The translations under genes were made by a program, and so were the position numbers. A stretch of 63,852 nt of DNA, filler included. It is 4 parts of 4 records of this genome, joined end to end, with 100 filler letters (N's around TTAATTAATTAA, not from the genome) between each part and the next. Parts side by side here need not be neighbours in the genome. Positions count along the whole stretch, not along the records: positions 34,943 to 52,333 come from DRR378314_1628; 3 more parts are not named here. One strand, 5' to 3'. Positions 1-63,852 of this stretch are shown piece by piece. The notes beneath the pieces are model-generated. The model was not told where the DNA came from, searched no databases, and worked only from the letters and a program-made list of their open reading frames with translations. Numbering within the stretch: the first letter of the stretch is position 1; every line of letters begins with the position of its first letter.

Positions 1-87
1 CAGCACCAGCATGACGTCGATGTAGGGCACCACGTTGATGTCGGCCATCGGCTTCTTGCGCAAACGGCGGCCGCGGATCGCACTCAT
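1..87 (-). CDS. tolR: TolR, N-terminal part (runs off the window start)
   Basis: Hand translation of the minus strand gives MSAIRGRRLRKKPMADINVVPYIDVMLVL, the TolR/ExbD INVVPYIDVMLVL motif; lies directly after tolQ. Confidence 0.93.
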   Translation of the reverse strand, partial: MSAIRGRRLRKKPMADINVVPYIDVMLVL

Positions 88-104
88 GGACGCACTCCCT
101 CGGC

Positions 105-794
105 TCATGCGTCGCGTCCGTGGGCCTGGCGGTGCAGCACCGAGGAGAACTCCTCGGCGAACAGTTCACAATCGCCCACCAGGGATTCGGACAAGGACGC
201 GTAGCGGTTGTAGGCCATCACCGCGGGGATCGCCGCGAACAGGCCCATGGCGGTGGCCACCAGCGCCTCGGCGATACCCGGCGCCACCACGCTCAGTGTC
301 GCCTGGGTCACGTTGGCCAGGGCGCGGAACGAATTCATGATGCCCCAGACGGTACCGAACAGGCCGATATAGGGGCTGGTGGAACCCACCGTGGCCAGGA
401 ATGGCAGATGCTTGGTGAGGCGGGATTCCTCGCGCTGCAGGGCCACGCGCATGGCGCGCTGGGCGCCTTCCATGATCGCTTCGGAGCCGCGCGTGCTCTT
501 GGACAGCCGCACGAACTCCTGGAAACCGGCGCGGAAAATCGCCTCGCTGGCGGAATCCGGGTTGGGCTTCTTGCGCACCTGGTTATAGAGACTGGAGAGG
601 TCCTCGCCGGACCAGAATTTCTCCTCGAAGGCATGATCGGCACGCCGCGCACGGCCCAGTACCCGAAAGCGGGACACGATCATGTACCAGGAAATCATCG
701 ATGCCAGCAGCAGAACCAGCATCACCAGCTGGACCACCGGCCCGGCGTTGGTGACCAGCGAGAGGATCGACATGCTGGACGAAGCGTCTTCCAT
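105..794 (-). CDS. tolQ: TolQ
   Basis: FLATVGSTSPYIGLFGTVWGIM and VAPGIAEALVATAMGLFAAIPAV motifs; ybgC-tolQ-tolR order. Confidence 0.97.
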   Translation of the reverse strand: MEDASSSMSILSLVTNAGPVVQLVMLVLLLASMISWYMIVSRFRVLGRARRADHAFEEKFWSGEDLSSLYNQVRKKPNPDSASEAIFRAGFQEFVRLSKSTRGSEAIMEGAQRAMRVALQREESRLTKHLPFLATVGSTSPYIGLFGTVWGIMNSFRALANVTQATLSVVAPGIAEALVATAMGLFAAIPAVMAYNRYASLSESLVGDCELFAEEFSSVLHRQAHGRDA

Positions 795-1229
795 TTACCC
801 CAACTCCTCGAATTCAGCCTTGAACTTGTCGTGGAGCGGCCCGGGCAAAGCCACCGGCTTGATGCCGTCGGCGCTGACACAGGCCACCTTGATAGTAGCT
901 TCGCACAACACTTCCTGGTCACGGGTGACACGCTGCGCGAACACCAGGGTGGCACGTTTAAGCGCCACCAGTCGGGCACTGACCCGCAAATCGTCGTCGA
1001 TCCGGCCGGGTTTGCGGTAGTTGATCTGAGCGGAATGCACCACGAACTGGAAGTTTTCCTCGGCCAGCGCATAGTGCTGGTAGCCCAGCGACCGCATGTA
1101 CTCAGTGCGCGCCCGCTCCATGAACTTCAGGTAGTTCACGTAGTAGACGATGCCACCGGCGTCAGTGTCTTCGATGTAGACGCGAACCGGTAGGACAAAT
1201 TCCGAACCTTGAGAAAATTTTTCACTCAT
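795..1229 (-). CDS. ybgC: Tol-Pal-associated acyl-CoA thioesterase YbgC
   Basis: [28 protein letters not shown] hot-dog motif; position before tolQ. Confidence 0.95.
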
Positions 1230-2250
1230 TAAACAAATCCCCGTCCCGCGCGGGCTTGACCAGGCCGAAATGGCGCCAGGCGTGGTTGGTCACCTGGCGT
1301 CCCCGGGGGGTGCGCTGAATGAAGCCCTGCTGAATCAGGTAGGGCTCGACCACCTCTTCCAGGGTGCCGGCGTCCTCGTTGAGCGCGGCCGCCAGGGAAT
1401 CCAGCCCCACCGGCCCGCCGTCGAATTTGTGCATCATCATGTTGAGCAGGCGGCGGTCGGTGCCGTCCAGCCCCAGGCTGTCCACCTCCAGCATGTCCAG
1501 GGCGCTCTGCGCCACCGCGCCGGTGAGCCGGCCGTCGCCTTTCACCTGGGCGTAATCGCGCACGCGGCGCAGCAGCCGGTTGGCGATGCGCGGCGTGCCG
1601 CGGGCCCGGCGGGCCACTTCCCGGGCGCCCTCTTCATCGCCCGGGATCGCGAGGATCTCGCAGGATCGCGCTACGATACGCGCCAAATCGTCGACGTTAT
1701 AAAACTCCAGCCGCTGCACGATACCGAAGCGGTCACGCAGGGGCGCGGTGAGCAGGCCGGCGCGGGTGGTGGCGCCGACCAGGGTGAAGGGCGGCAGATC
1801 CAGCTTGATGGAGCGCGCCGCCGGCCCTTCGCCGATCATGATGTCGAGCTGGTAGTCCTCCATGGCCGGATAGAGGATCTCCTCGACCACCGGGGAAAGG
1901 CGGTGGATCTCGTCCACGAACAGCACATCGCCCTCCTCCAGGTTGGTGAGGATGGCGGCCAGATCGCCGGCCTTTTCCAGCACCGGCCCGGAGGTGGATT
2001 TCAGCTGTGAGCCCATTTCCCGGGCGATGATGTGCGCCAGAGTGGTCTTGCCGAGCCCCGGCGGGCCGAAAATCAGGGTGTGATCGAGCGCCTCGTCGCG
2101 GCCACGGGCGGCGTCGATGAAGATTTCCAGCCGCTCGCGCACTTTCGGCTGGCCGTTGTAGTCGGCCAGGCTGGCCGGGCGGATGGCCCGGTCCTGCTGC
2201 GCTTCGCCGGCGTCGGAAGGAAGCGGGGTGATCAAACGATCATTGTCCAT
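1222..2250 (-). CDS. ruvB: Holliday junction branch migration helicase RuvB
   Basis: Walker [41 protein letters not shown]. Confidence 0.98.
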
Positions 2251-2256
2251 GGCGTT

Positions 2257-2865
2257 TTACCTTGCCAGAGTTCGCAGGGCACGGCGAATCAGCTCTTCAC
2301 TGCTGGGGTCGGCGCCGGCCTCTTCGGCGGCGCGGCCCACGGCGGCGGCGGCTTCCTTATTCCGGTAGCCGAGCGATTCCAGCGCGGCGATGGCGTCGGC
2401 GCGGCCGTCCGGCGGGCCGTCCAGGGGCCGCGGCCCGGGCCGCGCGGCCGGCGCGCCTTCCAGCTTGTCGAGCCGGTCGGACATCTCGATCACCAGCCGC
2501 TCGGCGGTTTTCTTGCCGATGCCCGGCACCTTCACCAGCGAAGTGGTGTCCTGGTCGCGGATGCAGGCGGCCAGCCGGTCGGCCTCGATGCCGGAGAGGA
2601 TCGCCAGCGCCATTTTCGGCCCCACGCCGTTCACCTTGATCAGGCTGCGGAACAGCTCGCGCTCGTAGCGGCCGGTGAAGCCGTACAGCAGCTGGGCGTC
2701 CTCGCGGACCACGAAATGGGTATAGAGCGTCAGCTCGGCGCCGCTTTCCGGCAGGTCGTAGAACACCGTCATCGGCGCTTCCACTTCATAGCCGACGCCG
2801 GCCACGTCCACCAGCAGCCGGGGCGGCTGCTTTTCCAACAGGGTGCCTCGTAATTGTCCGATCAT
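2257..2865 (-). CDS. ruvA: Holliday junction branch migration protein RuvA
   Basis: MIGQLRG start, [11 protein letters not shown], HhH motifs VNGVGPK and [11 protein letters not shown]. Confidence 0.97.
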
Positions 2866-3380
2866 CGTATCCGTCTTCTTCGTACTGAGGTGGCGCCGCC
2901 CATGCGCGCCAGGGAAACACGGATGTGAGCATGACAGAGGGCGATCGCCAGCGCATCGGCGGCGTCTTCCTGGGGGCGCTTTTCCAGCCCCAGCAGGTGT
3001 TTGACCATCTCCGCCACCTGCACTTTTTCGGCGCCGCCGCGCCCCACCACCGCCTGCTTGACCTGGCGGGCGGAATACTCGAACACCGGCACGCCGCTCT
3101 GCACCACGGCGGTGAGCGCGGCGCCGCGCGCCTGGCCGAGTTTGAGGGCGGAATCCGGGTTGCGGGCCATGAACACCTTCTCGATGCTCACTTCCTCCGG
3201 CCTGTGGGCGCTCATCACCTCACAGAGGCCGGCAAAAATGGTGCCCAGCCGGGGCGCCATCTCGGCGCCGCTGGTGCTGATGGTGCCGAACGCCAGGGCC
3301 CGGCTGCGGTTACCGACCTGCTCGATCACCCCATAACCGGTGTGGCGGGAGCCCGGATCGATCCCCAAAAGAATGGTCAT
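2862..3380 (-). CDS. ruvC: Crossover junction endodeoxyribonuclease RuvC
   Basis: [35 protein letters not shown]. Confidence 0.97.
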
Positions 3381-3413
3381 AGTGTGCTTCCAGGGCCAGA
3401 GTCGCGCCCATAT

Positions 3414-3442
3414 AAAAAAGGCAGGTTATATCTAACCTGCCT
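3414..3442 (-). terminator. Intrinsic-terminator-like hairpin between yebC and ruvC
   Basis: Minus strand AGGCAGGTTA-GATA-TAACCTGCCT followed by a T tract (perfect 10-bp stem). Confidence 0.7.
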
Positions 3443-3443
3443 G

Positions 3444-3459
3444 CTGTTCATATGTCCAG
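3444..3459. promoter_or_regulatory. Putative LexA (SOS) box upstream of ruvCAB
   Basis: CTGTTCATATGTCCAG fits CTG-N10-CAG with an AT-rich core; overlaps a minus-strand TATACT -10-like hexamer. Confidence 0.6.
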
Positions 3460-3476
3460 TATAAGAGAGACCGTTC

Positions 3477-4208
3477 TTATTCTTCCGGCCACCGGGCGTT
3501 GGTGTAGACGTTCTGCACGTCGTCGAGATCTTCCAGCAGGTCGATCATCTTGCCCACCGTCTCGGCGGTCTCGGCGTCGATCTCCGCCTCCGTGGAGGGG
3601 CTCATGGTCACTTCCGCGTCGGCCGGTTCCAGCCCGGCTTCCTTGAGCCCGTCGACCACTTCGCCGAAGCTCTTGTCCGGGCGGGTGATCACCAGGAAGC
3701 TGCCGTCCTCGTTCTCTTCCACGTCCTCGGCGCCGGCCTCCAGGGCCGCTTCCATCAGCTTCTCTTCTTCCACGCCCGGCTCGAAGAAGATCTCGCCGCG
3801 CTTGGTGAACAGAAACGCCACCGAGCCGCTGGTGCCCAGGTTGCCGCCAAATTTGGAGAAGGCATGGCGCACCTCGGACACGGTGCGGTTGACGTTGTCG
3901 GTCATGGTTTCCACCAGCACCGCCACGCCGTTCTTGCCGTAGCCCTCGTAGGTGATCTCCTCCATGTTGGCGCCGTCGTCATCGCCGGCGCCGCGCTTGA
4001 TCGCCCGGTCGATGGTGTCCTTGGTCATGTTGTTGCTGAGCGCCTTGTCGACGGCGGCGCGCAGGCGCGGGTTGTCGGCGATCTCCGGGCCGCCCATGCG
4101 GGCCGCCACGGTGATTTCACGAATCAGCTTGGTGAAGATCTTGCCCCGCTTGGCATCCTGGGCCGCCTTGCGGTGCTTAATATTGGCCCATTTACTGTGA
4201 CCCGCCAT
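3477..4208 (-). CDS. yebC: YebC/PmpR family protein
   Basis: [32 protein letters not shown]. Confidence 0.97.
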
Positions 4209-4235
4209 GGTGTCTCCTAACCTGTCCGCGTTATC

Positions 4236-5999
4236 TCATTGCTCTTCTTTGCGTACCGCCACGCCCACTTCGCGCAGCTGCTGATTATCCACCGGCGACG
4301 GCGCGTTGGTCATCAGGCAGGCGGCGGTCTGGGTTTTCGGGAAGGCGATCACATCACGGATGGAATCGCCGCCGGTCATCAGCATCACCATCCGGTCGAG
4401 ACCGAACGCCAGGCCGCCGTGCGGCGGCGCGCCGTACTTGAGGCCGTCCAGCAGGAAGCCGAATTTCTCGTCCGCTTCCTGGTCGCTGATGCCCAGCGCC
4501 TCGAACACGCTGCGCTGCATGTCCGGGCGGTGAATACGGATCGAGCCGCCGCCCAGTTCGGTGCCGTTGAGCACCATGTCGTAGGCCCGGGACAGGGCGC
4601 CTTCCGGGTTGCTCTTAAGCTCCTCGGGATTGCACTTGGGCATGGTGAACGGATGGTGCAGCGCGTAGTAACGGCCGTCCTCTTCCTCGAACATGGGGAA
4701 GTCCACCACCCACAGCGGTGCCCAGTCGCCCTGCGCCAGGCCGCGCTCGTGGCCCACCTTGACGCGCAGCGCGCCGATCGCCTCGTTGACCACCTTGGCC
4801 TTGTCGGCGCCGAAGAAGATCAGGTCGCCGGTGGCCGCCTCGGTGCGCTTGAGGATGCCCTGGATGGCGTCCTCGGTGAGGAACTTGAGGATCGGCGACT
4901 GCAGCCCCTCGGCGCCGGCGTCCAGGTCGTTGACCTTGATATAGGCCAGGCCCTTGGCGCCGTAGATGCCCACGAACTTGGTGTACTCGTCGATCTCCTT
5001 GCGCGACAGGTCGCCGCCGCCGGGCACCTTCATGGCCACCACGCGGCCTTTCGGGTCCTTGGCCGGGCCGGCGAACACCTTGAACTCCACGCCGTCCATC
5101 AGATCGGCGATGTCGATCAGCTCCAGCGGCACGCGCAGGTCCGGCTTGTCGGAGCCGTAGCGGCGCATGGCCTCTTCATAGGTCATGCGCGGGAAGGCGG
5201 GCAGGTCCACGTCGAGCATGTCCTTGAACACGCTTTTCACCATCGACTCGGTGATCGCCATGATGTCGTCCTCCTCCACGAAGGACGCCTCCAGGTCGAT
5301 CTGGGTGAATTCCGGCTGACGGTCGGCGCGCAGGTCCTCGTCGCGGAAACACTTGGCGATCTGATAATAGCGGTCGAAGCCGGCCACCATCAGCAGCTGC
5401 TTGAACAGCTGCGGGGACTGCGGCAGGGCGAAGAAACTGCCCGGGTGGGTGCGGCTGGGCACCAGATAGTCGCGGGCGCCCTCCGGGGTGGCGCGGGTCA
5501 GGATCGGCGTTTCCACGTCCATGAACCCCTGGCCTTCCAGGTGGGCGCGCACCGCGTGGGTGAGCCGCGAGCGGAACTGGAAGCGCTTCAGGGCTTCCGG
5601 GCGGCGCAGGTCCAGGTAGCGGTACTTGAGCCGCACTTCCTCGCCGGCGGCGGAGTACTCGTCCAGCTCGAACGGCGGCGTCTGGGCTTCGTTGAGGATG
5701 GTCAGCGACAGGCCCAACACCTCGATGTCGCCGGTGTCCATGCGCGGGTTGCGCACCGACTCGTCGCGCAGGCGCACCCGGCCCTCAAGCTGCAGCACGT
5801 ATTCGCCGCGTACCTTGTCGGCCAGGGCAAAGGCCTCCTCGGTGTCCGGGTCGAACACCACCTGCACCAGGCCGGTGCGGTCGCGCAGGTCGAGGAAGAT
5901 CACCCCGCCGTGGTCGCGGCGGCGGTGAACCCAACCGCACAACCGCACTGTTTCCCCGTCGTGGGAGGCTCGCAAATCACCGCAATAATGGCTTCGCAT
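4236..5999 (-). CDS. aspS: Aspartate--tRNA ligase
   Basis: Start trimmed to [58 protein letters not shown]. Confidence 0.98.
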
Positions 6000-6168
6000 G
6001 TGTTCTGTCCGTTCCTGAATCCGATGAAGCCGCCGTCGGGACGGCCTGGGTGGCTGAAAAGGCGGCCTAGTATAGCGATTCGGGGTTGGGCCTGCTAACC
6101 CTTGCCGGCCTGACCGCCGAGAACGTCGATTCGATGCCGAAACACACAAAAAATAGGGGCTGCACGCC

Positions 6169-6197
6169 TTGTACCGCGCATATCCATGGCATATAAC
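6169..6197 (+). promoter_or_regulatory. Putative sigma70 promoter of the HU gene
   Basis: TTGTAC-17 nt-TATAAC, about 110 nt upstream of the ATG. Confidence 0.5.
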
Positions 6198-6310
6198 TGG
6201 ATGCGCACTGTATCAGTCGTGCCTCTGAGGCCGCAGTACAGGGGTGCCCTGACAGGGACACGCAGTTTCTTTATTCCAGGAAGTCACCAACAAAAGGGGT
6301 AAGCAATCCT

Positions 6311-6685
6311 ATGGCTGCAAAGAAAAAAGCGGCAAAGAAGGCCGCCACGGCAACCACCACGCGTCGGGTGAAGGCCATCGCCGATCCGATGACCAAATCC
6401 CAAATCATCGCTCAGATCAGCGATTCCACCGGCCTCACCAAGAAAGACGTGAACAGCGTTTTCGATGAGCTGACCGATATCATGGAAGGTCATCTGAAGA
6501 AGCGCGGCGCCGGCCAGTTCACCCTTCCTGGTCTGTTCAAGGCAGTGACCCAGAAGAAGCCGGCCACCAAGGCTCGCAAGGGCATCAACCCGTTCACTGG
6601 CCAGGAAACCACCTTCGCCGCCAAACCCGCTCGCACCGTGGTCAAAGTACGGCCACTGAAAAAGCTCAAGGACATGGCTCAGTAA
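6311..6685 (+). CDS. HU-family DNA-binding protein with Lys/Ala-rich N-terminal tail
   Basis: MTKSQII, FTLPGLFK, ARKGINPFTGQE, AKPARTVVKVRP; HU/IHF fold signature. Confidence 0.9.
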   Translation: MAAKKKAAKKAATATTTRRVKAIADPMTKSQIIAQISDSTGLTKKDVNSVFDELTDIMEGHLKKRGAGQFTLPGLFKAVTQKKPATKARKGINPFTGQETTFAAKPARTVVKVRPLKKLKDMAQ

Positions 6686-6861
6686 GTCCGCGTCCCGCCC
6701 TCCGGGCCGGCGCGGTCGCCGGTCCGGAGCGTCCCCGCCCCCCTGTTCACGCCGCTCCTCGCCCCCCGGGGCTTTAGACCCTATAATCCCCGCCCCTGGA
6801 AACCCGGCCGGTGACGCCGAGCCGCGCGCGCCGCGCAAGCAGACAACGTCAGAGGTGGTGA

Positions 6862-7155
6862 ATGGCAGAGCGCAAAGACAAAAAGAAGGTGGTCGGCGAG
6901 CCGATGACCGACGAACAGATCAAGGTGTTCCTGGACTTCCCGCCGGAGGAAGGCGAGAACCCGGACTTCCACGTCCTGCTCAAGGCCTACCGCGCCCTGC
7001 GCGCGGAGGATTTCGAACGCTTCGTGGCGTTCTTCCAGGCACAGAACCGCGATATCCGCGCCACCGACGACCGGGGGCGCACGCTGCTGGATATCGTCCG
7101 CGGCCACGGTAAAAGCGAACCCTTCGTCGCCATCCTGGAAAAAGCCGGCGGCTGA
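6862..7155 (+). CDS. Small conserved protein (PA4642-like)
   Basis: RKDKKKVVGEPMTDEQIKVFL...DFHVLLKAYRALR; GAGG RBS; family recalled from memory. Confidence 0.7.
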   Translation: MAERKDKKKVVGEPMTDEQIKVFLDFPPEEGENPDFHVLLKAYRALRAEDFERFVAFFQAQNRDIRATDDRGRTLLDIVRGHGKSEPFVAILEKAGG

Positions 7156-7298
7156 CTGACCGTAGAGCCGCCCACCCCCGGCTGGTGAATTCTTGTTCGA
7201 CCCGCTCTTCCCATGGCAAGGTTCGGCTTCCTTTTTGGTTTGCCCGAGCCATGCCGGCCCTGCCGGCGACGTCCAGATAAAAAAAGAAGAGCATCGTC

Positions 7299-8543
7299 AT
7301 GAAAGTGGAATTTCACCGAGGCCGCGCGGGATGGCGCTGGCCCCTGCTGATCGTATTGTGCCTGACCAGCCTGGGACTGCAGGCCCAGAAAACCCCGGAT
7401 ATCGACCCGGCCCTGCTGATCGACGAGGAAGAGCAGGTCACCCAGGAAGAGCTGGAGATGGAGAACATCCCGGTCGATGAGCGCATCTTCATCGAGCCCT
7501 GGAACGAGGTCCCCTACAACCGCGCCTACTTCACTTACACCGACGCCGAAATCCGCGAAAAATGGGACTACCTGATGCGCGGCCTGCGCATGCCCTACCC
7601 GTCCGCGGACTACCTGCGCCGGCAATTTGAAAAGTACCCCTTCCTGCGCGACGGCCTGGAGGATTTCGACGGCGACTTCCAGAAGCTGGAAGGCCGCTAC
7701 GTCAACGTCTGGCGCCACTTCTTCGCCGGCAACTTCCAGACCGCCCGCCGCCTGGGCCTGGAACTGGGCCCCATCGGCGAGATCCCGGCGCTGTTCTCGC
7801 AGCTGCTTTACGCCATCTATCTGGCCGACCGGCAAAGCGTCAAATACATGATGCTGCAGGACATGGCCAACCGCACCGAGCGCTACTTCGACCTGATGGA
7901 GCCCGCCGAGGACGACCCGGAAATGGAGCCGGTGGTGGCCGTGGTGCGCCTCGGTTACGCCTACGCCATCGCCCGCATCGCCGAGGAATCGCCGGTGCCG
8001 ATCATTGTCGCCCGCCGCTATATCAGCAAGATCAAGAACAACGCGGAACGGGTCCTGGAGATCATGCCCGACCACCCGCTCGGCCACGCCTTCCTGGCCG
8101 GCGTGGACGCCGGCATCATGCGCCGGGTGGGCAAATTCACCGGCCGCATGACCTACGGCGCGCGCACCACCACGGTCCAGGACTCCTTCGACGAGGCGCT
8201 GACGCTGGCCCCGGACATTCCCATCGTCCACTACGAGTACGCCAACGCGCTGATCTACATGAACCGCAAGCGGGACCTCAACGAGGCGATCAGCCACCTG
8301 GAGACCGCCATGCAGCTCAAGCCGCAGTTCTCCATGGACGCGCTGGATGTGATGTACTCTTACCAGCGGCTGCGCGAAGTGCGCCTGTACGCGCTCAACT
8401 TCCGCAGCTTCCGGCTGTTCGAGAAGGCCCGGCGCACCTTCAGCAAGCACACCGACCGCAACCTGACCAGCGTGATCTCCGGGCCCCTGACCACCGACAT
8501 GCTGGAAAACCCGGACGACTACGTACTGCCCGAGCGGCAATAG
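7299..8543 (+). CDS. Exported hypothetical protein, helical/TPR-like
   Basis: 414-aa ORF with GC3-rich codons; signal-peptide-like WPLLIVLCLTSLGLQA; TPR-like FDEALTLAPDIPIVHYEYANAL. Confidence 0.75.
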   Translation: MKVEFHRGRAGWRWPLLIVLCLTSLGLQAQKTPDIDPALLIDEEEQVTQEELEMENIPVDERIFIEPWNEVPYNRAYFTYTDAEIREKWDYLMRGLRMPYPSADYLRRQFEKYPFLRDGLEDFDGDFQKLEGRYVNVWRHFFAGNFQTARRLGLELGPIGEIPALFSQLLYAIYLADRQSVKYMMLQDMANRTERYFDLMEPAEDDPEMEPVVAVVRLGYAYAIARIAEESPVPIIVARRYISKIKNNAERVLEIMPDHPLGHAFLAGVDAGIMRRVGKFTGRMTYGARTTTVQDSFDEALTLAPDIPIVHYEYANALIYMNRKRDLNEAISHLETAMQLKPQFSMDALDVMYSYQRLREVRLYALNFRSFRLFEKARRTFSKHTDRNLTSVISGPLTTDMLENPDDYVLPERQ

Positions 8544-8563
8544 CCGCCACAACAAGGAGCCCC

Positions 8564-9184
8564 ATGCGCTGGTACCAGGACCGTCTGTTTCCGAAACTGC
8601 TGGACTGGGCCACCCGTCCGCTTTATCGCGACCGCCAGCGCCTGCTGCAAGGCGCCCGCGGCCGCGTGCTGGAGCTGGGCATCGGCACCGGCGCCAATCT
8701 CGCCCTCTACGGCGACGCCGTCAGCGAGATCCACGGCCTGGAGCCGGAGGCGGCGATGCTGGCGCTGGCCCGCCGCCACGCGCGGGAAGCCGGCGTCCGC
8801 CAACCGCTGCACCTGCTGCAGGGCGACGCCCGCCGGCTGCCCTACCCGGACGGCCACTTCGACACCGTGGTCGCCTGCCTGGTGTTCTGCACCATTCCAG
8901 AGCCCGAGCTGGCCGCCCGCGAAATGCACCGGGTGCTGGCCCCGGGCGGGCGTCTTCTGTTGCTGGAACACATCGCCAGCGGTCGCCCACGCACCTTCCG
9001 CTGGCAACGGCGGGTGGACCCGCTCTGGCATCATCTGGCCTGCGGCTGTCATCTCACCCGCCCCACCCCGGATACCCTGCGCGACGCCGGCTTCGACCTC
9101 AGCGACACGCGGGTTTTCCGGCACCGCAAACTGCCCGGGCTGATGGCCGAGCTGCTGCAAGGCAGCGCCCGGCGCGCCGACTGA
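8564..9184 (+). CDS. Class I SAM-dependent methyltransferase
   Basis: VLELGIGTG motif I, GDARRLPYPDGHFDTVV, RVLAPGG; AGGAG RBS. Confidence 0.9.
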   Translation: MRWYQDRLFPKLLDWATRPLYRDRQRLLQGARGRVLELGIGTGANLALYGDAVSEIHGLEPEAAMLALARRHAREAGVRQPLHLLQGDARRLPYPDGHFDTVVACLVFCTIPEPELAAREMHRVLAPGGRLLLLEHIASGRPRTFRWQRRVDPLWHHLACGCHLTRPTPDTLRDAGFDLSDTRVFRHRKLPGLMAELLQGSARRAD

Positions 9185-9242
9185 CCGGCGCGGCAAAACG
9201 CCACCTGCCGTTCCCCGCCCACCGGGGGTACAATCCGCGCCC

Positions 9243-10427
9243 ATGAACTCAACCCTGCAACGCGTCTGGCGCCGCCGGCTGATCGGCCTGCGCAGCCTGC
9301 TGGTACTGTGCCTGGCGCTGGCCCTGCTGGTGCTGCAGCAAATCGCGCGCGCCCCCGCCAGCCTGGAGCCGCTGCTGTGGCTGGCGGCGCTGCTGCTGCC
9401 CAACCTGATCGCCCTGGCCAGCCTCAATACCCGCCGGCAGCAGCGCCTGCTGGCCCTGGAACTGACCCTGGACGTGGTGATCTTCGTCGGCCTGCTGCAG
9501 CAACTGGGCGGCGCCGGTAACCCGTTGTCGTTCTATCTGCTGGTGCCGCTGCTGCTCGGCGCCCTGACCCTGGGGCGCGGCGCCGCGCTCTGGCTGCTGG
9601 TGGTGACGCTGGGTGGATACCTGCTCGCCACCCTGTGGCACAGCGCCCCGCCGGCGCATTCCACCCTGCACGCCCTGACCCGGGAGCTGAGCCACACCCA
9701 CGGTCTCGGCATGGGCGTGGTCTTTGTCGCCCTGGCGCTGTTGCTGACCGCCCTGGGCCAGGTGATCCAGAGCCTGGCCCGCCAGCAACAGCGTCAGCAC
9801 GACCGGCTGCTGGAGCTGGCCGGCCGCCGTGAACGGCTCTACCAGGTGGCGGCGACCCTGGCCCATCAGGCCCACGAACTGAACACGCCGCTCAGCAGCC
9901 TGGTAATGCTGGCCGACAACGCCGCCCGGGAACCGGGCCTGCCGCAAAGCACCCGCGACGATCTGGCGCAGATCGAGGCCCTGGCCCGGCGTGTCGCCGC
10001 CAGGCTGCGCAACGCGGACGCGGACAGCCTGCCGGAGCGGCCCGCCTACCGGACGCTGATGGGACGGGTGCGGGATCATCTGCGCCACCTGCACCCGACG
10101 CTGGCCCTGTCGGTGAGCGGCCCCGAAGGGCAGTGTTTCAATGACGGCGCGGCCTGGTTCCGGGTGCTGGCCAATCTCGGTTACAACGCCATCGACGCCG
10201 GCGCGGAACGCCTCGACGTGCGCCTGGCGGCGCTGCCCGGCGGCCGCTGGCTGCTGCAGGTGAGCGACGACGGCCCCGACCACCCGGAACGCCGCGCGGA
10301 AGAGGGCCTGGGCGTGGGCCTGGCGCTGGTGGAAAGCACCTTGGCGGCACTGGGCGCGACTCTGACCCTGCGTTTCGAGCGCCAGTGGAGCCAGGCGCGC
10401 ATCGAATGGAGCGAGCATGACGCCTGA
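9243..10427 (+). CDS. RegB/PrrB-like membrane sensor histidine kinase
   Basis: Multiple TM helices, GGAGNPL (RegB GGxxNPF-like), H-box AHELNTPL, N-box NAIDA, DDGP, GLGVGL. Confidence 0.85.
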   Translation: MNSTLQRVWRRRLIGLRSLLVLCLALALLVLQQIARAPASLEPLLWLAALLLPNLIALASLNTRRQQRLLALELTLDVVIFVGLLQQLGGAGNPLSFYLLVPLLLGALTLGRGAALWLLVVTLGGYLLATLWHSAPPAHSTLHALTRELSHTHGLGMGVVFVALALLLTALGQVIQSLARQQQRQHDRLLELAGRRERLYQVAATLAHQAHELNTPLSSLVMLADNAAREPGLPQSTRDDLAQIEALARRVAARLRNADADSLPERPAYRTLMGRVRDHLRHLHPTLALSVSGPEGQCFNDGAAWFRVLANLGYNAIDAGAERLDVRLAALPGGRWLLQVSDDGPDHPERRAEEGLGVGLALVESTLAALGATLTLRFERQWSQARIEWSEHDA

Positions 10428-10968
10428 ATCCCTGCTGCTGCTTGAAGACGACGCCCTGCTCGCCGAGCAGACCCGGCGCGCATTCGCCCGCCACGGCATC
10501 GAGGTGCACCATGCCGCCGATCTGCAACAGGCGCACGCGCTGCTGGCCAGGCTCGCCACCCTGGACGCGGCGGTGCTCGACCAGAATCTCGGCAACGACA
10601 ACGGCCTGGATCTGATCCAGCCGCTGCTGGCGCGCTTCCCGCACTGCCGGGTGCTGGTGCTGACCGGCTACGGCAGCATCCCGGCGGCGGTGGCCGCCAC
10701 CCGGCGCGGCGCCCACAATTACCTCACCAAACCGGCCAGCGCCGGCGAAATCCTCGACGCCCTGGGCCGCGACCCCGCCGACACCGGCGATCTCCCCGAA
10801 GTGCCGCCGTCCCTGCAGCGTCTGGAATGGGAGCACATCCAACGGGTTCTTGACGCCCACGACGGCAATATATCCAGAGCGGCGGAGGCCCTCGGCATCC
10901 ACCGCCGCACCCTGCAGCGCCGGTTGAAAAAGCGCCCCAGCCCGAGCCACTTCCAGCGCGATCGTTAA
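10417..10968 (+). CDS. RegA/PrrA/RoxR-like response regulator (REC + Fis-type HTH)
   Basis: EDD, D, LTGYGSI and YLTKP receiver residues; RLEWEHIQRVL..GNIS..A..LG.HRRTLQR signature. Confidence 0.92.
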   Translation: MTPESLLLLEDDALLAEQTRRAFARHGIEVHHAADLQQAHALLARLATLDAAVLDQNLGNDNGLDLIQPLLARFPHCRVLVLTGYGSIPAAVAATRRGAHNYLTKPASAGEILDALGRDPADTGDLPEVPPSLQRLEWEHIQRVLDAHDGNISRAAEALGIHRRTLQRRLKKRPSPSHFQRDR

Positions 10969-11052
10969 CACCGTTATTACGCGAAACACTTCCCCCGGTG
11001 CACCAGGTTGACCACAATGCGGTGTCTTATTCCAGGAATCACAAGGGCGCCG

Positions 11053-12822
11053 ATGAGCAGCCGTTACAGCCTCGCAACCCTGGCGGTCCTGGCCATCCTC
11101 ACGGCCTCGGCGATGCCTGGCCGGGTCAGCGCCGACCCGGCCCCGGAACTGACCCTGAAGACCGCCGGCGACCGGGAATGGCCGGAAGGCGTCGAGGCCA
11201 ACCTTCGCACCCTGATCGACCTGAGCCGTTACCCCTGCCGCCCCGGCCCCGGCCAGAAAGCCCTGATCCAGCGCCAGGTACGCGACAACAGCCGCGCCGC
11301 CCTGCAGGCACTGGGCTTTTACCAGCCGGTGTTAACGCCGCAATGGCGCGACGCCGATGATGAGCGCTGCTTCGCCCTCACCCTCACGGTCGACCCCGGC
11401 GAGCCCACCCGCATCAGCGCCCTGGACATCACCCTCAACGGCGACGCCGCCGGCGACCCGGCGTTCCAGCGCACCATCGACAACGCCGGCCTGGAACAGG
11501 GGCAGCGGCTGCGCCACGACCGCTACAGCCGCCTCAAGCAGTCGCTCCAGCAGTTATTGATCAACCGGGGTTACGCCGAGGGCAGCGTCACCCGCCACCG
11601 TCTGGAGGTGGACCGGGACCGCCGTGAAGCGCGGGTGGTGCTGCACGTGGACAGCGGCCCGCGCTATCGCTTCGGCGAGATCACCCTGACCGGCGACGAC
11701 CAGATCAACGAACGGCTGCGCCGCGCCTATCTGCAGTTCGACAGCGGCGAGCCGTTCAGCAACGACAAGCTGCTCGCCACCCAGCAGGCCTACCTGGGCG
11801 CCGGCTATTTCAGCGCGGTGCGGCTGGACCGCGGCGAGCCGGACGCGGACAGCCGGACCATCGATGTGAGCATCCACTTCAACCCGCGCAACGAATGGGC
11901 GCTGCTGGCCGGCGTCGGTGTCAGCACCGACACCGGCCCGCGCCTGCGGCTGGGCGTGGAGAACCGCCGCGTCAACGCCGCCGGCCACACCGCGCGGGTG
12001 GAAACCGAGCTCTCCAGCGTGCGTCAGGGCGTGGGCGCCGGCTACACCATCCCGCTGCGCGACCCGATCAACGAAAAAATCGAGCTGCGCACCCGCTATG
12101 TGAATGAAGAGACCGACACCAGCGACAGCGAGATTTTCAGTACCAGCGCCGACTACATCATCAAACTCGACTCCGACTGGGTGGCCACCACCTCGCTGGA
12201 ATACCTGCGCGAGACCTACACCGTGGCCGACCAGCTCGACCAGGTGGAGCTGGTGATCCCCGGCTTCCAGCTCAGCCGGGTGGAATACGACGACCCGATC
12301 TATCCGCGCTTCGGCTGGCGGCTGGGCGGCAAGGTCAGCGGCGCCCACAAGGCGCTGGCCTCGTCGGCGTCGTTCACCCAGTTCGACGGCTGGAGCAAGC
12401 TGATCTTTCCGCTGTTCGGCGGCCGGGTCATCACCCGCGGCGAAGTGGGCTACACCGAGGTTTCCGACGTCACCGAACTGCCCGCCTCGATCCGCTTCTT
12501 CGCCGGCGGCGACGCCAGCGTGCGCGGCTTCGCCTACGAATCCCTGGGCCCGGTGGACAACGACGGCGAAGTGATCGGCGGCCGCCACCTGCTGGTCGGC
12601 AGCCTGGAGTACGACCACCCGATCAGCGAACAGTGGAGCCTGGCGGTGTTCACCGACGCCGGTAACGCCTTCAACAATTTCGACGACTACGAAATCCGCC
12701 GCAGCGCCGGCTTCGGGGTGCGCTGGCGCTCGCCGCTGGGCCCGATCCGCGTGGACTTCGCGCGCGGCATCGAAGAAGGCCGGCAATGGCGGCTGCACCT
12801 GAGCATGGGGCCGGACCTGTGA
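11053..12822 (+). CDS. tamA: Autotransporter assembly outer-membrane protein TamA (Omp85)
   Basis: POTRA-like DSGPRYRFG, RFFAGGDASVRGF, GVRWRSPLGPIRVDFA, C-terminal HLSMGPDL; start uncertain (11008 or 11053). Confidence 0.92.
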   Translation: MSSRYSLATLAVLAILTASAMPGRVSADPAPELTLKTAGDREWPEGVEANLRTLIDLSRYPCRPGPGQKALIQRQVRDNSRAALQALGFYQPVLTPQWRDADDERCFALTLTVDPGEPTRISALDITLNGDAAGDPAFQRTIDNAGLEQGQRLRHDRYSRLKQSLQQLLINRGYAEGSVTRHRLEVDRDRREARVVLHVDSGPRYRFGEITLTGDDQINERLRRAYLQFDSGEPFSNDKLLATQQAYLGAGYFSAVRLDRGEPDADSRTIDVSIHFNPRNEWALLAGVGVSTDTGPRLRLGVENRRVNAAGHTARVETELSSVRQGVGAGYTIPLRDPINEKIELRTRYVNEETDTSDSEIFSTSADYIIKLDSDWVATTSLEYLRETYTVADQLDQVELVIPGFQLSRVEYDDPIYPRFGWRLGGKVSGAHKALASSASFTQFDGWSKLIFPLFGGRVITRGEVGYTEVSDVTELPASIRFFAGGDASVRGFAYESLGPVDNDGEVIGGRHLLVGSLEYDHPISEQWSLAVFTDAGNAFNNFDDYEIRRSAGFGVRWRSPLGPIRVDFARGIEEGRQWRLHLSMGPDL

Positions 12823-15800
12823 AGCGCGCCCTGCTGATCGGCCTGCTGCTGATCCCGTTGCTGCTGATCGGCGCCCTGCTGGCGCTGCTCGGCACCCGGG
12901 CCGGCAATCTCTGGCTGCTGGACCGGGCCGGACCCTATCTGCCCGGCGAACTGAGCGTGGAGGAGTGGCGCGGCAACCTGCTCTCCGGTGTCGACGTGGG
13001 CGCACTCAACTACCGTCAGGGCGACGCCGAGCAAACCCTGGCCGTGGCGTTGAACGACCTGCACCTGGAACTGGCCCCCGGCGAGCTGCTCGGCGGCTGG
13101 CTGGTGATCCAGGCTGTGCGCGCCGAACAGGTGACCCTGACGCTGCCGGCGGGGGTGCCGGAGGAACCGGACGCGCCGCCCTTCGAGCTGCCGGACAACC
13201 TGACACTGCCCCTGGGCGTGCGCATCGAAACCCTGTCGGTGGGCCGCTTCACCCTGGCCGGCGAAGCACCGCTGCACATCGACCGCATCGAGGCCCGCGA
13301 GCTGGCCGCCTGGCGCAAGCTCAACCTGCCCCGCGTCGCCCTGAGCGTGGCCGACACCCGCCTGCACGCCAATCTCAGCGGCCCGTTAAGCGCCCCCTAT
13401 GATCTGCGCGGCGAGCTGGACTGGCGGCGCCCGGCGGCGCCGGACGCGGTGCCGCAAACCGCCGGTCGGCTGCGGATCGAGGGCACACCGGAAAACCTCC
13501 GGGTGGAACACACACTCTCGGCGCCGGCGCAACTGATCACCGAGGGCGAGCTGGGCTACCGGGACGGTCAGGTGCACCTGGACCTGCGCCATCATTGGCC
13601 GGCGCAACCCCTGCCGGTGGAGACCCCGGTGCCGGCGCGCCTGGGCGAAGGCGAGCTCACCACCAAGGGCACCCTGGACCGCGTCCGTCTGCAGGGGCAA
13701 ACCACCCTCACCGCTGACGGCCGGCCGCTGGCCGTGACCCTGCTCGGCGACGCCGGCCTCGACGGCCTGACCCTGGACACCCTGAGCCTGAAGAACGACG
13801 GCCAGAGCCTGACACTGAGCGGCCGCCTGGATTACCAGGACGGCCTGACCTGGGACCTGGACGCCCAAGGGCAACACCTGAACCCGGCGACCCTGGCGCC
13901 GGCCTGGCCCGGCGATCTGACCCTGAAGGCGCGCACCCGGGGCCATTGGCGTGGCGCCGACGACTGGGCCCTGAACGCCGACCCGCTGTCGCTCACCGGC
14001 ACCCTGCAGGGCGACCCGGTGGCCCTGAACGGCCAGGCCCGCCAGGACACCGGCGGCGATCTGGCGGTCACCCTGGACGGCCGCTGGGGCGCGGACCGCC
14101 TCAGCGCCCGCGGGCAAGTGGGCGACACCCTGAATCTGGACGGCACCCTCGACATCGAACAGCTGGCGCGCTGGTACGGCCCGGCGCGGGGCCGCCTGCG
14201 GGCGGACTGGCGCCTGCGCGGCCCGCTCGACGCGCCCCGGCTGAGCGGCACCGCCAACGGTGACGCCCTGGGCTACCAGGACTGGCGGCTGGACACCCTG
14301 AGCGCCCGCTTCCAGGACCTCAACGCCGGCGACACGCCCATGAGCCTGGCGCTGGAGGGGCGGGCGCTGAGCCAGAACGGCGAGACCCGGGTCGAGCGCC
14401 TGGACGCCGATGTGGAAGGCCGGCGCGGCGACCACCGCCTGAACGTGGCGATGGAGAACGACGGCGCCGCCACCGCGCTCACCGCCCAGGCCGGCCTCAA
14501 CGGTGACCTGGTCTGGTCCGGGCGCCTGCTCGACTGGCGACTGCAGGAGCGACAACTGGGCGTCTGGACCCTGGCGGAGCCGGTGCCCTTTACCCTGGGC
14601 GCCGACCGCCAATCCCTGGACAACCTCTGCCTGCAGAGCCGCGACGACCCGGGCCGCTTATGCCTGGCGGGCGACCACGCCGCCAATGGCAGCATCGACG
14701 CTAATCTGGAAGTCCGCGACCTGCCCCTGGCGCTGGCCAACCCCTGGCTCGGCGACGGCGTCAAACTGGACGGCCGCCTGCGCGCCGACGCCACCTTCGG
14801 CGGCCGCGTCGACCGGCCCCGGGGCCAGTGGTCGCTGAGCCTGGAAGACGCCTCCACCCGCTTCGTCGGCGCCGAGCCGCCGCTGACCCTGGTGTTCCAG
14901 CAAGCGGCGCTCACCGGCAACCTGGACAACGACCGTCTCGATCAGCAGCTGGATCTGGTGGTGGCCGACCAGGGCGAAGTGCACGCCCGGGTGGAAAGCG
15001 GCCTGAGCCTGGACGCGCCGATGAGCGGCCGGCTGCGCCTGGACATCCCCCGCCTGGACGACCTGGCGCCGTTGCTGCCCCGGGTCGGTGAGCTGCAGGG
15101 CCGGGTGCAAGGCGATCTGAACCTGGGCGGTACCCCCGCCGGCCCCAGGCTGGACGGGGAGATCGCACTGCTCGACGGCCGCGCCACGGTGCCCGACCTG
15201 GGCATCAGCGCGGAAAGCGTTCGCCTGGCGGTGACCGGCGACGCCTCCGGCACCCTCAATCTGGACGGCAGCGCCCGGCTGGGCGACGGCACCCTGGAAC
15301 TGGGCGGCACCTGGACCCCCACCCGCTCACCGCTGGCGATGGACCTGTGGGCGCGCGGCGAGCGCCTGCGGGTCGCCGACCGCGCCGACGCCAAGGTCTA
15401 CGTTTCGCCGGATCTCGCCCTCAAAGGCGACGGTGACGGCCTGAATCTGAGCGGCACCCTGAACGTGCCGGAGGCCGACCTGAAACCCCGCGAACTGCCC
15501 GAGAGCGCGGTCACCGTCAGCGAGGACCAGGTGCTGGTGGACGCCCGCGCCGAGGAGACCACGCCGCTGCCGTTCGCCATGGGCGTCACCGTCACCCTGG
15601 GCGACCAGGTGCGCTTCGAAGGGTTCGGGCTGCGCGCCACCCTCACCGGCGAGCTGCGTGTCAGCCAGCAGCCCGGCCAGCCGGCCCAGCTCAACGGCGA
15701 GCTGATCATCACCGAGGGCCGCTACCGCGCCTACGGCCAGAACCTGCTGATCGAAAACGGCCGCTTGCTGTTCCAGGGCCAGCCCGACAACCCGGGGCTG

Positions 15801-16283
15801 GATATCCGCGCGGTGCGCAAGATACCCAGCGAAAACCTGGTGGTGGGGGTGCAGCTGTCCGGCACCCTGCAGGAACCGGACGCGCGCGTCTTCTCCGACC
15901 CCAGCCTGGAAGAAAGCGAGGCCATGTCCTATCTGGTTACCGGCCGCTCCTTGAGCCGGGGCTCGCAAAGCGATTCCGCCCAGGTGGCCCAGGCGCTGGC
16001 GCTCTACGGTCTGCAAAAAGGCAGCGGCGTCACCGACAAGATCGGCGACACCCTGGGGCTGGACGAAATCTCCATCGGCAGCGACTGGGAAACCTCCGAC
16101 GCCGCCCTGATGCTCGGCAAACAGATCTCCGACCGCCTCTACCTGACCTACGCGGTGGGCCTGTTCGACGCCATCTCCACCGTCATGCTGCGCTACACCC
16201 TGACCCGCCAGCTGCACCTGGAAGCGCAATCCAGCAGCAAATCCCAAGCCATCGACCTGATCTGGGAAAAAGAACTGGAATGA
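12819..16283 (+). CDS. tamB: Translocation and assembly module TamB
   Basis: GTG start overlaps the tamA stop; N-terminal anchor; C-terminal DUF490-like GRYRAYGQ, PGLDIRA, SYLVTGR. Confidence 0.9.
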   Translation: MKRALLIGLLLIPLLLIGALLALLGTRAGNLWLLDRAGPYLPGELSVEEWRGNLLSGVDVGALNYRQGDAEQTLAVALNDLHLELAPGELLGGWLVIQAVRAEQVTLTLPAGVPEEPDAPPFELPDNLTLPLGVRIETLSVGRFTLAGEAPLHIDRIEARELAAWRKLNLPRVALSVADTRLHANLSGPLSAPYDLRGELDWRRPAAPDAVPQTAGRLRIEGTPENLRVEHTLSAPAQLITEGELGYRDGQVHLDLRHHWPAQPLPVETPVPARLGEGELTTKGTLDRVRLQGQTTLTADGRPLAVTLLGDAGLDGLTLDTLSLKNDGQSLTLSGRLDYQDGLTWDLDAQGQHLNPATLAPAWPGDLTLKARTRGHWRGADDWALNADPLSLTGTLQGDPVALNGQARQDTGGDLAVTLDGRWGADRLSARGQVGDTLNLDGTLDIEQLARWYGPARGRLRADWRLRGPLDAPRLSGTANGDALGYQDWRLDTLSARFQDLNAGDTPMSLALEGRALSQNGETRVERLDADVEGRRGDHRLNVAMENDGAATALTAQAGLNGDLVWSGRLLDWRLQERQLGVWTLAEPVPFTLGADRQSLDNLCLQSRDDPGRLCLAGDHAANGSIDANLEVRDLPLALANPWLGDGVKLDGRLRADATFGGRVDRPRGQWSLSLEDASTRFVGAEPPLTLVFQQAALTGNLDNDRLDQQLDLVVADQGEVHARVESGLSLDAPMSGRLRLDIPRLDDLAPLLPRVGELQGRVQGDLNLGGTPAGPRLDGEIALLDGRATVPDLGISAESVRLAVTGDASGTLNLDGSARLGDGTLELGGTWTPTRSPLAMDLWARGERLRVADRADAKVYVSPDLALKGDGDGLNLSGTLNVPEADLKPRELPESAVTVSEDQVLVDARAEETTPLPFAMGVTVTLGDQVRFEGFGLRATLTGELRVSQQPGQPAQLNGELIITEGRYRAYGQNLLIENGRLLFQGQPDNPGLDIRAVRKIPSENLVVGVQLSGTLQEPDARVFSDPSLEESEAMSYLVTGRSLSRGSQSDSAQVAQALALYGLQKGSGVTDKIGDTLGLDEISIGSDWETSDAALMLGKQISDRLYLTYAVGLFDAISTVMLRYTLTRQLHLEAQSSSKSQAIDLIWEKELE

Positions 16284-16284
16284 G

Positions 16285-16460
16285 CAGTTAATAGTGAATA
16301 GTTAACAGTTAATAGTTCGCGGGTTGGGGTGGGTGGGTCGTGTGGCGCCGAGGCCGCGCTCAAAGCCTAGTCGCGGCTTCCTGGCTTGAAGCTGCGCGAG
16401 CCTCCGCTCGCGCAGCTGTTCACTGTTCACTGTTCACTGTTAACTCTTAACTGTTAACTG
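16285..16460. repeat. Two inverted arrays of 7-nt tandem repeats enclosing a GC-rich hairpin
   Basis: CAGTTAA-TAGTGAA-TAGTTAA-CAGTTAA-TAGTT at 16285-16317; CTGTTCA x3, CTGTTAA, CTCTTAA, CTGTTAA at 16416-16457; hairpin AGCTGCGCGAGC-CTCC-GCTCGCGCAGCT at 16390-16417. Confidence 0.85.
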
Positions 16461-16864
16461 CGCGGGATCGCGTACGTGCCGGTGACGTGCGCGACCATCA
16501 CGTCGTTGCCGTCGCTGTAGAGGCGCACTTCGAGCATGGCGGAGCGGCGGCCCAGGCGGAGGATTTCGGCGTCGCCGATCAGGTCGGCCTGGCCGGGCTT
16601 GCTGAGGAAGTTGATGTTGAGGTTCTGGGTCACGGCCATTTCCTGGCCGTCCAGGTTGGCGAGAATGGCGGCGTACATGGCGGCGTCCGCCAGGCTCATC
16701 AGGGTGGGGCCGGACACGGTGCCGCCGGGGCGGATCATCGACTCCGTGAACCGGTAGCGCACCCGCGCCCGGTTCTCGCCCACGGACTCCACCACCACGC
16801 CCTGCTCCGCCGCCGCCGGCAGGCCGCCGCGGATCAGCGCTTCCACTTGTTTTGCTGTCAGCAT
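16454..16864 (-). CDS. PaaI family thioesterase
   Basis: RPGGTVSGPTLMSLAD, AVTQNLNINFL, VAHVTGTYAIP; GGGGAG RBS before ATG 16864. Confidence 0.88.
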   Translation of the reverse strand: MLTAKQVEALIRGGLPAAAEQGVVVESVGENRARVRYRFTESMIRPGGTVSGPTLMSLADAAMYAAILANLDGQEMAVTQNLNINFLSKPGQADLIGDAEILRLGRRSAMLEVRLYSDGNDVMVAHVTGTYAIPRS

Positions 16865-17021
16865 GCATCTCTCCCCAAACGAAAGCGGAACATAAAGCGG
16901 CACGGCGCGGGCTGCAAGCCACCGGATCATGACGCCGCCGCGCCCGGTAGCCCGTCCGCCCCAGTTTGACTAGAATGCCCGATTCGGCTTCCCTCCACTG
17001 ACACGGAATAAGAAACGCCTC

Positions 17022-18734
17022 ATGCGCACCTCCCAGTACCTGCTCGGCACCGTTAAACAAACCCCCGCGGACGCGGTGGTGGTCAGCCATCAGCTCATGC
17101 TGCGCGCCGGCATGGTCCGCAAGCTGGCCTCCGGCCTGTACACCTGGCTGCCATCCGGTCTGCGCGTGCTGCGCAAGGTGGAGCGTATTATCCGCGAGGA
17201 AATGGACCGCGCCGGCGCCCAGGAAGTGCTGATGCCGGTGGTGCAGCCCATGGAGCTGTGGGAAGAGTCCGGCCGGGCGCCCGCCTACGGCCCCGAGCTG
17301 CTGCGCTTCACCGACCGCCACGACAACCCCTTCTGCCTGGGCCCCACCCACGAGGAAGTGATCACCGATCTGGTGCGCAACGAGATCCACAGCTACAAGC
17401 AGCTGCCGGCCAATTTCTATCAGATCCAGACCAAGTTCCGTGATGAGATCCGGCCGCGCTTCGGCATCATGCGTGCCCGCGAATTCACCATGAAGGACGC
17501 CTACTCCTTCCACACCGACATGGACTCGCTGGCGCAAACCTATCAGGTGATGCACAACGCCTACTGCGCGATCTTCGACCGGCTGGGCCTGGATTACCGC
17601 CCGGTGGAAGCGGACACCGGCGCCATCGGCGGCGCCGCCAGCCATGAATTCCATGTGCTGGCCGAGTCCGGCGAGGACGACATCGCCTTCTCCGACCAGT
17701 CCGGTTACGCCGCCAACGTGGAGCTGGCCGAAGCCGTGGCGCCGGCCGGCGAGCGCGCCGCCCCCGGCGCGGACATGGCGCTCACCGACACCCCCGATGC
17801 GAAAACCATCGAGCAACTGGTGCAGCAGTTCGATCTGCCGGTCGAGAAGACCGTGAAAACCCTGGTGGTGAAAGGCAGCGAAGGCGGCCTGGTGGCGCTG
17901 CTGGTGCGCGGCGACCACGAGCTCAACGACATCAAGGCGGAGAAACTGGACGCCGTGGCCACGCCGATGGCGTTCGCCGAGGAAGAGGAAATCCGCGCCG
18001 CCATCGGCGCCGGCCCCGGCTCCCTCGGCCCGGTGAACCTGCCAATTCCCTGCGTGGTGGACCGCAGCGTGGCGCTGATGAGCGACTTCGCCGCCGGCGC
18101 CAACCAGGACGGCAAGCACTACTTCAACATCAACTGGGAGCGCGACGTGGCGCTGCCGGAAGTGGCCGACCTGCGCAACGTGGTGGAGGGCGACCCGAGC
18201 CCGGACGGCAACGGCACCCTGACCATCAAGCGCGGCATCGAGGTGGGCCACATCTTCCAGCTCGGCACCAAGTACTCCGAGGCGCTCAACGCCACCGTGC
18301 TGGATGACAACGGCCGCTCCGTGGTGATGCCCATGGGCTGCTACGGCATCGGCGTCAGCCGGGTGGTGGCCGCCGCCATCGAGCAGAACCACGACGACAA
18401 CGGCATCGTCTGGCCGGAGGCCATCGCCCCCTTCCAGGTGTCGCTGATTCCGCTCAACATCAAGAAGAGCCCGCGTGAAAAAGAGGTGGCGGAAAAACTC
18501 TACGCGGACCTTACCGCCGCCGGCATCGAGGTGCTGTTCGACGACCGCGAAAAAGAGCGCGTGGGCGTGAAGTTCAGCGACGCGGAACTGATCGGCATCC
18601 CGCACCGTGTGCTGGTGGCCGAGCGCGGCCTGGACAACGGCGTGCTGGAATACAAGAGCCGGCGCGGCGGTGAAGCCGAAGAGGTTCCCGCGGACTCCAT
18701 CGTCGACTTCCTCAAGAAGAAGCTGGGACTTTAG
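17022..18734 (+). CDS. proS: Proline--tRNA ligase
   Basis: [49 protein letters not shown]. Confidence 0.98.
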
Positions 18735-18737
18735 CCC

Positions 18738-18763
18738 TGTGGGAGCGGGCCCCGCCCGCGAAA
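18738..18763 (+). repeat. REP-like palindrome at the contig end
   Basis: TGTGGGA-GCGGGC-CCC-GCCCGC-GAA resembles Pseudomonas-type GT(A/G)GGA REPs; the assembly breaks here. Confidence 0.6.
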
Positions 18764-18863
18764 NNNNNNNNNNNNNNNNNNNNNNNNNNNNNNNNNNNNN
18801 NNNNNNNTTAATTAATTAANNNNNNNNNNNNNNNNNNNNNNNNNNNNNNNNNNNNNNNNNNNN
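18764..18863. other. Artificial contig spacer
   Basis: N run containing TTAATTAATTAA (stops in all six frames). Confidence 0.98.
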
Positions 18864-18999
18864 TCGGCCTGAGCGGCGCACATTTCGCCACGTAGTTGTT
18901 GCAGTGCTCTGCGATATTCTGCCCGATCGGCGCTGACGTTAGGAATGCCTGCGCCTACCGGCTGACTGCTATTGGCGTGACATTATAATGAACGTTTAG

Positions 19000-21898
19000 G
19001 CGCGGTACGACAACAGTATGCTACTTTGCAACAATCCACCTCGAGGCGTCCAAGATGCTGTGCGACTTGCTGAAAATGGTATGGTTTGCTTCTGGCGCCG
19101 TGGCTTTGTTGTGCGGTCGCACGCTGGAGCCGCGCGGCAGCAGCCTATCCGCCCGCGTTTTGTCGGCACATGCGGCCCCGATCTCCTGATGGGTTTTCGC
19201 ATGTGTGCACAATCGGTGCATTTGTGTGCTGGTGGGATTGCGGAGTGGGGATTCTTTTGGTCCCGTAATTATTGTCCACGTGACCAGTCAGCGGCACTGT
19301 CCTCTCGTGCGACCGCGCGGCGAGCGTGCGTTCGCAGGCTGCGCTGATTGTACATACGCCGGCGCGTTGTGAATACGTGGCGCAGGTTGGGATGCGAGCG
19401 TTTGTAGGCAAGGTTAACATGGACCGAAATTCCAAGGACTACTATGTGGAAGATACTGCGGCTTCCCTGCGCGACACGCGCTCGTTTGTGGAGCATGTAC
19501 AGCAATCTTGCGGAACGGGGCGCGACGCGCTTGTCCAACCCATTATCACGCCGCGCTTCGTCCCCACTTGCACACCGGATCTCATGGCGGGACTCGGCGA
19601 AATTGCGCAGGTATGCGCTCGTACTGACCAAGGACGGTGCCCTACCTTTCTCTCCACGGAAGAATTTTTTTGCGAGACGTCTGGCGAGGTCGGTGTGCGG
19701 AGCGAAATGTAGGTTTTGCAGTGGTCGATGACGCTCGCGAGGCGATGGCAGCTCCGCGCTTGGTTGGAACCGAGCAACATTGTGCCCGGGAATGTATCTC
19801 TGCAATCTTCGCGAGTCACGTTGACCTCGATAGCATTCAGGTGCCGATGGTCGCCGTGGTACATCCACTAGTTCAACTAGCATATGGGTTGTTCTGGTGG
19901 TTAGTAGGTTGAGATAAATGTCGAGGTGCTGTGGCTCACGGGTGCGCGTGGCGCGCGGGAAACGCGCCTTATGCGGACTATGGCGACGCAGGAGCACGGT
20001 CTGCGCATCCAGTCGCACCTGAGCGAGAACGAGGGCGAATGCGCGTGGGTCAAAGAGCTGCATCCCGATGTGGACTCGTACTCGGAGGTAACGTACAGAT
20101 TACGAATGCACATTTTTGGTTCTTCAAGGAAGTGGACGTGTCGTGTCAGGAGCAAGTATAGCTGTGTGCGTGTGTTTTTGCTAGGACGTTTGCGGTGCTC
20201 GTGCTCGTCGTTTCTTTGCGTTCAGCGATGAAGAGCGTGTACGTGGCATTTCCAGAATGTGCTTTGAAGTCCGTCCCGATGAACCCTCGCGTGCATAAGC
20301 ACAAAGAATATTGATACTATCGTGCTTTCCATAGCAGATGGGCAAGTGTGAGACGCAGTTAGCCTATTGGATGTCATTTCATTGTTTTGGTTCGGCGGCA
20401 GGATATTGTAACTGGCAAATGCCGTTGTGGAACGCGACACGAGAAACTCTTCAGGTTTACGATCGCTTCGGGCTCTTCAACGATCGAACGATCATGGCGC
20501 ACGCAATTTACCTCAGCGATCGCGAGATTGACTTAGTGCATCAGCGCGGCGTTGCGATTGCCCACTGTCCGAACTCGAACTTTTCTCTGTCTTCCGGTAT
20601 GTCTCCTCTGCAGTGCGGTGCGCGTGCGTTGGACGTGACTGGGTGGGGGAAATATCGCTCACGTGAGAAGTAGCGGGTCCAAGAGACCGGTGAGCACTGC
20701 GCATAATATTATTCCGTGGACGGCTCCTTCTAGAGACGGTTACATTTGCGATGAAAAGCAGTCCAACTGGCACTTTTCTGACAGCCATTCATGTCCTTTT
20801 GATGTTTTGTAGGTGTACTTAACGCTCGTCGTCTCCTCGATGCCGGCGTCAAGCTTGGCCTCGGCAGCGACGTAGCTGGCGGGTACTCCCCTTCGATGTT
20901 GGACGCATTGCGATTTGCAATAACTGCTTCAAAATGCATCCATTTCAACGACGTGCGTTACAATTATGGTCTGCGGGTATATTGGGTTTTGGTATGGGGC
21001 AACCGCGGTTCTTCAACAGCCTACGTCGGTAAGATGCCTCAGCGTCACCCCGTTTCTTTCGAACGTGTGCCATGTGCTGGCATTGCGTATGCATGCGCAT
21101 AAAAATAGTGCGTGACATGCGCATCTACTCGTATCCTCTTTGGATCTCGTTGGGGTGACTGCATTGCCATTTTAACTGCTTTACTAGTGGCCCTTCTCAA
21201 AAAGAGGTTGCAGTGCGGGGTGTTTGTACAATGTGCCAGCGTTGTCTCGGACGCCTTGCTGGTTGGCGTGCGAGAGGCTAGGGTTTCTCTTCCCCCCCTC
21301 CATGGCACCAACACGGACGAGCACGCGCCGCAGCAACTCATATAGATATGGGGTGCAATGCTGTGTGCAATGTATTCGTGTTTGCCTATGCAGAGAGACA
21401 GCAAGCCGCTTTCGTACGCAGAGGCGCTGTACCTTGCGACTTTAGGTGGTGCAGAGGCGCTGGGCATTGCGGATCTCGTAGGTAGCTTTGAGCCCGGAAA
21501 GCGCTTCGATGCGCTTGTTGTAGACCCGGACGCGGTACGTTCAGTGATGCATATCCAGCATTTTTATCTGTCCAGTTTGTGCACATGAAGTATCTTCGTG
21601 ATGAACAATTATATTCCAAGACGGGAAAGGAGCGCTCTGGTGTGCACAAAAATTATATTATTATTATTTTGGAATCTGTGGCGCGGTTCGGGGTGGAGGC
21701 GCTGCGAAGAGCGACCGCGCTCACTACGGTCACGCCCGCTGCCCACCATGCGCTTCCCCACAGGAGGGCGGCCCGTTCGATACATTTTCGTCCGATAAGG
21801 AGAGCGATGTGTTACAAAAGTTTTTATTTCTTGGCGATGATCGAAATATCACACAGATCTGGATCAATGGCACAGATGTCACTGCGCACACCAGGTAG
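19000..21898 (+). CDS. GDA: Eukaryotic guanine deaminase, spliced, 5'-incomplete; exons 19000-19078, 19386-19610, 19992-20087, 20455-20596, 20813-20952, 21394-21534, 21764-21898
   Basis: GT-AG junctions join in phase: GTTTVCYFATIH / GMRAFVGKVNMD..PIITPRFVPTC / IQSHLSEN / IMAHAIYL..AHCPNSN / LGLGSDVAGG / YLATLGGA..GSFEPGKRFDA / FLGDDRNI. Confidence 0.92.
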
Positions 21899-22145
21899 CG
21901 GTTGCACCTGCCAGAAGACGTGCAACAGCAAATAAGCTCTCCCTCTCTCTCTATCCAGCCTAAAGCACCGCGGCAGTTGTTCCACTTCCGTTCACGACGC
22001 TGAGAAAAAAAAGGTGTGCCTTCATACGCTCAAGGCGAATCCCAGTGATGGAAATAAATCTTGCATCGCTTGCCCGTGCATTAGCAGCACGTACATGCTT
22101 GGGATCGCCTGTACATGCGTCGCAAAGTTCTGCAACAAAGCTCCG

Positions 22146-25100
22146 TTACACGAGCTTCGCTCCCGCCAAAAGGGCAACAGCTTTCGCCCATGCGTCGCGG
22201 AGCTGCTCCGACGGAAGTGCGAGCTCCAGATCGCGCTCGCGCGACTTAATGGCGACGCACCGCGCATCGTCCACTGTCACAGACCAACGTTCGGAAACGT
22301 CATCGCAGCACGCGAACAAGATGTGGCATGAGCGAGCGCATATACGTTAATGCGCGAACGCGCGAGAGCGCGCACCGCCATACAAATGCGGTACCGCCAC
22401 CCCGTAGACGGCGGAATCTCCCGCGCAGGGAAAGAGAGCCACCTTGGTACGTGCAGAGCGGACCGTGCCTACCGTACCTCGACGCCCAGCGCGTGCTCGC
22501 AAACACGCAGGTCCTTTGCCCAATGCAACCTCGTACACGCTCGCCAGCTGCATGCGCAGCGCGTTCGCGTAACGGAACGCACACAGCGAGAGCGTTGATA
22601 GGGTAAAACGGAGGCGCACAGTGAAAGAGAAGAAACGGGCGCACCTCGCGCTCTCTCGCTGCCACACGTTGGTCATGCTACACCGGTGAAGCTGCAGCAG
22701 CTACCGCCCTGCAATGGATTTTCACAGCCCTACAGAATCCAGATACCGTGCAAGCGAAGTGGTTTTCGTGCAGCTCATTCTGGGCCTTTGTGCACTTTGC
22801 TCTGCAAAAAAAAAGAAAAAAAACGGGGTCGGAATGCTGCGCACAGGAGCGCATGGAAGGAAACCGCAACGCTGCGACTAGAAGCGCCAAGCCGCGATGC
22901 ACGTAGCACAGGCGGATCCAAGCACATCCTATAAGCAGATGTGCGACGCACCGACAAACCGCGAGACGCGTCATGTGCCTGTGAAATCGGCTCGTCGCCC
23001 CAGATCAGTTGCTCACCATCATCGGCTAGACCTACAAACCTGCCGCGTATGCATCGGAAAACGATCGCATATGTGAGTGAGTGCCAAGGCGGGTGGTTGG
23101 TGGCCGCGCCAACGGCTACAGGAGAAAACCTATGCATGGGCAGGGGCCTCGATTCTCTCCCACCCCTCCGAGCAAACGCTTGCTCTTCAGACGACTAGGA
23201 GTCGCGCGGACAAGAGACGCCGTACACCAACGTGCAGCGATGTGGTGCTGCCATATTCCAAGACCAGCGAAAAACAGACGAGCACGTACGCTCTGGTCCA
23301 TTCAACACACGCTATGCAGCGATATACAGCGTTACTCGCTGCACGGTACCGTGAGCAAGCAGCTGGAGAAAGAAAGAAACATACTTCGTGGCCGCACCGC
23401 TTGTGGTCGCATGAAACTTGAGTACTTCGCACCCTGTCGCAAGAGTGAAATTAAAATCAACAATGGAGGGCGCAGAGAAGTGCGAAGCGGTCGAACGAAG
23501 AAAGAAATACGCCAGTAAGGGCACCCACAGCAGCAATCTGGCTGTACTAGGCCCATGCACGACAGTGCGCCGCATCCACTCACTTCGGAGGGTACTGCAG
23601 TCCACGGTTCGCAACAAATGGCATGCAACGCACGACTTCCGCATCGTTGTACCACGAAATTCCTCACGATTGCCTTGTTGAATGAACCACTTTGTACGCT
23701 CCAAATGCGCCACATCGTTGCACATCACGGGAAGAATCATTCCGCACGCAAGAGCCACGAGCACGGCTTGCGGAAAGGGTCACACCGCAGACTTAGCACC
23801 GTGCTCAGGCGTAGACGGATACCACATACCGCGACTCACGCGCACGCTTTGCGGTGTATATATGCCACACTGACCTTCACGCAGCAGCTCTTTGGCACGC
23901 AACATGCTCGTGTATCGCTCTTTTTCCGCATCCTCGGCTGCTTTTTGCGCACGGGCAGCTGCAGCTACCTCCTCCACGGCGGCGCGGGCCGCAGCGCGCT
24001 CCGCAGCAGCAAGCCGCTGCGGCCGCGCCGTGCGGAACCAGGACACACGCGCACACACGCACCACGTAAGCTCGCGTTCTCTGCATCTCTACTACAGCCT
24101 GTGTCCCCAAACATAAGCATGCTGGACACGCAAATAAGGCACACTGCTACGGGCCCCGCGCCACAAAAGCAACTTTCGAGAAACCCAACCTCCTATTCCC
24201 AGCGGGAAACAGCGTCTTGCCGCAACGACAAATGGATTGCACCACCTGTGCAACAACTCCTTTGTGAAGCAGGGTCGGGCGCGTATGCATTCGAAAGCGA
24301 TTTGTGCAATCCGACAAGAATCGGCACAGCAGTTTACCGTGTAGAGAACTGTGGCTGCCCCCATTGAGGTAGGGAATCGCATCAAGTGTGCTGGAACCGA
24401 AGGCGCGCGAACCAGCTCGCACTTGCAAAATACACATCCTTTGAAGAAGCACGCTGGAGGAGGAGGCGGGTTCGGGGCATCTCCATGCTCGTGCAGCAGC
24501 CGACGCACCTGCTCTTCCTCCCAAAACGCGTTCTCAAGCGCGCGACCGCGAATCTCTTCCTGTTGCGTATTCGCAGCGACAGTTTCGCTATTCACGGCGA
24601 CAGGGTTTGCCTACGTTGCAAACAGAAAAGGACATGGCAAAGCGCCGTAAGTTTTGTCGCTGACGCCACTGCTCCGCGTGGGAAAAAGGGTAGTCGGCGC
24701 GATCTTCCGGGAACAATCGCAAGGGCGGGCAGGAAGTGGTTCGGCTGGGTGCAGAGCTCGGCCCATCACACATTCTCCCACACGCGCAGCGAGGAACGGA
24801 CCTCGTGTGCGATCTGGCTTGCCGAGCGATGAATTTCATGCACAGACTCGCGCATTCTGACGGATCCTGATGAATTTACTTGCATGAGAAAGTTCACCTG
24901 CGCGATCAGCGAAAGTTCAAGGAGCGGCACGGCGGTCCGTTCGGCACAGAGTACAACGCTGCTTCTGCAAGACGTGCCGCACGGCGCACCGCATGCGTGC
25001 GACAACAAAGCACAATCCCGGCGAACTGCACGCCGTGCACAGGCGTGTGCACTCTGTACCTTCTTCGAGGATGATAGCAACCAAAGGGCTACGGATGCTG

Positions 25101-28100
25101 GACGACCGCACGCTGGTGCCTGCAGTCTGTAGCAGCTGGGGTTTGTGATGCTTACCTTGCCACCGCCGTCTTGCTCCGTCGCATCTCTCCACGACCCTCG
25201 AGTTGAGACAGCAACCTGATTTCCAGGAATACGCAAGTGGGCTGGGAGCGGCTTTTCCTGTACGTCGGCGGCGGATGATGCGTGCGCGACGGTAGGGGAC
25301 CGGACGCCCGCATGGCGGAGTGCAACAAACCGTTCATCCCCAGAGTCATCTTCGCTGTCACCCTCTTCGTCAACTTGGATCGCATACGCGGAAATACTGC
25401 CACTTGGATCGTGACGATTTGTCATACGGGTAGCAGCCGACTGCTGCTGCCCAGTGACATTCTCGCGTTGCACAACGGCTGTAGCAGTCGGAACGCGAGT
25501 GTCTGCAACTTGGTCACTCGAGGATTCCTCTGCAGTTTCCCACCCACGTCGATTGGACACTGCATCTCTACTTTGCGCACCCGGAGTGGTATTTTCTGCA
25601 GACTCTCCGCCTCCTTGGCTCGCTGCAGCGTCTTCGTTGGTAGACTCACGCGTCTCGCCTAGTTCGCGATTGGCGAGGTCATTCTCCGAGGTCCGTTGCC
25701 ACTTGGTGTCAACAGCGAGTGCGCCCCCAGCGCGAGCTCCGTGAGGCGGTTGCGCCAGCATTACATTTTGAGAAGTCGACGGTGCTACATCCACGTCTTC
25801 ATCGCTGTCGGTGGGAGGCGGGGGAGGTGGTGAGCTGGAAGTCGCCGCGTTGCCAACGTCGCCTCCTTCTTCGACCCACGAAACTTCGCACGCATCGTTG
25901 CCCTCCAGCTTCGCCATATCGGCCATCTCCGCGCCATCTAAGCTTTCTTCGTCACTGAGTCGAGCAGGCGACGGTGGATCCATGAGACTGCTTTCCTGGT
26001 GTGAATTGGACTGTTCTTCCGTTGTCGAAGACAAGCTATACTTTCGATTCCAAACCACCTCGCTCCCGCGGCGAAGCACTTCGTCGTAGTCTTCCGTTGG
26101 CGGCGCCGTTGGAAGGCTGCGCAGGGACGAAAGCCTCGGCAATGATCCACTTGCTTTATCTACGTGTGGATCATATGCTTCACGTACATCTTCACTCTTG
26201 ATGCCGCGATGCAGTGATTCGGGGACTTCGTGAGCCGTCATGGCAAAACCGCTGACGTCGTTCGCTCCGTGCTCAACTGACGGGCCTGTCGCCAAAGGCG
26301 CACTTTGCGCTCCAACCTTGGTGGACACAGCGCGATCGCCAGACAAGCGATGGATGCTTACATGGCTACGACCTGTACTGAGCGAACCAGAAATATCATT
26401 CTCTGCTGGAGTATTGTGTGGCGCCGTAACTTCCTCAGCAGGGACACTTTGCGGGCGCGCACCCGTGCTATCTGTGCTGCCCACATCACCAGCAACCACA
26501 CGCTCACTGCCGGAGTCGCCGGCAGCCGCCGACGCTTGGGTGCGTTCGTCGCTCAGCGCTTCATCTTCTTCGCGAATTATCTGCGTAGCCAGCGTTCTCT
26601 GCACTTTATCTGAAGCATCTGGCGTGAACGTGTCTTCGGGCGAGCACCCACTGCTAGAAACAGAGACATCTGCTTCCGTCTGTCGCCATGACATGTGCGC
26701 GGCCGTTCCATCGCCGGGAGGTGTGGCAGCGTACGCCAGTGCATCGTCTTCATCGTCACCACCTGTCTCGACCCCGCCATACGCAGAAGTCAAGACCCCG
26801 CGAAGCGATGGATTCGCCGATACAGCGCGAGAAGATGTCGGAGGCGAGATCTCAACACTTTCTGTCGAAACGCTCGATGCTGCAACACCACCGTCCGGAC
26901 CCGGTAGACCGCCAGCGTCCACAGAGTAGTACCGACCTACCTGACCTGCGTAGCGTCCGACCGCCACATTGCAAAAGCAAACAGATCGCAGGGCGAAGCA
27001 CATTCATGGAAAGAAAGTACGGTGAGTGCATTCGCACACAGTGTAACGGAGCTTGCATTTCGTAGAACTAACCCTACACGGTAGATTGCGATGCAATTCA
27101 TGCGCCGCGCCTACGTTTGGGGAGACGAACGACAATAATAATAACCAAAATTTCATCATAGGTTGGCCGTGTCTGCGCACCGGAAACAGTGATTTTCGCG
27201 GAACGTTACAGGTTATATGGCGCACAGCGAATATGCCCACTACACGCAAAACATGATCCAAGGACCAAATTCACTTGCACACCAAGATCGCCTGGCGTGA
27301 ATATTTGGCAGTCGAACGCACCGTGCTCCACGCGCACGCTGCCGACAAGAGTACTTTGCGAGTTGCTGGCAAACGACGGGAGAGTCGATAAACTATTGCT
27401 CCTCCTTACAATTGCGTCGCTACCTCGAAAAGTGGAAGGCGATCGATTCGTGGGGGTGAGATGATCGTCGAACAGTGCCTTTCCTTTTGGCCGCCGGAGG
27501 AAGCGAGCGGCGGCAGCTGCGTTTGCGTAGGAAGGCTCAGACACAACGGATCCATAGTCCGCGGTGGCTACGTCGGACCCCATGGCGTGGAGCAAGGCCT
27601 CTATCCACTCGTGCCTTTCTTCGTTGGTTGAAGCCGCCAATATATAGGTACGCGCAGGTGACCGCAACGCAAAGGCAAACCCAGCGTCGGTGAAGCCATC
27701 AGCAGGGGCGACATTGGAAAAGGACGACACGTTGAGCGCGTTGAGCGGGACAGGGTCTCCCATCCGTCGATAGTAAGCCAACTTTGTGCCGTCGAGACTG
27801 AAAAAACGAAACTTCCAGCTCTTGACATTCTGACCGCGCTTTCGCAAGTAGCCTTCGCGCCGCCCTTGTCCCAGCAAAATAGCGCGACGTTCCTCGCGGC
27901 TTGGCCGCTGAAACTCCGACTGCCGGGTGTCGGAAGCGGCGAGAAACCCCTCGATCGCGTCGATCCACGATTCGCGTTCGTCTTCGGAAGTCGCAGCCAG
28001 AACAAATGTACGCAGCCCCGGGGCGGATATCGAAAACGCAAATCCCTTCTCGGCATATTCGCCAAGGGGAGCGACAGCTTTATATGTCCCGAGGTCGATT

Positions 28101-29741
28101 GTGCCGGTCAGAGACCCACCCTACGCGCCAGGGCATACAAGAGCAACACACGGGTTCCCAAGGCACCGCATCGTAAGCGCTCGACTGCTGCTGTCGCGTC
28201 CGCCCGGCGAGCTGCTACTAAGGGGGCAACGAGCTGCATTCTACGCTAGCTGTGGACATTGACGAAAGGTGCTGCTTTCGTCACAGCTGTGACCGAGTGC
28301 TAGAGGGTGCGGCAGTGGGTTAGAGAAGGCTTGCGCGGGTTGGGCGGCGCGAGTGCTCGCACTGCAAGGTGCGCCGGCTCCGGCGGTATCTCCCACGTGT
28401 CGGTCGTGGACGTGCTGACCTCGGGTGCGTCGCTGTGGCAGAGCAGCATTGCTCCCGGAGCGGCTCGCCAGGTTTGCGGCCAAAAGAAATCAACAAACTC
28501 GTCAGCCTATCAATATCTATATCAATATCCAGACGATCGGTCGCAGCATCGATATACGGAGAATAACCTTTGCTGCAGCACCTGCGAAGGCCAAGAGGCC
28601 GTCCGGTAGCCGCAGCGTGCAGCAGCGTCCGCGCCATCGCACCCCAAGCTCGCGCAGCCCCCGCTCCATTCGGGAGTCAAAGAGAATGATCGCGTGGCCT
28701 GCGAGAGCGGATCAACTGTGACATACATCTTTCTTCTTATAGTACTCGAGCTGCGGCCCCTTGAGGATGAACCATCGACGCTGAAAAGCCGGGTTGACTT
28801 CACCTGCAGGATCGGAGCGTGTCAACAGCAGCCGCGAACACCGTGAGTGAACACCTGCAAACGCAACAGTGCTGCTCTGCGGAGACGCAGAGGAGGCATA
28901 TCGCTTCGAACAATTTTTTGGATACATTCTTGAAGAGTACTCAAATTTTGCGTAATCTATTTACACGCATATTGCAGATGAAGTAAAGTTCGGGGTAAGG
29001 AGAGCCAAAGACACGGCGGTGACGCGACAGGGTTCCACGCCGAGGAAGGAGAAACAAGTGCAGGGCGTCAACACCTCGCTTCAGCGAAAAGTGGCTGGAA
29101 GCAGGACGGCCGTCTGTAGTGGCAAGAGGCGCAAACTTGGGCTCAGACCGAAATTTAATACTACTTGTACCATTATACAGTCTGTATAAGAATATGAGAA
29201 AGTTTGAAGGTAAGGGGAACAAATTTGCTGGTGCACACGTCTTTGCGCTGCGCTAGAGCATGAGCTGGTAAACGGCAGGCGCATGCAACCTCGAGGTTGC
29301 GCAGCGGGAGCAGCGAAAGACAGAATACAGCCACCACGCGGCGGAAGGAAAGTAATGTAGAACCGTTTCTCTGCGCTTTCTTATCGCAAGGTCAAGGAAA
29401 ACTGCACGGTTGAAAAAAGCCACGAATGCAATGAGAGTTTGTTTCCCTTTGCGCTCGCGAGCGCCCGGGGATGGCATGCACTCACGCAGGGCAGGTGTTT
29501 TCGAGAGCGAGCAGCCTTGCGCGCGCGGAGGAGCTGCCAGAGCGCGCCAGGGAAGGAAAGGAGGGGGCTGGCACAGCAAACGCGCCAGCCCTGGGCGCAA
29601 CTGGCAGCCTGCAGAGCGGGAGTCGTCCGCCCGCGCATTTCAAAATTGCGATATGCGCATTCTCACCGGACCAAGAGGTGTGTGTGTCGATCAAGACCAG
29701 GCATGCATGAGCATACCTTTCTTGAGGAGAAATCCTTCCAT
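22146..29741 (-). CDS. Eukaryotic multi-PH-domain protein, spliced; exons 29741-29717, 28803-28727, 28120-~27275, ~26940-25156, 24610-24509, 24016-23875, 23433-23385, 23039-22952, 22547-22478, 22273-22146
   Basis: PH1 MEGFLLKKG|EVNPAFQRRWFILKG...ERESWIDAI; PH2 EGYLRKRGQNVKSWKFRFF...ERHEWIEAL; long acidic low-complexity exon; coiled coil; PH3 GCEVLKF..FVGLADDGEQLIWG..VYEVALGK..RDLELALPSEQLRDAWAKAV. Phases match except the 26940-27275 intron, whose ends are approximate. Confidence 0.82.
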
Positions 29742-30330
29742 GTGGCGAGCGTGGCGGCTTGCAGCAGAGAGCCTGCAGCGTTGCCGCGTGTGCGCACGAG
29801 CCCAGTGACCAGCCCTCGCCATGTGCTCACTTTGTCGTTTCTCACGATAGGGCTACAGCTGTACGGGACCGCGCTGCTTTGCCTCCGCGTGCCGGCGCGT
29901 GTTCAGCTGGCACCCCTTGCACGGTTGCGAACTTTGCTGGAGATAGAGAGCACGCGCATTGACGTCCCATTTCGGCAAGTGATTGCTGCAATGCGACAAG
30001 CCGAAGATATTGTGAAAGGATTGAGGGAAGAATTGGCGTGACGTGGGAAGCGAACAGCAAGCTGCAGTTACCATTGTTGCGCTGGTTGTGTGCTCAGTTC
30101 GCGTGCCCGTAAGCTCCGCTGTGAATTATTGTGAACTGGTCTTCTCTTTGTGCTTCTCTGGCGCTCAGGATGGTCCCATCGCTGGGCTGCTGGGGCAGCC
30201 TTCGCCGCAGCCTGGAATAGGTGGCGGGAAGCGCGTTTCCAGCTAGCAAGTCGACGTCTTCTTTCCGCCCCCACTCGGCCTCCGCTTTTCCTTGACCGCA
30301 GCTCGCGTTTGGTTTTCCTTACTGGCTGAC

Positions 30331-33300
30331 ATGTACCCTGGACAGCGCACGACCGCGCCATGGGCAGCAGCTGCTGCCCCTCCGGCCAAAGTATGTCCAA
30401 GGGTTCGCTCGCTTGGTGGAGCACGTGCCATACCGCGCGGCGATGCTCTGCGGCACAGCTCCCGGCAGGCGCTCCTTTGCGTGCCATAACGGCCAGCGTG
30501 CTTGTTTTCGCTCAGAAGACCGTGCGCTAGGAATTTCCAGAACATGTGAATTCACACTGCTGTGGTTGCCGGTACCTTGGAGTCTGGTTATTTCTGCGTT
30601 TGGGGGAGAGGGGACGCAACGACAGAGCGACTTGGTTAAAGGCCAGGAGCAGCGCTGCACGGGCCGCGACTGCTCTGATGGTCCTGTCGAATGCGACGCG
30701 GCCACTTGCTTCATCAGGTTTCTGTGCCTCACAAACTGCACCCAGACGGTATCGACATTGCTGGATGGAGCATTCGATCTACCAAGGGACCCATTCTGAA
30801 TTCAGCGGATACAGACACGTATGTTGCTTTGGGGTAGGAGTGCGGGAAGGTTGTGCTGAACAGTGTGGCGCTGTCGCGGTTCCGCGTCAATGGAGCGCGA
30901 CTCCGTCTCTTCAGCGTCAGTCTGCGCGAGCTCGTGCAAGGCAAGATGCCTGCAGCGAAGCGTGTGTATGCTGTGCGGTTTTGCACAGACGATTGATGAT
31001 ATCTAGTTCGATGATATTGTTGTTGATCCTGGGAGTTTTCTGTCGATTATTCTCGCTTGATATCCGGGAATAGCAATGCGGGGCGCAGTGCAGTGGCAGA
31101 GCCCTTTTGCAGTGCTTACGCAGGTGATTGTTCCGTCGTCCCTCGCAGGTGGAGCGACGAGCTTGGCATGAAAAAGCTCCCGACCATGGTGTTTGGGTAC
31201 AGCAAACTGTAAGGCTCTCCTTCCACATCGATGTTTCACGAGTATTAGGGTCAGGTGAAAAGGAAGGATGTGCTCGCGGCTTCATGCATTGCGGATGTGC
31301 TTGGGGAATCGACACGACACGACTGCTGCAGTGCCTGCTGTCCTTTCGACGCGGTTGTGCCGAGCTGCTGGCTTGCCCTTCTCTTTGTTGCTGAGCGAAC
31401 CGGCACAGCGTGCGCACCTAGTGCATTCCTCTCTAGTGGTAGCACATACCTCGCGATGAACGGTTCCCTATCACTTTCGCAGTAGCATTGTCTCTCACAT
31501 GTACAACGGAACTTGTGTGCGCAACATTTGCATGTGGCTGCTGCGCAGCGAGCTGAAGCACAAGGGCGGCGTTGTACTCTCGCTCGACGTCCGAAGCGCT
31601 CTGCAACACTGCTTTCTGAGTGTCGACAAAGGTGCGTCGAGGGGCACTCGCGTGTGACCGAAATGCGATGATTTCCTCAATGACAGGGGCCGTCATATTG
31701 CTTACAGATCTGGAGGGTGTTGAGCGCGTGCATTTTTTCCCGCATCACTCTTGTTGGTTTTGTACGAGGCGGGTGCGCTCATGGTTCAGCGCGCGCCATG
31801 TGCATAATGGACTTCTGGGTTGGCCTGCTCGTCGACCCCACTGGGCCCATTGGCAATCGCTGCGTTCGTAGGTATTCGCCCGCCCGCCGTCGTGGTCGCG
31901 TTTGCAGAAAAGTGGTCCGCTGAAAGGTATGAAGCGCAAACGTACATGTGACGGCGTTTGCAAGCGATGCGAGAAGTGCGAGATCCCGCACATTCGTTGA
32001 TGCTGGAAGTGCTCGTGCCGAGAGCGCGTGGAGCACGATTTGTTTGGCACGGAAGCGGCGACGCTGCGCGTGCAAAATGTCTTGCATCTTTCGGCATTTC
32101 CGCATTGCCGGATATGTAAGCATCGCAGCAAAAGAAATATCAGTAGTGTCATGTATACTGCTGTTACACAGTTGTGAAGGTGTCCCGGAACACTTGCGAC
32201 TGCCTTTGCGCTTCCCCACCCTGTCGCCTGTTGTGCTAGAGGTTTGCCGTATTTCACGTATGTGGCTCCTGCGTTACTGCGTGCTCACGCCGCCGTATGT
32301 TTCCCTACATGTCTTGTGTGCCGTATGCGGGCAGACCCGAGGCATCATCGCTTTCTGTAGTGGATGAGCATGTGGACTGGACGTTTACAACGACGTATCG
32401 CGGTACTCTGTCGCGAAGCGATGGCTCGTACGTTGACTGTGTCCATGGCGCTGGTCTCTGGAGCTGCTGATTGGCACCATGCGCTGCGTTCTTCTATCCT
32501 TGCCGGGGAACTGAGATTCAAGGGCGTATCGCTTCACCGTGTGCAGAGAGCCAGCACAAGCTGCTTCAACAGAGAAGCTCGATATGGAGCTGCTGTCACG
32601 CCGGGATCCGATTCTCTTCTTCGACGAGGTGCGCAGGCGTATGGAGCGCTTACTTGTAGGTCTGCAAGGATTTCGTCGTGCGACATGTCTGTGTTCCTTT
32701 TTTCTGTACGGTTTCCGTATCCGTTTGATCTGGTGGTGGTAATCTGGCACTGGTGTACCCATATCTCCCTTACCATGATGCGATCGTAGTTGAGCGCGAA
32801 TGGTACTCTTTGGTCTCTGTTCTCGCGCTCTTGCGCGGGCTGACCGCTGGCGCGGCGCGTTGCGAGATTTGTCCGTTTGGTAATGCACGCGCTTCGAATA
32901 CGCAATCGCTCAACTGGAATATTGTTCGCGAAGAAATCATACTCTCAAACTTTTTTCCGCTGTGTGGTACACGATGTGCATGTGCGCGTACGAATAGCGT
33001 ATTCGTAGACCCTGCCTTGCAAGTGCGTAGTGCAATGCTGCGCTTTCCCTGCACGTTTCTGAGTTCCTGTGTCCAGATCCGCTGACCCTAGTGCTGCGCT
33101 ATTTTGTTTCTTCTGATGTTCTTCTGCTGCCAACCCAACGGTGGCTGACGGCGTGTAGATACACTTGTTTGATGATGAGCTCGACGACAACGGCCTCGCC
33201 TCTCTTACGGTGAAAATCGTGTGTTCTCTGTGAATACCCCGTGCGCAATGCGCGTCGCCCGTCATTGTGACCTGATTGTGTTGTGGAGAGGGGCACGTGA

Positions 33301-33902
33301 GATTCTGCAACTAATACTGGAGTATTTCAGCTTTTCTATTCTGCTCGCTACATGGTGTGTATCGATTAGACGAGCGGAACGGAGTATAGGCTGGTTCACT
33401 CGGGGCACGTGCACGCGCCGCCTCCGCAGCTGGCGGCGCTCCAGCCACCTTGGGTTCAACTTCGAAGGCACCCTATGCGGATTGCCGTGACGCCGTGCGC
33501 TCGTTGTCTGACCCTTCTCGTCGGCCTTCTTCCTCGTCTTGCGGCACAGCGCGTCATGCCAACGTACTGGTTCGTTCTTTTGCGGTATTGGGTTCGAGTG
33601 GACGAAGTCGCATACCGCGTGTACGATACGAGATTTTTCCATGCCTATGAGTCCAATGTGCGTTGCGGCGGCGAGGAATGTGTGTCCCTGCTACTCTGCG
33701 AAAACCACGGCTCCTTGTTTTGGCGGGCCAAACGCATGTCGTAGCACTTCCTTGAAGCTCGCGGCGGCATTAACAAGACATACCTTTACAATTTTTCTCG
33801 TACTTGCAACGCAACGATTGGTGTTACCTCTGGCCTATTCGTGTGCAGTCGATTCTGCGCGATACTTCGTTCCGGGACGGATCGTTTGAAGATCTCTCCA
33901 AG
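30331..33902 (+). CDS. TIPRL: Eukaryotic TIP41/TIPRL-like PP2A regulator, spliced, 3' end not resolved; exons 30331-30390, 30718-30818, 31149-31208, 31549-31631, 31872-31926, 32335-32427, 32547-32628, 33159-33218, 33550-33657, 33849-33902
   Basis: In-phase GT-AG joining gives GWSIRSTKGPIL, LPTMVFG, DWTFTTTYRG, DPILFFDE|IHLFDDELDDNG..VKI|RVMP..LLRYWVRVD..YDTRFFH, all TIP41 hallmarks. Confidence 0.9.
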
Positions 33903-34842
33903 GTGCGGAGGCGTGTGGGTGGCTCTGGGCGGTACCGTTGTGCCCTTTATGTACCACTCCGTCTCGCGCTGTCTCGTAGCGTGTTCATTCATTTGCTACT
34001 GTATGATATATATATTTTGTGAGCGGGCGAGATACAACACGCACCGGGCTCGATCGAAAGAAACGTGGAGTTGCTTTTCTTTATTAATTGCTGCATGAAT
34101 TTTTAAGCCTCGTTTGGTGCTATTGTTGGTTTATGCTCCATTATTTCTCGTATTTTTCGTACGCGAGGCTCGCAATGCATATACCGTTCGGTTGGTGACG
34201 CGCTAAAAAAGTTTGGGGGGGCGAGCATGATATTTCGCTCACGTCGGTACCGGTGCGCCCGTTCGTGCTGATGTACGTACCTTTCTGTTTCTGTTTCTCT
34301 AACCCAGAAAATCCCGGCGAAAAAACTTAGTAAAATCGAAGATGGGGGCGAAATCGCGCAAATTCTTCCTGAGCGTGTGCACCTTTGTGACAGGATCTTG
34401 CTTTCCTAGTCGGTTTGTGCGGCGAAGCGATTGCGTGGACAAGACGTGGCAAATCCAGTATGTTTCTATACTTACACACGTGCAAGCCACCGACGTGCCA
34501 TTCATGGCCGAACCACGGTCGGGTGATGCAAAGCTGCAATGAACGATACGGCATGTTCGCAGCGGGTATTCTATCCCAGTAGGCTGAGCTGGTGCGCATG
34601 GTCATTCCAAGGTTCGCCGGAAATCACAACTAGGCGTTTCAGCGGGGCCTGTTCTTTTGCACGCAAGGAATATCCCATGCCCTTGCTCTCTTGATATCCG
34701 TGCACAACGATGCGTGAAACAAACGCCGGTGCTCGTCGTGGGAAACGCGCAGAAAGAGCACGAGATTGCCGCTGACGAATCGCGGAAGCACTGCGATAGA
34801 GCTTGGCGCTGCACGAACAGCCCATGGGATATCCCATTGTAG

Positions 34843-34942
34843 NNNNNNNNNNNNNNNNNNNNNNNNNNNNNNNNNNNNNNNNNNNNTTAATTAATTAANN
34901 NNNNNNNNNNNNNNNNNNNNNNNNNNNNNNNNNNNNNNNNNN
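34843..34942. other. Artificial contig spacer
   Basis: N run containing TTAATTAATTAA. Confidence 0.98.
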
Positions 34943-35731
34943 CAGCAGGCCGACGATGTAGTAGCCTTCGATGAAGCGGCCGTTTTCGTCGAAGAAGAAG
35001 CAGCGGTCGTAGTCGCCGTCCCAGGCGATGCCCATGGCGGCGCCGTGTTCGATGACCGCTTCGGCGGTGGCGGCGCGGTTTTCTTCCAGAATGGGGTTCG
35101 GTACCCCGTTCGGGAAGTTACCGTCAGCCTGATGGTGCACTTTGACGACATCAAACGGCAGGTGCTGCTCCAACTCATCGATGATCAACCCTGCCCCACC
35201 GTTGCCGGCATTGACCACGATGGTCATTGGTTTGAGCGACCCTGAGTCGATATACCCCAGCAAGTGATCAATATAGGCGGTGGTGACTTCCAGAGGTTCG
35301 TATCGCCCCTGTTCCGGGGCGTTGCCGAAAGGCTCCGGCACCCGGTCTCGGATGTCATTCAGGCCGTTGTCGGAGCTGATGGGCCGCGAATCCGGGCCCA
35401 CCATTTTCATGCCGTTGTGGTCCCGGGGGTTGTGACTGGCGGTGACCATGATGCCACCGTCCATCTCGTAATGGCTGGTGGCAAAATAGACCAGTTCCGT
35501 GCCGCACAGGCCGATGTCGAACACGTCCGCACCGGCGGCCATCAGGCCGGAACTGAGGGCGTCGGCAATCTCGTGGCTGGATAGGCGGATGTCATAACCG
35601 ACAATCACACGTTTCGCACCGGTTACTTCCACATAGGCGCGGCCAATGCGCTCGGCCAGCTGTGGGTTGAGCTGGTCTGGCACACGGCCACGAAGGTCAT
35701 AGGCTTTAAAACAGGACAGATCCATTGTCAC
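34943..35731 (-). CDS. manB: Phosphomannomutase/phosphoglucomutase (CpsG/ManB type), 3'-truncated by the contig end
   Basis: FKAYDLRG, phosphoserine loop VTASHNP, metal loop WDGDYDR. Confidence 0.92.
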
Positions 35732-35737
35732 TGATGA

Positions 35738-36214
35738 TTACTCCGCGGCGGACGACTGAAGCTGGATGTAATTCTGGACTCCCATCTTGCCAATCATGTC
35801 GAGCTGGGTTTCCAACCAGTCAATGTGCTCTTCTTCGCTGTCCAGAATGCTGCGGAACAATTCGCGACTGGTGAAGTCCTGCACCTGCTCGCAGTGGATC
35901 ACGGCCTCTTTGAGGTCTTTGTGAGCGATCATTTCCAACTTGAGGTCACAGGACAGCATCTCTTCGACATTCTCGCCAATCAGCAGCTTGTTGAGGTCCT
36001 GGAGATTCGGCAGGCCTTCCAGAAACAGGATCCGTTCAATCAACTGATCCGCATGCTTCATTTCGTCGATGGACTCTTCGTATTCCTTGTCCGCCAGTTT
36101 GGTGATGCCCCAATCCTTGTACATACGGGAGTGCAGGAAATACTGATTGATGGCGGTCAGCTCGTTGGCGAGCACTTTATTGAGAAACTGGATGACTTTC
36201 TTGTCGCCTTTCAT
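35738..36214 (-). CDS. bfr: Bacterioferritin
   Basis: [39 protein letters not shown]. Confidence 0.97.
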
Positions 36215-36335
36215 GACGGATCTCCTTGCGTGGATGGGCAATCTCTACAATCTACAAGGATAGTCTTTCACACAGGGAGAAAAAATCACATTTGGGAATT
36301 ATGTGCAGGCAAGAACCGCTAGCGCTCACGCTCTG

Positions 36336-36542
36336 TCAGGCTGGCTGGGCCAGCATGTCCGCCATGGCCAGGTAATCCGGGGTGCGGCTTTCGCGCAGGA
36401 TTTCCCGCGCAGTACAGGCACAGCGGCCGCATTGAGTCCCTACGCCAAGCTCTTTGCCAAGCTGACGCATGGAGCTGACACCGTTGTCGGCCGCTTCACG
36501 AATTTCTCGGTCGGTTACACCATGGCAAAGGCATACATACAT
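36336..36542 (-). CDS. bfd: Bacterioferritin-associated ferredoxin
   Basis: MYVCLCHGVTD...CGRC; adjacent to bfr. Confidence 0.95.
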   Translation of the reverse strand: MYVCLCHGVTDREIREAADNGVSSMRQLGKELGVGTQCGRCACTAREILRESRTPDYLAMADMLAQPA

Positions 36543-36574
36543 AAGGGCGTCTCACTGGCAGTAACAAAGCTAGT

Positions 36575-36593
36575 GATAATTATTGTCATTTGC
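36575..36593. promoter_or_regulatory. Fur box upstream of bfd
   Basis: GATAATTATTGTCATTTGC matches GATAATGATAATCATTATC at 14/19; overlaps a minus-strand TTGCAA-17-AATAAT promoter candidate. Confidence 0.8.
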
Positions 36594-36640
36594 ATGCGGC
36601 TTTGCAAGCCCTGTGAGCGTTTTTTATGCAAAGTATTGTT

Positions 36641-37933
36641 TCAACCGCCCGCCTCACGGGTCAGATTCCGGGCCCCGCCGTTGGTAACAGCCACGTTGTC
36701 TTCAATACGAATGCCTCCGCAACCCCGCAGCTCATCAATGACGGCGTGATTGAAGTGCGCCTTGAAAGGCCCCTTTAGCAGCGGCTCGAGCAACGACGGG
36801 ATGATATACAGGCCCGGCTCTATGGTCACAACCATACCTGCCTCCAGGGTTCGGGTCAGTCGCAGGAAAGGCGCGTCGGCCGGCGAAGGCTCGAGTTTGC
36901 CGGCGACATCGTGCACCTGCACCCCCAGAAAGTGGCCAATGCCGTGGGGAAAGAATGCCCGGGTAATGCCCTCCCGAACGAGGGTTTCGTCATCCAATCC
37001 GGACACCACGCCCGCGGCGCTCAATAAGGCTGCAATGCCCTGGTGGGCCTTGCGATGGATGGCCACGTAGTCAACGTCAGGGGCAACCATCCCGCACAGG
37101 CGTCTCTGCAACTGCTCAAGGCCTTGCACCAGGGCGGCGAATCGGCCCTCGCCCGCGGCGGGAGTGGTACGGGTGATATCGGAACAATACCCGCGAAAGC
37201 GGACACCCGCATCGATCAACAAACTGCGGGAGCGTATCGGTGCTTTCGTGTCGTAATACTGATAATGCAGGGTGCCCGCGTGTTCATTGACACCGATAAT
37301 GCTGTGGTAGGGCGCGTCCGCTTCACGCTGCCCCGTCGCTGCCTGGTACGCAAGATTGATGTCAAATTCACTGCCACCGGCAAGAAAGGCGTCACGGGCC
37401 GCCTTATGGCCGCGTATGGCGATGTCGTTGGCACGGGCGAGGCAGGCTATTTCATAGGGGGTTTTATGCACCCGGGTTTCATCCACAGCCGCCAGCAGAC
37501 TTGCTGGGTTATGATCCCCGGGCACTCCGCCCAACACCAATGGATCACCGAGCACCGCAATCGCGCCGCCACTTTCAATCGTCGGCGCTTCCCGACAATC
37601 GGTGAAACGCACCTCGATCACCTGCTGCCAGGGCTCGTCTGGCAGTTCGTGATTGGCGTGCCAGAAGTCCACTGGCTGGTAGAGATAAAGCAACGGCTTT
37701 TGGCCGGGGCGAATCAGCAACCAGCTATGCTCCTGGCCAGTCAGCCCGGTCCAGTGCAGAAAGGGGCCGTAACCCTGGAAATGCCAGGACTGGTCGTCGC
37801 CATACCGCAGCGGCGCAGCCCCGGAACTGATCAGCACACCGTCATACTCATGAGTCGCCATGGCGCTCTCGTACCGACGCTGAAGCGTCTGGATGTGATC
37901 CGTCTGCATAGACAGTAACTCGGTGTCAGGCAT
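36641..37933 (-). CDS. pepQ: Xaa-Pro dipeptidase (prolidase)
   Basis: TLHY, LIDAG..GYCSDITRT, PHGIGHFLGVQVHDV, TIEPGLY, GGIRIEDN. Confidence 0.93.
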   Translation of the reverse strand: MPDTELLSMQTDHIQTLQRRYESAMATHEYDGVLISSGAAPLRYGDDQSWHFQGYGPFLHWTGLTGQEHSWLLIRPGQKPLLYLYQPVDFWHANHELPDEPWQQVIEVRFTDCREAPTIESGGAIAVLGDPLVLGGVPGDHNPASLLAAVDETRVHKTPYEIACLARANDIAIRGHKAARDAFLAGGSEFDINLAYQAATGQREADAPYHSIIGVNEHAGTLHYQYYDTKAPIRSRSLLIDAGVRFRGYCSDITRTTPAAGEGRFAALVQGLEQLQRRLCGMVAPDVDYVAIHRKAHQGIAALLSAAGVVSGLDDETLVREGITRAFFPHGIGHFLGVQVHDVAGKLEPSPADAPFLRLTRTLEAGMVVTIEPGLYIIPSLLEPLLKGPFKAHFNHAVIDELRGCGGIRIEDNVAVTNGGARNLTREAGG

Positions 37934-38840
37934 GGTTGCTTTCCAGTGTTTTCCAGAGTGTGAGTAAATCGTCAGAACGGGGCTCACGCAGGCGGATCAA
38001 ACGGATCTCCAGCGGCACATCACACCGCTTGTCGCCCGCCCGGGCCAAGCTGCCAAAATGCTCGCTTTTTTCAGTCATGCGCTGAGGGAGCCAACCCATG
38101 CCAAAGCCCTGCTTCACCAGTGCCTTGATACTGGCGGACTGGGTATTTTCGTTCAGTGGCAACAGGTTGGCGGACAATTTTCTGCGGCTCAGGTGCCCTT
38201 CAATGGCGGACTGCAAAAACCCACGCGCGTGATAGGCAATCAATGGAACGGGCTGTTCCGGCGTTCCTGGCAGCGCGAATCGGGGTTGTCCGTTTTCATC
38301 GGCCACACTGACTGGCACCAGGAACTCCCTGGCGAGGGTCAACCATTCATAGCGATCCGCGCTCAGGTGCTCCTTCCAGGGCAAATCCTCGTGCCAATAG
38401 CAAAGCACAAGGTCGCATTCGCCGTTGTCCAGGGCATCCAGGAACTGCTCTCCCACCCAACTGGTGGCTTTCAGATTCAGTTGCAGGCGCTCGGCCAGCC
38501 CTGCCTCCCGCGCCCAGCCCTGGTAGAAATGAGAGAAAAGCCCCTGGGTTGAGCCCACGCTGATTCGAGCGGACGCTTCCGCTTCCATGTTGTTAATACG
38601 GTCCCTGGTCTCACGCACATCGCGGGTGACCCGCTCGCACAACTCCACAAACGCCTCCCCCGCCGGTGTCAGTGACAATGGCAGGGTCTGGCGGTTGACC
38701 AGGGTTGCGCCCATCGCCTCCTCAAGGAGCCTGATACGGCGACTGAACGTCGGCTGGCTCACGTGTTGCAGCTCCGCAGCACGCGAGAAATGGCGCGTTC
38801 GTGCCAACGCCATAAAGTCTTCAAGCCAGCGAATTTCCAT
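37926..38840 (-). CDS. LysR family transcriptional regulator
   Basis: WLEDFMAL...HFSRAAELQHVSQPTFSRRIRLLE HTH. Confidence 0.93.
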   Translation of the reverse strand: MEIRWLEDFMALARTRHFSRAAELQHVSQPTFSRRIRLLEEAMGATLVNRQTLPLSLTPAGEAFVELCERVTRDVRETRDRINNMEAEASARISVGSTQGLFSHFYQGWAREAGLAERLQLNLKATSWVGEQFLDALDNGECDLVLCYWHEDLPWKEHLSADRYEWLTLAREFLVPVSVADENGQPRFALPGTPEQPVPLIAYHARGFLQSAIEGHLSRRKLSANLLPLNENTQSASIKALVKQGFGMGWLPQRMTEKSEHFGSLARAGDKRCDVPLEIRLIRLREPRSDDLLTLWKTLESNHA

Positions 38841-38897
38841 GGGATCACCAGGGTCGTCTAGAGTTTTCAGGCATCATAGCCCATCGGCAGGAAACGG

Positions 38898-39917
38898 CTA
38901 TAACCGTCCTTCCTCCACCGCATGACAGGCAACCTGAGCCCCCCCGTCCGTGGCAATCAAGCGAGGTATTTCCTGCCGGCAGCGGTCGTTAGCGTACGGG
39001 CAGCGGCCGTGGAACACACAGCCCGAGGGAAGCTGTACCGGCGTAGGCACTTCTCCCTGCAGGCGAATGTGATTGGGCCGATCGTCTTCCAGTTTCGGAA
39101 TCGCCGACAGCAGCGCCTGGGTGTAGGGATGACGCGGCGTGCTGAACAGTGTTCGGGTGTCCGCCAGCTCACACACGCGCCCCAGGTACATAACCGCCAC
39201 GCGGGTGCCGAAATGCTCCACCACCGCCAGGTCGTGGGTGATGAACAGGTAAGTCAGGTTACGGCTTTCCTGGGCATCCATCAGCAGGTTCAGCACCTGT
39301 GCCTGAATGGATACGTCCAGAGCGGAAATCGGCTCGTCCGCAACGATGAATTCAGGGTCCACGGCCAACGCCCGCGCAATCGCGATGCGCTGGCGCTGAC
39401 CGCCAGAGAATTCATGACCAAAGCGACTGCCCCAGTCCGGGTCAATACCGACCGACTCCATGACCTCCTGCACCTTGTCTCCGATCTGATCCTCCGAGAC
39501 ATCCGGCTGGTGAAAGCGGATAGGCTCTTCCAGGGTCTGCTGAATGGTCATCCTCGGGTTCAGGGAGGCATAGGGGTTCTGGAAAATCATCTGCATCTTG
39601 CGGCGGTATGGCAGCACTTCCCGGCCGTCCAGATTGTCGATGCGGTGGCCATCGTAGTGGATCTCTCCGGCGCTGGGGGACAACAGCCCCATGACCGTGC
39701 GGGCCACCGTGGATTTACCGCAACCGGACTCACCCACCACACACAGGGCCTCACCTTTCTGAACCTGCAGATCAACGCCATTGATGGCATGCACGGCTTC
39801 CTGTTTCCGATGAAACCGGCCGCCCTTGAACGAGATCTGCTCCAGCAGACCGCCGGAAAGATCAAACTTCTTCTCCAGGCCGCGAATATCCACCAATGTG
39901 GATGATGGGGAGGTCAC
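38898..39917 (-). CDS. Peptide ABC transporter ATP-binding protein (DppF/OppF type)
   Basis: GESGCGKST, FSGGQRQR, DEPISALD, C-terminal GCVFHGRC. Confidence 0.93.
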   Translation of the reverse strand: MTSPSSTLVDIRGLEKKFDLSGGLLEQISFKGGRFHRKQEAVHAINGVDLQVQKGEALCVVGESGCGKSTVARTVMGLLSPSAGEIHYDGHRIDNLDGREVLPYRRKMQMIFQNPYASLNPRMTIQQTLEEPIRFHQPDVSEDQIGDKVQEVMESVGIDPDWGSRFGHEFSGGQRQRIAIARALAVDPEFIVADEPISALDVSIQAQVLNLLMDAQESRNLTYLFITHDLAVVEHFGTRVAVMYLGRVCELADTRTLFSTPRHPYTQALLSAIPKLEDDRPNHIRLQGEVPTPVQLPSGCVFHGRCPYANDRCRQEIPRLIATDGGAQVACHAVEEGRL

Positions 39918-40912
39918 GATTCCACCTCCTGCATGCGTTTCTCCTGCTCAATAAGGTTACTGACTTCATAACAGGCCACGTCCACATTGCCGGAGCGGAC
40001 ATACTCGGGCATCAGGCGCGTGCACTGATCGGTAGCGAAGGCACAGCGCGGATGGAAAGGGCAGCCTGTGGGTACGTTCTTCAGGGACGGCATGGAGCCG
40101 GGAATCTGGAACAACCGTTCGCCGGGCTCGCCCATCTGTGGCAACGCATTGATCAGCCCCTGGGTATAGGGGTGCTGGGCGTCATTAATAATCTCCCGCG
40201 TGGGCCCCTGTTCGATAATCCGACCGGAATACATCACCAGCATGCGTTGAGTGACCTGCGACACCACGCCCAGGTCATGGGTGATCAGCATCAACGCCAC
40301 GTTTTCCTGCTCACACAGCTCCAACAACAGAGCCATGATCTCCGCCTGAATCGTTACGTCCAGAGCCGTGGTCGGCTCATCGGCGATGATGATCTCCGGG
40401 TCCAGCAGCAGCGCGATGGCAATGATCACGCGCTGGCGCATGCCACCGGACAGCTCGTGAGGATACTGATCCAGACGTTTGTCCGGCGACGGAATCTGCA
40501 CCTTGCGCAATTTGTTCAAGGCGATATCGCGGGCTGCCCGGGTGCTGATTCGTCGATGCGCCTTGAGCGCTTCCACCATCTGCGTGCCAATGGTCAGGAC
40601 CGGATTCAGGGTCATCATCGGATCCTGGAAAATCATCGCAATGCGATTGCCGCGGATTTTCCGCAACTCCCGCTCGCCCATGGCCGCAAGGTCCCTGCCT
40701 TCGAACAAAATCTGCCCGCTGGCAATGTAGCCGGGCCGGGCAATCAGATTGAGAATGGAAAAGGCCGCCACGGACTTACCGGCACCGGACTCGCCCACCA
40801 ACCCCAGGCGCTCTCCCTTGTCGAGACTGAAGCTGATGCCTCGCAGGGCGGTGAGGTCACCACCGCGTACGGCGAAGCGGGCCACAAGATCTTTTACTTC
40901 CAGCAATGGCAT
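39914..40912 (-). CDS. Peptide ABC transporter ATP-binding protein (DppD/OppD type)
   Basis: [32 protein letters not shown]. Confidence 0.93.
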
Positions 40913-40916
40913 GGCG

Positions 40917-41849
40917 TTACCCCTTGTACAGCCGTGGGTTCATGACATCCCGCAACCAGTCACCCAGCAGGTTGATGACCAGTACGAGCACCACCAGCAC
41001 CAGGCCGGGGATCAGCGAGATCCACCAGGAGCCACTCTGGATGTAATCGAAGCCGGACTTGATCAGTGAGCCCAGCGACGGCTGGGTTTCCGGCATACCC
41101 AGACCAAGGAACGACAGCGCCGCCTCGGAAATAATGGCGTTGGCGATCTGCACAGTGGCGATGACAAAAATCGGTGACAGGGTGTTGGGCAGGATGTGGC
41201 GGAACATGATTCGGCCAGTACGGAAACCCATGACCTTGGCCGCGTCCACGTATTCCTTTTTCTTTTCCGCCAGCACGGAAGCCCGCACGGTGCGGGCAAT
41301 CTGGGGCCATTCGGCGACACCGATGATAAAAATCAGCATGTAGATGGCGATCTCACCGAACATCAGGTTGCCGAAGCTGGCCTTGAATACCGCCCCCACG
41401 ATGATCGCGACCATCAGGGTGGAGAACGACAGCTGAACGTCCGCAATGCGCATCAGGATGGAGTCCACCCTGCCTCCCAGATAGCCTGCCAACAGGCCGA
41501 ACAGGATGCCTAACGCCGCCTGCAGAACAACGGCACCAAACCCGATCAGCAGCGACACCCGGGTGCCGTAGAGAATCGTGGATAGCAGGTCTCGCCCCTG
41601 GGCGTCGGTGCCCAGGGGAAAGGCCGGATCGGAGCCGTCCAGGCCAACCGGCGGCAGCTCAGAGTTCATGATATTGATCTGGGCCAGGTCATAGGGGTCC
41701 GCCGGCGCCAGCAAGGGCGCAAAGATAGCGGACAGCACCATGGACACCAGCACGATAAAACTGGCAATGGCCACCTTGTCGCGCTTGAAGCTGTACCAGA
41801 GGAAGGACTCGCGAAAGCGATCCCAGCGTGAAAGAGTCGCCGTCGTCAT
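40917..41849 (-). CDS. Peptide ABC transporter permease (DppC type)
   Basis: LGTDAQGRD, EYVDAAKVMG, EAALSFLGLG. Confidence 0.92.
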   Translation of the reverse strand: MTTATLSRWDRFRESFLWYSFKRDKVAIASFIVLVSMVLSAIFAPLLAPADPYDLAQINIMNSELPPVGLDGSDPAFPLGTDAQGRDLLSTILYGTRVSLLIGFGAVVLQAALGILFGLLAGYLGGRVDSILMRIADVQLSFSTLMVAIIVGAVFKASFGNLMFGEIAIYMLIFIIGVAEWPQIARTVRASVLAEKKKEYVDAAKVMGFRTGRIMFRHILPNTLSPIFVIATVQIANAIISEAALSFLGLGMPETQPSLGSLIKSGFDYIQSGSWWISLIPGLVLVVLVLVINLLGDWLRDVMNPRLYKG

Positions 41850-42895
41850 GCTTTCTTACCTGTCAGTTTTACAGTGGGGTTGACCAGGCCATAGACCAGA
41901 TCCACCACGGTGTTGGTAATGACAAAAATCAGGCCCACCACCATCAGGTAAGCCACGATCAGGGGAATGTCGCTGCGGGTAATGGCCTCCAGGAACATCA
42001 GCCCGACGCCCGGCCACTGGAACACCGTTTCCGTAAGGATGGTGTAGGCCACCATAATGCCGATCTGCACACCACCGACCGTAATCACCGGCAGCATGGT
42101 GTTCTTGAGCGCGTGCAGGAAATAGACCCGAGAAGAGCTCAGACCCTTGGCACGGGCGTAACGGATGTAATCGCTCTGCAGCACTTCCATCATTTCCGCG
42201 CGAATCAGCCGGATGAACAGTGGCAACATGATGGAGGCCAGCGACACCGACGGCAGTATCAGGTGCAGAATGCCACCCTGGGAGAAAAAGCCGGATTCCC
42301 AGGTACCGAAAAGCGGCGTGAGCTCATCACCGCGGCCGTAGGAGGGTAGACCGCCCTCAGTGGAGAATACGGCATTCAGCCACTGGCCCCAGCCAGTATC
42401 CTGCGGGAACCAGTCAACGGTGACGCCAATCGAGAACAACTGGATCAATACGATGGCGGTCAGGAAGACCGGGATGGAGATCCCGACCGTACTGACCCCC
42501 ATGAAGAATTTGGACAACCAGGCCTGTGGCCGGATCGCGGCGTAGACGCCAATAGGCACTGAAAAGAGAATAATAATCAGACTGGCACCGATCACCAGCT
42601 CCAGAGTGGCTGGCAGGTGCTCAAGGATCACCTCCAGAGTGGGCTTGCCGTAGAAATAGGACGTGCCCAAATCACCCTGCAGGGCGTTGCCGGCAAAGGC
42701 CAGGTATTGCACCACCAGCGGGTCATTGAGGCCCATTTCTTCACGGATTGCCTCCCGCTCGTCCTGCGATACAGACATGCCCACCATCTGCTGAAGCGGG
42801 TCGCCGAGACCGTCCTGAATGGCGAAGGCAATCACACTGATCACAAACATGACCAGCAACGCCTGGGAAATCCGCTGAACCAAAAACGCTAACAT
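41846..42895 (-). CDS. Peptide ABC transporter permease (DppB type)
   Basis: GDLGTS, DYIRYARAKGL, ETVFQWPGVG. Confidence 0.92.
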   Translation of the reverse strand: MLAFLVQRISQALLVMFVISVIAFAIQDGLGDPLQQMVGMSVSQDEREAIREEMGLNDPLVVQYLAFAGNALQGDLGTSYFYGKPTLEVILEHLPATLELVIGASLIIILFSVPIGVYAAIRPQAWLSKFFMGVSTVGISIPVFLTAIVLIQLFSIGVTVDWFPQDTGWGQWLNAVFSTEGGLPSYGRGDELTPLFGTWESGFFSQGGILHLILPSVSLASIMLPLFIRLIRAEMMEVLQSDYIRYARAKGLSSSRVYFLHALKNTMLPVITVGGVQIGIMVAYTILTETVFQWPGVGLMFLEAITRSDIPLIVAYLMVVGLIFVITNTVVDLVYGLVNPTVKLTGKKA

Positions 42896-42918
42896 GGAAA
42901 TATTCCGGATAAAGCTGT

Positions 42919-42956
42919 AAACAAAAGGCCGGCTCCAGAATGCTCCGAAGCCGGCC
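42919..42956 (-). terminator. Intercistronic stem-loop or partial terminator after the binding-protein gene
   Basis: Minus strand GGCCGGCTTCGGA-GCAT-TCTGGAGCCGGCC-TTTTGTTT (13-bp stem with two G-U pairs). Confidence 0.7.
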
Positions 42957-42971
42957 AGCCCTTAAAGGCAG

Positions 42972-44534
42972 TTATTCAACGACCAGGTCGCCCAGGTACG
43001 GGAAGTTCATTACGTTGAGGATCGGTTCGATCTTCACGTTCTTCTTGCTGGCCCAGGCCAGATCCTGCCAATGCAGCGGAACAAACGCGGCATCGTCGTA
43101 CAGGCGCTGCTCTACGTCTTTCAGCATGGCGGCCCGCTTCTCCAGATCCGTTTCCACGTTGGCCTTGTTCACCAGTTCGTCAATCTCTGGGTTGCAGTAG
43201 TTACCGGCGTTGTATTGTCCGGAACCGCTGTCGGCGTCGGGGCAGAAGGTCAGGAACTCGTAGAAGTTGGCGGAGTCTTCGGTATCCGCGTGCCAGCCGA
43301 TCATCATCATATCGGCGGCGCGGGCGTCGTATTCCGGCCAGTACTGGGCTTTCGGCAGGGTTTTCAGGTCCACTTTGATGTTGATGCGGGCGAGCATGGC
43401 CGCCACTGCCTGGGCGATCTTGTCATCGTTCACATAACGATTGTTCGGCGCCATCATGGTGATGGTAAAACCATCGCCGTATCCCGCTTCTTTCATCAGT
43501 TGCTGGGCTTTTTCGACATCAAACCGAGGTTCGAGGGATTCATTGTGGCCCTGGTAACCGTCCGGTGACATCTGGGCGGCAGGCGTTGCAAAGCCCTTCA
43601 TGATTTTGGCCGCGATGCCCTCCTGGTTAATCGCGTAGGCGATCGCCTCGCGAACCTTGGGGTTCTTGAACGCTTCCACTCGATCCTGGTTCATGTGAAA
43701 CAGGATGATGCGGGTACCGCTCATGGTGACCAGATCGGCGTTTTTGTCCCGACGAATACGTTCCAGGTCGGTCGGCGGCACCGGCGCAATAAAGTCCACA
43801 CCGCCGGACAGCAGCGCGGAGACACGGGTGTTGTTTTCCTTGATCGGGGTCAGCACGATCTTGCCGACATTACCCGGGGACTGGGTATCCCAGTAGTCGT
43901 CGAAGCGCTCAAACTCCACACGCACCCCTTGCTGACGACCGGTGATGACATAGGGCCCGGTACCGGACAGGTTTTCCGAGGCGAAGGAGTTGCCATGCTT
44001 GGTGATAGCGCTCTTATCTTTACCGCTATCGGTCTTACCGGTGTAGAACTCACTGTCCAGCGGAAAGATGTACGTAGCGGTGTTCAGAAGCAGCGGGTAT
44101 GGCTCGGAGGTGACCAGCTCAAACGTGTAGTCATCAACGACCTTGAGTTCGCTGAACGGCTTGAAGATGGCTTTGTAATCCTGGCTCTGCTTAAGGCGCT
44201 CAAAGGTGAATTTGACGTCTTTCGCGGTCAGTTCGTTGCCAGAGTGGAATTTCACACCCTCGCGCAGCTCAAAGCGCATGGTGTTCTCATCAATGCGCTC
44301 CCAACTCTCAGCCAGTCTTGGCTCAAAGCCCAGATCCTTGGTCCAGCGGATGAGCGGATCAAAGGTCATGTGGCTCAACTGCAACATGCCACCGGAGAGT
44401 TGTTCGTGGATATCCAGACTTACAGGGTCGGCGTCGTACGCCATTTTCAGTTCCTTGGTCGCCTCGGCTGACATCGCCATTGGGGCGGTGGCCAGGGCCA
44501 TGGAACCAACAAAAGCTGTCAGTAGTGTCTTCAT
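42972..44534 (-). CDS. Peptide ABC transporter substrate-binding protein (family 5, DppA type)
   Basis: Signal peptide MKTLLTAF..AMSA; LAESWE, LREGVKFHSG, GTGPY. Confidence 0.92.
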   Translation of the reverse strand: MKTLLTAFVGSMALATAPMAMSAEATKELKMAYDADPVSLDIHEQLSGGMLQLSHMTFDPLIRWTKDLGFEPRLAESWERIDENTMRFELREGVKFHSGNELTAKDVKFTFERLKQSQDYKAIFKPFSELKVVDDYTFELVTSEPYPLLLNTATYIFPLDSEFYTGKTDSGKDKSAITKHGNSFASENLSGTGPYVITGRQQGVRVEFERFDDYWDTQSPGNVGKIVLTPIKENNTRVSALLSGGVDFIAPVPPTDLERIRRDKNADLVTMSGTRIILFHMNQDRVEAFKNPKVREAIAYAINQEGIAAKIMKGFATPAAQMSPDGYQGHNESLEPRFDVEKAQQLMKEAGYGDGFTITMMAPNNRYVNDDKIAQAVAAMLARINIKVDLKTLPKAQYWPEYDARAADMMMIGWHADTEDSANFYEFLTFCPDADSGSGQYNAGNYCNPEIDELVNKANVETDLEKRAAMLKDVEQRLYDDAAFVPLHWQDLAWASKKNVKIEPILNVMNFPYLGDLVVE

Positions 44535-44687
44535 CGCGTTTTCCGTCGCTGTTTTAAGAATTTTGCGGCACATCGGCGTAGTTTCCCGCCAGATGTCTGC
44601 GCTAAAATCTAGTCGTGGAAAACCCGAACAGCAATCGAAATTGCGACTGGACGTTATTCGTGAAGTGAATGACCCGGTTTGGGGCGC

Positions 44688-45413
44688 TCACCAAAGCCGG
44701 AATGCCAACGGCAGAATCAGAGCGGTACACACCCCGGTCAGCCCCATTCCCAAGGAAGCAAACGCACCAGCGGTGCGGCTGATTTCGAACGCCCGCGCCG
44801 TTCCCAATGCGTGGCCGTTCAACCCGAGCGCAAAGCCCAGAATGCGCTCGTCGGTGATCGACAACGCCCTTGAAAGCAGGTCCACAAAGAGGGTTGCGAC
44901 CACACCGGTCGCCAGAAGACCACCCATCATCAGCGGCACTGACCCGCCCAATTCCTCGGTGATGCCGATGGCGATCGGCGCCGTTACTGACTTGGGCGCG
45001 AGGGAGGCCAGCACCGTCGGTGTCGCACCCAGCGCCCAGCCGATCACGACCGCATACACAGCCGCCAGCGTGGCCGCAACTGGCAAGGTGCACAGAATCG
45101 GGCGCCACAACGCTCGCACGTGGTGCATCTGCTGGTACAGCGGTATCCCCAAGGCAACGGTGGCGGGCCCCAGCAACAGCATCAGCCACTGGGCACCCTG
45201 CAGATACCGGGCGTAATCCAGCGACAGCAGCGCTATGGTGGCCGACAGAAGGAAGGCGGAAAGCACCACTGGCGGCAACCAGATTGGTTGCCCAAGTCGC
45301 CGGAAGAACCAGTTTCCGGCAAAGAACGCACCCAAGGTCAAACCAATCGCCAGTATCGGGCTGGAGGAAAGAGCAGAGGGCAGCGCAAGAAAGCGTTCGA
45401 GCCATTCAGTCAT
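44688..45413 (-). CDS. LrgB family membrane protein
   Basis: LLGPATVALGIPLY, PKSVTAPIA, GHALGTARA. Confidence 0.92.
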   Translation of the reverse strand: MTEWLERFLALPSALSSSPILAIGLTLGAFFAGNWFFRRLGQPIWLPPVVLSAFLLSATIALLSLDYARYLQGAQWLMLLLGPATVALGIPLYQQMHHVRALWRPILCTLPVAATLAAVYAVVIGWALGATPTVLASLAPKSVTAPIAIGITEELGGSVPLMMGGLLATGVVATLFVDLLSRALSITDERILGFALGLNGHALGTARAFEISRTAGAFASLGMGLTGVCTALILPLAFRLW

Positions 45414-45771
45414 CCGCTGATCTCCGCCCGTTGGCCCGGACCAACGCCGCCATTAGCAAAAGCGTGGTCAACACGCTCAAAAAAGTGCCGATCAACAGCG
45501 CAGCCGCCACCGCCAACCACTGCCCACTGAACTGATCAGCCGAGAAAAACACGCCCACCACGCCGGGCATGATCAACAACACCAGTACCGAAATCAGCCC
45601 CTGGCTCGCGGTTGCCAGATCGTCGCTGACACTGCCTTTCAGCATCAACGTGACCGTCATCAGAATCATGCCCAGTACGCCGCCGCTGACCGGCACCAGG
45701 AACACCAGCCGCAAGGCTTCGCCGAACATGAAAAACAGAACCAGAGTCAGGAAACCCCGCAACATCGACAT
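45406..45771 (-). CDS. CidA/LrgA family membrane protein
   Basis: PVSGGVLGM, LLIMPGVVG; overlaps the lrgB start. Confidence 0.88.
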   Translation of the reverse strand: MSMLRGFLTLVLFFMFGEALRLVFLVPVSGGVLGMILMTVTLMLKGSVSDDLATASQGLISVLVLLIMPGVVGVFFSADQFSGQWLAVAAALLIGTFLSVLTTLLLMAALVRANGRRSADD

Positions 45772-45846
45772 ATTGTCATGCTCACCCAGTAAAGAATTGC
45801 TCTACACTAGCCCATACTCAAAGTTTGACACCAGTTCGGATACCCC

Positions 45847-46389
45847 ATGGCGCTCAAAGCAACCATTTTTAAAGCAACACTGAACATCGCCGACATGGAC
45901 AGGCATTACTATGCCGACCACCATCTCACCATCGCCCAACATCCGTCGGAGACCGACGAACGCATGATGATACGCCTGCTGGCCTTCATACTGAACGCCA
46001 GCGAGAGCCTGGAGTTCACCAAGGGGATCAGTACCGACGACGAGCCGGACCTGTGGCAGAAATCCCTGAGCGACGAAATCGAACTGTGGATCGAGCTTGG
46101 CCTGCCTGACGAAAGCCGCCTGCGTAAAGCCTGCGGCCGGGCCGACCAGGTTATCCTTTACACCTACGGCGGCCGCGCCGTGCCCCTGTGGTGGGAGAAG
46201 CACCAGGGGAAACTGACCCGCTTCAGCAATCTCACCATCATCAATCTGCCAGCGGATGCCACCGAGCCACTTGCGGCCCTCACCGAGCGCGGCATGAACC
46301 TGCAATGCACGATCCAGGACGGTACCGTTAATATTGGCAATGACGAGACCCTTGTCAGCGTTACGCCAGAACCCCTCCACCCGGCATAA
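45847..46389 (+). CDS. yaeQ: YaeQ family protein
   Basis: MALKATIFKA..DMDRHYY..AQHPSETDERMMIRLLAF, DEPDLW. Confidence 0.93.
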   Translation: MALKATIFKATLNIADMDRHYYADHHLTIAQHPSETDERMMIRLLAFILNASESLEFTKGISTDDEPDLWQKSLSDEIELWIELGLPDESRLRKACGRADQVILYTYGGRAVPLWWEKHQGKLTRFSNLTIINLPADATEPLAALTERGMNLQCTIQDGTVNIGNDETLVSVTPEPLHPA

Positions 46390-46434
46390 AAGCCTGCATA
46401 AATTTTAACCCTCAAGGTCTACCACACAGATACA

Positions 46435-46452
46435 GTTTACGTTAAGGTAAAC
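46435..46452. promoter_or_regulatory. LiuR (MerR family) operator upstream of the bkd operon
   Basis: GTTTACGTTAAGGTAAAC, 17/18 match to the palindrome GTTTACGTTAACGTAAAC. Confidence 0.85.
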
Positions 46453-46565
46453 TTTAGCCGTTGATGAGTGCCACACCAGGTGCCGTCAGACTGGCTATAC
46501 TTACAATACCGACGCCCTCACAAGGGGCGTTTTGTTCCTCAAGCCACTACCCCAGGAAGAGGATT

Positions 46566-47750
46566 ATGACAACAACAAAGTCCAAAGTTGTTTATAACCC
46601 GGTTTTTACCGACGGTGCGGAATTCCGTATTCCTACCTTCAAGTTACTCAAGCAGGACGGCTCTCTCTACAAGGGCGCCAAAGCGCCGAAGCTCGATAAA
46701 GAGAAGGCCCTGCGCATCTACCGGGCAATGGTCACCACCCGGATTCTCGATGAGCGCATGCTTGCCGCCCAGCGCCAGGGGCGCCTGAGTTTCTACATGC
46801 AGTGTACCGGCGAGGAAGCCGCCGTGATCGGCAGCACCGCCGCGCTGGATGACGGCGACATGATCATGGCGCAATACCGGGAACAGGGTTCTCTGGTCTA
46901 TCGCGGCTTCACCATCGATGAGTTCATGAACCAGCTGTTCGGCAACGAACTGGACTACGGCAAGGGGCGACAGATGCCCGTGCACTATGGCTCCAAAAAG
47001 CTGAACTACATGACCATTTCCTCCCCGCTGGCCACGCAGATTCCCCAGGCCACCGGCTATGCCTACGGCCAGAAAATGGCGGGCGACGGCCACTGCACCA
47101 TTACCTACTTTGGCGAAGGCGCCGCCTCGGAAGGCGACTTCCACGCCGCCCTGAACATGGCGGCCGTTCATCGCGTGCCGGTGATTTTCCTCTGCCGCAA
47201 CAACGGCTATGCCATCTCCACGCCGGCCGCCGAGCAGTTTGCCGCCGATGGCGTTGCACCCCGGGCCTACGGCTACAAGATGGACGTGATCCGGGTGGAT
47301 GGCAACGACATCCTGGCCATGCACGAAGCTACCCTGGCCGCACGTAGCCTGGCGGTGGAGCACAATCGCCCGGTGCTGATCGAAGCCATGAGCTATCGAC
47401 TGGCCGCACACTCTTCGTCCGACGATCCTTCCGGCTATCGCAGCAAAGACGAAGAAGCCGTGTGGCGTGAGAAAGATCCGATCCTGCGCATGCGCCTGTG
47501 GCTCGAACGCAAGAAATGGTGGAGTGAAGACGACGAAAAACAGCTGCAGGAAAACATGCGCCGCGAAGTGCTCGAAACCATGAAACGGGCGCAAAAACGG
47601 CCACCACCGGCACTCGATACCTTGGTCAGCGACGTCTACGACGAGGTGCCGCCTGCCCTCGCCCAACAGTTCGACAAACTCAAGGCGCACATTCGCCGGC
47701 ACCCGGAGGCCTATCCGAAGAGTGCAGAACACGCCAAGGGAGGTGCGTGA
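46566..47750 (+). CDS. bkdA1: Branched-chain 2-oxoacid dehydrogenase E1 alpha
   Basis: [24 protein letters not shown] motif [23 protein letters not shown]; start chosen by the AGAGGA RBS. Confidence 0.93.
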
Positions 47751-47751
47751 G

Positions 47752-48729
47752 ATGACCCAGATGAATATGCTCCAGGCCATCAACAACGCCCTCGACACCG
47801 CCATGGCCGCCAACGAGCGGGTGCTGTGTTTCGGTGAGGACGTGGGCGTGTTCGGCGGCGTTTTCCGGGCCACCAGCAACCTGCAGGAGAAGTACGGCAA
47901 AGCCCGCTGTTTCAACACACCGCTGGTGGAACAGGGCATCATCGGCTTTGCCAACGGCCTGGCGGCGCAAGGCTCTGTCCCCGTGGCCGAGATCCAGTTT
48001 GCCGACTACATCTTCCCGGCCTTCGACCAGATCGTGAACGAGTCGGCCAAGTTCCGCTACCGCTCCGGCGACCTGTTCAACGTGGGCGGGCTGACCATTC
48101 GGGCGCCCTACGGTGGCGGTATCGCCGGCGGCCTTTACCACTCGCAATCACCGGAAGCCTACTTTGCCCACACTCCGGGCCTGAAGATAGTAGTGCCGCG
48201 CAATCCGCACCAGGCCAAGGGCCTGCTGCTGGGGGCCATCCACGACCCCAACCCGACCCTGTTCTTTGAACCCAAGCGGCTCTACCGCGCCTCGGTGGGC
48301 GACGTACCGGATGAAGATTACCGGCTGCCGTTGGGCGAAGCCGAAGTGATCAAGGAAGGCACGGACATCACCGTGCTCGGCTGGGGCGCGCAGATGGAAG
48401 TAATCGAACACGCCGTCGAGGCGGCGGAGAAAGACGGCATTTCCTGTGAAGTGATTGACCTGAGAACCATCCTGCCGTGGGACGTGGAAACCGTGGCCAA
48501 GTCGGTGCTCAAGACCGGGCGCCTGGTGGTTACCCACGAAGCCCCTCTGACCGGCGGTTTCGCCGGTGAAATCGCGGCGACCATTCAGGAACGTTGCTTC
48601 CTGTACCTGGAGTCCCCGATCGCACGGGTGACCGGGATGGATACCCCCTTCCCGCTGGTGCTGGAAAAAGAGCACCTGCCCAATCACCTGAAGGTCCATG
48701 AGGCCATCAGGGCGAGCGTGGAATTCTAG
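47752..48729 (+). CDS. bkdA2: Branched-chain 2-oxoacid dehydrogenase E1 beta
   Basis: [43 protein letters not shown]. Confidence 0.94.
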
Positions 48730-48755
48730 GTTGATATCAGGACAGGAGAGCAATC

Positions 48756-50345
48756 ATGAGTGATTTTATACTGCCCGATATCGGCGAAGGTATCGTGGAG
48801 TGCGAACTGGTCAAATGGCTGGTGAGCGAAGGGGACATCATTGAAGAGGATCAGCCGGTCGCCGAAGTGATGACCGACAAGGCGCTGGTGGAAATTCCAG
48901 CACCTTATAAAGGCCGCGTAACCCGCCTGTACCACAAGGAAGGCGACATCGCGAAAGTGCATGCCCCGCTGTTCGAACTGGTGGAAGAAGGCGCGGAAAG
49001 TGAACAGGATTCTGCACCTAAACCCAAGGCCGACGACGACAAAGAAGCGAGCGAAGCGCCAGCAACGCAGACTGCAGGCGGAACCCAGGAGTCTTCCGGC
49101 GACGATGCAACCGAGGACTTTATCCTGCCCGACATCGGCGAAGGCATCGTTGAGTGTGAAGTGGTGGAGTGGCGCGTGGCCGAGGGCGACGAGATCGAAG
49201 AAGACCAGCCCGTGGTGGACGTGATGACCGACAAGGCGATGGTGGAAATCACCGCGCCCAAGGCTGGCCGAGTCACCAAACTCTATCATCAGCAACAGGA
49301 AATGGCCCGGGTACACTCGCCGCTGTTTGCGTTCGTTCCCCGCGAGCGTGACGAGCCTGCAATGGCTAAAGCGGAATCCAAGGCGGCACCGGAACCCACG
49401 CCGACAACCTCCAAACCGGTCTCAACCGGCAACCGGCAGAGGATTCCCGCCAGCCCGGCCGTGCGGCGCCTGGTGAGAGAGCACGACCTGAACCTGGCGG
49501 ACGTCGCCGGTTCCGGCAAGGATGGCCGGGTGTTGAAGGCCGATGTGCTGGCTCATCTTGAACAGCCCGCTGGACAGAAAGCCAGTGAGTCACAACCCAC
49601 GACCGCTGGGACAAGCCGCAGGACACCGGAACGCGAACAGGAAGTGCGCATCGAGCCGATACGGGGCATGAAAGCCGCCATGGCCCGCAGCATGGTCACC
49701 TCGACGACCACCATTCCCCACTTCATCTACAGTGAGGACATTGACGTCACCGACCTGCTGAAACTGCGGGAACAGCTCAAACCGGACGCCGAAGCCAGTG
49801 GCTCGAGGCTCACGCTTATGCCCTTCTTCATGAAGGCCATGGCCCTGGCGGTGCAGGAATACCCGGTGCTCAACAGCCGCCTCAACGACGACGTCACCGA
49901 GATCCACTACCTGTCGCAGTGCAACATTGGTATGGCAGTGGACAGCAAGGCCGGCTTGATCGTCCCTAACGTCAAGGGTGTGGAAAGCCTCACACTGCTG
50001 GGCATTGCCGATGAAGTGGCGCGCCTGACCGAATCCGCCCGTTCGGGCCGGGTCAGCCAGGAAGACCTCAAAGGCGGCACCATCACCATTTCCAACATTG
50101 GCGCCCTGGGCGGCACCTACGCCGCGCCCATCATCAACCCGCCGGAAGTGGCCATCGTGGCACTGGGCCGCACCCAGAAGCTGCCGCGCTTCGACGCCAA
50201 CGGCCAGGTGGTGGAACGGGCGATCATGACGGTGAGCTGGGCGGGAGATCATCGCATCATCGATGGCGGCACCATCGCGCGCTTCTGCAACCGCTGGAAA
50301 GGCTACCTGGAATCGCCGCAGTCGATGCTGCTGCATATGGGCTGA
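48756..50345 (+). CDS. bkdB: Dihydrolipoamide acyltransferase E2 with two lipoyl domains
   Basis: Two FILPDIGEGIVECE...VMTDKA repeats; ASPAVRR E3-binding domain; DHRIIDG. Confidence 0.94.
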   Translation: MSDFILPDIGEGIVECELVKWLVSEGDIIEEDQPVAEVMTDKALVEIPAPYKGRVTRLYHKEGDIAKVHAPLFELVEEGAESEQDSAPKPKADDDKEASEAPATQTAGGTQESSGDDATEDFILPDIGEGIVECEVVEWRVAEGDEIEEDQPVVDVMTDKAMVEITAPKAGRVTKLYHQQQEMARVHSPLFAFVPRERDEPAMAKAESKAAPEPTPTTSKPVSTGNRQRIPASPAVRRLVREHDLNLADVAGSGKDGRVLKADVLAHLEQPAGQKASESQPTTAGTSRRTPEREQEVRIEPIRGMKAAMARSMVTSTTTIPHFIYSEDIDVTDLLKLREQLKPDAEASGSRLTLMPFFMKAMALAVQEYPVLNSRLNDDVTEIHYLSQCNIGMAVDSKAGLIVPNVKGVESLTLLGIADEVARLTESARSGRVSQEDLKGGTITISNIGALGGTYAAPIINPPEVAIVALGRTQKLPRFDANGQVVERAIMTVSWAGDHRIIDGGTIARFCNRWKGYLESPQSMLLHMG

Positions 50346-50354
50346 CGGGGCATC

Positions 50355-52199
50355 ATGGCGCAGAAGACGCAACTGCAGCAGTTCTACATACCGGAAGAGC
50401 AGTCGATCTACCTGCTCAGCCATGACGATGCCAAGAAGCTCAAGGACTGGGTGGCGCTCTGCACCACCCAGCTCCGCCAGCTGGGCTACCACGACATTGA
50501 ACTGATCGGCAAAGGCGCCTACGGATTCGTGTTCGCGGGCCGCCTGCCGCACCAGAACGGCAGCGGCCCGGAACACGTCTTCAAATTCACCCGCATCAAC
50601 CTGCCCCAACACCTTCAGGACCGGCTGGAAGATGAAGCCTTCATCCTCGAACAGGTCCGACACCCCCGGGTGCCCCGGCTGATCGCCTATCAACGGGCAC
50701 ACAACCAGCCCATCCTGGTGATGGAACGGGCAGTGGGCCTGAATCTGGAAGAAGTGTCCCTGCGCGAAGGCCGCCTGAAACCCAGGCTGGTGATGCGAAT
50801 CGCCGACCAGATTGCCGATATCCTCCGCAACCTGAGGCGCGAGAACGGCCCCGCCGGACGCCCCATCGTGCACGGTGACATCAAACCCTCGAACCTGGTG
50901 TTCGACGCCAGCACCGAAAACATCGCCCTGATCGACTGGGGCTCATCGGTGTTCGCCCAACTGGACGCCAACCAGCAGTTCATCACCGCCAACGTGATGG
51001 AACTGATGTCCGACAACCTGCAGCAGACCAACGCCCGGCTGGGGGACGTCTACTTTATCGGTGACGAACAGCTCAACGGTGGCCTGTCGTCACCCCGGTT
51101 TGATGAACAGGGTGCTGCGGGCACGCTCTATGCGCTGGCATCGGGCCAGTCCTGCCGGTTTGGCCACCAGGCCATTCCCGCAGCATCCCTCGGGCTGCCC
51201 ATGGAATTCGCCCGCATGCTCGACGGCATGCTCTCCCCTGACCCGGACACGCGTCGCAAAGCCGGTGACTACTACCTGAACGAAATGCCGCGGATGGCAC
51301 GCACGGTGATGGTCGATCTGGCAGAGCCACCACTGGCCCCCATGGTGCCGGTCTGGACCCGCCCCTCAGACCATGAAATCGACACCGTGGTGTACAGTTC
51401 CCGCAAATCCTTCCTGCGCCAGGAAGGTGCGCCAGAAACCCTCAACGATGTGAATGATGTACAGCTGGACCGCTACTACAAGAACTTCATGCAGGGCATG
51501 GGGGAAACGGAAAAAGCCTTCCTGGCCGCCGTCAGCCGGCTGGGGCGGTACCCGGTGGAAGGGGGCCTCGCCGTGCGCTGGGAAACCGACGGCGTCTACA
51601 TCGACACCTCACTGAATCTGCACGACCCGAACCTGAAAGGGGCCTTCATCCGGGCCGTCAACAACATGGTGTACCTGGCCCAGGCCATCTACCGCCAGGG
51701 CATCTTCAAGAGCTGCCTGTTCAACGCCCGCAACACCCTGCACATCGACCGCGCGGACCCGGATCAGCCCTTCGTGATCGAGCCCGGCATGCAACTGAAA
51801 TACGAAGTCAGCGCCGCGCCGGAAGTGGAAGACGAATCCCGGGTGCACTCCTACTTCGAAGACGGCCCCGACCCGGAAGAATTCCTGGTGCTGCCGCAGA
51901 CCATCATCACCGCACTGGAGTCCCTCAACGACATCCACCACACCGGGATGATTATCTTCGAAGCGCTGCCCCGCCACCTCAAGATCCACAGCCACTACCG
52001 GCTTCTGGACCCGGACCGGGAGAGCGAATTCAGCAGGCTGTTGGCCGAGATCCTGTCCTCGATCGACCAGATCACCGGCCTTGGCGTCTCCGGCTTTATG
52101 AAAATGCCCTACAAGGACACCCGCTTCTTCCCTCATATCGAGCGGCTACCGGAGCGCTACTACCCTAAAAACCCGAGGGCAAAGGACCTCCCAAGCTGA
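50355..52199 (+). CDS. Hanks-type Ser/Thr protein kinase with an unrecognised C-terminal region
   Basis: Gly loop IGKGAYGFV, VFK lysine, LEDE alphaC, LVME hinge, VHGDIKPSN catalytic loop, DWG; no TM segment seen. Confidence 0.88.
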   Translation: MAQKTQLQQFYIPEEQSIYLLSHDDAKKLKDWVALCTTQLRQLGYHDIELIGKGAYGFVFAGRLPHQNGSGPEHVFKFTRINLPQHLQDRLEDEAFILEQVRHPRVPRLIAYQRAHNQPILVMERAVGLNLEEVSLREGRLKPRLVMRIADQIADILRNLRRENGPAGRPIVHGDIKPSNLVFDASTENIALIDWGSSVFAQLDANQQFITANVMELMSDNLQQTNARLGDVYFIGDEQLNGGLSSPRFDEQGAAGTLYALASGQSCRFGHQAIPAASLGLPMEFARMLDGMLSPDPDTRRKAGDYYLNEMPRMARTVMVDLAEPPLAPMVPVWTRPSDHEIDTVVYSSRKSFLRQEGAPETLNDVNDVQLDRYYKNFMQGMGETEKAFLAAVSRLGRYPVEGGLAVRWETDGVYIDTSLNLHDPNLKGAFIRAVNNMVYLAQAIYRQGIFKSCLFNARNTLHIDRADPDQPFVIEPGMQLKYEVSAAPEVEDESRVHSYFEDGPDPEEFLVLPQTIITALESLNDIHHTGMIIFEALPRHLKIHSHYRLLDPDRESEFSRLLAEILSSIDQITGLGVSGFMKMPYKDTRFFPHIERLPERYYPKNPRAKDLPS

Positions 52200-52233
52200 C
52201 GCCCAAAGGATCGCAGATCGCCGCCAACAGGAC

Positions 52234-52269
52234 TGGACAGAGAACACCATCACACGTAAGATTGCGCAC
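52234..52269 (+). promoter_or_regulatory. Stable-RNA-type sigma70 promoter of the tRNA gene
   Basis: TGGACA-17-TAAGAT followed by the GC-rich discriminator GCGCAC. Confidence 0.6.
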
Positions 52270-52300
52270 TCGAAATTGACGCCAACGCGTTGTATTTCAT

Positions 52301-52333
<33 letters not shown>

Positions 52334-52433
52334 NNNNNNNNNNNNNNNNNNNNNNNNNNNNNNNNNNNNNNNNNNNNTTAATTAATTAANNNNNNNNNNN
52401 NNNNNNNNNNNNNNNNNNNNNNNNNNNNNNNNN
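52334..52433. other. Artificial contig spacer
   Basis: N run containing TTAATTAATTAA. Confidence 0.98.
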
Positions 52434-52550
52434 GAAGGATTTGTCGAACTTGCCGCCAAGGTCGAAAATAAGCGCCGGGTTGGCCAGAGCCGCACCCGCT
52501 GTCAGCGCAACCGCTGCCGCCGCGCCCATGAGCGATTTCATCAGGGTCAT
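52434..52550 (-). CDS. BMP family ABC substrate-binding protein, N-terminal fragment
   Basis: Hand translation MTLMKSLMGAAAAVALTAGAALANPALIFDLGGKFDKSF; signal peptide plus the GGKFDKSF motif; GGGAG RBS. Confidence 0.85.
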
Positions 52551-52687
52551 TCAGATACTCCCAGTTTTTTCTTTTTCTGCCCCGCGTGGCGGGCGTGTCC
52601 GTTCGAAAAGGTGGAGCGATTTAGCCTCTTGCGCTCGGCCTGGGTCAACATTTTTTTGACCACCCGGTCGAAAAACAGCATCTTTCC

Positions 52688-53113
52688 TTAGGGAAACACG
52701 CGTTTCATGAGCAAAGCATCCGCCGCTGCCGCCTCTGGTCGCGGATAATAGGCCTTTCGAATCCCGACAAGGCCGAATCCGCAAGTGGAGTATAGCGCCT
52801 GAGCGGCGGTATTGTCTTGTGCGACCTCAAGAAAAGCATCCTCGACCCCACGTTCTGCTGCCTTGGCCATCCAGTCCGCCATCACCTGCCGGGCACGGCC
52901 CTGGCGCTGGTGATCCGGATGGGTGGCGATGGTCAGAAGCTCTGCCTCGCCTGCGACCTCGCGCACAACTGCAAAGGCTCGTGCATCCCCCGTGAGATAG
53001 GTGAAGCGGTCGGCCAGAAGGTCGGCGAATTCCTCGGCGGACCAAGGGCGTGACTGGGAAAAGGCCGCCGCATGGGTCGCGGCGAGCGCGTCGGGGCTGC
53101 GGCTCTCAGTCAT
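52688..53113 (-). CDS. rimI: RimI-like GNAT acetyltransferase
   Basis: EAELLTIATHP.HQRQG, FLEVAQDN.AA.ALY, RKAYY; start overlaps the tsaB stop. Confidence 0.88.
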   Translation of the reverse strand: MTESRSPDALAATHAAAFSQSRPWSAEEFADLLADRFTYLTGDARAFAVVREVAGEAELLTIATHPDHQRQGRARQVMADWMAKAAERGVEDAFLEVAQDNTAAQALYSTCGFGLVGIRKAYYPRPEAAAADALLMKRVFP

Positions 53114-53774
53114 CCAGAAGCGCGGGCGGCGTGTCCCGCGAGGGGGCGGCATCGGCCTCGCGCAGATAGAGCGGCGCCGGGGGCGGCACGTCAATCCGGC
53201 CAAGGCGGGTGGCGGCCACGCGGGCGATGGCCTCGGCCACCGGGTAGCGTACTGTCGCGACAGTGCCCGCGCAAAGGGCCGCGATCTCGTCAGCGCGGTG
53301 TCCCAGACAGCTCGGCTCTGCGCCTGCGGGAATATCTGGCGGCAGCGTGTCGAGCGTGCAGTGGCCGGGCTGTGATCCGGTTCGCGTTCCGAACATCTGC
53401 ACATAAAGGCCCTCGCGTCGGGCATCGAGGCTGGAGACCACGACACCAGCGGTGCCAAAGGCCTGCGCCTCAAGGCTGGAGACGCCGATGGCAGGTACGT
53501 CTAGCCCCAGCGCCAGACCGCGCGCGGCAGAGACGGAAATGCGAATGCCGGTGAAATTGCCGGGGCCGATGCCCACGGCGACCGCGTCAAGGTCAGCCCA
53601 GGTGGCGCCGCCTTCGGCGAGGGTCTCTTCCAGCAGGGGCATCAGCCGTTCGGCCTGACCCCTGGCCATGTCCTCCTGATGCTGGACCAGGATCTCGGTC
53701 CCGCGCAGCAAGGCCGCCGCGCAATGGGGGGCGGAGGTATCAAATCCCAGGATCAGGGGCGCGTCAGAGGACAT
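53106..53774 (-). CDS. tsaB: t6A biosynthesis protein TsaB
   Basis: LGFDTS, GQAERLMP, VGIGPGNFTGIRI, PLYLR. Confidence 0.94.
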   Translation of the reverse strand: MSSDAPLILGFDTSAPHCAAALLRGTEILVQHQEDMARGQAERLMPLLEETLAEGGATWADLDAVAVGIGPGNFTGIRISVSAARGLALGLDVPAIGVSSLEAQAFGTAGVVVSSLDARREGLYVQMFGTRTGSQPGHCTLDTLPPDIPAGAEPSCLGHRADEIAALCAGTVATVRYPVAEAIARVAATRLGRIDVPPPAPLYLREADAAPSRDTPPALLDD

Positions 53775-54002
53775 TTCGGGTCAATCGCTATCGTCGGTGG
53801 CTGCGGGTAGGAAGTCTTTGGCAGAGCTTCCGGTCTGTGGCAAGCGACCGGGCAAATGCGCTGGGAGACGATCCGACAGGGGGGATCGATCCGCGTGCCC
53901 GTGCGTCGTCAACGGCTGCGCCAGATGCTTTGCGGGGCAGGGCGCGAAACGTAAGCTGCGCCCCGCCACGCTGACGGAGGTCTGAACGGAGCGTGCGGTG
54001 CC

Positions 54003-54566
54003 TTAGACGGCGACCGGGCGCACCTCGGTCACTTCGGGGATGTAGTGGCGCAACAGGTTCTCGATGCCCATCTTCAGCGTCAGTGTCGATGACGGGCAGC
54101 CGGCGCAGGCGCCCTGCATGTGCAGATAGACAACGCCGCGGTCAAAACCGTGGAAGGTGATGTCGCCGCCATCCTGTGCCACTGCGGGGCGTACGCGGCT
54201 GTCCAGCAGTTCCTTGATCTGATTGACGATTTCGCCGTCTTCGCCGGTGTGTTCGGCATGGCCGGAGGCCTGCTGGCCGCCTTCGTCGATCACCGGCTGG
54301 CCGGATTGGTAATGCTCCATCACCGCGCCAAGCACGGCGGGTTTGATGTGATCCCACTCAATCGAATCGTCTTTGGTGACGGTCACGAAGTCATTGCCAA
54401 AGAAGACGCCGGTAACGCCGCTCACGGCAAAGATACGCTGCGCCAGAGGCGACTTCGCGGCGGCCTCGGCTGAGGGGAAATCAGCGGTGCCAGCGTCCAG
54501 AACAGTCTGGCCGGGCAGGAATTTCAGGGTCGCCGGGTTCGGCGTGGATTCGGTCTGGATAAACAT
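54003..54566 (-). CDS. nfuA: NifU/NfuA family Fe-S cluster carrier
   Basis: MFIQTESTPNPATLKFLPG; RVRPAVAQDGGDI; GACAGCPSS. Confidence 0.94.
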   Translation of the reverse strand: MFIQTESTPNPATLKFLPGQTVLDAGTADFPSAEAAAKSPLAQRIFAVSGVTGVFFGNDFVTVTKDDSIEWDHIKPAVLGAVMEHYQSGQPVIDEGGQQASGHAEHTGEDGEIVNQIKELLDSRVRPAVAQDGGDITFHGFDRGVVYLHMQGACAGCPSSTLTLKMGIENLLRHYIPEVTEVRPVAV

Positions 54567-54605
54567 CTCGGTTCTCCGTCAGGCTGGCCTGGTGCGTGTG
54601 TAGTG

Positions 54606-54653
54606 CATATGCGCGCCCGACCGGGGTCTGTCAAGTTTTGGAATGATTCTAAA
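54606..54653 (-). promoter_or_regulatory. nfuA promoter with an adjacent Irr iron control element (ICE)
   Basis: TTTGGAA-TGA-TTCTAAA (54637-54653) fits TTTRGAA-N3-TTCYAAA and abuts a minus-strand CTTGACA-17-CATATG promoter (RpoH- or RpoD-like). Confidence 0.8.
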
Positions 54654-55088
54654 TTAGCGGCTGCGGTGCGAATTGCAAGGCTTCAGCAATAGTCAGAGAA
54701 AGCAGACGAATGCGCAAGGAAAAGCAATAGTCTGCGCAAGAGGTGTCACGGATGAAATCCATCGCCTTCCGTCCCTGGGCTAAGTTTTGATGAATTCAGG
54801 GGGCTGGCACTGACTAACGGCGTTTTGTTCAGGCGCAGAAACGCGGGCTGCGCTCCGGAGTGTCACTGCGCCTCGCACGCAGGTCAGCGATGCTGACGTG
54901 GCGTCCTTTGCAACGTAGTGACCGATGGTCAATCGTTGCGAAAGCGCGAAGTTCTCTCCTCGTTCATTAGAGTGCGAGAGGTCAGAAGGGCAATTCAACG
55001 ACCGTTGATAGTGCCGCGTCAGCCGTTGTCCGTTGTCTGTACTTTGGGGCATTGTAATTCGGGCCTCCCAGATGCTGAGATCGAAGAC

Positions 55089-56690
55089 TCAATGGCCCAT
55101 TCCCATGAGTTTTTGGATCAGTTTAAACGCAAGTATCAGCGGCACGGCGACCACAAACAGCATCATGAGAGAGAAAAAAGCAGCGCCGAACGAGAGCGCT
55201 GCAACCTGTGCCTGAATGCCGTGTTGGATGATGGCCGCAGCCCCTTCATGGGCTAGGCCATCATCAAGGCCACGGCTGGATAGCGCCTCGGCGAGGTGCC
55301 CCTGACGATTTTGAAAGGCAGTACTGGCGGGGTTTATGTTCTCGATCAGAACGCGGCGGTTCAGCGCGATCTGGTCGTTGAGATACGTCGTCAAAAAAGA
55401 AATTCCGACAACGCCTCCCATTTGGCGGCCAAAATTGAACAACCCGACGCCAGTCGCAATTTGTGTGGGCTTGAGGCCATTCAGGGTGATCAGCGTTACT
55501 GCCAGAAAAAGAAAGCCGAGGCCGAGACCTCGGACCAGCAAGGCAATCCAGAGATCATGCGCGCCGCTCGCGAGAGTGGACCAGGAGAACATCCACATCG
55601 CCACCATCATGAGCACGATGCCAAATGGCACGAACTTTATGGGGTTGATGTCCTTTGCGGTGATGAGAAGGCCCGCGATCAATAGCCCGGCGCCAATGGT
55701 CAAGCTTGCTGGCAGGAGCAACATGCCGGCTTCGAGGGGCGGCAACGTCAGAACGTTCAGTGCAAAAGCCGGGATCAGAAAGGCGCTTCCAAACAGAGCA
55801 AAACCGGCAAAGAAACTGACGAAAAAACCAAATGCGAACTGCGTGTTGGCGAAGGCCGACCGATCAAACAAAACGCTGTGCGTCGTCCCGTTAAGTAGCC
55901 GGACGATGGAGAACGCAAGTGCGGCGGCGCCAATCAGTGTCCAGGACTTGATGTGAGTATCATCAAACCAGTTCCACCGTGCGCCCTCGAGAAAGACATA
56001 GATCAGCGCGGTCATGGCAATCGCAAAAAGACCGAAGCCAAGCCAGTCAAACGGCGGAACCTTATGTTTCGTATTTGGCAGGCGATTTTTGAATGCGGTT
56101 AGGCAAAGTAGGCCGGCGGGGGCCAGTAAGCCGTTTAACCAAAATACCCATGTCCAAGATAAGTCGTCGGTCAACCAGCCTTGGGTGGCCGGGGCGAGCG
56201 ACGTCGGTGCCATGACAACGCCAAGTGCATAGGTTGCCTGCACCAGCCCCTGCCTCTGTGTGGGGAATAATCGAAACAGGATTGTTTGGGCCGCGACCAG
56301 AAGCACCGCTCCGGCGGCCCCCTGTATCACCCGAGCCGCGACAAAGGGAGGAAGGTTTACCACCGCGGCGCAAACCAGCGCGGCTGCAACCACCAAGCCC
56401 GTGGACCAGAGCAGTGACCGGGTCTCGCCAAATCGGTCGACGACCCAGGCGGCAGCGGGAAGACAGGTCAGCTTGGCAATCAGGTAGCCCAGGTTGATCC
56501 AGGAAACCTCGTCGGGCGTGGCACTGGCCGCACCCATGATCTGTGGCCGGGCAATGGTGAAAATGGTGCCATTCAGCGCATCGATCATGACCAGTATCGT
56601 CAGGCCCACGGCAACACCCCATCGGGCAGTGTCTGACATAACGCGCGCAGGGGGCTCGCCTGCCGCGGGGGGCGCGGCCGATCTACTCAT
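55089..56690 (-). CDS. DHA2 (EmrB/QacA) MFS efflux permease
   Basis: About 14 hydrophobic segments; WINLGY, ARVIQG, GWLTDDLSWTWVFWLN, FNFGRQMGG; ATG overlaps the hlyD stop. Confidence 0.9.
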   Translation of the reverse strand: MSRSAAPPAAGEPPARVMSDTARWGVAVGLTILVMIDALNGTIFTIARPQIMGAASATPDEVSWINLGYLIAKLTCLPAAAWVVDRFGETRSLLWSTGLVVAAALVCAAVVNLPPFVAARVIQGAAGAVLLVAAQTILFRLFPTQRQGLVQATYALGVVMAPTSLAPATQGWLTDDLSWTWVFWLNGLLAPAGLLCLTAFKNRLPNTKHKVPPFDWLGFGLFAIAMTALIYVFLEGARWNWFDDTHIKSWTLIGAAALAFSIVRLLNGTTHSVLFDRSAFANTQFAFGFFVSFFAGFALFGSAFLIPAFALNVLTLPPLEAGMLLLPASLTIGAGLLIAGLLITAKDINPIKFVPFGIVLMMVAMWMFSWSTLASGAHDLWIALLVRGLGLGFLFLAVTLITLNGLKPTQIATGVGLFNFGRQMGGVVGISFLTTYLNDQIALNRRVLIENINPASTAFQNRQGHLAEALSSRGLDDGLAHEGAAAIIQHGIQAQVAALSFGAAFFSLMMLFVVAVPLILAFKLIQKLMGMGH

Positions 56691-57804
56691 CTCTGTGCGC
56701 AATGTCGCTGTCTGGTGAAGCGCCAACTACTGTCGCCCCGGTGACTTCGAACTCATCATCCGTCGGTGGCGTTCGGTTTGAACGCGTATCGACACGGACC
56801 CTGGCGGACATGCCCGGGCGCAGGCGCGTCGTGGTGCTGCTCTCCGGATCAAGGGTGATTTTGATCGGTATCCGCTGAACAATTCGAACAAAATTGCCGG
56901 TTGCATTGTCCGGCGGCAGCAGGCTGAATTCAGCGCCGCTTGCAGGTGCCAGGCTGTCGATCCACCCCTTTAGCTTCTTGCCGCCGAATGCGTCGATCTG
57001 CACAGCAACCGGGTTTCCAACTGCCATATGCTCGAGCTGCGTTTCCTTGAAATTCGCGATTATCCAGACATCATGGAGTGGTACGATCGCCAGCATCGGG
57101 ACGCCAGGCCGGGCGTATTGTCCGGCGTCGACATGAAGGTTTCCGACCACGCCAGAAACCGGTGCCCGAACCTCGGTGTCGTTGAGCGCGATTTCGGCGA
57201 GCCGCAAACGTGCGGTGGCCTGCTCGACCGCCGCATCCAGCCGTCCGGCTTCGGCAGCGAGCACGCCAAGGCGTTGCTGGCGTGCTGCAAGGCCAGCTTT
57301 GGCTTGCTGGAGGGTGGCACGGGCGCGGCTCTCAAGTGCGACGATGTTGTCGTGGCGCTGCCGGGTGGTCCAGCCGCCGTTCACCAGATTGTCCGCCCGG
57401 TCGCGATCGCGCAAGGCCCGCTCTGCTTCCGCCTCGGCTGCGCGGACGCCAGCATTGGCTTCGTTGATAAGCGCACCTTGCAGCTTGCTTTGCGCGTCAA
57501 GGCTCGACCGCGCTGCTCGGGCGGCCTCTCGTGCTGCCATGGCCTCCGCGAGGCGGGCCTCATAATCCGTTGGGGTGATGCGAAACAACAAATCCCCCTT
57601 CGCGACGGGCTGATTGTCTTTGACTGCGACCTCGCTGACATAGCCTGGCACCTTGGTGGCGACCGCTACAATATCGCCACGGACATAGGCATTATCGGTT
57701 CTCTCGATATGGCGATCAGTGTTCCAGTATCCGTATCCATAATACCCACCGCCGCAGGTCAGCAGCATGGCGAGGGCGAGCGCCTTCAGCTTTTTCGGGG
57801 GCAT
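56683..57804 (-). CDS. HlyD/EmrA family membrane fusion protein
   Basis: TDNAYV, ANFKETQL, FSLLPPDNATGNF.RIVQRIP. Confidence 0.93.
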   Translation of the reverse strand: MPPKKLKALALAMLLTCGGGYYGYGYWNTDRHIERTDNAYVRGDIVAVATKVPGYVSEVAVKDNQPVAKGDLLFRITPTDYEARLAEAMAAREAARAARSSLDAQSKLQGALINEANAGVRAAEAEAERALRDRDRADNLVNGGWTTRQRHDNIVALESRARATLQQAKAGLAARQQRLGVLAAEAGRLDAAVEQATARLRLAEIALNDTEVRAPVSGVVGNLHVDAGQYARPGVPMLAIVPLHDVWIIANFKETQLEHMAVGNPVAVQIDAFGGKKLKGWIDSLAPASGAEFSLLPPDNATGNFVRIVQRIPIKITLDPESSTTTRLRPGMSARVRVDTRSNRTPPTDDEFEVTGATVVGASPDSDIAHRDE

Positions 57805-58127
57805 GGGTCACCTCATTCTTGCTGTTGGTCGGGGGGATTGCGGCGGTGGCCAGCGTGAGGCGATGGCACGCCAGGATCCGGCGGAGAGCGTGGTCCGCTC
57901 CGTCAATGGATTGAGGCTGTTCAGGACCATGGCAGAGCAGGAGACGATGCGGGGCCGGATACAGAGGCGCTGCAAGCGGCTGGCGCAGTCGCGCCGCAAC
58001 ATGTGAGGAGCGGCAGGCGGAATTGGAATGCATCGAGCGCAAGGCGTGTCCATTCGAGGAATTTCCCGGAAGCGGCATGGTCATGGGAGCCTCCCATCGG
58101 GGGGTGGTACGGCTGTGTACCCTTGTG

Positions 58128-58150
58128 AGGTACGGTACGATACCGTACCT
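58128..58150. promoter_or_regulatory. TetR operator palindrome
   Basis: AGGTACGGTA-CGA-TACCGTACCT, perfect 10-bp arms, immediately 3' of a minus-strand TTGACA; weaker GGTAC-N6-GTACC at 58106-58121. Confidence 0.8.
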
Positions 58151-58184
58151 GTCAAGCATCCGATGACTGCTGAGGAGTGCAACG

Positions 58185-58817
58185 GTGAAAAGAGCAATGG
58201 ACGAACACGCCCGCCCTCAATTGGGCAAGCGCGAAGAAATTCTTGAAATCGCTACTGAAATTGTTTTTCGGGAGGGCTATGGGCGCACCAGCATGGATCA
58301 GATCCACACCAGGCTGGGTGGTTCAAAGCGCACGCTTTATAATCATTTCCCCAGCAAGAAAGCACTCTTTGAAGCGATCGTGCAGCAGGTTTCGGGCCAG
58401 GTGCTTGCCGCCTTGCGCCCACCACTTGATGATACTGATCTGCGCAAGACCTTGATGAAGATGGGAACGGATTATCTCGGGGCGCTTTTGTCGCCCGATG
58501 GCATCGCGCTTTATCGTGTCATGGTGGCGGAAGCACAGCATTTCCCCGAACTGGCAATGACATTCTTTGAAAACGGGCCGAGCCGTGCCAGCGATCATCT
58601 GGCGTCATATTTCCGCGATCAGCAGGCGAAGGGCTCGGTTGATGTTGCAGACCCTCAGATGGCTGCCGCGCATTTCCTGGGTGCCGTACGTGGTGATATT
58701 CACCTGGCCGCTGTGCTCTCTGCAAGAATGCCTTCACAACAGATGGTGGATGCAACGGTCGCGCAGGCGACCCGGACATTTCTATGCGGTGCTGCAGCTG
58801 ACGCTTGGATAGGCTGA
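58185..58817 (+). CDS. TetR/AcrR family regulator
   Basis: GYGRTSMDQI...GSKRTLYNHFPSKKALF HTH; divergent from the efflux genes; start may be 58197. Confidence 0.92.
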   Translation: MKRAMDEHARPQLGKREEILEIATEIVFREGYGRTSMDQIHTRLGGSKRTLYNHFPSKKALFEAIVQQVSGQVLAALRPPLDDTDLRKTLMKMGTDYLGALLSPDGIALYRVMVAEAQHFPELAMTFFENGPSRASDHLASYFRDQQAKGSVDVADPQMAAAHFLGAVRGDIHLAAVLSARMPSQQMVDATVAQATRTFLCGAAADAWIG

Positions 58818-58989
58818 GATGCGCTATGATGACCTATCTTTGATGGCGCAGGCGTTCTTACTGGCCTGCATTCGGAAGATGGCGATGCCATATTTGCAGA
58901 GCCACCCAATGAAAAAGGCTGCGATATGCGACGCCACTGTTATCAGCGTGAGAGTGTCGGCCAGAGCTGAGTGAGCGCGTTGAGGGCCG

Positions 58990-59445
58990 TCAGGTGATGG
59001 CTTCCAGCTGTTCTTTCGACATGTCGCCGGGAACGATGGTGATCGGAAAGGGCAGGGAGCCCGCTGTCCGTGTCAGCTGGGTGACGATCGGGCCGGGCCC
59101 CTTGCGGTCGCTGGCGGCCCCGAGCACCAGAATGCCGACTTCGGGGTCCGTTTCGATTTGGGCAAGGATTTCGGGGACGACCTCGCCCTCGCGGATCACC
59201 AGTTCCGGATCAACGCCCTGCCGGTCGCGCATCCATTTGGCGAAGACCTCGAAGTGGGCATGGATGCGTTCGCGGGCCTCCTCGCGCATGACTTCACCAA
59301 CGCCGATCCAATGGTTGAACTCATCCGGAGGAATGACCGAAAGAATGACCACGCCTCCCCCGGTGTTGGCGGCGCGCATGGCGGCAAAACGCATGGCGTT
59401 CAGACATTCGCGGCTGTCGTCGAGGACGACCAGGAACTTGCGCAT
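58990..59445 (-). CDS. Universal stress protein
   Basis: RKFLVVLDDSRE, ILVLGA..GPGP, PITIVPG. Confidence 0.9.
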   Translation of the reverse strand: MRKFLVVLDDSRECLNAMRFAAMRAANTGGGVVILSVIPPDEFNHWIGVGEVMREEARERIHAHFEVFAKWMRDRQGVDPELVIREGEVVPEILAQIETDPEVGILVLGAASDRKGPGPIVTQLTRTAGSLPFPITIVPGDMSKEQLEAIT

Positions 59446-59586
59446 TAAAACCTCTGCTGTCGTGTCCGAAGCATATTGGCCGATGCAACCACCCCGCGCA
59501 ATAGATCTGTCGCGGGTGCGATGTGTCGCATCCGCACAGATGATCTGGCAGGGGGGCTGCTGTTGCTATGGTCGCGCGGCTGTGGG

Positions 59587-60450
59587 TCAGTGGCCGGATT
59601 TGGCCCAGTCCCAGTACATCTCGCGCACCCGGCGGGTGATGGGGCCGTGCTGATAGGTGACATCATCAAAGGCGGTGACCGGTGTGACCTTGGACATGTT
59701 GCCGGAGGTGAAGACCTCATCCGCCGCCTCGAAATGCGCATAGGTCAGCACGCATTCATGCACGGTGATTCCATCGGCGCGCAGGTTGCTGATGTGGCGC
59801 GCGCGGGTGATGCCCGACAGAAAGGTGCCATTGGCGATCGGGGTGAAGACCTCACCGTCCTTGACCATAAAGATGTTGGCTGTGGCGGTTTCTGCCACAT
59901 TGCCCATCACGTCGCAGGTCAGCGTGTTGGTGAACCCTTTGGCGCGGGCCTCGCGCAGCATGCGGGCGTTGTTGGGATAAAGGCAGCCTGCCTTGGCATT
60001 GACCACGGAGGATTCCAGCACCGGACGACAAAAGCTGGTCCGCGTGAGCGTGGCGGAAGCGGCTTCGGCGGGCATCGGGATTTCTTCGAGGCAGAGCGCG
60101 AATTGCGTGGCCTCTGGGGCGGGGGCAATCAGGGTCTGGTCGCCCTCGGTGGCCCAGTACATCGGGCGGATGTAGACCGCACTGTCGGCGGAGAACCCGG
60201 ACAGGCCCTCGCGGGTGATCTCGACCATCTGATCGGCGGGAACCGTGGCGGCCATCATCAGCGCTTCGGCCGAGGCATTGGCGCGAGCGCAATGTTTGTC
60301 GAGGTCGGGGCTGACGCCATCGAACCAGCGCGCGCCGTCAAACACGGAGGACCCGAGCCAGGCGGCGTGGTCTGCGGCGGACATGATCGGCACATCGCCG
60401 TCGTGCCACTGGCCGTTGAAATAGGTGCGGATCGTTTTGCCGACAGCCAT
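59587..60450 (-). CDS. Class IV (branched-chain amino acid-type) aminotransferase
   Basis: SSVFDGAR, YIRP, AKAGCLYPN, ETATANIF, LSGITR, ADEVF. Confidence 0.9.
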   Translation of the reverse strand: MAVGKTIRTYFNGQWHDGDVPIMSAADHAAWLGSSVFDGARWFDGVSPDLDKHCARANASAEALMMAATVPADQMVEITREGLSGFSADSAVYIRPMYWATEGDQTLIAPAPEATQFALCLEEIPMPAEAASATLTRTSFCRPVLESSVVNAKAGCLYPNNARMLREARAKGFTNTLTCDVMGNVAETATANIFMVKDGEVFTPIANGTFLSGITRARHISNLRADGITVHECVLTYAHFEAADEVFTSGNMSKVTPVTAFDDVTYQHGPITRRVREMYWDWAKSGH

Positions 60451-60560
60451 GGGAACCTCGGATCTGGGAATGCGGATTGGATACGATCGGGACGTTATGC
60501 GGCGGGCCCGGCAAGGTCCAGAGCCAATGCCGCCTCGTGTCCGTTCCGCTCCTGCGCTTG

Positions 60561-61643
60561 TTATTCGTCGTAGCTGACCACCAGATGATCCGTCAGCGGG
60601 TAGGACTGGCACGACAGCACAAAGCCCTTGGCGACCTCGTCATCCTCCAGCGCGTGGTTGGCGGCCATCTCGACCTCGCCTTCCAGCACCCGACAGCGGC
60701 AAGTGGAACAAACGCCAGCGCGGCAGGACCAGGGCGCGTCCATGGCATTGTCCAGCGCGGCTTCCAGCACCGAGGTGTTGCGGTCGAGCGTGACGCTGCG
60801 CGTGGCCCCATCCAGCGTGATGGCAGCGGTGACCGGCGCGCTGGCGGCAGCATCTCCGCTTACGGCTTTTTTCGCCGCCCGGCCCGGCTGGTTGGAGGCG
60901 AAGAGTTCAAATTTGATCTGCGCGTCCGAGAGGCCCGCGGTGCGCAGGGCCTCGGCAATGCCCAGCATCATCGGTTCCGGTCCGCAGATGAAGGCCGTGT
61001 CGACGTTGTGGATCGGGATCCAGCGCTCGAACAACTGGGCGCATTTTTCAGGTGTGACCAGGCCGGTGAACAGGTCGACCTCCTGCGCGTCGGCTTCCAG
61101 CACATGGATCACCGATAGGCGGCCCATGTACCGGTTTTTCAGGTCCTCGATCTCTTCGCGGAACATGATCGAGTTGATGCCCCGGTTGGCATAGACCAGC
61201 GTGAAGCGGGACTGGGGTTCGGCCTGCAGGGTGGTTTTCAGGATCGACAGCACTGGCGTGATGCCGGAGCCACCAGCAAAGCCGAGGTAGTGTTTTTCGG
61301 CAGCCGCATCGAGTTCGGTGAAGAACCGTCCCTGCGGTGGCATCGCCTCGACCGTGTCGCCCACCTTGAGGTCGGTATTGGCCCAGGTCGAGAAAGCGCC
61401 GCCATCGACCCGTTTGATGCCGACTTGCAAGACGCCATCTTCCTTGCCCGCACAGATCGAATAGCTGCGGCGCAGCTCGGTGCCGTCGAAATCGCGGCGA
61501 AAGGTCAGATACTGGCCTTGGGTGAAGTCGAACTCAGCCGCGGCGCCATTGGCGGGCTTCAGCGTGAGTACCACCGCGTCGCGGATGGTGTGCTTGATGT
61601 CGGTGACTTCGAGCGGGTGAAAGCGGGCCTGCGCGCGGGTCAT
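60561..61643 (-). CDS. paaE: Phenylacetyl-CoA epoxidase reductase subunit
   Basis: RRSYSIC, GGSGITP, ICGP, 2Fe-2S CRAGVCSTC..LSCQ. Confidence 0.95.
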   Translation of the reverse strand: MTRAQARFHPLEVTDIKHTIRDAVVLTLKPANGAAAEFDFTQGQYLTFRRDFDGTELRRSYSICAGKEDGVLQVGIKRVDGGAFSTWANTDLKVGDTVEAMPPQGRFFTELDAAAEKHYLGFAGGSGITPVLSILKTTLQAEPQSRFTLVYANRGINSIMFREEIEDLKNRYMGRLSVIHVLEADAQEVDLFTGLVTPEKCAQLFERWIPIHNVDTAFICGPEPMMLGIAEALRTAGLSDAQIKFELFASNQPGRAAKKAVSGDAAASAPVTAAITLDGATRSVTLDRNTSVLEAALDNAMDAPWSCRAGVCSTCRCRVLEGEVEMAANHALEDDEVAKGFVLSCQSYPLTDHLVVSYDE

Positions 61644-61655
61644 CAGCGAGCCTCC

Positions 61656-62132
61656 TCAGATGCATTTGAAATAGTCGAAAGGTTCCAGGCAGGCGGTACA
61701 GCGCCAATGGGCCTTGCAGGGGGTGGAGCCGAACTGGCTCACGCGGGTCACGTCCGGACTGCCGCAGCGCGGGCAATGATCGGGGCCGCCAGCGGGGGAG
61801 GGGGGCGCGATGCCGTAGTCCTCCAGCCGGGCGCGGCCTTTGTCCGACAGCCAATCGGTGGTCCAGGGCGGGGCGATCTGGGTCTTGATCTCCACGCGCT
61901 CAATCCCGTGGGCGGCCAGCGCGGTTTCCACGTCCAGACGAATGATCGAGGTCGCCGGGCAGCCGGAATAGGTGGGCGTCAGGGTGACGATGAGACCATC
62001 ATCGCTCCACTCAATATCGCGCACGATGCCGAGGTCGACGAGAGAGATCACCGGGATTTCCGGATCGGGCACCGCGTCGAGCCATTCCCAGATCTGCGCG
62101 AGGGGAGGCTGGTTGGATGTTGTATCGGTCAT
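61656..62132 (-). CDS. paaD: Phenylacetyl-CoA epoxidase subunit D
   Basis: VPDPEIPVIS, TPTYSGCPA, CPRCGS, CTACLEPFDYFKCI. Confidence 0.95.
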   Translation of the reverse strand: MTDTTSNQPPLAQIWEWLDAVPDPEIPVISLVDLGIVRDIEWSDDGLIVTLTPTYSGCPATSIIRLDVETALAAHGIERVEIKTQIAPPWTTDWLSDKGRARLEDYGIAPPSPAGGPDHCPRCGSPDVTRVSQFGSTPCKAHWRCTACLEPFDYFKCI

Positions 62133-62144
62133 ATTCTGGCACCA

Positions 62145-62221
62145 CCCGACCGATAGGTCGGGCAGCCCCCGACCTCCCCCCGGGAGGGGGCTTTACCCCC
62201 ACCCGAGGCCGGGGGATGCCC
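62145..62221. repeat. Multi-hairpin GC-rich intergenic element between paaC and paaD
   Basis: CCCGACC-GATA-GGTCGGG; AGCCCC..CTCCC-CCC-GGGAG..GGGGCT; outer GGGCA...TGCCC. Confidence 0.55.
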
Positions 62222-62241
62222 TATGTGAATAGGCGAGAACA

Positions 62242-63003
62242 CTACCACGTCGCTCCGGGATAGGCGCGCTGCATCCATTGCATCGTGGTCAGCAGATGCC
62301 CGAGGTGTTCGGTGTGCATCTTGCCATCACGGCCCCCGCCACGGGCGCGGCGAGCTTCGGGGAGTGTCAGCGTTGCCTCACCCAGAACGCGGGCCAGTGT
62401 TTCATCGAACTCCGCGCGCAAACTCGCCGGATCGGGGGCAATGCCCGCCTCGACCAGCGTCGTATCCACCGCGTCGCTCAGGAACATCTCGCCCACATAT
62501 GGGTAGAGGTAATCAAGCGCCGCTTGCATCCGGGCATGGCTTTCCTCGCTGCCGTCGCCCAGCGCCACCACCGTCTCGGCAGAGCGGTCCAGATGGTAGG
62601 TCGCTTCTTTCACCGATTTGGCAGCAATTGCGGCGACACGTTCGTCGGTAGACTGAGCCAGCGCCTGCAGCTGCAGCACGTGCCAGGCATCAAACAGGAA
62701 CTGCCGCATCAGGGTCTGGCCAAAATCGCCGTTTGGCATCTCAACCAGCAGCAGGTTGCGGAAGTCCCAGGCATCGCGCAGGAAGGCCAGATCGTCTGCG
62801 GTCTTGCCCTCGCCCTGCACCTCTACCGCGAGGCCGAGCCACATCTGGGTCTGACCGATCATGTCGAGCGCAGTATTGGCCAGCGCGATATCCTCTTCCA
62901 GCACCGGGGCATGGCCGCACCATTCGCTGACGCGGTGGCCGAGGATCAGCGTGTTGTCCCCCATCCGCAGGAGAAACTCGTAAAAAGCAGCGTCGCGCGA
63001 CAT
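62242..63003 (-). CDS. paaC: Phenylacetyl-CoA epoxidase subunit C
   Basis: LILGHRVSEWCGHAPVLEEDIA, KEATYH, MQRAYPGATW. Confidence 0.95.
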   Translation of the reverse strand: MSRDAAFYEFLLRMGDNTLILGHRVSEWCGHAPVLEEDIALANTALDMIGQTQMWLGLAVEVQGEGKTADDLAFLRDAWDFRNLLLVEMPNGDFGQTLMRQFLFDAWHVLQLQALAQSTDERVAAIAAKSVKEATYHLDRSAETVVALGDGSEESHARMQAALDYLYPYVGEMFLSDAVDTTLVEAGIAPDPASLRAEFDETLARVLGEATLTLPEARRARGGGRDGKMHTEHLGHLLTTMQWMQRAYPGATW

Positions 63004-63287
63004 CACATCGCCCCCACGTCATCAGGAATGTCGTAGAAGGACGGGTGACGGTAGACCTTGCTTTCGGAAGGCTCGTAGAGCGGGCCCTTGTCGGAGGGCG
63101 ACGAGGCGGTGATTTGAGCCGCTTCAACCACCCAGATCGACACGCCCTCATTGCGGCGGGTGTAGACGTCACGGGCGTTCTTGATCGCCATCTCCGCGTC
63201 GGGCGCGTGCAGGCTGCCGACGTGGCGATGGCTGAGGCCATGCTGGCCGCGGATGAAGATTTCCCAGAGGGGCCATTCGGTTTTCAT
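63003..63287 (-). CDS. paaB: Phenylacetyl-CoA epoxidase subunit B
   Basis: EWPLWEIFIR, HVGSLHAPDAEMA, ARDVYTRRNEG; AAAGGA RBS. Confidence 0.95.
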   Translation of the reverse strand: MKTEWPLWEIFIRGQHGLSHRHVGSLHAPDAEMAIKNARDVYTRRNEGVSIWVVEAAQITASSPSDKGPLYEPSESKVYRHPSFYDIPDDVGAM

Positions 63288-63373
63288 GTTTGGTCCTTTC
63301 GGTGCTGAGACAGGGCGCGCCCGAGGGTGCAGGCGCGCGACACCGTCACAGGGAATGTCAAAGGGAGGGCCGC

Positions 63374-63852
63374 TTACTCGGCCGCCATCTTGCGGGCGCG
63401 TTTTTTCTCGGCGTGGGCCATCATGCCCTCGCGCACCCAAGCCCCGTCGTCCCAGGCCTTGTTGCGCGCGGCCAGACGGTCGGTGTTGCAGGGGCCGTTG
63501 CCCTTGATGACCTCGAAGAACTCCTCCCAATCGGGCTCAGAAAAGTCGTAGCCGCCCTTTTCCTCGTTCCACGTGAGGTTTTCGTCCGGCACAGTCAGGC
63601 CAAGGTATTCTGCCTGTGGCACGGTCTGGTCGACGAACTTCTGACGCAGCTCGTCATTGGTGTTCATCTTGATCTTCCACGCCATCGACTGCGCGGAATG
63701 AACCGAGTCCTTGTCCGAGGGGCCGAACATCATCAGCGCCGGATACCAGAAGCGGTTGAGCGCATCCTGTGCCATCGCCTTTTGTTGAGCATTGCCCTGC
63801 GCCATCTTCATCATGATGTCGAAGCCCTGACGCTGGTGGAAGCTCTCTTCCT
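63374..63852 (-). CDS. paaA: Phenylacetyl-CoA epoxidase subunit A, C-terminal part
   Basis: EESFHQRQG, WYPALMMFGP, NDELRQKFVD, GNGPCN. Confidence 0.95.
   Translation of the reverse strand, partial: EESFHQRQGFDIMMKMAQGNAQQKAMAQDALNRFWYPALMMFGPSDKDSVHSAQSMAWKIKMNTNDELRQKFVDQTVPQAEYLGLTVPDENLTWNEEKGGYDFSEPDWEEFFEVIKGNGPCNTDRLAARNKAWDDGAWVREGMMAHAEKKRARKMAAE

Follow-up and report, generated by a model that had tools for sequence, protein, structure and literature searches.

A gene for a Hanks-type (ePK) protein kinase was found as the fourth gene of a branched-chain 2-oxoacid dehydrogenase (BCKDH) operon in the window (the whole stretch of DNA that was analysed, 63,852 nucleotides), and this kinase strictly co-occurs with one lineage of BCKDH among the genomes surveyed. 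A functional tie between the kinase and the dehydrogenase is strongly supported, because their adjacency is conserved and their co-occurrence outlasts the unlinking of the genes. We give even chances to the more specific reading, drawn from the sequences, that the product of the fourth gene is a regulatory kinase dedicated to BCKDH, which would phosphorylate the active-site loop of E1 alpha and shut the enzyme off.

The initial annotation had described a LiuR box followed by bkdA1, bkdA2 and bkdB with gaps of 1 and 26 nt, an order and spacing that ORF and domain calls confirmed. The soluble kinase of 614 aa that it placed 9 nt past the bkdB stop was likewise recovered, with all Hanks-type catalytic motifs present, and inspection of the bkdB-kinase junction, which had been described as having no terminator or room for a promoter, found neither a promoter-like nor a terminator-like site. 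The features of the locus are as follows.

46436..46451, + strand: LiuR-type operator palindrome, TTTACGTTAAGGTAAA
46511..46541, + strand: leader hairpin (loop CACAA), then a U-run and UUCCUC (picked up as a terminator-like site)
46563..47750, + strand: bkdA1, BCKDH E1 alpha of mitochondrial type, 395 aa (Pfam E1_dh, 8.6e-96)
47752..48729, + strand: bkdA2, BCKDH E1 beta, 325 aa (Pfam Transket_pyr and Transketolase_C)
48756..50345, + strand: bkdB, E2 (two lipoyl domains, one E3/E1-binding domain, catalytic core)
50355..52199, + strand: the soluble kinase-like protein P0001
52302..52333, + strand: 5' portion of a tRNA gene truncated by the end of the contig
52334..52433, no strand: artificial contig junction, an N-run with a TTAATTAATTAA linker at 52378-52389

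The ATG start of bkdA1 is preceded by a strong, conserved Shine-Dalgarno sequence, AGGAAGAGGA, and set against this start an alternative longer ORF from a TTG at 46461 is unlikely. The gene stops with TGA at 47748-47750, and bkdA2 begins with an ATG at 47752. The Pfam families of bkdB were Biotin_lipoyl (in two stretches), E3_binding and 2-oxoacid_dh, while the kinase gene has a weak Shine-Dalgarno sequence, GGGG. The source contig ends at 52333, within the tRNA gene and 134 nt beyond the kinase; in a locus that is 96% identical (L001), a tRNA-Arg(CCG) gene lies about 200 nt past the kinase. The TTAATTAATTAA linker is also present at 18808 and 34887, and the GNAT, Nfu and MFS genes past 52433 are not true neighbours, since they are joined to the locus by an artificial linker. 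Pseudomonas and Bacillus bkd operons have a dedicated E3 gene (lpdV), whereas here the kinase comes after bkdB. The earlier remark that no E3 gene fills the lpdV slot holds for the position directly after bkdB but cannot be extended further, and is weaker than stated because the contig stops just past the kinase. No E3-like family (pyridine-nucleotide disulphide oxidoreductase) was found in the flanks of the nine loci scanned.

The dehydrogenase itself resembles the mitochondrial enzyme. The closest solved chain to E1 alpha was human BCKDHA (394 bits, compared with 236 for Thermus and 212 for P. putida) and that to E1 beta was human BCKDHB (458 bits), both scores lying well above those to PDH or to the P. 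putida BCKDH, and the core of bkdB matched a solved BCKDH E2 core (entry 2ihw, 249 bits). On these matches, the operon is predicted to encode a branched-chain 2-oxoacid dehydrogenase with a heterotetramer-type E1 alpha/beta and an E2. The positions of ldh and liuR vary among related loci: one of them (L045) has the order ldh, bkd, kinase, liuR, liuA, liuB, and relatives that lack the kinase have ldh as fourth gene of the bkd operon.

Judged by its operator sequence, the bkd operon lies under a LiuR-type box. Apart from the palindrome, the window has no match to TTTACN6GTAAA at up to one mismatch, where 0.24 matches would be expected by chance and 20 of 100 shuffles gave at least one. Of 79 related loci, 72 have a copy with at most two mismatches in the 260 nt that precede E1 alpha. 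Three of the four TTTACN6GTAAA sites in the genome of a relative (G001) are located at branched-chain catabolic genes, one each preceding bkd, a MerR-acyl-CoA dehydrogenase operon and an AMP-binding acyl-CoA synthetase, and the fourth is in an unrelated place. Supplement 1 of PMC5343134 includes bkdA2/bkdB among LiuR targets in 25 genomes from three groups and gives no kinase under LiuR; PMC3223726 is a further paper with passages on this regulator. The leader hairpin is conserved (38 sequences, eight pairs, with compensatory changes in five of them), and its UUCCUC is complementary to the Shine-Dalgarno sequence. A search of the leader against Rfam matched no family.

Three parts can be distinguished in the kinase protein.

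50382..50420, + strand: invariant N-terminal motif FYIPEEQSxYLLS, residues 10-22, seen in the family alignment
50487..51299, + strand: Hanks-type (ePK) kinase domain, residues ~45-315, non-RD (HGD)
51321..52196, + strand: orphan C-terminal domain, residues 323-614 (model pLDDT 78)

The kinase motifs are GKGAYG (52-57), K77, E94, HGDIKPSN (173-180) and DWG (194-196). In an alignment of 23 family members, with identities down to 38%, the catalytic Lys/alpha-C Glu pair (K77 and E94), the H173-N180 loop and D194-W-G196 were all invariant, as were G52 and G54 of the glycine-rich loop, with G57 at least 90% conserved. The variants from the usual pattern are the HGD (non-RD) catalytic loop and DWG in place of DFG. 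By these motifs the N-terminal Hanks-type domain appears catalytically intact, and the family is under strong purifying selection. Of 1.84 billion representatives, only about 30 score below 1e-30. The only Pfam families matched by the protein were Pkinase, PK_Tyr_Ser-Thr and APH; the Pkinase match (3.4e-17) covered only profile positions 1-153 of 263. Foldseek searches with the model returned PknB, PknA, Rad53 and others over 280-300 columns at E ~3e-9, with TM values for the kinase domain of up to 0.72 on the target. The activation segment (197-247) is long and was modelled at pLDDT <50. The highest 19-residue Kyte-Doolittle mean was 1.05, and for this reason no membrane segment is expected.

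The N-terminal motif is a possible docking peptide, and was modelled at low confidence (pLDDT ~46-51). The C-terminal domain was modelled as two tandem helix-strand-strand-helix-strand-strand units, and its invariant polar residues are E502, D503, G504, D506, E536 and K543. Pfam searches with 30 members, up to an E of 1, gave only scattered chance matches to this domain; the best Foldseek match in the PDB had an E of 0.14, the best VIA-align Z among 48,161 chains was 4.0, under the noise level of that tool, and there was no usable match in the ESM Atlas. The domain is without a family or fold match, an absence that does not amount to proof of a new fold. In an uncontrolled prediction of a complex between the full kinase and residues 1-290 of E2, the score was 0.30 against a mark of 0.34, which counts neither way.

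Evidence for the link also came from the genomic distribution of kinase and BCKDH. The initial annotation had proposed comparing the neighbours of kinase homologues across genera, and here the adjacency to bkd proved to be conserved: E2 was directly upstream of the kinase in all 80 related genome loci, from Marinobacter, Litchfieldella, Halomonas, Billgrantia, Allohahella and an Oleiphilaceae MAG. The computed gap from E2 stop to kinase start was -1 to 13 nt in 74 of these loci, 21 nt in two and 67 nt in two, with an artefactual start in the other two. The four-gene module stays constant while its flanks vary, and the kinase is better conserved than E2, at 81% against 70% identity in a Litchfieldella locus (L055). 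An unbiased order sample (301 genomes) contained the kinase in 26 genomes and the E2 type (defined by ≥53% identity and E ≤1e-99) in 29; all 26 kinase genomes have the E2 type, with the genes adjacent in 25, and the kinase was found in none of the 272 genomes without it. Three of the 29 genomes with the same BCKDH type lack the kinase. Among the 400 genomes scored in a class sample, the kinase occurred in three, the same three that have an E1 alpha of at least 59% identity, and the next best E1 alpha was at most 43% identical. A phylum sample (401 genomes) gave 18 genomes with the E1 alpha type, every one of which has the kinase.

Linkage is not needed for this co-occurrence. Kinase and bkd genes lie 1.7-2 Mb apart in two genomes of the phylum sample (G972 and G999) and on different contigs in two more (G799 and G1049). 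As the kinase is unlinked, or another gene intervenes, in several lineages (G188, G627, G972 and G999), co-transcription with bkd is not universal. A metagenome scan for the context of the most divergent member (P0124, 41% identical) gave only two loci, 55% identical (L113 and L114), in which the kinase gene lies between efp and proQ and bkd is absent within 6 kb. Of the phospho-switch that the initial annotation had put forward, the part that stands on adjacency and co-occurrence is the functional tie between kinase and BCKDH.

Within E1 alpha, the loop sequence that had been singled out was present, at residues 281-294, and alignment to human BCKDHA gave the following feature.

47409..47444, + strand: equivalent of the E1 alpha phosphorylation loop, H283-S284...Y292-R293-S294

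S284 matches what we take to be human Ser292, and S294 what we take to be Ser302. Nearly every E1 alpha examined has Ser at position 284 (the distant L106 has Thr), and since it is kept with or without the kinase, this residue is uninformative. Position 294 behaves differently: it is Ser in 92 and Thr in five of the 97 loci from kinase-bearing genomes, Gly, Gly and Thr in the three kinase-less genomes with the same BCKDH type; all seven distant BCKDH E1 alphas have Pro, Asp or Ala there. The correlation reflects perhaps two independent losses, given that two of the genomes (G556 and G624) look related, and the pattern at this position lends indirect support, as one piece, to a switch based on loop phosphorylation.

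Since the operon resembles the mitochondrial type and conserves the kinase as its fourth gene, Marinobacter and its relatives may switch BCKDH by phosphorylation, as animals do with a kinase unrelated to this one. The kinase would be transcribed from the LiuR-controlled bkd promoter, and its translation is probably coupled to that of bkdB and low in level, in view of the 9-nt spacer and the weak Shine-Dalgarno sequence. The Hanks-type domain would then phosphorylate the active-site loop of E1 alpha (H283-S284...Y-R-S294), and phosphate on S284 or S294 would shut off decarboxylation. The C-terminal domain, which is specific to the family, and the invariant N-terminal peptide may dock the kinase on the complex, or may act as sensors of a metabolite, for instance a branched-chain keto acid or an acyl-CoA. 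What the kinase phosphorylates, at which site and with what effect (here taken as inhibitory), and what its C-terminal domain does, are all inferred from these sequences.

No dedicated PP2C phosphatase adjoins the operon in the loci examined; PP2C_2 (PF13672) was found in only three of five kinase-bearing genomes, there beside other Hanks kinases, and this search gave no cognate phosphatase, which counts against a simple switch. It is conceivable, although we think it rather unlikely, that the BCKDH phospho-switch is self-contained, the protein being either an AceK-like bifunctional kinase/phosphatase or a ligand-gated kinase, with a C-terminal domain of new fold. In such a protein that domain, which has an invariant acidic EDGxD loop, Glu and Lys, would remove the phosphate or sense branched-chain keto acids or acyl-CoAs. 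Were this so, bacteria would have independently invented a counterpart of the animal BCKDK/PPM1K circuit that works on the same loop of E1 alpha.

The kinase may instead serve the BCKDH system through a target other than the E1 alpha loop (another pathway protein such as E2, E1 beta, leucine dehydrogenase or LiuR), or be activating and not inhibiting, perhaps coupling flux through the complex to some other signal sensed by the C-terminal domain. Adjacency and co-occurrence would suit any BCKDH-linked target equally, Ser284 is kept regardless of the kinase, and the neighbourhood offers candidates, as the operon adjoins ldh and liuR-liu in some loci, such as L045, and ldh takes the fourth position in kinase-less relatives. 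However, E1 alpha has Ser or Thr at position 294 in every locus from kinase-bearing genomes, and the kinase tracks the E1/E2 type and not ldh or liuR, whose positions vary; we consider a target off the loop, or an activating role, to have a minority chance, though a real one. Aminoglycoside, choline and fructosamine kinases belong to the same superfamily and act on small molecules, and the ePK-like domain could similarly phosphorylate a metabolite or cofactor of the pathway, with the C-terminal domain binding that ligand. Pfam APH (1.8e-6) does match the catalytic loop, as do ABC1 and RIO1 in the 41%-identical member P0124, and the profile match ends after the DFG position, with the usual APE motif unrecognisable. 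Nevertheless, Pkinase outscores APH, the glycine-rich loop, K77/E94 and HGDIKPSN are invariant, the last carrying the Lys that Ser/Thr protein kinases typically have, and the best folds (PknB, PknA, Rad53, Nek and MEK) align over 280-300 columns that include the C-lobe, which makes a small-molecule substrate improbable.

The explanation to which we give least weight is that the gene is an unrelated passenger after bkdB, for example a stress or phage-defence kinase, and this seems very improbable. Its best NCBIfam/PADLOC matches are indeed defence kinases (MAD6 at 47.6 bits, where the cut-off is 460, and PD-T4-6 at 73 bits), and the two metagenome loci place it among the housekeeping genes efp and proQ. 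These matches span only the generic kinase domain, however, and are far under the cut-offs, so that a defence-system kinase was rejected; the four-gene module is constant amid varying flanks, the co-occurrence with one BCKDH lineage holds when the genes are unlinked, and 81% identity between Marinobacter and Halomonadaceae is atypical of defence genes.

To our knowledge, the control of bacterial BCKDHs is described in terms of transcription and product inhibition, and a full-text literature search, whose coverage stops short of subscription journals, found no description of a bacterial bkd operon with a Hanks-type kinase. If the regulatory reading is true, it would clearly exemplify the convergent evolution of regulation, with a conserved, operon-encoded kinase of unrelated fold tied to the most mitochondria-like lineage of bacterial BCKDH; it would provide a simple genetic system in which to study the phospho-control of 2-oxoacid dehydrogenases, and a function for a tight protein family that has several hundred members and a second half without a family or fold match. 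Marinobacter and Halomonas are used to produce wax esters, branched lipids and PHA, and a BCKDH switch could for this reason matter for the supply of branched-chain acyl-CoA.

Among known systems, PknB-type Hanks kinases share the fold and catalytic motifs, but the kinase described here is soluble, without PASTA domains or a membrane segment, and differs in being non-RD, in its DWG, in its long and unusual activation segment and in its unique 290-residue C-terminal domain. PknG of Actinobacteria, which controls 2-oxoglutarate dehydrogenase indirectly via an FHA-domain inhibitor (OdhI/GarA), is also a Hanks-type kinase controlling a bacterial 2-oxoacid dehydrogenase complex, as is proposed here. 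Its gene lies outside the dehydrogenase operon, no FHA gene was found in the loci examined around the bkd-kinase operon, and its accessory domains are unrelated to the orphan C-terminal domain. AceK is the isocitrate dehydrogenase kinase/phosphatase encoded in the aceBAK operon, and its target is an active-site serine; like the present kinase, it has an ePK-like core and comes from the last gene of a catabolic operon. A kinase and phosphatase combined in one AceK-like protein would explain the missing phosphatase; however, the two proteins differ in domain order and in the extra domain, and the AceK family was absent from the kinase's Pfam (E ≤0.001) and NCBIfam (E ≤0.01) matches. The mammalian and mitochondrial BCKDH is under covalent on/off control by phosphorylation of E1 alpha loop serines, and its kinase, BCKDK, shares with the PDKs a GHKL/histidine-kinase-like fold. 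The proposed bacterial counterpart would likewise be a dedicated 2-oxoacid dehydrogenase kinase, and the two E1 alpha loop serines are conserved. It differs from the BCKDK circuit in that no PPM1K-like phosphatase partner was found (PP2C_2 search of five genomes), and from BCKDK and the PDKs in having the ePK fold, with no HATPase_c or BCDHK_Adom3 among its Pfam families; any resemblance to them is convergent.

The window operon consists of bkdA1, bkdA2 and bkdB, encoding the E1 alpha, E1 beta and E2 components of a branched-chain 2-oxoacid dehydrogenase complex (BCKDH), followed by a kinase gene. All four genes point the same way, with intergenic gaps of 1, 26 and 9 nt. The initial annotation had described this gene order, the gaps, the kinase and an upstream LiuR box, and was correct in each respect. 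Simple scans of the bkdB-kinase junction found neither a promoter-like nor a terminator-like site. The features of the operon and the points at which contigs were joined are as follows:

46436-46451, palindrome TTTACGTTAAGGTAAA
46563-47750 (+), bkdA1, Pfam E1_dh match (8.6e-96)
47752-48729 (+), bkdA2
48756-50345 (+), bkdB, with two lipoyl domains, a subunit-binding domain and an acyltransferase core
50355-52199 (+), kinase ORF, 614 aa
18808-18819, 34887-34898 and 52378-52389, TTAATTAATTAA linkers within the N-runs

Because the window is made of artificially joined contigs, the adjacency of genes across the linker points is not real. The operon contig stops at 52333, within a tRNA gene and 134 nt past the kinase stop; in L001, a locus of 96% identity, a tRNA-Arg(CCG) lies about 200 nt downstream of the kinase. 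Genes for GNAT, Nfu and MFS proteins were rejected as kinase neighbours, as they lie beyond the contig end; not being true neighbours, they recur downstream in no related locus. Elsewhere in the window, a 223-aa ORF (27206-27877, - strand) matched a eukaryote-type PH domain (PF00169, 1.2e-15), and several ORFs of the surrounding region (about 16-34 kb) lack a Pfam family.

The BCKDH is of a mitochondria-like type. E1 alpha scored 394 bits against human BCKDHA, compared with 236 for Thermus and 212 for P. putida, and E1 beta behaved likewise (458 bits for human, versus 346 and 314), while the E2 core gave 249 bits to a solved BCKDH E2 core (entry 2ihw). The pathway context agrees with this assignment. 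In Marinobacter sp. QJJ-212 (L045), a leucine dehydrogenase gene, bkdA1A2B-kinase, liuR, and genes for an acyl-CoA dehydrogenase and a carboxyltransferase form a full leucine-catabolism cluster (flanks at 1400-2500, - strand, and 9006-12393, + strand, of that locus). Allowing up to 2 mismatches, 72 of 79 loci have a LiuR-type box upstream of E1 alpha, and three of the four TTTACN6GTAAA sites in genome G001 are upstream of bkd, a MerR-acyl-CoA dehydrogenase operon and an acyl-CoA synthetase gene. Published reconstructions of the LiuR regulon include bkd among the targets, and the portions of these sources covered here mention no kinase (PMC3223726; PMC5343134, including its supplement 1).

Some variation within the operon was also seen. 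Two lipoyl domains are present in the E2 of the window and of many Marinobacter genomes, against only one in other kinase-bearing lineages, where E2 is about 420-440 aa long (loci L046, L054, L059, L088 and L112). In Marinobacter similis A3d10 (L023; G001 C1:488126-489309), bkdA1 is split into two frames and bkdA2 is apparently truncated, with bkdB and the kinase gene intact; sequencing error or E1 decay could account for this.

The bkd leader contains a conserved hairpin (46511-46541, + strand) with the loop CACAA, followed by a U-run and UUCCUC, the latter complementary to the Shine-Dalgarno sequence AGGAAGAGGA. Compensatory changes were found at 5 of 8 pairs across 38 sequences. No Rfam family matches it, and the more distant loci L087, L088 and L109-L112 show no evident counterpart. 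Its role could be in attenuation or in the control of translation.

The kinase has no hydrophobic segment (top 19-residue hydropathy mean of 1.05). Its Pfam Pkinase match (3.4e-17) is limited to residues 45-206, corresponding to profile positions 1-153 of 263. The AlphaFold model (pLDDT 73, pTM 0.79) retrieved PknB, PknA, PknE, Rad53, Nek, MEK and similar protein kinases by Foldseek (E about 3e-9, TM up to 0.72 on target), and since these matches span 280-300 columns, a complete bilobal kinase fold is predicted. Among 23 aligned family members (lowest identity 38%) the catalytic residues G52, G54, K77, E94, H173-G-D175, K177, N180 and D194-W-G196 are invariant. HGD replaces HRD, making this a non-RD kinase; such kinases are usually independent of activation-loop phosphorylation. 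The long activation segment (197-247) has low confidence in the model. Residues 10-22 (FYIPEEQSxYLLS) are invariant, though modelled as disordered, which suggests a docking peptide.

The C-terminal part of the protein, residues 323-614, is an orphan domain, modelled at pLDDT 78 as two tandem helix-strand-strand-helix-strand-strand units. It had no credible Pfam family (30 members, E up to 1), a best Foldseek E of only 0.14, a best Z of 4.0 against 48,161 chains, under the tool's stated noise level, and no usable match in a protein atlas. It is nevertheless strongly conserved, with E502, D503, G504, D506, E536 and K543 invariant even in P0139, a stand-alone homologue of 515 aa from Halomonas cupida (33% identity over query residues 272-608) that has no kinase domain and no Pfam match. 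This pattern of polar invariant residues would fit a site of binding or catalysis better than a spacer. A search of 1.84 billion representatives gave 30 proteins below 1e-30, two of them full-length (75% and 41% identity), beyond which matches were to generic kinase domains only. A word-index search gave 1966 proteins, chiefly from Marinobacter and Halomonadaceae and mostly named just "protein kinase family protein"; no NCBIfam model reached its cut-off on the kinase.

Relatives of the kinase are encoded in 433 genomic stretches, the best 80 of which were examined. E2 was directly upstream in all 80, in genera including Litchfieldella, Halomonas, Billgrantia and Allohahella, and in an Oleiphilaceae MAG, and the order E1 alpha, E1 beta, E2, kinase held wherever the DNA extended far enough. 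For 74 of these loci the computed gap from E2 stop to kinase start was -1 to 13 nt; it was 21 nt in two and 67 nt in two, and the remaining two gave an artefactual start. The flanks vary widely (SDR, CYTH, MerR-liu genes, TRAP transporter, serine dehydratase, methyltransferase, VgrG), so the four genes behave as one module, in which the kinase is better conserved than E2 (81% versus 70% identity in L055). In two metagenome loci the kinase, at 55% identity, has earP-efp on one side and SIMPL-GAF-proQ-prc on the other, and bkd genes are absent for 6 kb around it. In L087 (genome G188), bkdB and the kinase are separated by a 513-aa ORF without a Pfam family, encoded on the opposite strand (7357-8898, + strand). 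Something similar may occupy the corresponding interval of about 1-1.5 kb in G993, G716, G1031 and G1052. Such separation, in the metagenome loci and in genomes G188, G627, G972 and G999, shows that some lineages can express the kinase from a separate promoter; co-transcription is therefore not universal.

The distribution of the kinase follows that of this BCKDH type. Among 400 genomes scored at class level, the kinase occurred in three, and the same three encode an E1 alpha at 59% identity or more; no other E1 alpha exceeded 43%. At order level (301 genomes) the kinase was found in 26 (54-94% identity) and this E2 type (identity of 53% or more, E of 1e-99 or lower) in 29, including all 26, with the two genes adjacent in 25 and 10.8 kb apart in G627; the kinase was absent from all 272 genomes lacking this E2 type. 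The exceptions, G556, G624 and G646, have the BCKDH type without the kinase, and the orphan domain, used alone as query, matched nothing in them. G646 has the three bkd genes alone, and in G556 and G624 leucine dehydrogenase replaces the kinase as fourth gene (L109, 4334-5410, - strand; L111, 5778-6854, - strand). At phylum level (401 genomes), all 18 genomes with this E1 alpha type had the kinase. Among the ten of these that were new in this sample, it adjoins the operon in two, lies about 1-1.5 kb beyond E2 in four, as in G188, is 1.7-2 Mb away in two and is on another contig in two. That co-occurrence persists despite unlinking is the strongest argument for a functional tie. Comparative genomics could hardly make the link between the kinase and this BCKDH lineage stronger.

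As the likeliest mechanism, to which we give about an even chance, a dedicated Hanks-type kinase would act on the E1 alpha loop; the substrate, site, sign of regulation and orphan-domain role are inferences. H283-S284 and Y292-R293-S294 of the window protein align with HS...YRS of human BCKDHA, the serines corresponding to human Ser292 and Ser302. All 97 loci from kinase-bearing genomes have Ser at 284, but so do nearly all kinase-less E1 alphas (Thr in the distant L106), and S284 is uninformative because it is conserved with or without the kinase. At position 294 the same 97 loci, which are not independent and include a few places counted twice, have Ser in 92 cases and Thr in five. The three E1 alphas of this type from kinase-less genomes have Gly, Gly and Thr there, the two Gly cases looking related, and all seven distant gammaproteobacterial BCKDH E1 alphas have Pro, Asp or Ala. 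This pattern is a lead and does not amount to proof. A kinase linked to BCKDH with its target elsewhere than the E1 alpha loop would share the co-occurrence and is compatible with the uninformative S284, and we consider it distinctly less probable, at roughly half the weight. A small-molecule kinase is unlikely, the best structural matches being protein kinases, as is an unrelated passenger gene, given the genomes in which kinase and operon are unlinked and still co-occur.

No phosphatase gene was found beside the operon in the loci scanned; PP2C_2 genes were present in three of five kinase-bearing genomes, there adjoining other Hanks kinases. Full-text literature searching found no description of such a BCKDH-linked Hanks-type kinase. 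The protein falls outside the BCKDK/PDK families, and equally outside that of AceK; any likeness to these kinases is functional and convergent.
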